From Candidatus Brocadia sp. (GTDB lineage: Bacteria; Planctomycetota; Brocadiia; Brocadiales; Brocadiaceae): DNA of 32,000 nucleotides. Position 1 is the first letter of the stretch, and every line of letters starts with the position of its first letter. This document shows, piece after piece, positions 1 through 32,000 of the stretch. A program made the translations under genes and the position numbers. Below the pieces are notes generated by a model. The model was not told the origin of the DNA. It worked only from the letters and a program-made list of their open reading frames with translations, and searched no databases. The DNA is taken from NCBI GenBank assembly GCA_021650915.1, contig CP091279.1, positions 2,550,001 through 2,582,000 on the forward strand, in the 5' to 3' direction.

Positions 1-423
1 TTTGCGGCTACGCCAAATACTTGTATAATAATTTTATGACCCATGAGGGACACGAAAAAACGCAGTAACCTTGGACAGTCTTCACGGCATTGAAACAATG
101 CCCACCCAACAAATCCGATGGTCCGAGCGTATGCGCCAATACCATTACTTTGGCATTACTCTGCCCTTCTACTAAACCACTACGGGATAATCACACAACT
201 GGAGTACGCAACGGCACCGTTTTCTTTCAGAACGAATATTTTTGTTAAAGAAATAATTGTTGTAATGCGTCCCTTTCCCAGGTACGTCCGATAAATCAAT
301 ACAAAATTGTTGACTATGCCGAGAGTTTCTTTGTATATTCAATATAATTCGTAGTATTTTTTGTAAAAGCGCAACAATTATTATCCTTTTGATCTATCGG
401 GTTATTCGTAAGGAGGTTTTAGT

Positions 424-1227
424 ATGTCTAAATTGAGATTTTTATCGTTACTTATTATCGTAATGCTTCTCGTCAGTTGCTCAACGGTGCCAATTACGGG
501 AAGAAAGCAAATTTCCTTTATACCACAGAGCCAGCTTATTGGTTCCAGTATTGATGCGTATAACCAGCTATTATCCCAATCGAAGCTTTCTTCTGACCCA
601 ACAAAAAAACAGATGGTGGTCGACGTTGGAACCAAAATAGCAGCAGCAGCAGAAGGGTATATGCGTGAAAATGGAATGGAAAAAGAACTTGAAGCGTATC
701 ATTGGGAATTCAACCTCATTGAAGATGATAAAACGGTAAATGCCTTCTGCATGCCGGGGGGCAAGATTGCCGTTTATACCGGAATACTTCCCATTACTCA
801 AGACGAGACTGGTCTGGCAGTTGTAATGGGCCATGAAGTGGCTCATGCGTTGGCGAATCACGGCGGTGAAAGGATGAGTCAGGCCTTGCTGGCACAACTG
901 GGAGCAACCTCACTGTCGGTAGCACTCAGCAGCCAACCCGCAATGACCAAAGAATTGTTAATGCAGGCTTATGGGGTAGGCGCAAATGTGGGAGTCCTGC
1001 TGCCATATAGTCGTCGCCAAGAACTGGAAGCTGATCATATTGGTCTTATCCTTATGGCAAAGGCTGATTATGACCCACGAACGGCTATTCCGTTCTGGCA
1101 AAGAATGGGGAATGTGGGGGGAGAAAGACCTCCCGAATTTTTGTCTACTCATCCAGCGCCAGAGAGAAGGGTCGAAGACATTCGAGATAAAATTCCCGAA
1201 GCGTTGAAATATTATAAAGGTCTTTGA
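424..1227 (+). CDS. M48-family zinc metallopeptidase, probable lipoprotein (LoiP/YcaL-like)
   Basis: 267-aa ORF with a strong SD (AAGGAGG, 410-416) 7 nt upstream of the ATG. N-terminal signal peptide with lipobox LLVSC. HEXXH zinc motif (GHEVAHAL) and a downstream ELEADH segment typical of peptidase M48. Confidence 0.85.
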   Translation: MSKLRFLSLLIIVMLLVSCSTVPITGRKQISFIPQSQLIGSSIDAYNQLLSQSKLSSDPTKKQMVVDVGTKIAAAAEGYMRENGMEKELEAYHWEFNLIEDDKTVNAFCMPGGKIAVYTGILPITQDETGLAVVMGHEVAHALANHGGERMSQALLAQLGATSLSVALSSQPAMTKELLMQAYGVGANVGVLLPYSRRQELEADHIGLILMAKADYDPRTAIPFWQRMGNVGGERPPEFLSTHPAPERRVEDIRDKIPEALKYYKGL

Positions 1228-1284
1228 CCAGTGGCACAATCAAGTCCTTACCATTAGTTGCCTGGGGCATTGAATAAAGACCCA

Positions 1285-2130
1285 TTAACCTTTCTGTGTA
1301 AATGTCCCTTCGCCGGTAAAAACCTCCGTTGCAGGACCCGTCATATAAACATTACCATCTGCTGCCCATTCCAGTTCCAGATCGCCTCCTGGTAAATGTG
1401 CAAGGACATTTCGCTCGGTCTTTTTGTTAAGAACACCCGCAACACATACCGCAGAGGCACCTGTTCCGCAGGCCATAGTTATTCCGGAGCCACGTTCCCA
1501 CGTCTTCATCGTGACCTCCTTCGGGTTATGGATTCGGACAAAGTGGACATTTATCCGTTCCGGGAATACCCGATGGCGCTCAATTTCCGGGCCGTACTTT
1601 GAAATATCAAGGCCATCAAGATCGTCAACAAAGACAACACAGTGGGGATTTCCCATGGAAACACAAGTAATCCGGAATGACACATTCTTATCAATAGGCA
1701 GGCTTTCATCAATTACCTTTGTTTCATTGCCAATCATAGGGATTTCAGATCGCATGAGTCCGGGCTTGCCCATGTTGACCCTTGCCTTAGACACCCGCCC
1801 GTTTTCGGTAAAAACCTGGACAGTCTTGATCCCCGCCAGGGTTTCCACAGTGAGCGGATTTTTTTGAGTAATTTTGTTGTCATACACATATTTCGCGACA
1901 CAACGGATACCATTTCCACACATCTGGGCCTCACTGCCATCGGCATTAAAGATACGCATCCGGCAATCGGCCACCGCAGAAGACAGGATAAGAATAAGGC
2001 CGTCAGACCCCACACCAAAATGTCGGTCACTGATAATCGGGGCGAGCTTTGCAGGTACACCAATCTCTTCTTCAAAACAATTAATATAAACATAGTCGTT
2101 GCCAATACCGTGCATTTTTGTGAATTTCAT
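1285..2130 (-). CDS. dapF: diaminopimelate epimerase
   Basis: 281-aa ORF. N-terminus MKFTKMHGIGNDYVYI, first catalytic Cys in a MCGNG context, GNPHCVVFV, second catalytic Cys in ACGTGASA. All are classic DapF signatures. Confidence 0.92.
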   Translation of the reverse strand: MKFTKMHGIGNDYVYINCFEEEIGVPAKLAPIISDRHFGVGSDGLILILSSAVADCRMRIFNADGSEAQMCGNGIRCVAKYVYDNKITQKNPLTVETLAGIKTVQVFTENGRVSKARVNMGKPGLMRSEIPMIGNETKVIDESLPIDKNVSFRITCVSMGNPHCVVFVDDLDGLDISKYGPEIERHRVFPERINVHFVRIHNPKEVTMKTWERGSGITMACGTGASAVCVAGVLNKKTERNVLAHLPGGDLELEWAADGNVYMTGPATEVFTGEGTFTQKG

Positions 2131-2341
2131 AAGAGCATTCCTTGTTTTTTGAAGTGCATTCTTTAATCTTTCCCCTCATTTGACATTCCGTACTTTACTG
2201 GTAATTTCAACCGATTCAAGTCAATGTTGTTCATGTTTTGTTATTACTTTTTAAGATACGATTCCCGTAAAACCACATGGATTTTCTCACGTTTTAACGA
2301 CGTGGGGATTTGCCTCCCCCCTTCATCTCCCTCATCAGTTT

Positions 2342-4378
2342 TTACAAACAGGCACTGTACCACTTTTTTACTGCTCTGAAACACATGATAATCGGAGAAA
2401 AAATTCCCGTGGCTTTTCTGGTAAACCTTGTGAGGAAAAATACCAATACGAGACCCATAATTATAGCGACAACTAACGGGTGGGCACCCAATAGCCAGAC
2501 AAACACCCTTATGAGGCCAGACAAAAATGCGATAGGGTGCGTGACAAAAGCAAACAGGAGTGAAGCGGCAAGGCCGTATTTGATAAACTTCGTACAGCTT
2601 GCAAATATTTTTGGCGGCATAAAGCGCATAACGAAAAGCCCTGCCTTTCCTTTTCTGGCCAGACTAAGCCCGTTATCGCCATACATGCCGACATACCGAA
2701 TGACGTCATCTCCGTGTTTCTTTGCAAGACTGATTACTTCATGTCCGTATTTTGCTATGGACTGAACACCGTTTGAGCCGTACTTGGAGACGTATGAAAT
2801 AACGTCATCACCGTAGAAGGCGGATAATTTTATGACCTCGTCACCATAGACCGAACTCAAAAGCACTACGTCTTTGCCATACTTTTGAATGACTCTGAGA
2901 CCATCATCCCCGTAGAGCATAAGGTATCGAACAACGTCATCTCCATATTGTTGTGCCAGAAAGACAGCGGTGTCACCATATTTTTCAATTGCTTTACCGG
3001 CATCACCACCATATTTGGAAACGTAACGAACAACCTCATCTCCATATTGCTGTGAGAGATGCATGATTTTCCCGTCTGTTGCCTTTATTGCCTTAATACC
3101 ATCATCTCCGTGTTTTGCCACAAACAGAACAACGTCGTCTCCATACGTTGCAACAAGGTCTTCCGTCAAATGCGCCAGTCCTTTGAAGCCCTTTGTAGTC
3201 TTGGCAAACCGTACCCCTTGTGCCACAAGCTTTGTTCCTTTGGAGATACCACCTCCGATGGGTATCAGCCCTAGAATATCCAGACCTGCAAACAGCTTGT
3301 CCGACAAGGCAATCTCTTCCTGCCGGATCCATTTCCGATTGACCCTTTCGACATCGGAAATAAAGAAATTTCGTAATTTATTCGAAATAATGGTAACAGC
3401 CTCTTCCCTGACATTGTTGATATCAAGAATTTCAAATCTGTCCATGAAATCATTTCCTAACTCACAAATAAGGTTGATAGCCTTCCTGGCATTTTCACGC
3501 CGTCCGGAAGCATCGCTTCCGGTGTTTGTAGCAGAGGTTTCTGTGCCATACCACCAGGATGATATCCATTCATAGGCGCTAGTTGTTTTCAGATAGCCAT
3601 AGAAATGACTGCTAAAATCTTTATTATCATAGAAGAGATAAATAATTGGGATCGTTTGCTTATGTCCGTATGTTTTTATGACATGATAAAAGGTCTTGTC
3701 ATCAATGAAAAGACTGAACAAGGTCTTTGCCTTTTCACCATACTCTTTTATAGCCAGCAGGCCATCGTCCTGGAATTTTATGACAATGCTTAATACCTCC
3801 TTGTCGTAAAGCTTTGCGAAACCAATTCCATGCTTTCGTGCTAAGGGGAAGACAATATCTCCCTTTTCATTAGCTAAATTGATTAAGTCCATCCCCCTAT
3901 CTTTGTCTTCGCTTATAAGAAAAAAGTTTTCAGGGTCATTGGCAATACATTTCATTCCCTCATTCCCAAAAGTCCTGTAAAATTCTACACGAGCCTTGGG
4001 CGAGAAGATATTATCAATAGGTATATTATTATCAGCGTTGTTGTAGAGAAGAAAGATGTCACGGCAGTCGAGGAGTGGATATACGCTGGCTATTTCTTTG
4101 CCGTATTTTTCGAGCAATACAAGTCCTGCAATTTTATACTCTTTCAAAAACTCAAGGACAAAGGTGCCATACTGCTGACAGAGGCGCTCCGCATTATTCC
4201 CGAATTGATCAAACACGTCTTTATGCGTTGCGTAAATAGACTCGCCAAGGCTCCTTTGGACATTTAAAACTGCGCTTGGAATATCTTCTCGGGACTGAGA
4301 CCCCACATTCTGTGAGGATACAATGGGTAAGCTGATGACGAAGAGGAAAGGAAAAAGCACGAATATCTTTTTGTTCAT
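2342..4378 (-). CDS. secreted, C-terminally membrane-anchored protein of unknown function with about 15 tandem 11-residue YGDD-type repeats
   Basis: 678-aa ORF. Signal peptide (MNKKIFVLFPFLFVISLPIVSSQ). Residues about 411-575 (nt 2654-3148) are back-to-back units such as YGDEVVRYVSK, YGDDGLRVIQK and YGDDVISYVSK. Degenerate copies (KYGKEIASVY, KEYGEKAKTLF, KTYGHKQ) occur in the N-terminal half. The last about 100 aa contain 2-3 hydrophobic helices. Confidence 0.7.
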   Translation of the reverse strand: MNKKIFVLFPFLFVISLPIVSSQNVGSQSREDIPSAVLNVQRSLGESIYATHKDVFDQFGNNAERLCQQYGTFVLEFLKEYKIAGLVLLEKYGKEIASVYPLLDCRDIFLLYNNADNNIPIDNIFSPKARVEFYRTFGNEGMKCIANDPENFFLISEDKDRGMDLINLANEKGDIVFPLARKHGIGFAKLYDKEVLSIVIKFQDDGLLAIKEYGEKAKTLFSLFIDDKTFYHVIKTYGHKQTIPIIYLFYDNKDFSSHFYGYLKTTSAYEWISSWWYGTETSATNTGSDASGRRENARKAINLICELGNDFMDRFEILDINNVREEAVTIISNKLRNFFISDVERVNRKWIRQEEIALSDKLFAGLDILGLIPIGGGISKGTKLVAQGVRFAKTTKGFKGLAHLTEDLVATYGDDVVLFVAKHGDDGIKAIKATDGKIMHLSQQYGDEVVRYVSKYGGDAGKAIEKYGDTAVFLAQQYGDDVVRYLMLYGDDGLRVIQKYGKDVVLLSSVYGDEVIKLSAFYGDDVISYVSKYGSNGVQSIAKYGHEVISLAKKHGDDVIRYVGMYGDNGLSLARKGKAGLFVMRFMPPKIFASCTKFIKYGLAASLLFAFVTHPIAFLSGLIRVFVWLLGAHPLVVAIIMGLVLVFFLTRFTRKATGIFSPIIMCFRAVKKWYSACL

Positions 4379-4557
4379 GAACGATATTGAAATAGTTCAA
4401 CAAAAGGGCTTCTAGCGAAGAAGTTTAACACACGGAACAGGTGAATGCAAGCATCATACGACAAAGAAGCATTTGGCATGATGTGCCTGAATGCAAACGG
4501 ATATTGACTTTAATAGTTCATTACGTGATAATAATTTTCATTTGCAAGCCGTGAAAG

Positions 4558-5487
4558 GTGGAGGCTATGGGAAGTAATGAAGAATTCCATGTCGTGACAG
4601 GGGCGTTTGGTTATACGGGTAAATATATAGCACAAAAACTCCTGTCTCTGGGAAAAAAGGTCCGCACGATTACGGGGCATCCGAACCGTCTAAACCCTTT
4701 TGGAGACAAGATAGGTATTTCCCCATTCAGTTTTGACAATCCGGCTGAATTGGTTAAAAGTTTGCGGGGAGCAATAACCCTTTACAATACTTATTGGGTG
4801 CGCTTTTCCTACAAACACGTTACTTTTGACAAGGCTGTTGAAAACACAAAGGTACTGATTAGGGCGGCAGAAGAGGCCGGCGTCCGAAAGATTGTTCACA
4901 TTAGCATCACGAATGCCTCTGAGTCATCGCCTTTTCCCTATTTCAGAGGAAAGGGCGTCCTGGAAAAGGCCGTTTGTCAGTCAGGTATGTCCTACGCCAT
5001 CATCCGTCCCACCGTTCTCTTTGGGCACGAGGATATTCTTATTAACAACATTGCCTGGCTCTTACGGAGGTTTCCCTTCTTTGCCATTCTTGGTTCCGGT
5101 GCTTATCAACTGCAACCCGTCTTTGTCGAAGATGTGGCCGAACTCGCTGTACAAGCTGGTCAATACGAAGAGAATATTCTTCTGGATGCCGTTGGTCCGG
5201 AAATTTATGCATTTCGTGAAATGGTTCAACTCATTGCAGAAAAAGTCCGTAGCAAGGCGAAAATAATTTATCTCAGGCCGGAATTAACGCTTCTCTTTTC
5301 AAGATTGATCGGCTATGTTGTCAATGATGTGATATTAACCCGGGATGAAGGCTACGGGCTAATGTCGAATCTCCTGATTTCCGGAAATCCTCCAACCGGA
5401 AGGACACGACTCAGCGCTTGGTTGACTGATCATGAAGAGGATATTGGGATTAAATATGCCTCTGAATTGGGACGACACTATCATTAG
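4558..5487 (+). CDS. NAD(P)H-binding SDR-family oxidoreductase (atypical SDR, NmrA/NDUFA9-like)
   Basis: 309-aa ORF from GTG 4558; ATG at 4567 is an alternative start. Rossmann motif VVTGAFGYTGKYIA near the N-terminus. The rest resembles the epimerase/dehydratase-like fold (ISITNAS, YFRGKG, IIRPTVLFG). Confidence 0.8.
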   Translation: MEAMGSNEEFHVVTGAFGYTGKYIAQKLLSLGKKVRTITGHPNRLNPFGDKIGISPFSFDNPAELVKSLRGAITLYNTYWVRFSYKHVTFDKAVENTKVLIRAAEEAGVRKIVHISITNASESSPFPYFRGKGVLEKAVCQSGMSYAIIRPTVLFGHEDILINNIAWLLRRFPFFAILGSGAYQLQPVFVEDVAELAVQAGQYEENILLDAVGPEIYAFREMVQLIAEKVRSKAKIIYLRPELTLLFSRLIGYVVNDVILTRDEGYGLMSNLLISGNPPTGRTRLSAWLTDHEEDIGIKYASELGRHYH

Positions 5488-5544
5488 TCTCTGGTAGTAA
5501 TGACGGCAAAAGAATTTCTCACTACAACGGCTTTCGGATATGCC

Positions 5545-6947
5545 AAATATTTAGTAGCGTTGTCAAGTGGAGACCTGAGAAAAGTCCTCCAATGTATAGT
5601 TGTCACGCATCAAAGCCGTTGTAGTAATAGGCAAGCCGAATTTTGGTAACGTTCAGCGCCCCAGCAACACTCCATTTGCTCACATTCACCCGCAGGTTAA
5701 CCGTACGCATGACGCGCTCTACTTTACTTGTCGTTCTGCCATTGAGCCTCTTTTCTATCGCCGTAAACATATCAGGCCTGGCATTCTCAAGATAGGATGC
5801 GGTATGAGCATATCCCTTCGACAAACAATGCTGAATCACCGCATCCAATCGTTTCCTCTTGGACTCTATCATTTTCTCGATGGTCTTCTGACAATCAACC
5901 AATGGCCGTATCGCACAGACCTCCATAAGCTCCGACATCACCTCCAGCCATTCTTTCCCCTTGCTCTTGACCCCATCTTGCCACAATACATACTTTGCCT
6001 GATACGGAATATGCCACAAACATCTCTGTACAAGCACCTTGATCTTACCTTTCAAACTATCCAAAATAGAGGTGTCTCCATCGGTTATCAAAAGAAACCG
6101 GGAAAACTTCCTGAACACCTTAACACTCTTACCAAAAAGCGTATCCCAACTACCGTTGTAATCCCCTATGTCAAGCCCTGCCACTCTCACCCCTCCACCG
6201 CTCTTGTATTGCACAAAGACCTTGAGTTCCTTGCCTCGTTTGGCTATCCCCTTAATCCCTACCCCTGTCCCGTCTGCTTCTCCCAGGGGAAGTCCCTTCT
6301 CGTCGAGTTGAAAATCTATCTCTGCTGCCGTCTTTTGTACCGATTTCCATATCGTCATCTTGTCTACTGTCCAGCCAAACATCGACACGATCTTCTTCGC
6401 TACCCGGTAGGTCGTTAACGATCCTACCAGCCCAAGCTTCCGATACGTCTCCGGTGGTATTCGCTTCATCCGCTCCATCCCCAGAAGCTTTCGCGTTATA
6501 TACATCTTATGACCGCACCTCTTGCACTGCACCTGCAACTGCTCTAATCTCAACCACTGAAAGACCGTCAGTATCTTCGTCTCTTTTCCATGCCTCGTCT
6601 TCCAGATAAACTCCTTGTCATTCCCACATTCGTCGCAGCAAAATGGCTTCCGTGATTGCGCCATCGCACTCTCACCAAAACCAACCACGATCTTCTGAAT
6701 AAAATCCCTTAATATCTCCGGCAGTATCTTGCAAAATGCCTTGAGAATCGACTCCAGGCTGCCGTCCTTTAATTCAACCCGAATTTGACAACCAAATTCT
6801 ATTGTGATACCATCTGTGCATGGGGTTGCTCCCATATAGCCCTCCTTCTCTTTATGGTTTAGTTTCTTGTATCAAAACTATTTTTTACCATATTTGGAGG
6901 GCTTTTTCTTTAACCAAGTCTCTCTTTTTCTACTCTACCAAATATTT
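5545..6947 (-). mobile_element. insertion sequence of about 1.4 kb with long imperfect terminal inverted repeats
   Basis: The left end 5545-5596 (AAATATTTAGTAGCG...GGAGACCTGAGAAAAGTCCTCCAATGTAT) aligns with the reverse complement of the right end 6887-6947 (AAATATTTGGTAGAG...GAGAGACTTGG..AGAAAAAGCCCTCCAAATAT). The repeats bracket a single transposase ORF. The element lies in the spacer between two convergent housekeeping genes. No clear target-site duplication is visible. Confidence 0.6.
5603..6835 (-). CDS. DDE transposase (ISLre2 / ISKra4 / UPF0236-like)
   Basis: 410-aa ORF. Zinc-ribbon-like CCDECG...CKRCGH N-terminal region. Candidate catalytic acidic residues lie in EADGTGV, LITDGDT and SKVERVMRTVNLR contexts. 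The architecture matches single-ORF IS transposases of this group. The family assignment is from memory, not from a search. Confidence 0.75.
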   Translation of the reverse strand: MGATPCTDGITIEFGCQIRVELKDGSLESILKAFCKILPEILRDFIQKIVVGFGESAMAQSRKPFCCDECGNDKEFIWKTRHGKETKILTVFQWLRLEQLQVQCKRCGHKMYITRKLLGMERMKRIPPETYRKLGLVGSLTTYRVAKKIVSMFGWTVDKMTIWKSVQKTAAEIDFQLDEKGLPLGEADGTGVGIKGIAKRGKELKVFVQYKSGGGVRVAGLDIGDYNGSWDTLFGKSVKVFRKFSRFLLITDGDTSILDSLKGKIKVLVQRCLWHIPYQAKYVLWQDGVKSKGKEWLEVMSELMEVCAIRPLVDCQKTIEKMIESKRKRLDAVIQHCLSKGYAHTASYLENARPDMFTAIEKRLNGRTTSKVERVMRTVNLRVNVSKWSVAGALNVTKIRLAYYYNGFDA

Positions 6948-7067
6948 ATCTCTCTTTTATTGCGGCATCCATTTCTTCTGTGGCAACGGAGACAACTCTG
7001 TCTAAGACATTAGGGGAATGAGGGAAGGGGAAGAAGTATTCTTCTTTTAGGCGTACAACACGACAGT

Positions 7068-8558
7068 TCAGAAAAACAACGTTCCGTTAAATTGCAATTG
7101 TTTATCGACTTTCGTTTTTAACTCCTCTTCATCCAGGGCAAAGCCGGGACTGATCTCAATTGTACCAATTACATTGCCCTGCGAATCGGTGGGGATGGAA
7201 ACACCAATATTCCGTAACCATCGTCCAAACTGATTAATCATATCTTGTCTTGAGGTCGCTGGCGAATTTTCCCCTTCCATATTTTTTACGGGTGAAAACT
7301 CGTCTTCACGCGGCACCTCCATAATCACGCTTTTTTTAACGTATCTCAATATATCAAAAATAAAACTTTCGAATTTAATTGCATTGTTTTGCTTAGGATC
7401 GATCACACTGCCATCTTCACCTAAATATGGTACCTTTTTTATTGCAGCATGATACGGGAGAGACTCTCCTTCCTGGTATACCTTTTCAAGGAAATTGATA
7501 TTTATCATGTGTACTGCAATGTTTCCGGCATGATATTTCAGCGCGCCGTCTTCGTTTTTTGCGTACATATCTTTACGGCTGAGTTCGCTGTATTCAATCA
7601 TGTGTAAATTTCCATTGATATAGACTACAATTCCCACCTTTTCTTCGGCGTGGCATTTTTTGACGACTTTTAACGATATCTCAGCTTCGTCTCGTAAATG
7701 GTATCCAACGAAAACAGGGTCCGCAATCTTTATTAGAACATTGTCAACCTGATGATAGAAGATATTTTTAATGCCGCGGCGCTTCATGTCGTTAAGAACG
7801 CCTTTTTCCTTAAGGGCAACAAGTACCCCACCGTGTCCGTTGGGACTCATAATGATATTTGATTTTAAATCCATCATGACATTTCCCTGCAGGTCAACAA
7901 CAGGAAACATGTCTTGTGTAAAAAAGAACACCTGCTGTGGGTTCAATCCAAAAAATTGACGCTCTTTGAAAAAATTTTGTGTCGCGGCGTCATTATTTTT
8001 ACTGGTCATGATGTACCACGGGATTCTGATATTGTACCTTTTTTGGCCGGCAATTATTTTTTCTGCGTGGAGTTGAAAAATACTCTTTTGGGTAATTGGT
8101 GTGATGGAGAATGTGCCCTTCGGCACACTGATTCCCATCCTTGTTCCGTCTCCACCAGCAACCGTAAGGATGGCAACTTCTCCTTTTTGTAAGGAACTTT
8201 CACCAATAAGCTTCACCCTCTGTGCCATTTCCTTTTCAGCATCATTTTTTTGGAATGCTATAACATGGGGGGGAGTTAAGTTCTCTTGGGATGTTTGTGC
8301 TGGTCTCAATACTGCGCTATTAAAAAGCTTCTTTATAAGACAGAAATCAATCGTTGCTATCTGATCTAAAAGATTCTTTTTTTCTGAGGGAGTTAATTCA
8401 CTCCACCACCTAAAGATATGAGACTGGCCAGCATCAAAGACCTTTTCAATATGGCGAACAAAGGCCGGGTATTCCTTTTCCAATAGTTCTCTTGTTAAGA
8501 TTTTGTTATTTGCCGGATAATCTATAAATGGCAAATGAGTATGTTTCATAAATACCAT
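7068..8558 (-). CDS. UDPGP type-1 family nucleotide-sugar pyrophosphorylase (UDP-N-acetylhexosamine / UTP-sugar-1-phosphate uridylyltransferase, UAP1-like)
   Basis: 496-aa ORF. Glycine-rich nucleotide loop LTVAGGDGTRMG, then PKG...I, MSPNGHGG, YHQVDN and an EKVG segment characteristic of the PF01704-type (eukaryote-like) pyrophosphorylases. Confidence 0.8.
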   Translation of the reverse strand: MVFMKHTHLPFIDYPANNKILTRELLEKEYPAFVRHIEKVFDAGQSHIFRWWSELTPSEKKNLLDQIATIDFCLIKKLFNSAVLRPAQTSQENLTPPHVIAFQKNDAEKEMAQRVKLIGESSLQKGEVAILTVAGGDGTRMGISVPKGTFSITPITQKSIFQLHAEKIIAGQKRYNIRIPWYIMTSKNNDAATQNFFKERQFFGLNPQQVFFFTQDMFPVVDLQGNVMMDLKSNIIMSPNGHGGVLVALKEKGVLNDMKRRGIKNIFYHQVDNVLIKIADPVFVGYHLRDEAEISLKVVKKCHAEEKVGIVVYINGNLHMIEYSELSRKDMYAKNEDGALKYHAGNIAVHMININFLEKVYQEGESLPYHAAIKKVPYLGEDGSVIDPKQNNAIKFESFIFDILRYVKKSVIMEVPREDEFSPVKNMEGENSPATSRQDMINQFGRWLRNIGVSIPTDSQGNVIGTIEISPGFALDEEELKTKVDKQLQFNGTLFF

Positions 8559-9158
8559 TTTTCCTCATCTGTCTAAAAACAAACGAACTCTTTTAGGTAG
8601 ATTTTATAGAAATAGCTGCAATAGGATTTTACATTCCTATCGAGATTGGCTTTTTTTCCAACTGTGGTGCCTAGCTTTTGTTATCAGTAACTTTTTCAGT
8701 TTGCCAAGGTATAAATATCCAATTTTTGTGAACTGTCAACAATATCTCCTGTATGCATCTCTCGCCATTATATGGCTTAAAATCCTGTTGTCGTAACTAA
8801 AACTATCGGTAAAAAGGATAAAAATTTCATCATAAATTATTTGTGTGCTGCTGTCGGAAATGCGTTTGCTATAGACACGGTTCTAAGACATACATGGATG
8901 AACATATTTGAATAGTTTCAGGAAAGCCGGGATACGGGTTCGTTCCATTATTATAAGAACAGAAAAATAAATACGCAATTTTTCAAACTTTTTACAAGCG
9001 AAACCCTCACGGGGTGCATGTGTATAAACTTTTTTATTATAAAGAATTTCTTCCGAACGGCAAGAAATTTTCCATTCAGTTTATTTAAATTTAAACTTGA
9101 AATAGCCTTATGAGAACAGTACTCTTAGGCATTATCTATTTACGGAAAAGGGAATGGC

Positions 9159-11489
9159 ATGAAAAAAAGCATACTTATTATTTTGGTTGCAGTTTGCTTT
9201 GTGGTGGCAGTTGGAGCATTTGTATACATTTATACAAGACGGGCAACCTCTGATGAAGCGATAAAGAATCGCCTGGCAGGTATGTTGAAAGACTTCGGAG
9301 ATGCTGAAATTGATTCTGTGCATTTCGATTTTTTAGAAGGAATTACCGTTGAAAACTTCTCTTTTGTCGGCACCTCTGAAGACGCACGAGGCAAAACGAT
9401 TAAAATTCCTCGTATCATATTAAAACATGACCCACAAAGCCTTATAAAAGGCCGATTTGTCATTAATAACGTCATTATTATTGCACCAGAGTTAACAGTT
9501 GAAAAGCCAACTGATATCTGGTCACTTCTGGATGCCATTAAGGTTAATTTTGACACGGCAGAGACACCTCCCTATATGGATGTTTTGCAACAGGGTATCG
9601 AAATCAGAGATTTAAAGATACATATCAAAGAAAACCCCCAAACGTCCAGTCAGGAAATTAAATTGTCGGGGATAGATATGACGTTTCTCCCATACGCTGG
9701 TTCTTTCAAAGACATTATCGTGAAAGGAAGCATTGATGATGACTTTTTAGGGAATTATTCATTCGAGATGAAGCTTTTCCCTAATGACCCTCGTCTCGAT
9801 ATTGAGGCCTCTGCAAATAATGTCATGATGAATGAGGAGTTTTGCAATAGATTCCCGTATATTGGCAAGATGTTGTGGGAAGATTACCGGCCTGTGGGAA
9901 GAGTCAATGCCACCTGTAATATCTGTTTTGATAACAGGAATCAACAGAAAAAGATGGATTATGTCATCAATGTTAATTTGAATGGCTTACAGGCTATGCA
10001 TAAATATTTGCCAGTACCGATTTATGACCTGAATGGCGAGATAGCGTTGAACTCAAAGAAGATTTATCTGAAGAGTCTTGCAGCGTATATCAAGAATGGT
10101 GAATCTACTTCTCATGCCGAGTTGAATGGAGTATTTGACCTTTACGGGTCAGAAAAGACCTTTATTGCAAAAGTTACCAATCTCTTTCTCAACCAGGAAC
10201 TTTTAAAAAAGGCGACTGATATCGACGAACAAATGTGTTCAAAGATACAGCCGTCTGGTCTGGTAGACTTGACCTTTCAGTATAATGAAGGAGAAAACCA
10301 GAAACAGGATTATTATCTGAGGGTAAATAGCAAAGGCATGGAGATAAGGCTCGCAGATTTTCCCCTGCCTATCTCATCGGTAACTGGCGAGTTCAATCTC
10401 GTCAATAATATGATGGTATTCAAAAATGCCAGTGGTTTTATAGAATGCGGAGATCAGCTTGTTTTTACTGAAATGAACGGGGTGTATGATATGAAGCGGG
10501 GTCGAAAAATCTTTCATTTCCTTGCTCCCAATGTATCAATAACAGAGTCTTTTTTAAAAAACCTGCCCAATACGGCGGTTGGAGAAAAGATTTGGACTCA
10601 CCTGCAGCCAGCGGGTAAGGTCGGAATCAGCGGCACATTCCAGGGCTTTCTCGAACAAAAGGATTTCAATTACACCGTGGATGTCGAACTCAAGGGTTGT
10701 GAACTTCTTACAGGCATCCATAAGATCCCTTTCTGGGGAGTGGAAGGAAGGCTGGAGTTCACCAAAGAGGGTCTCCTTGGCAAACGTATCAGTGCCAGAT
10801 GTTGTGGCGGACAGGTAGAAGGAAACCTCGTTTTCAAGACAGATACCAATACAAATCAATATGAAGGCGTAATGAATTTTTCAAGGATTGCGCTTGAAGA
10901 CCTGGCCAATAAGATCGGAGAGAAGAAAAATACCTTATCGGGTTTACTGCATGGAAATGTTGCATTCCATGGAAGTGGCACAGACCCCAAAGGTTTTTCC
11001 GCTGAGGGAAAGGTTAACGTAAATGAAGGATATCTTTCTGAGGTTCCTATCATCCTGAATATTTTTAACGTCCTTAACCTCAGTTTGCCAAAAAAAGAAA
11101 GTTTTCATAGCGCAAAGATAAAATTTGGCGTCAAAGAGGGTGTAATCCATGTCTCTGAAGGGATGGTTTCTAGCGATACCGTCGAATTGGACGGGCGTGG
11201 GAATATCGATTTTGATGGAAAAATTCGCTTCACTGTTGCAGCCGGATTCAACAAGGGTTTTTTTTCTCAGCTTCCCATTGTAGGAAAATTTTTTGATCTG
11301 GTTGTCGGCGGCGTACGAAAGCAATTGACTATGGTGGAAATTAAAGGAACACTTTTAAATCCAACAACCCATTTGGCACCTTTCAAACCGCTTACCCAAT
11401 CCATTGAAAGCATGTTTGATATCTTGCCGAAACATGGGTTAAACACGACTTCTGACAGTGAAAAGAAAGCGAAGGAAAAAGAACTATAG
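9159..11489 (+). CDS. large N-terminally anchored envelope protein, AsmA/TamB-like
   Basis: 776-aa ORF. Single N-terminal TM helix (ILIILVAVCFVVAVGAFVYIY), then a long beta-rich soluble region. The C-terminal segment (VELDGRGNIDFDGKIRFTVAAG...MVEIKGTLLNPT) resembles the AsmA-like C-terminal region. The CDS call is solid; the family call is tentative. Confidence 0.55.
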   Translation: MKKSILIILVAVCFVVAVGAFVYIYTRRATSDEAIKNRLAGMLKDFGDAEIDSVHFDFLEGITVENFSFVGTSEDARGKTIKIPRIILKHDPQSLIKGRFVINNVIIIAPELTVEKPTDIWSLLDAIKVNFDTAETPPYMDVLQQGIEIRDLKIHIKENPQTSSQEIKLSGIDMTFLPYAGSFKDIIVKGSIDDDFLGNYSFEMKLFPNDPRLDIEASANNVMMNEEFCNRFPYIGKMLWEDYRPVGRVNATCNICFDNRNQQKKMDYVINVNLNGLQAMHKYLPVPIYDLNGEIALNSKKIYLKSLAAYIKNGESTSHAELNGVFDLYGSEKTFIAKVTNLFLNQELLKKATDIDEQMCSKIQPSGLVDLTFQYNEGENQKQDYYLRVNSKGMEIRLADFPLPISSVTGEFNLVNNMMVFKNASGFIECGDQLVFTEMNGVYDMKRGRKIFHFLAPNVSITESFLKNLPNTAVGEKIWTHLQPAGKVGISGTFQGFLEQKDFNYTVDVELKGCELLTGIHKIPFWGVEGRLEFTKEGLLGKRISARCCGGQVEGNLVFKTDTNTNQYEGVMNFSRIALEDLANKIGEKKNTLSGLLHGNVAFHGSGTDPKGFSAEGKVNVNEGYLSEVPIILNIFNVLNLSLPKKESFHSAKIKFGVKEGVIHVSEGMVSSDTVELDGRGNIDFDGKIRFTVAAGFNKGFFSQLPIVGKFFDLVVGGVRKQLTMVEIKGTLLNPTTHLAPFKPLTQSIESMFDILPKHGLNTTSDSEKKAKEKEL

Positions 11490-11495
11490 GCAACT

Positions 11496-12325
11496 ATGTC
11501 AGAACATTTTTTCACCGAATGCCATGGCTATAGTCGGAGCTTCCTGTGAGGCAGGAAAGGTAGGACACGATCCATTCAAGAATTTGATTACCTGCGGATA
11601 CGGAGGGAAAGTCTATCCCGTAAATCCCAAAGCAGACAATATCCTGGGAATTAAGGCGTACCAAAACCTCAGAGAAATGAATGACAACGTGGATCTTGCA
11701 GTGCTCGTTGTTCTTGCTGCCCAGGCCATTGCGATCGTGGATGAATGCCATACGCAACGGATCGATTCGCTCATCGTTATCAGCGCAGGGTTTAAGGAGA
11801 GCGGTACCGAGGGAGCCGCGAGAGAGCGGGAATTACACCGGAAGGTCAAACAGTATGCAATGCGCATGATCGGACAGAACTACCTCAGTTTAATCGATAC
11901 GAAATCATCCCTCAACGTCTCTTTTGCCGCTAACATGCCTGCTCCAGGTAATATTGCGTTCATTTCCCAATCTGGCGCACTGTGTACATCCGTGTTGGAC
12001 TGAGCGGTGCATGACGGCAGAGGTGATAGGCGAAATTTCAAATCATACCGAAAAACCAGTTGTAACCTCCTTCATGGGGGGCAAAAGGATCGAGGCAAGC
12101 TTAAAGGTCATGTGCCAGAGAAAAGTCCCGAATTACTCTTTTCCTGAAAAGGCAATATCAGCAGTTGAGGCGATGCACAAATACACCCTGTGGCGGAAAA
12201 AACCAATTCCTGAAATAAAGAGAATACCGGTTCAAAGAGAAGAGGTCGTGTCGGTCTTTAAAAAAGTCAGGCCGGCCCAACGCCAATCTCTTGGCGAAGA
12301 TGAGGCAAAGCAGGTCATTGACTGA
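11496..12325 (+). pseudogene. decayed ADP-forming acetyl-CoA synthetase (CoA-binding / succinyl-CoA-ligase-like alpha part only)
   Basis: The remnant is spread over three reading frames. The ATG at 11496 (MSEHFF) is out of frame with the CoA-binding domain (SPNAMAIVGAS..GKVYPVNPK..ISQSGALCTSVLD) across a T6 run at 11507-11512. A stop at 12003 is followed by a frameshifted piece (AEVIGE..KPVVTSFMGG..YSFPEKAISAVEAM..LGEDEAKQVI), with much of the central region missing. The ATP-grasp half is absent, and the gene ends at 12325, two bases before the duplicated TA segment begins at 12327. Confidence 0.7.
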
Positions 12326-12326
12326 G

Positions 12327-12795
12327 CTTGCCCGTAAGGCGCTAATCTCCGGACGGGGAAGGAGAGATGGTGTTTTGGGATGCATCTGCCATTGTCCCTC
12401 GGTGCATTGATGGATCGCAGATTAAAGTCGTTAAAGGCATCCTAAAAAAGGACAGTTCCATGACGGCGGGGTGGGGAAGCGTTGTTGAATATCATTCAGC
12501 CTTTGCCCGTCTTCGCCGTGACAATGTTTTGAAGCATTCTGAGGAAGATCAGACCAAACATTTCCTGGCAATACTGACAAGCACATGGGGTGAGATTGGA
12601 CCCCGTGGTAATATCCGGAATTAGAGCGTCCCGTCTCTTGTGACCCATCCATTGCACGCTGCAGATTCTCTTCAACTGACAGATGCCCTTGTCTGGGCCA
12701 ACAACACTCCTAAGGGCAACCATTTTAAATCTGACAGGGATTGTTTTACCATATTGGACATCCACGAAGAACTCCTGCCAATGATAAATATGTAA
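12327..12795 (+). pseudogene. degenerate duplicate of the phd 3' end plus vapC (PIN toxin) with an in-frame nonsense codon
   Basis: 12327-12730 aligns by eye, base for base, with 13410-13810 (GCTTGCCC.TAAGGCG.TAATCTC...ATG.TGTTTTGGGATGC...). The frame is kept, but TAG at 12622-12624 interrupts it (GNIRN*SVPSLVTHPLHAADSLQL). The 3' tail diverges after PKGN. Confidence 0.8.
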
Positions 12796-12818
12796 TTGAG
12801 AAACATTATCTGAGATGA

Positions 12819-12956
12819 GCCGATAGCATTCATTTATCTTCAGCGTTATGGCTGAAAGATACCATAAATGAAGAAATTGCTTTTGTGGCCTCCGATATAA
12901 ACCTACTGAACGCTGCCAGTTCTGAAGGTCTGGGTATTATAAATCCTGTGGTTTAG
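12819..12956 (+). pseudogene. 3' fragment of another PIN-domain (VapC-like) toxin gene
   Basis: The open frame reads ADSIHLSSALWLKDTINEEIAFVASDINLLNAASSEGLGIINPVV*. This is the typical C-terminal third of a VapC (D-x-x-H-L-A-x-A ... F-V-T/S-x-D ... L-x-x-A-A ... G). It has no N-terminal half and no start codon. Confidence 0.6.
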
Positions 12957-13085
12957 AAGTAATTCTTAAACTGACAACAGATGACTATAAAAGTATCCGC
13001 CTCATTGTCTAGCTTTACTGTAACCGCCACATCTAAAAATTCCCTCGCCGACTGGACGGTAAATTTTGAAATCTTCAATGCATAG

Positions 13086-13120
13086 TTGACATAGCCAATA
13101 AAACTGACTATATTAGTCAA
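13086..13120 (+). promoter_or_regulatory. sigma70-type promoter with overlapping palindromic operator for the phd-vapC operon
   Basis: TTGACA (13086-13091), a 17-nt spacer, then TATATT (13109-13114). A perfect palindrome TGACTA-TAT-TAGTCA at about 13105-13119 overlaps the -10 box, as expected for antitoxin autoregulation. It sits about 40 nt upstream of the ATG at 13156. Confidence 0.6.
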
Positions 13121-13155
13121 GTAATATAGTTCTAAGAGTACCGGAGGATAATACC

Positions 13156-13449
13156 ATGAAAACAGCCGCTATTTCAGAATTAAAGGCATCTATAAGTGAA
13201 TACCTCTCCAAAGTAAGGGCTGGAGAGGAAGTGCTTGTTACCGACAGAGGAAAACCGATTGCCAAGCTGATACCTCTTGATAGGGATGAAACAGATGTAC
13301 CGGCGCATTTGCTTATGCTTGAAAAAGCCGGATTAGTTCGTATTGGCAGGGGCAAGATAAAAGCCAGCTTTTGGGATTTGGCAAGACCGAAGGATGAAAA
13401 GGGGCTTGCCCTTAAGGCGTTAATCTCTGAACGGGGGGAGGAAAGATGA
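13156..13449 (+). CDS. type II antitoxin, Phd/YefM family
   Basis: 97-aa ORF. N-terminus MKTAAISELKASISEYLSKVRAGEEVLVTDRGKPIAKLIPL is the canonical Phd/YefM fold signature. SD GGAGG lies upstream. There is a 4-nt ATGA overlap with the downstream toxin. Confidence 0.88.
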   Translation: MKTAAISELKASISEYLSKVRAGEEVLVTDRGKPIAKLIPLDRDETDVPAHLLMLEKAGLVRIGRGKIKASFWDLARPKDEKGLALKALISERGEER

Positions 13450-13883
13450 TGTTTTGGGATGCCTCTGCCATTATCCCTCTTTGCATTGATGGATTGCAGA
13501 CTAAAGTCGTCAAAGGTATCTTAAAAAAGGATAGCTCCATGGCGGTCTGGTGGGGAAGCGTTGTTGAATGTCATTCAGCCTTTGCCCGTCTTCGCCGTGA
13601 CAATGCTTTGAAGCATCCGGAGGAAGATCGGGTGAGGGATATCCTGGCAATACTGGCAAATGCATGGACTGAGGTTGAACCCAGCGGCGATATCAGGGAT
13701 ATAGCTTCACGTCTTCTTTTGACTCATCCCTTGCGCGCAGCAGATTCTCTTCAGTTGGCTGCAGCCCTTGTCTGGGCTAACAAAATTCCTAAGGGGAATT
13801 ATCTTGTGTGCCTGGACCACAGATTACGAGATGCAGCCAGAAAAGAGGGGTTCATATTAATGCCTTCCGCATTCCCCGAATAA
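13446..13883 (+). CDS. vapC: type II toxin, PIN-domain ribonuclease VapC
   Basis: 145-aa ORF translationally coupled to the antitoxin. Conserved acidic residues sit in FWDASAIIPL, EVEPSGD, AADSLQLAAAL and VCLDHRLRDAA contexts typical of PIN domains. Confidence 0.88.
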   Translation: MMFWDASAIIPLCIDGLQTKVVKGILKKDSSMAVWWGSVVECHSAFARLRRDNALKHPEEDRVRDILAILANAWTEVEPSGDIRDIASRLLLTHPLRAADSLQLAAALVWANKIPKGNYLVCLDHRLRDAARKEGFILMPSAFPE

Positions 13884-13917
13884 TATGCGGTTATCAAAAG
13901 AAAGCGGAGATGAAATT

Positions 13918-14137
13918 ATGGCAGCCATGGAAAATAAATTGATAGAAAATATCCAGTTTTTATCGGATATTGAGAAGTTTGAACTCGTTGACTCAATTCT
14001 TATGCAACAGGACAAACCAACCCCTCGGATATTGATCGTATAGGGGCGAAAGAGGCACGAAAACGCTGGCAGACATACAAATCAGGTAAATGAGAAACAA
14101 TATCTTATGAGCAGGTAATGGAAAAGTATTGCTCCTG
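13918..14137 (+). pseudogene. decayed addiction-module antitoxin (TIGR02574-like 'putative addiction module component')
   Basis: MAAMENKLIENIQFLSDIEKFELVDSILMQQDKP ends at a premature stop. The expected continuation (PSDIDRIGAKEARKRWQTYKSGK*ETISYEQVMEKYCS*) is in another frame and carries an internal TGA. That gives at least two lesions. Confidence 0.6.
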
Positions 14138-14263
14138 ATGAAAATCCGCTTTCTAAAACCTGCCCAATTTGAGATTGAAAATACTGTTGCATGGTACGAT
14201 TCTCGCTCTGTCAGGCTTGGATCTCAGTTTCTGGGCAATCCGGATCGGATGGTTGCTTCATGA
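14138..14263 (+). pseudogene. truncated RelE/ParE-family toxin
   Basis: This 41-codon ORF overlaps the antitoxin remnant stop (TGATGA). MKIRFLKPAQFEIENTVAWYDSRSVRLGSQFL matches the N-terminal third of ParE/RelE toxins, then the ORF terminates early. Confidence 0.6.
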
Positions 14264-14398
14264 GTAATGAATTGGACATAGAGGATTGAGGTTGTTACAA
14301 TATTGCATAGAATAAGTATCATCAAAAGGCAGAAATAGTGAAGACCTATTCCTAGGAGTATTTTACACGAAAAAAGCTTGTCCTTTTAAAGCATGTAA

Positions 14399-16828
14399 AT
14401 GAAGATTCGACATAAACTTGTGATCCTTTTGGCCGTATTGCTGGTTATCTTGGACAGCGTGCTCGTATTTTTTGTCTACAACCGCACCCGCCGGGAATTT
14501 ATTAAAGAAGTCCGTGAAAAGGCAAAATTAATTGCCATGGAGCTAGAAACCACCAGGAATTATCTTGCATCTGCCTTGCAAGTTTCCAAAATTGGTATCA
14601 CGGAACAGACAAAGTTTTTTATTCCTGCCGTTTCCGGTCATGCTATCGGGGTAAAATTTGCTGAAGAGACGGGTTATATTATCAAGCAAACCAGCAGAAA
14701 ATATAGAAATTTGTTTAATAAGCCAGATCTCTTCGAAGAGGATGTATTGCGAAAGATGGAGGAAGACCCCGGGCTCTTTGAATATTGGTCTGACGACGTT
14801 GTTAATGGGAAAAGAGTTGAGCGGTACCTGTACGCTTTATATGTAAAAGAGGATTGTCTGCTGTGCCACGGCTCTAAGGAGAAGGCGCCGGAACTCATTC
14901 AAAAGAATTATGATGTCGGCTACGATTATAAGATCGGAGAATTACGGGGGGCCATTAGCGTTGTCATCCCAAATGAAATTGCCGAACGAAAATTTGCAGC
15001 AAACGTTATCTTCTTTACCACCGCCAGTTCTGTCAGCATTGTGATGATCATTATTATCATTTTTCTCACCACGAGAAAGTTTATGCGGCCGATTGAGCGG
15101 TTAACAGCAGCAGTGGCCGCTATTACCAAGACGGGTGATCTGACAACGAAGGTGGATGTCTTGTCCAAAGATGAGGTGGGGCAGCTTGGCAGGGCATTTA
15201 ATGATATGTCTGTCAAATTGCAATCTACGTATGCGACCCTGGAACAACGCATTGCCGAGAAGACTACTCATCTGCAACAGGCAATTTTAGCCTTAGAACG
15301 GGCGAACAGGATGAAATCTGAATTTCTGGCTAATATGTCCCACGAACTCCGCACACCGCTCAACGCAATCATCGGCTTCGCAGAGGTGTTACGGGACAAA
15401 ATCGCCGGCGACCTGAATGAAGAGCAGGCGGACTTCGTGAACGATATCCACAGCAGCGGTTCTCATCTCCTCCAGATGATTAACGACATCCTGGATTTGT
15501 CTAAGATTGAGGCAGGCAAAATGGAACTTCAATACGGAGTTTTTCCTGTCTCAGAGGCCATTGAGGAAGTATATACCATAATAAAAGGCCTTGCCAGCAA
15601 AAAACATCTGGAATTAAAGACCGTCATACTGACAGATGTGAAAAGCATCGAGGCAGATCGCGTTAAATTTAAACAAGTCTTATATAATCTGCTGTCGAAC
15701 GCCATAAAATTTACCCCGGAAAACGGAAAAATTGTTTTAGAAGCCGGCGTTATGGAGGAGATGCTGCAGCTATCGGTATCTGACACGGGCATTGGGATGA
15801 AGTCGGAGGATCAGCAAAAAGTATTTAAGGAATTCTGGCAGGCAGACAGCTCTTTTGCGAGAAAATATGAAGGTACAGGGCTAGGGCTCGCCCTGACGAA
15901 GAGAATTATTGAGATGCACGGGGGGAAAATCTGGTTTGAAAGTGAATACGGGAAAGGAAGCGTCTTTTATTTTACATTACCCATCAAAGCCTCGGCAAAA
16001 AAACCCGAACCGAAAGAGGCCAAGACTAAACCGCGCCCGACAATACCCGTGGGAGAAAAGGATGCAAAGACCGTTCTGGTTGTGGAAGATGATCGCATGG
16101 CCGCCGACCTTCTTACCCTGTATTTGACAAATGGAGGATATCGCGTTATTATCGCGACAGACGGGGAAGAGGCTATCAAAAAGGCAAAGGAATATCAGCC
16201 ATTTTTGATTACATTGGATATTATGCTGCCCAAAAAAGACGGATGGGATGTTCTTTCTGAACTCAAAAATTCCCAAGACATTGCCAATATACCCGTCATT
16301 ATTATATCAATGGTGGATAACAAAGATCTCGGCTTTAGCCTTGGCGCAGTGGAATATTTAATGAAGCCCATCGACCGGTTAAAACTGATTGAGACGGTAA
16401 ACAGCTGTATCCCTGCTAAGAAGGACAAAGGCAAACCAATGAAAATATTGGTTGTCGATGATGACGAAAAGGCCGTTAAGTACATGAGCTCCGTTCTTGA
16501 AAGCGCAGGTTTTGATGTACTAAGGGCGTACAGTGGTGAAGCGGGGATCAATCTGGCTATAAACAGTAGTCCTGATCTTATGATACTAGACCTTATGATG
16601 CCGGAAGTCAGCGGCTTTGATGTTGTTGAAAAGCTGAGGGTACATCCTACAGCGAAGGGAATTCCTATTATTATCTGCTCTGCAAAGGACATTACCCCGG
16701 AAGACAAAAAGATATTAAACGGCCATATTTTGGCCATTGTCCAGAAGAGCAGCCACACAAAAGAAGACCTTCTTGCTATGATTAGAAAGACAGAACAGTT
16801 ACAGGTGAAAAAGGCCGATACGCAATAA
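14399..16828 (+). CDS. hybrid sensor histidine kinase: periplasmic c-type-heme (DUF3365/Tll0287-like) sensor, HAMP, HisKA, HATPase_c and two receiver domains
   Basis: 809-aa ORF. TM1 (LVILLAVLLVILDSVLVFFVY). Periplasmic domain with a CXXCH motif (CLLCH, nt 14855-14869). TM2 (VIFFTTASSVSIVMIIIIIFL). HAMP (RPIERLTAAV...FNDMS). H-box SHELRTPLNAI. N, G1 and G2 boxes (NAIKFT, DTGIGM, GTGLGL). Two REC domains (VLVVEDD...LDIMLPKKDG and ILVVDDD...LDLMMPEVSG). Confidence 0.88.
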   Translation: MKIRHKLVILLAVLLVILDSVLVFFVYNRTRREFIKEVREKAKLIAMELETTRNYLASALQVSKIGITEQTKFFIPAVSGHAIGVKFAEETGYIIKQTSRKYRNLFNKPDLFEEDVLRKMEEDPGLFEYWSDDVVNGKRVERYLYALYVKEDCLLCHGSKEKAPELIQKNYDVGYDYKIGELRGAISVVIPNEIAERKFAANVIFFTTASSVSIVMIIIIIFLTTRKFMRPIERLTAAVAAITKTGDLTTKVDVLSKDEVGQLGRAFNDMSVKLQSTYATLEQRIAEKTTHLQQAILALERANRMKSEFLANMSHELRTPLNAIIGFAEVLRDKIAGDLNEEQADFVNDIHSSGSHLLQMINDILDLSKIEAGKMELQYGVFPVSEAIEEVYTIIKGLASKKHLELKTVILTDVKSIEADRVKFKQVLYNLLSNAIKFTPENGKIVLEAGVMEEMLQLSVSDTGIGMKSEDQQKVFKEFWQADSSFARKYEGTGLGLALTKRIIEMHGGKIWFESEYGKGSVFYFTLPIKASAKKPEPKEAKTKPRPTIPVGEKDAKTVLVVEDDRMAADLLTLYLTNGGYRVIIATDGEEAIKKAKEYQPFLITLDIMLPKKDGWDVLSELKNSQDIANIPVIIISMVDNKDLGFSLGAVEYLMKPIDRLKLIETVNSCIPAKKDKGKPMKILVVDDDEKAVKYMSSVLESAGFDVLRAYSGEAGINLAINSSPDLMILDLMMPEVSGFDVVEKLRVHPTAKGIPIIICSAKDITPEDKKILNGHILAIVQKSSHTKEDLLAMIRKTEQLQVKKADTQ

Positions 16829-16956
16829 ATCACTAGCGGTGTTGCAGGCAAAAAGGCAGCATCTCATAAATAAACCGGTTGTGAGAATGCAACACATTCT
16901 CCAAAGGTAAAATCCGAGCTTCAAAACCCCAACCTATTTTGATGAAGGAAAAAAGT

Positions 16957-17331
16957 ATGCCGGACAAAAATGTAATGGTAGTTGAAGATAATGAGAAAAA
17001 CAGAAAACTCATGCGCGTTGTGCTTAAGTCAAAGGGGTATAATGTGATTGAGGCAACTACCGGAGAGGAGGCATTAAACCTATTAAAGAACCAAAAACCC
17101 AATATTATCATGATGGACATCCAACTCCCCGGCATAGATGGTCTTACCCTGATAAAGCAGATCAAGGCAGATGCCATGACAAAAGAAATTCCCATCATCG
17201 CAGTTACTGCTTATGCCATGAAGGGAGATGAACAAAAGATACTGGATACGGGCTGTGAAGCATACATGAGCAAGCCAATTAATACCCAGGAATTACCGAT
17301 TATTATTGAAAAATATATAAAAAAAGAGTGA
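16957..17331 (+). CDS. single-domain CheY-like response regulator
   Basis: The ORF is open from 16939. ATG at 16957 is preferred because GAAGGA lies 7 nt upstream. VMVVEDNEKN...MDIQLPGIDG...AVTAYAMKGD...SKPI gives the full receiver signature (DD, D, T, K). Confidence 0.85.
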   Translation: MPDKNVMVVEDNEKNRKLMRVVLKSKGYNVIEATTGEEALNLLKNQKPNIIMMDIQLPGIDGLTLIKQIKADAMTKEIPIIAVTAYAMKGDEQKILDTGCEAYMSKPINTQELPIIIEKYIKKE

Positions 17332-17393
17332 TCATTTACCGCACGGGCTGCACGAACGCACGGAAGGGCAAAAGCGAAAAAAACGGGGAAAAT

Positions 17394-18128
17394 ATGAGTA
17401 AACCGAAAATATTAATAGCGGATGATATCAAACAAAACGTAAAACTCCTTCGAGTAATTCTGGCAGCCTCTGAATACGATGTCGTTGAGGCGTATGATGG
17501 TGAGGAAGCATTAGCGAAAGCAAAGGGCGAGCATCCTGATCTGATTTTATTGGATGTCATGATGCCAAAGATGACAGGCTATGAGGTATGCCAGAAACTG
17601 CGTGCAGATGAGATAACTAAGAATATCCCGATTGTCATGATCACCGCCTTGCATGAAATGGACGACCGGATCAAGGGGATTGAAGCGGGAGCTGATGACT
17701 TTATTAGCAAGCCTTTTAATAAGGCAGAGCTGCTTGCCAGAATAAAATCACTATTACGCATGCGGCCGGGAAAAGAGAAGCCGGGGGAAAAAGACGAAAC
17801 GGCTGTTTTGGAATCAATCTTGTCCAACCTGAAAGAAGGTATCATCGTAACCGACGGGCAATGGAAGATCAGGAATATAAATCAAACGGCATATGAGCTT
17901 TTGCATATTCAGGAAACGGACATTAAAAATGCAGATATCTTGCCACACTTATCGCGTATGAAGTTGTCTTTACCGATGGAAGTAATTACCAATACCCAGG
18001 AGAAAACTACTGATTTCCAGATTGCCGATTCAAATGCGGAAGGTCCGGTAAATGTAAATGCAAGAATGACGAAGATATTTGATGCACAGGGCAATGTAGC
18101 CGGAATTACGTTTAACCTGAGAAAATAA
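17394..18128 (+). CDS. response regulator with C-terminal PAS-like domain
   Basis: The ORF is open from 17328. ATG at 17394 (MSKPKILIADD) is preferred, with a purine-rich GGGGAAAA stretch just upstream. Receiver domain: ILIADD...LDVMMPKMTG...MITAL...SKPF. The C-terminal roughly 105 aa (LESILSNLKEGIIVTDGQWKIRNINQTAYELL...) looks like a PAS fold. No DNA-binding or enzymatic output domain is present. Confidence 0.8.
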   Translation: MSKPKILIADDIKQNVKLLRVILAASEYDVVEAYDGEEALAKAKGEHPDLILLDVMMPKMTGYEVCQKLRADEITKNIPIVMITALHEMDDRIKGIEAGADDFISKPFNKAELLARIKSLLRMRPGKEKPGEKDETAVLESILSNLKEGIIVTDGQWKIRNINQTAYELLHIQETDIKNADILPHLSRMKLSLPMEVITNTQEKTTDFQIADSNAEGPVNVNARMTKIFDAQGNVAGITFNLRK

Positions 18129-18255
18129 TTATTGGCCAGGATTCCTATGATAACCAAACGGGTTGCTATGAACAATCCTCTGATGAGAGGACGGACGGAA
18201 GAATGACAAATTCGTTTCAGATCCCGTGAAAACATCAGACAGCGGTCTGCCACGC

Positions 18256-19851
18256 TTATTTCAGCAACGATGCCCGGATAAATTCCCTGAATAAAGGATG
18301 AGGATCAGTGGGCTTAGACTTAAATTCCGGGTGAAACTGCACACAAACAAACCAGGGATGGTCCTTAAGTTCCATGATTTCCACCAAACGGTCGGCCAGG
18401 GTATGCCCGCTAAAAATCATACCCCTGGCTACAAACAGGTCTGTATAACTGTTATTAAATTCATACCGGTGACGGTGCCGCTCTGAGATATCCTTGGTTC
18501 CATATGCCTTGTATGCCTTTGTGCCTTCAAGCAGGACGCACGGCTGCGCTCCAAGCCTCATAGTGCCACCTTTGGCCAACACGTCACGCTGCTCTTCCAG
18601 TAAGCTGATTACCGGATCAGGGGTATTGGCGTCGAATTCCGTGCTGTTCGCATCCTTGAGATTACAGACATTTCTCGCAAACTCAATGGCAGCGCACTGC
18701 ATCCCCAGGCAAATGCCAAAGAATGGTATCTTATTTTCCCGTGCATACCGTATCGCTTCGATCTTGCCCTCAACCCCGCGCACCCCAAATCCGCCGGGGA
18801 CGAGGATGCCTCTCACCCCTTCAAGATGCGCCCGCGCCCCGTTCTTTTCAACATCCTCAGACTCTACCCGACGCACCCGTACCCGGGCATTATTCCCGAT
18901 GCCTCCATGGATCAGGGATTCGTAAATAGACTCGTAGGCTGACTGATGCGCAATATATTTTCCGACGATCGCTATCTCGGTGGCCTGGGTTGGGTTTTTC
19001 AATATCTCCAGTATGGATAACCACCGGTCGAGGGTGTTGCCGTCTGTTTTAAGTCGCAGCCTCTGAATGATAAACGTATCCAGCCCCTGATCAACAAGGA
19101 TCAACGGTATCTCATAAAGATAGGGTTTTACGTCGCGCTCTTCAATAATTGCATTTTTATCCACATTACAAAAAAGGGACAATTTTTCCTTTACCTCAGC
19201 GCCAAGATGTTTTTCCGTCCTGCAGATGATAATGTCTGGCTGAATGCCCGCCTGCCGCAGCATACCGACGCTGTGCTGGGTCGGCTTCGTCTTTATCTCC
19301 TCTGCAGCGCTTAAAAAAGGAACTAGGGTGAGGTGAATATAGAGTACGTTTTCCCTTCCTACCTTTTGGCCAAATTGTCTTATCGCTTCAAGGAACGGCT
19401 GATTTTCAATGTCACCCACAATACCGCCGATTTCGGATATGACTACGTCCGTGTCCGGTCCATCCAACTTCTGAATACATTCAATAATTTCATTCGTGAT
19501 ATGAGGGATTACCTGTACCGTCTTCCCCAAATATTCCCCTTTTCGCTCTTTGGTAATAACGGAATAATAGATAGAACCGGTCGTAAAATTACAATACCGG
19601 TTCGTCCTGCTCTGGGTGAATCGCTCATAATGCCCCAGATCAAGGTCGGTCTCTGCACCGTCATCGGTTACATAAACCTCTCCGTGTTCGTAAGGGCTCA
19701 TCGTTCCGGGATCAATATTGACATAGGGGTCAAATTTTTGCAATCGCACCTTAAGTCCCCTGCTCTCCAGCAACATCCCGATAGAGGCAGAGTTGAGTCC
19801 TTTACCAAGAGAAGAAACCACGCCACCCGTAACAAAGATATGTTTAGTCAT
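18256..19851 (-). CDS. pyrG: CTP synthase
   Basis: 531-aa [22 protein letters not shown]-terminus. GIC(L)GMQ catalytic Cys in the glutamine amidotransferase domain. HRHRYE and FHPEF motifs. Confidence 0.95.
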
Positions 19852-20615
19852 GTTTGTATCTTTCCAAGTTTGTATCTTTCCAAAAATGCCAGCAAATCCT
19901 CTCGTGTGTCAATACCTCGGGAGGTATATTCCGTGATTGCCACCTTAATTTTGTAACCGTTGGAGAGCGCCCTGAGCTGCTCCAGCTTTTCAGCCTGTTC
20001 TAAGGGCGAAGCAGGGAGTTTGGAGTACTGCAATAAAAAATCCCTCCTGTAGGCATAAATACCCAGATGCCTCAAAAACCGAATCCCCGGCTCCTTGAAA
20101 GGGTCTTTACTGTCTCGTACGCAGGGTATCGGTGAACGTGAAAAATAGAGCGCATATCCGTAATTATCCAGCACCACCTTTACCACATTCGGATTGCTTA
20201 ATTCTGCGGCATCTGTTATCACATGCGCAAGAGTCGCCATGACCGCAACATTGTCTTCCACTAAACTATCTATGACCTGATCAACGACAGACGCATGCAT
20301 CTCTGGTTCGTCCCCCTGCACATTTACGATCAGGTCTGCATCCAACCTGCCCGACACCTCCGCAATCCGGTCAGTCCCGGAGACATGCGATGCAGAAGTC
20401 ATTTCAACATTACCGCCAAACCCTCTTACAATTTCATAAATATGCTGGTTATCGGTAGCAACAATAACCTGGTGAATTCGCCGCGCCTGCTTTACGTTTT
20501 GATAGACGTGTTCTATGATATATCTTCCGGTAACGGACTTGACTTCTGGCAGGATTAATTTATAAGGCAGCCTGGTCGATGCATATCGTGCGGGAATTAC
20601 AACCACTGCCTTCAT
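19848..20615 (-). CDS. kdsB: 3-deoxy-manno-octulosonate cytidylyltransferase (CMP-Kdo synthetase)
   Basis: 255-aa [31 protein letters not shown] and VNVQGDEP are near-identical to the E. coli KdsB motifs. There is a 4-nt overlap with pyrG, suggesting an operon. Confidence 0.92.
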
Positions 20616-20987
20616 ACGGCACGTTCAATCATGGGATTCTTCAGCCGCATCTTTTCACCACGAAACGCGGGATACCAGGAAAAACAGGAATAGCTATGAT
20701 GCATTGTTTTTTAGGAATTAAATTATATGACTTTCAACAACTTTTTATTATAAGATTAAACCCATCCCTGGATCCCCTTCGAGGCGGGAACTTCTTTCGT
20801 CCCCTCTTGAGAGGAGGTTGGGGGTGTGTAAGGTGCTATCGGAAGCCCTGAAATTCCTATACGTAAAATATATCTTTGAAGATACCACGATTATTCAAAG
20901 AACATTCGAATAATCCCGGCCATGCCTGACGTAAAGAAGGTAATTTTATTGAACAAATCTTTCGTATTCAAACACTTTTTGAAATAA

Positions 20988-21932
20988 TTACCTGGATATT
21001 TCCAATGAAATATCCAGGGCCTTTGCTGAATGGGTAAGAGCGCCAACGGAAATCCTGTCCACCCCTGTTTGTGCCACAAGATGCACGTTTTCGAGGGTAA
21101 TATTGCCTGACGCCTCTGTAAGTGGCGGCTGTTTCCCTTCACCATACTTCCACTCTTTCACCAATCGTACCGCATCGCTCAACTGCTGGATGCTCATGTT
21201 ATCAAACAGAATGATATCCACATCTGCGTTAAGGGCGCTCTCTACTTCTTCCGATGTCCTTGTTTCTACTTCGATCAATACACCCTTGTTTATCTTTTGT
21301 CGCACCACGGAGACGGCCTTTTCAATAATGCTGATAGGGGAAGAAGGATCGCAGAACAGTTTGCTTTTCATAATATCCAGGTGGTTATCTTTTATAAGCG
21401 CCTGGTCATAGAGTCCCATCCGGTGGTTTACTCCGCCACCCGCTGCCACAGCGTATTTTTCCAGATATCGCCAGCCGGGGACGGTCTTCCGTGTATCCAG
21501 AAGAGCGGTCTTTAAGGGTTTAATTCGTTCGACAAATCGTGATGTCAGCGTCGCAATTCCTGAGAGCCTTTGGAGAAAATTCAAGGCAATCCGTTCGCCG
21601 GCAAGCAATGTCTTTGCACTGCCCTGGATTGCAGCAATAGTCTCTCCTTTGCAGACAACGCCCCCTTCTCTTATCCACTGCTTAAAAAAAATATTTTTGT
21701 CGAGTTTTGAAAAAAAACATTCAACCACAGGCAGCCCGGCAATAATTCCGTTTTCCTTCGCGATAAAAACCCCTTCGACCATGAGGTTGTTCGGGATAAG
21801 ATTTTCTGTCGTAATATCCCCGGTAAAAATATCCTCCTCGAAAGCGAGCTGAAGAAGGGCGTCTATCTTTGCTGGTTCAAAATCGATTTTTCTGTTCATA
21901 TTCAAAGGAACTACCCATTTTTCATTCTTCAT
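20988..21932 (-). CDS. nadC: nicotinate-nucleotide pyrophosphorylase (carboxylating)
   Basis: 314-aa ORF; the internal start at 21899 (MNRK) is also possible. EEDIFTGDITT, LLAGERIALNFLQRLSGIATLT, LLDTRKTVPGWR, EKYAVAAGGGVNHR and LIKDNH motifs. Confidence 0.9.
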   Translation of the reverse strand: MKNEKWVVPLNMNRKIDFEPAKIDALLQLAFEEDIFTGDITTENLIPNNLMVEGVFIAKENGIIAGLPVVECFFSKLDKNIFFKQWIREGGVVCKGETIAAIQGSAKTLLAGERIALNFLQRLSGIATLTSRFVERIKPLKTALLDTRKTVPGWRYLEKYAVAAGGGVNHRMGLYDQALIKDNHLDIMKSKLFCDPSSPISIIEKAVSVVRQKINKGVLIEVETRTSEEVESALNADVDIILFDNMSIQQLSDAVRLVKEWKYGEGKQPPLTEASGNITLENVHLVAQTGVDRISVGALTHSAKALDISLEISR

Positions 21933-22091
21933 CTTTCATCTGTCGTCCATCGTCTGTTATCTGCCAATATCCTGCTACCCCTTATTTTATAACCTATTAT
22001 AAACTGTTTTTAAGAGAACTCAATACCCTATTTTTAAAGGGTGACCGCTGTTATTTCGTCTGAAATTACCTTCTGTACGGTCATTTTTTTC

Positions 22092-22119
22092 TTGACAACT
22101 AAAAAAACCGTGTTATTTT
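22092..22119 (+). promoter_or_regulatory. sigma70-type promoter for the riboswitch-led transcript
   Basis: TTGACA (22092-22097), a 16-nt spacer, then TATTTT (22114-22119). It lies in the divergent intergenic region between nadC (-) and the + strand locus, about 50 nt upstream of the aptamer-like element. Confidence 0.45.
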
Positions 22120-22169
22120 AGCCGTATTATTTATAGTTAGTTTAAAAACTAACGTGAAATACAAAGGGC

Positions 22170-22256
22170 ATTACGATAAAGGCAAACCCTGAGCGATCAG
22201 GGGACGCAAAGTACAGGGTCTTTTGTAAGGGCGTATTGCATACGCCCATCTATCTG
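22170..22256 (+). promoter_or_regulatory. candidate GEMM-I (c-di-GMP-I class) cyclic-dinucleotide riboswitch aptamer
   Basis: AGGCAAACC (22180-22188), then a 6-bp hairpin CCCUGA-GCGA-UCAGGG with a GNRA tetraloop (22187-22202), then GGACGCAAAG (22202-22211). Next comes a second helix containing the perfect hairpin GGGCGUAU-UGC-AUACGCCC (22229-22247). This reproduces, from memory, the conserved core of the V. cholerae Vc2 aptamer (GGGCAAACC-AUUC-GAAA-GAGU-GGGACGCAAAGCC). It is followed by an intrinsic terminator and then a gene. Confidence 0.6.
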
Positions 22257-22266
22257 ATAAAAAGAC

Positions 22267-22318
22267 AGCCTTACTGCCGAAGATGTTTCAGAACATTTTT
22301 GCAGTAAGGCTTTTTTTG
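22267..22318 (+). terminator. intrinsic terminator / attenuator (expression platform of the candidate riboswitch)
   Basis: 11-bp perfect stem AGCCTTACTGC (22267-22277) / GCAGTAAGGCT (22301-22311), followed by T7 (22311-22317). It lies in a 5' leader, since no + strand gene upstream needs termination. It ends 99 nt before the ATG at 22417. Confidence 0.7.
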
Positions 22319-22416
22319 TTTGGAGAGCGTTTGTTGGAAAGAGGGTATCATTGACTGAATGTTCGAAAGATCGGCATTTTAACTCATAGGTAATCTTATT
22401 GTGAAAGGAGTTGAAG

Positions 22417-23166
22417 ATGAAGATATTAGAAAATATTAAACAACCCTTCTGGATGGGTCTGGTTGTTTTGACAGCTATGCTGACAATGCCTGGTATCGTG
22501 TTGTCTGCATCGAAACAGAAACAGAATAGGGGTTTTACTGATTCTTTCATGTTCGATGAGTGCACCGGTTTTTCATCCACCGGATGCAATCCCTTTTTCA
22601 TTCTTGAACCAGGCCATCAGCTCGTTTTGGAAGGAACTGAAGATAATGAAGAAATCAAATTGATCATAACCGTGCTTGATGAGACCCAGGATATAACGAC
22701 AAACGAGACAGGTCTCGTAACAACCAGGATCGTGGAAGAAAGAGAGTCTATTGACGGTGAGTTGTTTGAAGTCTCAAGGAATTTCTTTGCGATATGCAAT
22801 CGGGATAACAGCGTATTCTACTTTGGAGAGGATGTGGATTTCTACGAAGATGGAGTGATCGTCAGCCACGATGGTTCCTGGCGGGCGGGTGTTGACGGAG
22901 CAAGGGCTGGCATCATCATGCCGGGGACGATCCTCCTGGGTTCCCGATATTTCCAGGAGGTAGCGCCAGACGTTGCCATGGACAGGGCTGAAATTTTGAG
23001 TATAAATCAGGTTGTAAAGACACCGGCAGAGGAGTTTAAAAACTGCCTGAAAACAAAGGAGACCACGCCCCTGGAACCAAACGCAAAGGAATTTAAATTT
23101 TATGCACCGGGGGTTGGACTCATAAAAGATGGCGTGCTATTGCTTACCGAAATAAATCACCTGTGA
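22417..23166 (+). CDS. secreted protein of unknown function
   Basis: The ORF is open from TTG 22411. ATG at 22417 lies 6 nt after AAAGGAG. Signal peptide (FWMGLVVLTAMLTMPGIVLSA|SK). The mature part is beta-rich (FFILEPGHQLVLEG, VFYFGEDVDFYEDG, GSWRAGVDGARAGIIMPG, TTPLEPNAKEFKFYAPGVGLI). It resembles a widespread uncharacterised secreted-protein family, but I cannot name a domain. Confidence 0.75.
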   Translation: MKILENIKQPFWMGLVVLTAMLTMPGIVLSASKQKQNRGFTDSFMFDECTGFSSTGCNPFFILEPGHQLVLEGTEDNEEIKLIITVLDETQDITTNETGLVTTRIVEERESIDGELFEVSRNFFAICNRDNSVFYFGEDVDFYEDGVIVSHDGSWRAGVDGARAGIIMPGTILLGSRYFQEVAPDVAMDRAEILSINQVVKTPAEEFKNCLKTKETTPLEPNAKEFKFYAPGVGLIKDGVLLLTEINHL

Positions 23167-23340
23167 GATTGCCTTTACATCATCTTTTTATTTTTGACTA
23201 ATTTTCTCACGGAGCGCCATGCGATAAAAAGAGACGATCAGGGGCAAATCCCTGACAACTACAGGAAACATGGAGTAAATGGTCTTCTCAACCATCAAGG
23301 ATGTAGTTAATGACGTGCCGTATCCTTGAACGAAAAAGAC

Positions 23341-23392
23341 AGCCTTACTGCGGAAATGTTTCCTAACAATTTTTGCAGTAAGGCTTTTTTTG
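23341..23392 (+). terminator. intrinsic terminator, near-identical paralogue of the 22267-22318 hairpin
   Basis: Same 11-bp stem AGCCTTACTGC (23341-23351) / GCAGTAAGGCT (23375-23385) plus T7 (23385-23391). It lies 175 nt after the stop of the 22417-23166 gene and 141 nt before the ATG at 23533. Confidence 0.7.
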
Positions 23393-23532
23393 CGGCAAAT
23401 AAGACCGTAAAAGAGGAAGGGAGGTGAATTACCGGCAAGCTTGATTGGGGTGCGAGACTGGAAACAGAAGTTTTTGACCGAAACATTAATACGGAAGTTT
23501 TTGTGAGATATTGCTAAACAAAGGAGAATGCT

Positions 23533-23838
23533 ATGGCAGAAAAGAATGAGATAGGAACAATAACCCTCAAAATTGATCAGCAACAACTCAGGAAGATTGC
23601 CACTTCAGGCAGGCTTGAGAAATTTATTGAGAAGGCAACCGAACTTTTCAAGCGAGACCTGAAAGCAGAGTTGGTAAAGGAAAGTGTTTCGTCATCGGAA
23701 ACCGCCCTCTTCCTTTACGATGATGAATTTGGCACCGGGCCACGACCTCCTCACTGGCACAATATTGCGAGAATAGAACTCCTGACTTCAAGGTTAGAAG
23801 TGTTGGAACAATCTGTTCTGAAGGCCACGAGACAATAA
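23533..23838 (+). CDS. small hypothetical protein (101 aa), helical N-terminus, Pro/aromatic-rich centre
   Basis: Good SD (AAGGAG) 6 nt upstream of the ATG. No signal peptide and no Cys. Contains the segment GTGPRPPHWHNIARIE. No recognisable family. Confidence 0.6.
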   Translation: MAEKNEIGTITLKIDQQQLRKIATSGRLEKFIEKATELFKRDLKAELVKESVSSSETALFLYDDEFGTGPRPPHWHNIARIELLTSRLEVLEQSVLKATRQ

Positions 23839-23913
23839 TTTCCCCGTCTACTTTCATGTAGTCGGAAACGAAGACTTGCATTCTTGATGCTGATTTTTTT
23901 GTCGGCATAGAAC

Positions 23914-23949
23914 GATGGTAAGTGTGGTTCCAAGGCTGCACTTACCATC
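23914..23949 (+). other. stable intercistronic hairpin between the small ORF and the radical-SAM gene
   Basis: Perfect 11-bp stem GATGGTAAGTG (23914-23924) / CACTTACCATC (23939-23949) with a 14-nt loop. There is no U-tract, so it is not a canonical terminator. Confidence 0.55.
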
Positions 23950-24000
23950 ATCTTGCACCCGGCAGTAAAGTCGAAGAACAAAATTTTCATGGAGATAGGT

Positions 24001-25134
24001 ATGGAGAACCGAACAGCGGAAAAACACCAGCCCGATAATCTTTCAGAGTTTTTAACCCGAACGGGAAATCTCTTAATCCATCTGCTGAATCAGTGCAATT
24101 TGAGCTGCGAGCATTGTTATCTTGACGCTTCGTCCGGGGGCGACTCGGCATTACCCCTTGATTTAGTGAAACGCACCTTAGATGAAGCGCATGATTTAGG
24201 CATTCAATCAGTGCAGTTCAGTGGTGGCGAGCCTTTTCTCTATCCTCACCTTCTTGAGGTGTTATCAGAAACAAAAGGAAAAAATTTTCAGGTGGTGTTA
24301 TCCACGAACGGAACACTCTTCGACGACAAGGCTATAGACCTCCTTGCTGAAACACGCGCCTCTGTGGTAACGAGCATTGATGGTCCGGCGGCTTATCACG
24401 ACCTATTCCGTGGAAAGAAGGGGAGTTTTGCTAAAACAGAGTCGGGTATTGCCCGTCTCGTTGACCGTGGCGTGAAAGTGCGGATAGTAACAACGGTTTC
24501 CGAGGATAGTTTTCAGCATATCGACTGGTGTGCCGAATGGGCATATAAAATGAAAGCCGGCATCCTGCAATTTCAGCCGCTTGAAGGCATTGGCAGAGGA
24601 AGGAATATCGCACATAAGCGCCTTTCTGAGGATCGACTCCATGACCTTTTCCTCCATTTGAATGACCTCGCAGTATCGTATGCTTCCAAAGGGTTGCACA
24701 TCAAGATGACCTATCAAAGCCGGGACTATATGGTTACCCATCCCTGCTCGGCCTTTGTCTGCAATGGAACGGACTGCCACCGGGGGGTTGATAAAGAACT
24801 GAAAAAGATTGTTATCCGGGAAGATGGCTCCATACTGCCTGAACTGGTGGATATTGACCGGCAATTTTCTATAGGCAATCTCCATAACGATACGCTGAAA
24901 AACAATTTAATCCTGTATCTCCGTGAGAAATATTCGCTCTTTGACCAACTCTGCCGTGAGGTCTACGGTGATACGGTGCCGAAATATTCATCCCCTCTGA
25001 TCCCCTGGAATGAAATTTTAACGGAGAGAAGCAGACTGTTTAAGCCAGCAAAGGAAGGAGAAGAAGGAAAACAATTGCCTCTTGAAGTAGGCTGCTGCTC
25101 CGACACATCCCTTCAAGAAGGACTGAAGTCTTAA
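24001..25134 (+). CDS. radical SAM enzyme with a Cys-containing C-terminal auxiliary (twitch/partial-SPASM-like) region
   Basis: The ORF is open from 23953. ATG at 24001 is preferred because GGAG lies 9 nt upstream. CX3CX2C cluster motif CNLSCEHC. GGEPF SAM-binding motif. STNGT. Later Cys cluster HPCSAFVCNGTDCHRG and a C-terminal VGCC. Confidence 0.85.
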   Translation: MENRTAEKHQPDNLSEFLTRTGNLLIHLLNQCNLSCEHCYLDASSGGDSALPLDLVKRTLDEAHDLGIQSVQFSGGEPFLYPHLLEVLSETKGKNFQVVLSTNGTLFDDKAIDLLAETRASVVTSIDGPAAYHDLFRGKKGSFAKTESGIARLVDRGVKVRIVTTVSEDSFQHIDWCAEWAYKMKAGILQFQPLEGIGRGRNIAHKRLSEDRLHDLFLHLNDLAVSYASKGLHIKMTYQSRDYMVTHPCSAFVCNGTDCHRGVDKELKKIVIREDGSILPELVDIDRQFSIGNLHNDTLKNNLILYLREKYSLFDQLCREVYGDTVPKYSSPLIPWNEILTERSRLFKPAKEGEEGKQLPLEVGCCSDTSLQEGLKS

Positions 25135-25268
25135 GGAAGGGAAAGGGGGTTAAAAACATAACTATGCTCAAGCTGGTTCAGACTTGTAGTTTGAACCAAA
25201 CGTTTTGCACATTACCATACGTTTTGAGCAGACACCCATCTTGAAATACCAAAGGTTTCGGTTCGATC

Positions 25269-25484
25269 TCAGACGACCGAACCAGCAAGAAGGATGATGC
25301 CATCCGTTTTCAACCCACCATTCAGCAACCCAGGAAATACGTTCTTCTCATGATCATCCCTGAATATTTTCTTCCGCTCATTTCCCTGCCAGACTACCTG
25401 ATATAAGGCGACCCGTATTGTATGTACAATGGTCTTGCCATTCAAATGCTTGCTTCCATTTACTACTTTTGCAAATGCATCCAA
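25269..25484 (-). pseudogene. N-terminal remnant of an IS200-like / REP-associated Y1 transposase (RAYT-type)
   Basis: The 71-aa ORF contains YQVVWQGNERKKIFRDDHEKNVFPGLLNGGLKTDGIILLAGSV. This parallels the HHV(T/M)xRGNxRxxIFxDDxDRxxFLxLLxxxxxxxGxxLxAYCLM N-terminus of this family. It stops before the HUH motif. Confidence 0.5.
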
Positions 25485-25670
25485 AACAGGTGCGATATAA
25501 GTACAGCAGGAGGAAAGCCATATAGTTGTACGTTACCAACGTATCAACGCCTTAAAATATGTTGTAATTTCAAGGCAATAAATTATAATGATAAAATTCA
25601 AAAAAAGGGGGAGAGTTTGTTTCTCTGACCATATCTTTTCTGTTCCTTTTTTTACTTAACAAAGATACCA

Positions 25671-26906
25671 ATGAAAAATATTTTTTTTATTGCGGTTCTC
25701 ATTTTTATTGCACCATTCGTCCTGACTACGGGTATCTTTGCTCAACTCCCGCACTTTCTCATTCCTCCGGCAGAATTTAAGGCATTCGATACGCCGAACG
25801 ACGCAGGGGAGACGGTATCACTGACGTGGCCAGCTTCTCCCAGCGACGCCCCCGATGTTTTTTACGTGGTTTACATCGACAAGAATAAAAACGGCGCCTT
25901 TGAAAAGGAGGCGATTCGCTTCAAGTCGAACACTTGCTATCGAACGGGTGTTCCTGAAATCTACGGTCATAAAAAATCGAATGAAAATTATCACTATGTT
26001 CAGATATTTCCCAGAAAGGTGTTCAACGCGGAAACGATCGATACGGGGCAAGTCTACTACTTCAAGTTAGCAATGGTCTCGGAGGATAGTAAAATTGTCC
26101 TGGATACGGTAGCCTCTGCCAGGGCGCGCGGTAATTGGTTGCACACAAAAAAGGCAAACAATTTTCTCATCATGATTACCCTCTCGGCCATTATCCTCTA
26201 TTTTATCGTGCACGCCAGGAGAAATCCTAACCTGTCCTTGCGAAAGATCAGCGGCCTGGATGCCGTGGATGAAGCTTTGGGCCGCGCTACGGAAATGGGT
26301 AAGCCCGTCCTGTTTGTTCACGGGCTAACCGGCATGGGAAGCATATCGACCATAGCGGCAATAAGTATTTTGGGCAGGATTGCACGGAAGATTGCAGATT
26401 ATGATGCAAACTTAAAGGTTGTGAATAACGACCCCATTGTCATGTCTGTGAGCCAGGAGGTAGTGAAGGAATCGTACCTTGAGGCGGGACGTCCTGATGC
26501 TTACAATCCGGACAATGTCTTTCTGGTGGCCTCAGAACAATTTCCGTATGTCGCAGCCGTGGGTGGTATTATGACCCGAGAAAGACCCGCCGCCAATTTC
26601 TTCGTCGGCTATTTTTATGCGGAGGCATTGATCCTGGCAGAAACCGGCGCCTCTACTGGCGCAATTCAGATCGCCGGCACCGACGCCTACACCCAGTTGC
26701 CCTTCTTTATTACCACCTGTGATTATACCCTGATTGGGGAGGAGCTTTATGCAGCAAGCGCCTATTTGTCGAGGGAGCCAATGCTAATGGGTACGCTCAG
26801 GGCACAGGATGTGGGAAAGGGGATCCTTATTATTATATTGATATTGGGTACCTTATTAGCTAGTTTTGGGCTGACATTTGTCACACATCTGTTTGAGGCT
26901 TTTTAG
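25671..26906 (+). CDS. membrane protein of unknown function (signal/TM, FN3-like exodomain, TM, about 200-aa conserved-looking domain, C-terminal TM)
   Basis: 411-aa ORF. N-terminal hydrophobic helix. Beta-rich region with FDTPNDAGETVSLTWPASPSD. TM (FLIMITLSAIILYFIVHA). Then ISGLDAVDEALGRATEMGKPVLFVHG...IAGTDAYTQLPFFITTCDYTLIGEELYAASAYL. Terminal TM (GILIIILILGTLLASFGLTFV). Confidence 0.75.
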   Translation: MKNIFFIAVLIFIAPFVLTTGIFAQLPHFLIPPAEFKAFDTPNDAGETVSLTWPASPSDAPDVFYVVYIDKNKNGAFEKEAIRFKSNTCYRTGVPEIYGHKKSNENYHYVQIFPRKVFNAETIDTGQVYYFKLAMVSEDSKIVLDTVASARARGNWLHTKKANNFLIMITLSAIILYFIVHARRNPNLSLRKISGLDAVDEALGRATEMGKPVLFVHGLTGMGSISTIAAISILGRIARKIADYDANLKVVNNDPIVMSVSQEVVKESYLEAGRPDAYNPDNVFLVASEQFPYVAAVGGIMTRERPAANFFVGYFYAEALILAETGASTGAIQIAGTDAYTQLPFFITTCDYTLIGEELYAASAYLSREPMLMGTLRAQDVGKGILIIILILGTLLASFGLTFVTHLFEAF

Positions 26907-26963
26907 ATAAGACGAAGACAATGCCATCGATAATTCAGGAAAAAATCCTGCAATTCTGTAAAG

Positions 26964-27365
26964 GTGCTCTGGTTAAATAAAGAACTCTTAGAGAAAAACA
27001 TTTTCAATGCGGCTGACAGAACAGCAACAAACAAAAACATTACCAAAGCACTGTTGAAGCTTTTTAAGCCTGAAAATGAAACGACAATGAATGCACTTCT
27101 CGACCACTCAATCTCTATAGCAGACGACTATTTGACTCACGGGAATGAGTATAGTGTATTTAAAGAGCCAAAGTTCTTAGAAAAAGGGAGTGATTTAAAT
27201 ACCTTTCTGAATTGGGAACAGCTTGGTAAAGGAAAGGATTACACTCCGCTACTTGATAATCTAATTGCACAGTATAAAATCGTCCTAAAGATCGGCATAC
27301 ACGGCCAACCTAAATACAGAGATATGATAAGAGACATTATTCTTGCTAATGATACGATAGAATAG
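26964..27365 (+). CDS. hypothetical protein, possibly the frameshifted remainder of a longer gene
   Basis: 133-aa ORF with a non-ATG start in AT-rich DNA. A 19-codon ORF with a proper ATG (26921, MPSIIQEKILQFCKGALVK*) ends in another frame just upstream. No recognisable domain. Confidence 0.4.
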   Translation: MLWLNKELLEKNIFNAADRTATNKNITKALLKLFKPENETTMNALLDHSISIADDYLTHGNEYSVFKEPKFLEKGSDLNTFLNWEQLGKGKDYTPLLDNLIAQYKIVLKIGIHGQPKYRDMIRDIILANDTIE

Positions 27366-27470
27366 TGGGGTTAGGATATTTCGTTTTACTGATACGGGAG
27401 ATTTGTCACACTTCTCATGGGATTTGCGGTTGGGTGAATAAAAAATTAAGTAACGGAAATGTAAGTAAAG

Positions 27471-27902
27471 ATGAAAATTTACCTGGATAATTGTTGTTTT
27501 AACCGTCCATTTGACGATCAATCTCAGCTTAGGATCAGACTTGAAACTGAAGCAAAATTAAAGATCCAGGAAGAAGTTCGGGCAGGAAAATTAAAATGGT
27601 CATACATATTGGATTATGAAAATAGTAAAAATCCATATGAAGAACGAAAGTTCCGAATCAGAGGATGGGCAAAATATGCTTTAATAAATATTAAAGAAAA
27701 CGCTGAAATAATTAAAAGAACGAATTTATTGAATCAAAAAGGATTTAGAAAATTGGATTCCTTGCATATCGCATGTGCCATAACTGCAAAATGTGACCAC
27801 TTTCTTTCCACTGATGACAAAATCTTAAGTTTGTCCAAAACATTAGAGGGAAAGATAAAAGTAACTGATCCAATAGTTTTTATAAAGGAAGTTTTATCAT
27901 GA
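27471..27902 (+). CDS. PIN-domain protein (putative toxin)
   Basis: 143-aa ORF. The N-terminus MKIYLDNCCFNRPFDDQSQLRIRLETEA is the hallmark of a recurrent PIN subfamily. LDSLHIACAI and FLSTDDKIL supply the other acidic residues. Confidence 0.7.
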   Translation: MKIYLDNCCFNRPFDDQSQLRIRLETEAKLKIQEEVRAGKLKWSYILDYENSKNPYEERKFRIRGWAKYALINIKENAEIIKRTNLLNQKGFRKLDSLHIACAITAKCDHFLSTDDKILSLSKTLEGKIKVTDPIVFIKEVLS

Positions 27903-28150
27903 TTACAGATACGGAAATAAGGCTAAAGGGGCTCAAGATACTTACAGAATTTCTTGGAGATGTTGAAGCGGAGCGATTTATTTCCCTTATTCAAAGAGAG
28001 CCATTTGATTATACAAAATGGCGGCAAGGATTGGACGAAGACTTATCAATCGAAGAAATTAGTAAAAGGGCAATGGCTATACGGAAAAAAAATAGTATTC
28101 TGGTTAAATACAATTTTTATAAAGGGGTTTTAGCAAGCAGGCAATTATGA
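27899..28150 (+). CDS. small partner protein of the PIN gene (putative antitoxin)
   Basis: 83-aa ORF with ATGA overlap to the PIN gene. LKILTEFLGDVEAERFISLIQREPFDYTKWRQ resembles the small proteins that usually accompany this PIN subfamily. Its stop overlaps (ATGA) the start of the next membrane gene. Confidence 0.55.
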   Translation: MITDTEIRLKGLKILTEFLGDVEAERFISLIQREPFDYTKWRQGLDEDLSIEEISKRAMAIRKKNSILVKYNFYKGVLASRQL

Positions 28151-28800
28151 ATTTTCTAAAACGTACCATCCCTCTCATCATCGCCTTTGTCATGGGCGTG
28201 CTCATGGCAATGCAATACTATGTACCTCACAAACTGTCACAGGACTTGCTGGAGGTGGTATCCAAATGGGACAGACTGATAGCGGGTTTTGCCGTATTTA
28301 TTGGCGCCTATAGCCTGCTCCATCTCCACTGGACAAGAATAAAAAGGAAGATGGAAGGCTGGGGATACAGCGTCTTTGTCTATTTCGGAGCGATTATTAC
28401 CCTCTTCTTTGGTTTTCTGAACGGGGGAAAATTTTTCTGGAATGACAAGCAGGAAGGAACGATGTTTGACTGGCTTTATTCCTATGTACAAGTGCCTACA
28501 GGAGCCACGATCTTTTCCATTCTGGCCTTTTTTATCGCATCTGCGGCCTACCGGACCTTTCGCGCCCGCACCAATGAATCGACGGTATTGTTGATTGCCG
28601 CTATCCTCGTTATGCTCGGAAGGGTGCCCATCGGGAATTATATTTCGCAATACATTCCTGCTATAGCCGATTGGATTATGGCGGTTCCCAACCTTGCGGC
28701 AAAGCGCGGCATCCTTCTCGGGGTAAGCCTCGGCGCAATTGCAACCTCCATCAAAATCATCTTTGGCATCGAACGGTCGTATCTGGGCGGAGGTGATTAA
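28147..28800 (+). CDS. polytopic membrane protein of unknown function
   Basis: 217-aa ORF with about 5-6 predicted hydrophobic helices (IPLIIAFVMGVLMAM, LIAGFAVFIGAYSLL, VFVYFGAIITLFFGF, ATIFSILAFFIASAA, VLLIAAILVMLG, GILLGVSLGAIATSI). There is a 1-nt overlap (TAATG) with the next gene. Confidence 0.75.
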   Translation: MNFLKRTIPLIIAFVMGVLMAMQYYVPHKLSQDLLEVVSKWDRLIAGFAVFIGAYSLLHLHWTRIKRKMEGWGYSVFVYFGAIITLFFGFLNGGKFFWNDKQEGTMFDWLYSYVQVPTGATIFSILAFFIASAAYRTFRARTNESTVLLIAAILVMLGRVPIGNYISQYIPAIADWIMAVPNLAAKRGILLGVSLGAIATSIKIIFGIERSYLGGGD

Positions 28801-29615
28801 TGGAAAGATTTTTACGGATAGACCGCCGCATTATCTTTGCAATCATCACAGTCGCCGTTATCGTCTCTCTTATCTTGCGGTTTGAACTGCCCATACCCGC
28901 CTCGGATCCGGTTCAGGGAGTATATGGAAAAATAGAGTCATTGCCGGCGGGTTCCCATGTCATGATCGCCTTTGATTATGACCCTGCCTCAAAGGAAGAA
29001 CTCCAACCCATGGCTATTGCCTTCCTGCATCACTGTTTTAGCAGGGACTTAAAAGTCATTGGCATGACCCATTATCCGGGCGCCCCAGGTCTTGCTGAAC
29101 AGGCAATGACCATGGTGGCTAATCAATACGGAAAAAAACAAGGAGAAGACTACGTCTTCTTAGGTTACAAACCCGGCTCGGCATCCCTCATTATCAACAT
29201 GGGGGAAAACCTGTATTCGGCATTCCCCAAGGATTTCTACGGGAATGATACCATGACGTTACCGGTCTTGCAGGGTATTGATTCATTGCGGGAAATCAAA
29301 TTCTTATTCGATCTTGCAGCGGGGACAACGATAGAGACATGGATAGCCTTCGGGAAGGAAAAGTATAAATTTGAACTCGGTGCGGGATGCACCGCCGTGA
29401 TGGGCCCTGATATGTATCCTTTTCTCCAGTCAAAACAACTGACCGGTTTGCTCGGCGGCCTCAAAGGCGCAGCCGAGTATGAGACGCTGGTCAGGAAAAA
29501 GGGCAGCGCCGTAAATGGTATGCGTCCTCAAAGCGTAGTCCATGTAATTATAATTATTTTTGTTATCTTTGGCAATATCATCTATTTTACAACCAGAAGG
29601 GCGCGGCATGCGTAA
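28800..29615 (+). CDS. bitopic membrane protein of unknown function, weakly similar to the C-terminal domain of the 25671-26906 product
   Basis: 271-aa ORF. N-terminal TM (IIFAIITVAVIVSLIL), a domain of about 200 aa, and a C-terminal TM (VVHVIIIIFVIFGNIIYF). By-eye colinearity with 25671-26906: GSHVMIAFDYDP vs GKPVLFVHGLTG, DYVFLGYKPG vs DNVFLVASEQ, GAGCTAVMGPDMYPFLQSKQLTGLLGGLKGAAEYE vs IAGTDAYTQLPFFITTCDYTLIGEELYAASAY. Confidence 0.7.
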   Translation: MERFLRIDRRIIFAIITVAVIVSLILRFELPIPASDPVQGVYGKIESLPAGSHVMIAFDYDPASKEELQPMAIAFLHHCFSRDLKVIGMTHYPGAPGLAEQAMTMVANQYGKKQGEDYVFLGYKPGSASLIINMGENLYSAFPKDFYGNDTMTLPVLQGIDSLREIKFLFDLAAGTTIETWIAFGKEKYKFELGAGCTAVMGPDMYPFLQSKQLTGLLGGLKGAAEYETLVRKKGSAVNGMRPQSVVHVIIIIFVIFGNIIYFTTRRARHA

Positions 29616-30357
29616 GGATTCTAATTTTCTCATCTTAGTAGGCACCATTGGATTGTTTGTCTGCATCAATATCTTTTTAATGGCCTCAGGGAAACTCCCT
29701 TTCTCTTCCGATGGGTTTGGCATTATCCTTGGCGCTGGACTTACCCTGGCCATCTACAGCTTCCTGTATAAAGACAATCCAGCCTTCAAGATCGCCGAAA
29801 ATCTTTACGTGGGCGTTTCCCTGGGGTATACCATTATCATTACCTGGTTTAATTTTTTAAAACCCGATCTCTATGACCCCCTCATTGTGCCTATGTTTTC
29901 AAAGGCAGCCACAAAGTCCCCCCAGTATGCGTTACTCATTCCCTCTCTTTTGGGCATCTTTATGCTGCTCAGATTTTCGAGGAAATTATCGTGGCTGAGC
30001 CGGTGGACCTTTGCATTTGTGGTGGGTCTTGGGGCGGGGGTAAGCATTCCACGAGTCATCTCAGCATTCATCCTCGAACAGATCAAACCTTCCTTACAGC
30101 CCGTCTTTTCATCAGGCGAAACGGTATTCTCCAGCATCAACACGCTCCTGATCATGCTGGGGGTTATCTCGGTGCTTATCTATTTTATCTTCTCCGTCGA
30201 ACACAAAGGCGCGATTGGAAAGATATCAAAGATTGGCATCTGGTTCCTCATGATCTCCTTCGGCGCATCCTTCGGCTATACGGTCATGGGCAGGTTATCG
30301 TTACTCATCGGCAGAATTCAGTTTTTGCTCAGGGATTGGCTGGGGATTTTGCAATAA
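29608..30357 (+). CDS. polytopic membrane protein of unknown function
   Basis: The ORF is open from 29560. ATG at 29608 (MRKDSNFLILVG) gives an 8-nt overlap (ATGCGTAA) with the upstream gene. About 7 hydrophobic helices. Confidence 0.75.
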   Translation: MRKDSNFLILVGTIGLFVCINIFLMASGKLPFSSDGFGIILGAGLTLAIYSFLYKDNPAFKIAENLYVGVSLGYTIIITWFNFLKPDLYDPLIVPMFSKAATKSPQYALLIPSLLGIFMLLRFSRKLSWLSRWTFAFVVGLGAGVSIPRVISAFILEQIKPSLQPVFSSGETVFSSINTLLIMLGVISVLIYFIFSVEHKGAIGKISKIGIWFLMISFGASFGYTVMGRLSLLIGRIQFLLRDWLGILQ

Positions 30358-30374
30358 CGATAAAATTCGTACGG

Positions 30375-30447
30375 GTAGGGGCGAAGCATTTGCCACACCA
30401 TTTAATTTGCGTTCCGGCTCTTGACACGGCAAATGCTTCGCCCCTAC
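30375..30447. repeat. 20-bp perfect inverted repeat (REP-like palindromic element / bidirectional hairpin)
   Basis: GTAGGGGCGAAGCATTTGCC (30375-30394) and its exact reverse complement GGCAAATGCTTCGCCCCTAC (30428-30447) are separated by 33 nt. The element lies in the 121-nt spacer between the membrane module and the helicase gene. Confidence 0.7.
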
Positions 30448-30478
30448 AACAATTTTGTTGTCGGAAAGGGAAGAATAA

Positions 30479-32000
30479 ATGCCACGTATCTTCGATAACA
30501 TAGGGCAACAACTCCTCCCTGCGCGGCTGGAAGCAACTTGACAAATACATCGAACAATGGAATGGCGGCGAAGGAAATTCCTGCAGGCTCCTTGTTGGCA
30601 TGCAGAAGCCTCCCCATGAACAATTAAGGCAGTTCTACAGCCTCCTTCCCCAGGATGATGCCATAAGCAATCAGGTTATTCTTCGCCTCAAGAAAAAACT
30701 GGCTGAGGATTTTCGAAATCAGCTTACTCTTGGCGCGCCAACGGATGAAGACGAAGCAGGCCTTCGCCGCCTTGCCTCTCAACTGAAAGCAGGAAAGGTC
30801 GTTGTTAAACTCTTTCTTAAACATCCGCTCCACGCCAAACTTTATCTCTGTTTCAGGCAGGATACGATCAATCCTATCATCGGCTATCTCGGTTCAAGCA
30901 ATCTCACCCTTGCAGGGCTATCTCAGCAAGGTGAACTGAATGTGGACGTCCTTGACCACGACGCTGCGCAAAAACTTGCAAAATGGTTTGAAGACCGCTG
31001 GAATGACCGCTGTTGCGTGGATATAACGAATGAACTGATTAGGGCCATAGAAGAGAGCTGGGCAAGAGAAGAGGCATTGTGCCCTTACTGGATTTACATC
31101 AAAATGGCGTATCACCTTGCTGAGGAGGCAAGGGCAGGATTGTCTGAATTTGAGATTCCCCGCGATATGCGCAATATACTCCTTGAGTTCCAATCTGCCG
31201 CCGTTCGTATCGCTGCGCGCCATCTTGAAAAACGGGGCGGGGTTATCCTTGGCGATGTCGTTGGATTAGGAAAGACCCTTATGGCAACAACGCTTGCCAG
31301 AGTCTTTCAGGAGCCGCCTCATCTGCTTGAGACACTGATTCTCTGCCCTAAAAATCTTGTCTCCATGTGGGAGGGTTATGTGCATCGCTACCGGCTGATT
31401 GCAAAAGTTGTGTCAATCACCCAGGCACAAAATATCCTCCCAGAACTCCGCCGCTACCGGCTGGTAATCATTGATGAAAGCCATAATCTCCGCAACCGCG
31501 AAGGCAGACGGTGGGCAGTAATCAGAGACTATATTGAAAGAAATACGAGCAAATCTATCCTCTTATCCGCAACACCCTATAATAAGGTTTATCTTGACCT
31601 TGCCAACCAGTTGAGGCTGTTTCTTCATGCGGATGATACCATCGGCTTTCGTCCGGAGGAATACCTTCGCCGTGAGTGCGGTGGCAGGGTGGATGAATTT
31701 ACAAGGCGGCATCAGTGCCCTGTCAACTGCCTGTCTGCCTTTGAAAAGAGCGGATATTCAAATGACTGGCGGGAACTCATGCGCCTGTTTATGGTGCGCA
31801 GAACACGAAGTTTTGTGGAAAGAAATTATGCATATACTGAATGTCAGGCTTGCAACGCTATTCTTACGCCAACTCAGAATAATTGTCCTTCATGCGGACG
31901 AATTAAGTCCAAAGACGACAAAAGGTTTTTAATTCTTGAAGGCGATGTCCGTTTTTATTTTCCCAAGAGGTCTCCCAGGACGCTTTCCTTCGACTGTAGT
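30479..32000 (+). pseudogene. PLD-nuclease / SNF2-family helicase fusion, damaged at the 5' end, continuing beyond the window
   Basis: ATG 30479 (MPRIFDNIGQQLLPA) runs into a stop at 30539-30541. The rest of the protein is in another frame, open from 30504 to the window end (RGWKQLDKYIEQWNGGEGNSCRLLVGMQ...). PLD signature HAKLYL...GSSNLT. SNF2/DEAD motifs GDVVGLGKTLMA and IIDESHNLRN. From memory, homologues carry roughly 25 further residues between LLPA and RGWK, so I infer an out-of-frame deletion. The first in-frame ATG is at 30600. Confidence 0.65.

Follow-up and report, generated by a model that had tools for sequence, protein, structure and literature searches.

A predicted class I c-di-GMP riboswitch in the 5' leader of an exported-protein gene of Candidatus Brocadia

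Introduction

The leader of a gene for an exported protein in the anammox planctomycete Candidatus Brocadia raises the question which cyclic dinucleotide, if any, controls this gene and in which direction. An initial annotation made from the sequence had read the leader as a transcription attenuator under the control of a cyclic dinucleotide, preceding the gene of an uncharacterised exported protein, and had proposed, from an A placed at the equivalent of residue G20 of the Vc2 aptamer, a possible responsiveness to 3',3'-cGAMP of the GEMM-Ib type. Here the leader was analysed computationally, within the 32-kb window (the whole stretch of 32,000 nt from contig CP091279.1, to which all positions below refer) and in comparison with homologous loci.

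Results and Discussion

Organization of the leader

The elements follow one another in the order promoter, aptamer, terminator, ribosome-binding site and gene:

22092..22119, + strand: sigma-70-like promoter (TTGACA at 22092-22097, 16-nt spacer, TG at 22111-22112, TATTTT at 22114-22119)
22136..22153, + strand: small hairpin GUUAGUU-UAAA-AACUAAC in the 5' leader, before the aptamer (part of the minimum-energy fold of the complete leader)
22172..22282, + strand: c-di-GMP class I (GEMM-I) aptamer with a three-helix junction (Rfam match)
22267..22317, + strand: intrinsic terminator (5' arm 22267-22287, 3' arm 22292-22311, U-run 22312-22317)
22404..22410, + strand: ribosome-binding site AAAGGAG, separated from the ATG by 6 nt (read from the sequence)
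22417..23166, + strand: regulated gene, encoding a 249-aa exported protein of unknown function (translation)

Most of these elements had already been described in the initial annotation and were located here precisely. The TTGACA-N16-TATTTT promoter has 10/12 matches, with the TG two bases before the -10 box, and transcription would start near 22126; a similar TTGACA promoter is present in the orthologous leader of Candidatus Brocadia carolinensis (locus L007), and the AAAGGAG motif also precedes the orthologues of the regulated gene. The boxes and the hairpin between them correspond to AGGCAAACC at 22180-22188, CCCUGA-GCGA-UCAGGG at 22187-22202 and GGACGCAAAG at 22202-22211, the second helix to a long P3 helix at 22210-22275, and the strong intrinsic terminator to a hairpin at 22267-22311 (dG -27.9 kcal/mol, z -5.96) followed by the U-run.

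Identity and structure of the aptamer

When the full 32-kb window was scanned with all 4227 Rfam families at their gathering thresholds, a single match resulted: RF03167 (c-di-GMP-I-GGC, clan CL00126) at 22172-22282 on the + strand, with 63.6 bits against a gathering score of 59, an E-value of 5.4e-13 and the full model covered (positions 1-80). This is far beyond chance. One further member of the clan also reached its own gathering score, while the window's own score for RF01051 is masked by the clan competition in Rfam (also in E-value mode, tried on 22050-22450). The Rfam search suggested in the initial annotation was thus positive at the level of the clan, and its recognition of a c-di-GMP-I aptamer core is upheld by this full-length match together with the conserved core and the covariation described below. 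The alignment resolves the following parts:

22172-22175 pairing with 22278-22282, + strand: P1 (Rfam alignment)
22176-22181, + strand: J1/2, six bases, AUAAAG (Rfam alignment)
22182-22207, + strand: P2, opening with the pairs G22182-C22207 and C22183-G22206 and capped by the GNRA loop GCGA at 22193-22196
22208-22209, + strand: J2/3, A22208 (equivalent to Vc2 A47) and A22209
22210-22275, + strand: P3 (Rfam alignment)
22229..22247, + strand: distal P3 hairpin GGGCGUAU-UGC-AUACGCCC, within a stretch of about 35 nt that RF03167 treats as an insertion
22276-22277, + strand: J1/3, G22276 and C22277 (equivalent to Vc2 C92)

Standard pairs were found at all 21 of the 21 modelled aptamer pairs in the window. 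The distal hairpin region of P3 differs in sequence and length between orthologues; since the RF01051 model also has a distal P3 stem at the equivalent place, an extended P3 is normal for the family. A canonical receptor for the GCGA tetraloop was not recognised by eye in P3, so the tertiary docking may differ from that of Vc2; the RF01051 columns CUAA...uAuG, which we take to be the tetraloop receptor, are gapped in the alignment of the B. carolinensis orthologue.

Related leaders and covariation

The exact protein with its gene neighbourhood is also present in GCA_000987375.1 (contig LAQJ01000286.1). The same leader element, consisting of aptamer and terminator, was found in B. carolinensis and, in front of proteins with 67-69% identity, in loci L133, L134, L136 and L137, while in L130-L132 the start of the contig cuts through the aptamer. 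The most distant case was locus L056 from Candidatus Rokuibacteriota, where a riboswitch scoring 71.9 bits precedes a 56%-identical homologue. The terminator is conserved in L007, L133 and L135 (in the last of these the element stands behind the gene, see below). The Rokubacteria copy lacks it and probably works differently, so that the expression platform is lineage-specific.

Homologous leaders, proposed in the initial annotation as a source of covariation, could be aligned as five distinct related aptamers, in which 95.2% of the cells are standard pairs. Changes in both partners occur at six pairs of P2 and P3, whereas shuffled alignments gave 1.8 +/- 1.1 (0/500 shuffles reached the observed value), and pairing drops to 27-44% when the partners are slid by 1-3 columns. 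Because all six compensatory pairs are supplied by the single distant sequence L056, the covariation should be regarded as support rather than independent proof; for a known family such support is sufficient.

A covariance model of our own, built from the five aptamers, detected the riboswitch in only 2 of 80 species loci and gave no confident match in any of 43 metagenome loci; the outcome was the same when 33 of the species and metagenome loci were scanned with Rfam. The relatives obtained in the metagenome scan all have 67% identity or less, and none of them has a riboswitch. The riboswitch is not a trait of the family of the regulated protein, few members of which carry it. Separately, a weak match of the same model in L088 (19.8 bits) was rejected: it overlaps a coding sequence and is without Rfam support.

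The regulated gene

The 249-aa product begins with a hydrophobic signal-like segment ending in LSA-S (a signal peptide as judged by eye), followed by an all-beta domain, and has two invariant cysteines, C49 and C127. No family was matched in Pfam and NCBIfam; in a few homologues the C-terminal part matches DUF3108 below the threshold, or a type IX secretion tail is present. At E<=0.001 the protein has at least 7991 homologues, the best 120 of which are 55-78% identical; they are spread over many phyla of bacteria and also include archaeal proteins, for example from Nitrososphaera and Methanothrix. The family alignment contains 42 invariant columns, the two cysteines included. The AlphaFold2 model is all-beta, with 14 beta strands and a mean pLDDT of 88.4; a Foldseek search of the PDB with this model gave nothing at E<=0.001, and the best E-value of a PDB profile search with the protein was 0.82. 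The regulated protein is, as modelled, an exported all-beta member of a very large unannotated family. Its gene has nadC, kdsB and pyrG upstream in divergent orientation and is followed by a 101-aa ORF, a radical SAM gene and a DUF6754 gene.

A degenerate copy downstream of the gene

Part of the leader is repeated behind the gene:

23231..23392, + strand: degenerate riboswitch copy, located after the gene (aptamer-like part 23231-23357, terminator and U-run 23333-23392)

The segment 23333-23392 repeats 22259-22318 with 83% identity, as a 60-nt direct repeat that extends over the P3 3' strand, the complete terminator and the U-run. The aptamer-like part reached a weak 20.3 bits with our own covariance model, and Rfam produced no CL00126 match to the copy even at E<=10. 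Its core is broken, with GGGACGCAAAG changed into GGAAACAUGGAG, CUGCCGAAG into CUGCGGAAA and P2 shortened; the terminator and the U-run are intact. At the equivalent post-gene position, locus L135 has an intact c-di-GMP-I aptamer (RF01051 match, 45.6 bits) with a terminator.

In the simplest reading the downstream copy would be a fossil riboswitch, and its terminator would now mark the end of the upstream gene. Another reading is that the copy is a GEMM-I-derived aptamer whose rewritten core (ACGCAAAG to ACAUGGAG, a shortened P2 and an altered 3' junction) senses a different ligand or none, so that the gene is bracketed by two related attenuators with different inputs; the exported beta-protein family would in that case serve anammox granules as a matrix or aggregation factor induced by c-di-GMP. 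This combination we consider highly speculative and give it little credence.

Terminator and predicted switching mechanism

A stretch of 16 nt, 22267-22282, belongs both to the 5' arm of the terminator and to the aptamer, in which it forms the P3 3' strand, J1/3 and the P1 3' strand, and because of this double use the aptamer and the terminator folds are mutually exclusive. Folding of growing transcripts showed the order in which the two can appear: in transcripts ending at 22282, 22290 and 22300 the aptamer helices P2 and P3 are the minimum-energy structure, the terminator overtakes the aptamer only once 22301-22311 have been transcribed, and it wins from 22311 onward. In the full leader the terminator fold has -74.6 kcal/mol versus -49.3 kcal/mol for the fold with the aptamer enforced.

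The following mechanism is proposed on these grounds. Transcription would start a few bases past the promoter, and the aptamer would fold while the RNA is being synthesized. Without ligand, the 3' arm of the terminator (22301-22311) would displace the P3 and P1 3' strands, the stabler hairpin 22267-22311 with its U-run would form, and transcription would stop about 100 nt before the start codon. c-di-GMP bound in the junction would be contacted by G22181 at one guanine and by C22277 at the other, with A22208 stacked between them; P1 and P3 would then be locked, the 5' arm of the terminator would be unavailable, and the polymerase would read through into the gene of the 249-aa exported protein. 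High c-di-GMP would therefore turn the gene ON, both the ligand and the direction being read from the sequence. Such a layout, with termination as the default, is common among ON switches under kinetic control. We put the probability that the leader carries a canonical class I c-di-GMP riboswitch, acting as a kinetic ON switch by blocking the terminator, at about 85%; the kinetic ON switch is predicted because the terminator 5' arm shares its 16 nt with P3, J1/3 and P1. The attenuator proposed in the initial annotation is thus supported by the Rfam match, the conserved core, the covariation and the terminator overlap.

A candidate anti-antiterminator helix, 22160-22169 with 22218-22227, forms part of the minimum-energy fold; its equivalent can be drawn for L007 but could not be drawn by eye for L133.

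The aptamer might also be real and act otherwise, i.e., as an OFF switch, as a translational switch or as an inactive relic that precedes a constitutive attenuator. The aptamer fold is less stable than the terminator fold by about 25 kcal/mol, so that read-through depends entirely on kinetic trapping, and both the homologue in Rokubacteria, with its riboswitch free of a terminator, and the decayed copy 1 kb downstream, by which such elements do decay in this genome, point the same way. Against these readings, the leader, unlike the downstream copy, has kept every base that does not vary among the relatives and is strongly conserved in the consensus of Rfam, and aptamer and terminator are conserved together in at least four different Brocadia-like sequences. 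The shared 16 nt lie in the 3' strands of the aptamer, as expected of an antiterminating ON switch, and the ribosome-binding site lies about 90 nt past the terminator and is unpaired with the aptamer in the folds. On this evidence another mode of action is very unlikely.

Assignment within the clan

The best Rfam model of the window, RF03167, describes a variant rather than the main family. In the consensus of this model, GACGCGAAg, the G-C and C-G pairs are followed directly by position 37 (the A47-equivalent), at which G is conserved. In the window the sequence is GACGCAAAG, with A22208 at position 37 and a blank match line in that column, and all five related aptamers read ACGCAAAG. The name GGC presumably stands for the bases at positions 20, 47 and 92, and from the name and the consensus we take the G at position 37 to define the variant; its naming reportedly goes back to a PNAS article of Weinberg et al. 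from 2017. The c-di-GMP-I-GGC variant is not described in the NAR article (Weinberg et al., 2017).

If the aptamer did belong to this variant, the altered base of the binding site would suggest a different or unknown ligand. The score above threshold, and the fact that RF03167 is also the best model for the L133-type leaders and for L056, favor such an assignment, but the orthologous leader of B. carolinensis, which differs by a few bases, was assigned to RF01051 (59.1 bits versus a gathering score of 35). We conclude from the base at position 37 that the RNA is most probably a plain c-di-GMP-I aptamer, since it has A where the RF03167 consensus has G, and that the RF03167 label is misleading here: the higher score reflects the shared short-P3 scaffold and not the diagnostic base. 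Membership in the GGC variant is therefore very unlikely.

The specificity base: c-di-GMP or cGAMP

The choice between the two ligands depends on which base of the window is equivalent to Vc2 G20. The published Vc2 pairs include G21-C46, C22-G45 and G14-C93, the last one in P1a (PMC11705072), and the junction residues are listed as G14, C15, A16, C17, A18, G19 and then G21 (PMC7288161), so that the three Gs of Vc2 GGGCAAACC are G19, G20 and G21. G20, which recognises G-alpha of the ligand while G-beta is paired with C92 (PMC6140456), is thus the final base of J1/2 without a partner, and the two pairs preceding AAACC begin immediately after it. Since J1/2 of the window covers 22176-22181 and P2 opens with G22182-C22207 and C22183-G22206, its equivalent is G22181. 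The Rfam alignment and the published pairs together give A22179 as the equivalent of Vc2 A18, A22180 of G19, G22181 of G20, C22205 of C44, A22208 of A47 and C22277 of C92.

The binding-site triad G22181/A22208/C22277 is consequently G/A/C, as in the c-di-GMP type. The RF01051 consensus AAaGGCAAAcc has the same motif as the window, with its first G unpaired, and also has A as the G19-equivalent, Vc2 with its G being the unusual one. Across the five aligned aptamers the G20-, A47- and C92-equivalents are invariant, and the first of them is G in all five. The A in question, at 22180, is the G19-equivalent, i.e., the initial annotation was off by one in the Vc2 numbering; inspection of the three positions that it had named for comparison revealed G and not A at the first, and the suggested GEMM-Ib-type response to cGAMP loses its basis.

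What favored that response was the reading AGGCAAACC where Vc2 has GGGCAAACC and the similarity of the scaffold to Geobacter-type aptamers (P3 GGGUC...GACAGCCnnnCUGCCGAA and the GCGA loop), a comparison in which part of the Gs1761 sequence is assumed by us, its named residues agreeing with the published ones. In Gs1761, J1/2 comprises A9-A14, P2 starts with C15-G40 and J1/3 is G74-C75 (PMC6274999), and the equivalent of Vc2 G20 is A14, whereas wild-type Vc2, with G at this place, strongly discriminates against cGAMP, its affinity being picomolar for c-di-GMP versus only about 10 uM for cGAMP (PMC6140456). No GGDEF-domain gene was found among 36 ORFs of the window compared with Pfam, an observation of little weight for a region of only 32 kb. 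With the G20-equivalent being G22181 here and G in all five related aptamers and in the family consensus, a cGAMP riboswitch of the GEMM-Ib type is very unlikely.

Significance

In anammox granules, c-di-GMP levels were correlated with the production of extracellular polymers (PMC11224092). For anammox biology the value of the present locus is modest: it offers one concrete gene that is probably induced directly by c-di-GMP. It would also link c-di-GMP to an unannotated and extremely widespread family of exported proteins, whose function becomes testable in this way. For riboswitch biology the result is routine, a textbook c-di-GMP-I aptamer found by a standard Rfam scan; the riboswitch is an addition to a well-known class and not a new kind. 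A further value is corrective, as the cGAMP claim goes back to a one-base numbering slip and the RF03167 label, with the diagnostic base absent, misleads.

Comparison with known systems

With RF01051 and its prototype, Vc2 of Vibrio cholerae, the Brocadia aptamer shares the three-helix junction, the GNRA-capped P2, the six-nt J1/2 ending in G (the G20-equivalent), the G-C and C-G pairs opening P2 and then AAACC, the sequence GACGCAAAG, in which the C44-equivalent is a bulged C and the A47-equivalent an intercalating A, a 3' junction UGCC that includes the C92-equivalent, and the location in a 5' leader with an expression platform. It differs from Vc2 in the G19-equivalent, which is A here, as in the family consensus, and G in Vc2. 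In contrast to the RF01051/Vc2 type, the P3 stem is short and Geobacter-like, varies in its distal hairpin and has no recognisable 11-nt tetraloop receptor, the predicted platform is of the antiterminator/terminator ON type, and the host is an anammox planctomycete. Of the covariance models, that of the c-di-GMP-I-GGC variant (RF03167) scores best, and the short-P3 scaffold is common to both RNAs, but the window and all orthologues carry A at the A47-equivalent, where the model conserves G.

The GEMM-Ib aptamer Gs1761 (PDB 4YAZ) is similar in scaffold, in the 6-nt J1/2, in the G-C of J1/3 and in a P3 of very similar sequence. It is distinguished by the specificity base, A14 there versus G22181 here, and by the genes involved, which serve extracellular electron transfer there and encode an exported protein of unknown function here. 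The Geobacter GEMM-Ib examples are transcriptional ON switches, as is proposed here for Candidatus Brocadia.

Repeated riboswitch and terminator segments

The regulated gene (22417-23166, forward strand) is followed immediately by a second, degenerate copy of its c-di-GMP-I riboswitch:

23231-23392, + strand: degenerate second riboswitch copy, immediately 3' of the regulated gene

The aptamer core of this copy is disrupted, while its terminator and U-run are whole and 83% identical to positions 22259-22318 of the first riboswitch. At the equivalent place in the Brocadia-like locus L135 (1132-1236) the c-di-GMP-I aptamer is undamaged.

The start of the repeated 60-nt segment also lies near the point where several contigs begin: judged by their first 26 bases, L002-L004, together with the aptamer-truncated leaders L130-L132, share a start point within the 3' end of the aptamer, at approximately window position 22259, where the repeat begins. 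These short-read contigs are independent of one another and stem from different samples. Their common start suggests that assemblies break at the repeated riboswitch/terminator segment and that additional copies of it may be present in the genome.

Leader architecture

When the entire leader is folded to minimum energy, UACAAAGGGC (22160-22169) pairs with the 5' strand of the aptamer helix P3 (22218-22227), and this predicted helix could act as a helper favoring the terminator state. A similar pairing was drawable in the leader of B. carolinensis (L007); none could be drawn by eye in the Brocadia-like leader L133.

The sequence directly behind the terminator, GGAGRGCGUUUGUU..., was kept among the Brocadia-like leaders (window 22319-22416; L007 470-530; L133 1395-1440), and the mini-ORFs of 4-8 codons in this stretch were short and non-conserved. 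In B. carolinensis approximately 300 additional bases (in the region L007 500-870) separate the riboswitch terminator from the ribosome-binding site. Part of them (ttcgaggtgttRgcgatagaRgc...cagacaat) was also found 5' of the homologous gene in L135 (95-200), and this common stretch could represent either a shared inserted element or an extra conserved leader segment.

The regulated protein family

The exported protein is one member of a very large family (at least 7991 proteins at E<=0.001), for which neither Pfam nor NCBIfam had a model. The best 120 protein matches were 55-78% identical to it, and the homologues at 80 genome loci (within L007-L129), spread over many bacterial phyla and some archaea (Nitrososphaera, Methanothrix), were 49-78% identical. 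Two cysteines are invariant across the family. The AlphaFold model is confidently all-beta, with no significant match in the PDB.

Neighboring loci

Further upstream, three features were recognized:

13156-13449, + strand: Phd/YefM-type antitoxin ORF
13446-13883, + strand: 145-aa ORF, no family match
14399-18128, + strand: signaling cluster, lying some 4 kb 5' of the riboswitch

One product of the cluster is a hybrid histidine kinase whose sensor domain is Tll0287-like; alongside it are encoded a stand-alone receiver and a receiver-PAS protein. The 36 window ORFs scanned contained neither a GGDEF nor an EAL domain. The first two ORFs overlap by 4 nt, and together (13156-13883) they resemble a type II toxin-antitoxin pair whose toxin would be of an unrecognized kind.

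Follow-up and report, generated by a model that had tools for sequence, protein, structure and literature searches.

The four genes P1-P4 of Candidatus Brocadia lie in a window of 32,000 nucleotides (the whole stretch of DNA analysed, to which all positions refer) and were shown to encode the membrane-embedded half of a conserved system of seven to eight genes, present in about ten phyla, whose upstream half contains an ATPase of the GlmL/MutL superfamily. P1-P4 may form the membrane portion of an ATP-driven envelope machine not described before, with mechanotransmission powered by the ASKHA-type ATPase; judging from the sequence, we advance this tentatively, as a serious possibility. An earlier note on this DNA had proposed an undescribed four-gene system. 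Its novelty held, as no function has been described and literature searches found no paper on a P1-P4 system; however, the four genes are mostly the downstream half of the longer operon.

The P1-P4 open reading frames are all intact in the Candidatus Brocadia genome (Table 1), and hydropathy identified all four products as membrane proteins. Independent gene calls in Kuenenia yielded the same four products (420, 217, 271, and 249 aa) and, together with the orthologue alignment, reproduced the P4 start with its 8-nt overlap. P2 and P3 are joined at TAATG, with GGAGGTGA just before it, and P3 and P4 overlap in ATGCGTAA, which bears out the coordinates and overlaps given in the earlier note. When gene neighbourhoods were compared, the order P1-P2-P3-P4 was found in all 80 related loci, spread over about ten phyla (the sole displacement of P2 being in L073), a conservation well beyond what chance would give, and relatives lacking the islet between P1 and P2 were recovered. 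These observations support P1-P4 as a single conserved, co-oriented, and translationally coupled unit.

Table 1 Positions of the module genes, the islet, and the domains of P1 in the window.
Feature	Position	Strand	Description	Basis
P1	25671..26906	+	411 aa	ORF
P1 beta-sandwich	25773..26120	+	Ig/FN3-like, residues about 35-150	AF2, Foldseek
P1 DUF6754 region	26127..26891	+	TM, soluble domain, TM; residues 153-407	Pfam
Islet	26907..28146	+	AT-rich, 1,240 bp, three co-oriented ORFs	GC, orthologous spacers
I1	26964..27365	+	133 aa, no family	ORF
I2	27471..27902	+	143 aa, PIN-like putative toxin	sub-threshold Pfam PIN
I3	27899..28150	+	83 aa, small partner ORF, no family	ORF
P2	28147..28800	+	217 aa	ORF
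P3	28800..29615	+	271 aa	ORF
P4	29608..30357	+	249 aa, from ATG inside ATGCGTAA	ORF

The islet in the P1-P2 spacer has a GC content of 0.32-0.37, compared with 0.46-0.51 in the P1-P4 genes. Because the P1-P2 gap in related loci usually measures 9-22 bp (15 bp in L010 and 22 bp in L012), the islet represents an insertion, and the idea that it is foreign DNA in a once contiguous module was supported by its absence from orthologous loci. Positions 27460-28093 share 86-89% identity with the equivalent site of L027 and L013, and the I3 orthologues in these two loci are 85-91% identical; I1 is not common to either and is possibly a gene fragment. I2 matched the PIN model with 15.5 bits (E = 0.027) and its L013 orthologue with 17.1 bits (E = 0.0089), both under the Pfam cut-off of 23.6, and acidic residues read off the I2 sequence occupy PIN-like positions (D6, D96, D110, and D115/116). 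None of the islet ORFs matched an antitoxin family. Elsewhere among anammox genomes, this spacer is occupied by HEPN/MNT pairs, PD-(D/E)XK genes, or IS200 transposases. The islet is a small selfish cassette, putatively PIN-like in character, that was taken up by the P1-P2 spacer. It resembles type II toxin-antitoxin cassettes (VapC/PIN and HEPN-MNT) and IS200 elements in being small, AT-rich, and intergenic with overlapping ORFs, and also in that differing cassette types occupy one spacer in different genomes. The islet differs in that its small ORF follows the PIN-like gene, whereas in classic VapBC pairs the small gene comes first; moreover, I2 scores below the PIN threshold, and I1 and I3 have no family. 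Mobile or defence remnants abound around the module; no PADLOC anti-phage defence model was matched by P1-P4, I1-I3, the partner ATPase, F375, or F124.

Expression through the islet, as the earlier note had suggested, is plausible because its ORFs are co-oriented with the module, I3 ends within the start of P2 in ATGA (the I3 start and the I2 stop overlap likewise), and no terminator-like site lies on the + strand of the islet. P2-P4 are thus probably transcribed by read-through or from inside the islet. Compared with islet-free relatives, dN/dS was 0.06-0.08 for P1, 0.03-0.04 for P2, 0.06-0.07 for P3, and 0.035-0.045 for P4; P2-P4 (0.03-0.07) are under strong purifying selection. One could still regard the four genes as unrelated neighbours or as decaying, non-functional remnants disrupted by the islet, given that P1 is cut off from P2-P4 and that mobile and defence remnants lie around them. 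The gene order kept in every locus, the intact reading frames, the dN/dS values of 0.03-0.08, and the two other species that hold the same islet with intact modules leave this reading practically no chance, and the conservation and selection data refute it.

The upstream half of the system was examined in the 63 loci whose upstream DNA reaches 3.5 kb or more. A MutL gene and the F375 gene, preceded by a gene for a small protein, lie directly upstream of P1 on the same strand in 45 of them, and ATPase genes are absent beside the module in 16. The usual order is [F158]-F124-(GlmL/MutL-family ASKHA ATPase, about 600 aa)-F375-P1-P2-P3-P4, and in Latescibacterota the F375 stop and the P1 start share 4 nt. 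Genomes of the Brocadia/Kuenenia/Jettenia type have the operon split between two loci: Brocadia carries MutL and F375 at a second, separate locus, and such a distant copy of the ATPase half was seen in Brocadia-type genomes only.

The partner ATPase, encoded outside the window, matched Pfam MutL (PF13941) over its full length (E = 1e-122 to 1e-130), is 65-76% identical across phyla, and contains the invariant ASKHA phosphate motifs DCGSTTTK and DIGGATTD, with weak additional matches to Hydantoinase_A. In NCBIfam it came nearest to GlmL and a GlmL-related ornithine-degradation protein, but stayed under the equivalog cut-offs (236 bits vs 475, 216 vs 600, and 172 vs 204); by sequence it is a member of the GlmL/MutL superfamily, not an equivalog. 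F375 (375 aa) has a weak RnfC_N-like domain (E = 0.001-0.003, below the Pfam threshold), after which come a Gly-rich alpha/beta region and a small beta domain. Within the system, only DUF6754 of P1 and the partner ATPase match known families.

P1 consists of a signal peptide, an exported Ig/FN3-like beta-sandwich, a TM segment (aa 164-182), the DUF6754 domain, and a C-terminal TM segment (aa 385-403); it is 98% identical to a protein from Ca. Brocadia sp. UTAMX2. The exported FN3-like region proposed earlier found support in the signal peptide and in the AF2 model, where the beta-sandwich reached pLDDT 85-90 and Foldseek matched it to Ig V and FN3 domains (E about 1e-4, TM 0.3-0.5 on target); Pfam fn3 gave no match to the ectodomain. 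Some P1 orthologues carry the NCBI name 'fibronectin type III domain-containing'. The aligned N-termini and the long forms of P1 showed the ectodomain to be a variable accessory that is missing in other lineages or swapped for extensions of 300-770 aa. Residues 153-407 of P1 matched DUF6754 (PF20539) with 399.6 bits against a gathering score of 27 bits (E = 5.8e-120), covering positions 2-256 of the 257 in the model; orthologues with long N-termini matched it too. The earlier statement that the proteins lack recognisable signatures must therefore be amended for P1, which has a family; it stood in that searches of Pfam, NCBIfam, PADLOC, and PDB sequences assigned none of P1-P4 to a catalytic or transport family. 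Across phyla, DUF6754 shows more than 50 invariant positions, many acidic or polar, and the invariant motifs GRATEMG, GRPD, and CDYTLxGEELYAASAYL. A positive loop (ARR...RK) follows the first TM segment, and the domain is predicted to be cytoplasmic; topology was assigned to the module proteins from hydropathy and the positive-inside rule.

P3 is composed of a cytoplasmic N-terminus with an invariant DRR, a TM segment, a Rossmann-like alpha/beta domain predicted to be extracytoplasmic, and a C-terminal TM segment with polar Q/H/N residues; P3 also has a C-terminal RR. Its family comprises 4,330 representatives at 50% identity, yet has no Pfam model, and structure searches with the domain returned generic Rossmann folds only (best E = 1.4e-3, TM about 0.3). 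The segment GCTAV...YPFLQSxQLxGLLGGLKGAAEYE is highly conserved; E67, H78, D117, and D145 of the alpha/beta domain are conserved. Some P3 homologues contain CARDB or HEAT insertions, and the CARDB insertion in one of them is consistent with an outward-facing domain.

The earlier note had described colinear domains in P1 and P3 and, from these, a self-contained heteromer of two paralogous bitopic subunits and two polytopic subunits. By eye, both proteins do show a TM segment, a helix-strand-helix alpha/beta arrangement, a conserved amphipathic segment, and a C-terminal TM segment, and in Brocadia-type genomes the P1-P4 genes stand alone. However, BLASTP gave no match between P1 and P3, hhalign gave probabilities of 0.6-1.5%, and domain-only profiles (P1 aa 186-411 against P3 aa 30-271) scored 18.7-19.5, the level of the reversed-profile nulls (16.6-19.2). 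Since DUF6754 is predicted to be cytoplasmic and the P3 domain extracytoplasmic, the two would not be equivalent subunits. The paralogue pair found no support in any of these sequence comparisons, and with P1-P4 standing within a longer operon in most phyla, the four-subunit heteromer is highly improbable.

P2 is predicted to have about 6 TM segments with both termini inside, and P4 is polytopic with about 7-8. The former carries the invariant motif SAAYRTFRAR...MxGRVP, the latter SFLYxDNxxxKxxE and FGAxFGxTxMxRxSLxIGR; no conserved Cys or His was present in the alignments of either. Searches with P2, P3, and P4 and 29 orthologues of each found no Pfam or NCBIfam family (ABC, MFS, Rnf/Nqr, MotA/ExbB, FtsX, Sec/Tat, and others), and a PDB sequence-profile search at E <= 1 returned nothing for P1, P2, and P4 and only noise for P3. 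P2-P4 therefore did not fall into a characterised transporter or assembly family.

A new uptake system is an unlikely but credible alternative, in which P2 and P4 would form a channel or carrier, P3 would present a tethered substrate-binding domain, and the ASKHA protein with F375 would be an ATP-dependent substrate-trapping or -converting enzyme that couples transport to metabolism. ASKHA relatives include enzymes that depend on ATP, such as hydantoinases, oxoprolinases, and kinases, and the partner ATPase has its weak Hydantoinase_A matches; the four conserved polar residues of the outward P3 domain could make a ligand site; and in 15 Latescibacterota loci a gene for a family-5 solute-binding protein stands ahead of the operon. 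That neighbour is confined to one phylum, however, no transporter family is similar, the conserved core lacks catabolic genes, and variable adhesin-like ectodomains (FN3, CARDB, and long extensions) are easier to reconcile with a role facing the envelope than with the capture of solutes.

A chaperone or reactivase role has been proposed for GlmL, EutA, and DdrA, and the ATPase could likewise maintain a membrane-bound enzyme with DUF6754 of P1 as its catalytic subunit and P2-P4 anchoring or supplying it. The NCBIfam placement of the ATPase and the enzyme-like conservation of DUF6754 are in line with this. The reading is nevertheless quite improbable, since the scores miss the equivalog cut-offs by a wide margin, the conserved neighbourhood of the operon contains no genes for mutases or B12 binding, the His of VLFVHG in P1 varies outside Brocadiales, and DUF6754 was modelled with pLDDT below 50.

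Returning to the envelope machine, its closest known counterparts share parts of the arrangement. The GlmL/MutL accessory proteins (PF13941, TIGR01319) of B12 glutamate mutase and ornithine degradation share the full-length family and both ASKHA motifs with the partner ATPase, which differs in having about 120 extra C-terminal residues and in sharing its operon with six proteins that are membrane-bound or unknown instead of lying beside mutase genes. To our knowledge, GlmL-family proteins are otherwise tied to soluble B12 mutases and not to membranes, which counts against the machine, as do the 16 loci without ATPase genes beside the module, the low-confidence model of DUF6754, and the merely generic fold matches of the P3 domain. 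F375 recalls Rnf/Nqr through its RnfC_N-like domain (the N-terminal barrel-sandwich hybrid of NqrA/RnfC), as does the set of a peripheral subunit, two bitopic, and two polytopic proteins (about 220-250 aa); unlike Rnf/Nqr, the module has no Rnf-Nqr, FMN_bind, or Fe-S families, P2 and P4 lack conserved Cys/His, and an ATPase takes the place of NADH- or ferredoxin-binding modules. As in MacB, FtsEX, and LolCDE (type VII ABC systems), cytoplasmic ATP hydrolysis would move a TM-flanked extracytoplasmic domain with no substrate crossing the membrane, but the module has no ABC ATPase or FtsX-type permease, and the energising protein is of the ASKHA type. The platforms of type IV pili (PilM-PilN-PilO) and type II secretion (GspL-GspM) pair bitopic membrane proteins with an ASKHA-fold protein in the cytoplasm. 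By analogy, the DRR peptide and periplasmic domains of P3 could relay a signal; in contrast to these platforms, the module includes two polytopic subunits and the large DUF6754 domain in the cytoplasm, lacks secretin and pilin genes, and gave no sequence match to PilM, PilN, PilO, or GspL/M.

From gene order alone, we infer that the module proteins associate with one another, with the ATPase, and with F375. In the AF2 monomers, the segments left unplaced were those where P1 and P3 are best conserved, as expected of subunit interfaces, which is a hint in the same direction. In the envelope machine, P2 and P4 would form a polytopic membrane core, and DUF6754 of P1 would serve as the cytoplasmic docking platform for the ATPase and an F375 adaptor, P1 also supplying the variable exported beta-sandwich. 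P3 would contribute the outward Rossmann-like domain and, in the cytoplasm, a short tail with the invariant DRR. As the ASKHA protein binds and hydrolyses ATP, the effect would be relayed mechanically by the membrane core to the domains facing outward, and would drive not redox or ion chemistry but the assembly, remodelling, or export of some component of the envelope.

The four membrane-protein genes P1-P4 were confirmed at the positions proposed in the earlier note, and their membrane nature was supported by hydropathy analysis. The source is an anammox Candidatus Brocadia, P3 and P1 being 100% and 98% identical, respectively, to proteins from Brocadia MAGs. The overlaps described between the last three genes were also found: the P2/P3 junction reads TAATG and is preceded by the Shine-Dalgarno sequence GGAGGTGA, the P3/P4 junction reads ATGCGTAA, and independent gene calls in Kuenenia gave the same four products with the same 8-nt overlap. 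The statement that none of the proteins carries a recognizable catalytic or transport signature held: for P2, P3, and P4, neither the window proteins nor 29 orthologues of each matched Pfam, NCBIfam, or PADLOC. P1, in a correction to the earlier picture, does belong to a family, its residues 153-407 corresponding to Pfam DUF6754 (E = 5.8e-120). Searches of PDB sequences returned no match to any P1-P4 profile. Two candidate functions were discarded: a defense system, because PADLOC matches were lacking, and B12 binding through a DxHxxG-like motif in DUF6754 (VLFVHG), because its His is not conserved beyond the Brocadiales.

Features of the window discussed in the text (window positions).
Feature	Position	Length	Description
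c-di-GMP-I-GGC riboswitch variant	22172-22282 (+)		Rfam RF03167; 63.6 bits, gathering score 59; E = 5e-13
ORF just downstream of riboswitch	22411-23166	251 aa	Signal-like N-terminus; no family
Small ORF	23533-23838 (+)	101 aa	No family
Radical SAM/SPASM-type enzyme	23953-25134 (+)	393 aa	Radical_SAM, E = 1.8e-22
P1	25671-26906	411 aa	Signal peptide and two TM helices by hydropathy
P1-P2 spacer (islet)	26907-28146	1,240 bp	GC 0.32-0.37
I1	26964-27365 (+)		Islet ORF, co-oriented; no family
Promoter-like site	27253-27280		In islet
I2	27471-27902 (+)		Islet ORF, co-oriented; PIN-like below Pfam threshold (E = 0.027; 0.0089 in L013 orthologue)
I3	27899-28150 (+)		Small islet ORF, co-oriented; overlaps I2 and P2 start, both as ATGA
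P2	28147-28800	217 aa	About six TM helices by hydropathy
P3	28800-29615	271 aa	TM helix at either end by hydropathy
P4	29608-30357	249 aa (from internal ATG)	About seven or eight TM helices by hydropathy
Probable nuclease-gene remnant	30520-31215; 31680-31833		ORF-poor; 89-91% identical to a gene in locus L011

A scan with the P3 profile, using one genome per species, yielded at least 551 loci, and the best 80 were analyzed. These belonged to Brocadiales, Planctomycetaceae, Latescibacterota, Gemmatimonadota, Zixibacteria, Omnitrophota, Poribacteria, Ignavibacteria, Eisenbacteria, and Coatesbacteria, and the neighborhood conservation anticipated for the four genes was observed, the order and strand of P1-P2-P3-P4 being kept in 80 of 80 loci with P2 displaced in L073 only. 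The P3 family comprises 4,330 representatives (50% clustering) at E ≤ 1e-3 and 2,827 at E ≤ 1e-10; although its representatives at 50% identity exceed 4,000, Pfam contains no model for it, as is the case for three of the four membrane proteins. Comparison with islet-free Brocadia relatives gave dN/dS values of 0.03-0.08 for all four genes, identifying them as functional genes rather than remnants. The module was absent from plasmid and phage collections. It is real and ancient.

The topology of P1 and P3 was predicted using the positive-inside rule. P1 carries a signal peptide, an exported β-sandwich, and a TM helix followed by ARR...RK, which places the DUF6754 domain in the cytoplasm, whereas P3 has an invariant cytoplasmic DRR, a TM helix, the soluble domain, and a second TM helix followed by RR, which places its domain outside; the two soluble domains are thus predicted from sequence to lie on opposite sides of the membrane. 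The exported region of P1 had been called FN3-like; the β-sandwich was predicted with confidence, and its Foldseek matches in the PDB were to Ig as well as FN3 folds (E ~1e-4). This domain is accessory, being wholly absent in L065 and L067 and replaced elsewhere by N-terminal extensions of 300-770 aa without a Pfam domain (L043, L045, L056, L063, L066, L074, and L078, all from non-anammox lineages). The predicted model of the DUF6754 domain was too poor for a fold search. For P3, the model (pLDDT 71, pTM 0.71) showed a Rossmann-like β-α-β domain between two TM helices, in which residues 198-217 are the most conserved segment yet the least confident part, and Foldseek against the PDB retrieved generic Rossmann folds only (best E = 1.4e-3, TM ~0.3). 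Large insertions occur in the soluble domain of some P3 homologues, namely HEAT repeats in P0400 (643 aa) and a CARDB adhesion-type domain in P0405 (838 aa), and other members of 340-540 aa carry insertions without a family. Separately, L059 has a longer P2 (1255-2598), of 447 aa.

The soluble parts of P1 and P3 had been proposed to be paralogous, and an ordered resemblance was visible by eye to us as well. BLASTP gave no match between the two proteins. The hhalign tests covered local, greedy, and global modes; on orthologue profiles, the probability was 0.6-1.5% with only a TM helix aligned. With domain-only profiles (greedy and global modes), the true score was 18.7 versus 17.8 and 16.6 for reversed-profile controls; with a deeper P3 profile, it was 19.5 versus 18.1-19.2. 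The hhalign comparison of P2 with P4 was also negative, and both paralogies were rejected at the sequence level.

Clustering of the flanking ORFs revealed conserved same-strand genes upstream of P1, in the order [F158]-F124-F601-F375-P1-P2-P3-P4; the window contains none of these four upstream families. F601 is a GlmL/MutL-family ASKHA ATPase (Pfam PF13941, E = 1e-122 to 1e-130; hereafter MutL) with two invariant motifs, DCGSTTTK and DIGGATTD; its sequences are 65-76% identical from phylum to phylum, a level usual for core machinery. Its scores fall well short of the NCBIfam equivalog cut-offs for GlmL, and no mutase genes adjoin it. F375 belongs to no family; it resembles an RnfC_N-type barrel-sandwich weakly, and its tail is weakly KOW-like. 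Apart from this tail, PDB sequence-profile searches with F375 and the ATPase gave nothing useful. A biotin/lipoyl attachment Lys in the barrel domain was rejected because the Lys is not invariant. At least 3.5 kb of sequence precedes P1 in 63 loci, and both F601 and F375 were present in 45 of these; in Latescibacterota, the stop of F375 and the start of P1 share 4 nt. Further neighbors seen in that phylum, namely SBP_bac_5 and large downstream proteins, were judged phylum-specific synteny outside the core system. The main exceptions to the upstream linkage are Brocadia, Kuenenia, and Jettenia-type genomes, in which the DNA upstream of P1 varies from genome to genome and the ATPase (~90% identity) is kept together with F375 at a second locus.

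Comparative analysis describes a module that is conserved, strongly selected, predicted to be co-transcribed, and, across phyla, linked genetically with an ASKHA ATPase. We propose that P1-P4 and the ATPase would form an ATP-driven membrane-spanning complex, in which P2 and P4 would provide the membrane core. The ATPase and F375 would dock to the DUF6754 domain of P1 in the cytoplasm, and perhaps also to the DRR tail of P3, and action on the envelope would fall to the outward-facing domain of P3 together with P1's variable ectodomain. The RnfC_N match of F375 had suggested an Rnf/Nqr-like redox complex; this was rejected since no Rnf/Nqr family was matched and since neither P2 nor P4 has conserved Cys or His residues, which speaks against a redox machine. 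As rivals to an ATP-driven complex, the same genes might encode a transport system plus metabolic trapping, or a membrane enzyme might rely on the ATPase as its chaperone or reactivase.

The spacer between P1 and P2, regarded in the earlier note as inserted foreign DNA, bears out that description: it is far longer here than the 9-20 bp outside the Brocadiales and the 15-22 bp in L010 and L012, and lower in GC than the genes (0.46-0.51). Ca. Brocadia carolinensis (L027) and L013 carry matching DNA at this position, with 86-89% identity over the I2/I3 half. Among anammox genomes, insertion into this spacer is recurrent, and the small selfish cassettes that it has taken up independently are of several kinds: PIN-like pairs in the window, L013, and L027; a HEPN plus nucleotidyltransferase (MNT) pair in L006 and L017; PD-(D/E)XK (GxxExxY) genes in L009, L057, and L011; and IS200-type transposases in L033 and L036. 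All lie on the operon strand in AT-rich DNA. The Brocadia MutL-F375 locus (L081-L083) mirrors the islet in its cassette uptake: a PD-(D/E)XK/GxxExxY gene sits immediately before MutL and, in one genome (L083), MutL and F375 are separated by a PIN_10/DUF5615 gene; the captured genes are at 7749-7958 and 10113-10406 in L083. Since the + strand of the islet has no terminator-like site, a promoter-like site is present, and P2-P4 are under strong selection, these genes probably remain expressed, by transcription that passes through the islet or starts within it.

Other features flank the module. The best NCBIfam matches of the radical SAM/SPASM-type enzyme upstream of P1 were peptide or heme maturases, all far below cut-off, and this gene and the 101-aa ORF preceding it could form a peptide-maturation pair; no related locus conserves it upstream of P1. 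In L011, the counterpart of the DNA downstream of P4 is an intact PLD-like/NgoFVII-type nuclease gene (9700-10656; 318 aa), and an MmeI-like methyltransferase gene comes after it; having no long ORF and an insertion of ~460 bp, the window copy looks like a decayed restriction-modification remnant.

Within the library searched, no relevant paper was found on DUF6754, PF20539, PF13941, DUF5058, BROSI_A1849, or KsCSTR_34020-34060, nor one linking ASKHA, glutamate mutase, and a membrane complex; broader queries were swamped by mismatch-repair MutL and unrelated "GLML" strings. Because no paper was found and, of the eight protein families, six are without any described relative, we rate the system as outside known kinds; gene order, conservation, and predicted topology are the basis on which its function and physical assembly are inferred. 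We tentatively suggest, at somewhat less than even chances, that F158, F124, the GlmL-type ATPase, F375, and P1-P4 constitute a new class of ATP-powered envelope-spanning machine, with six families lacking described relatives, present in at least ten phyla (FCB and PVC groups), and split in anammox bacteria over two loci whose spacers are sinks for selfish cassettes.

The islet is the lesser of the two findings; a single spacer with PIN-like, HEPN/MNT, PD-(D/E)XK, and IS200 cassettes, all co-oriented, is a clear-cut case from nature of selfish genes that ride on host operon transcription. If our reading of the module holds, it would represent a widespread multi-subunit membrane system that has so far gone unnamed, and the first tie of the GlmL/MutL branch of ASKHA ATPases to a membrane complex, and would add to the means by which bacteria are known to energize envelope processes. 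For anammox biology, membrane proteomes and tomograms would gain a defined target, a conserved membrane complex under strong selection (in Kuenenia, KsCSTR_34040 and its neighbors).
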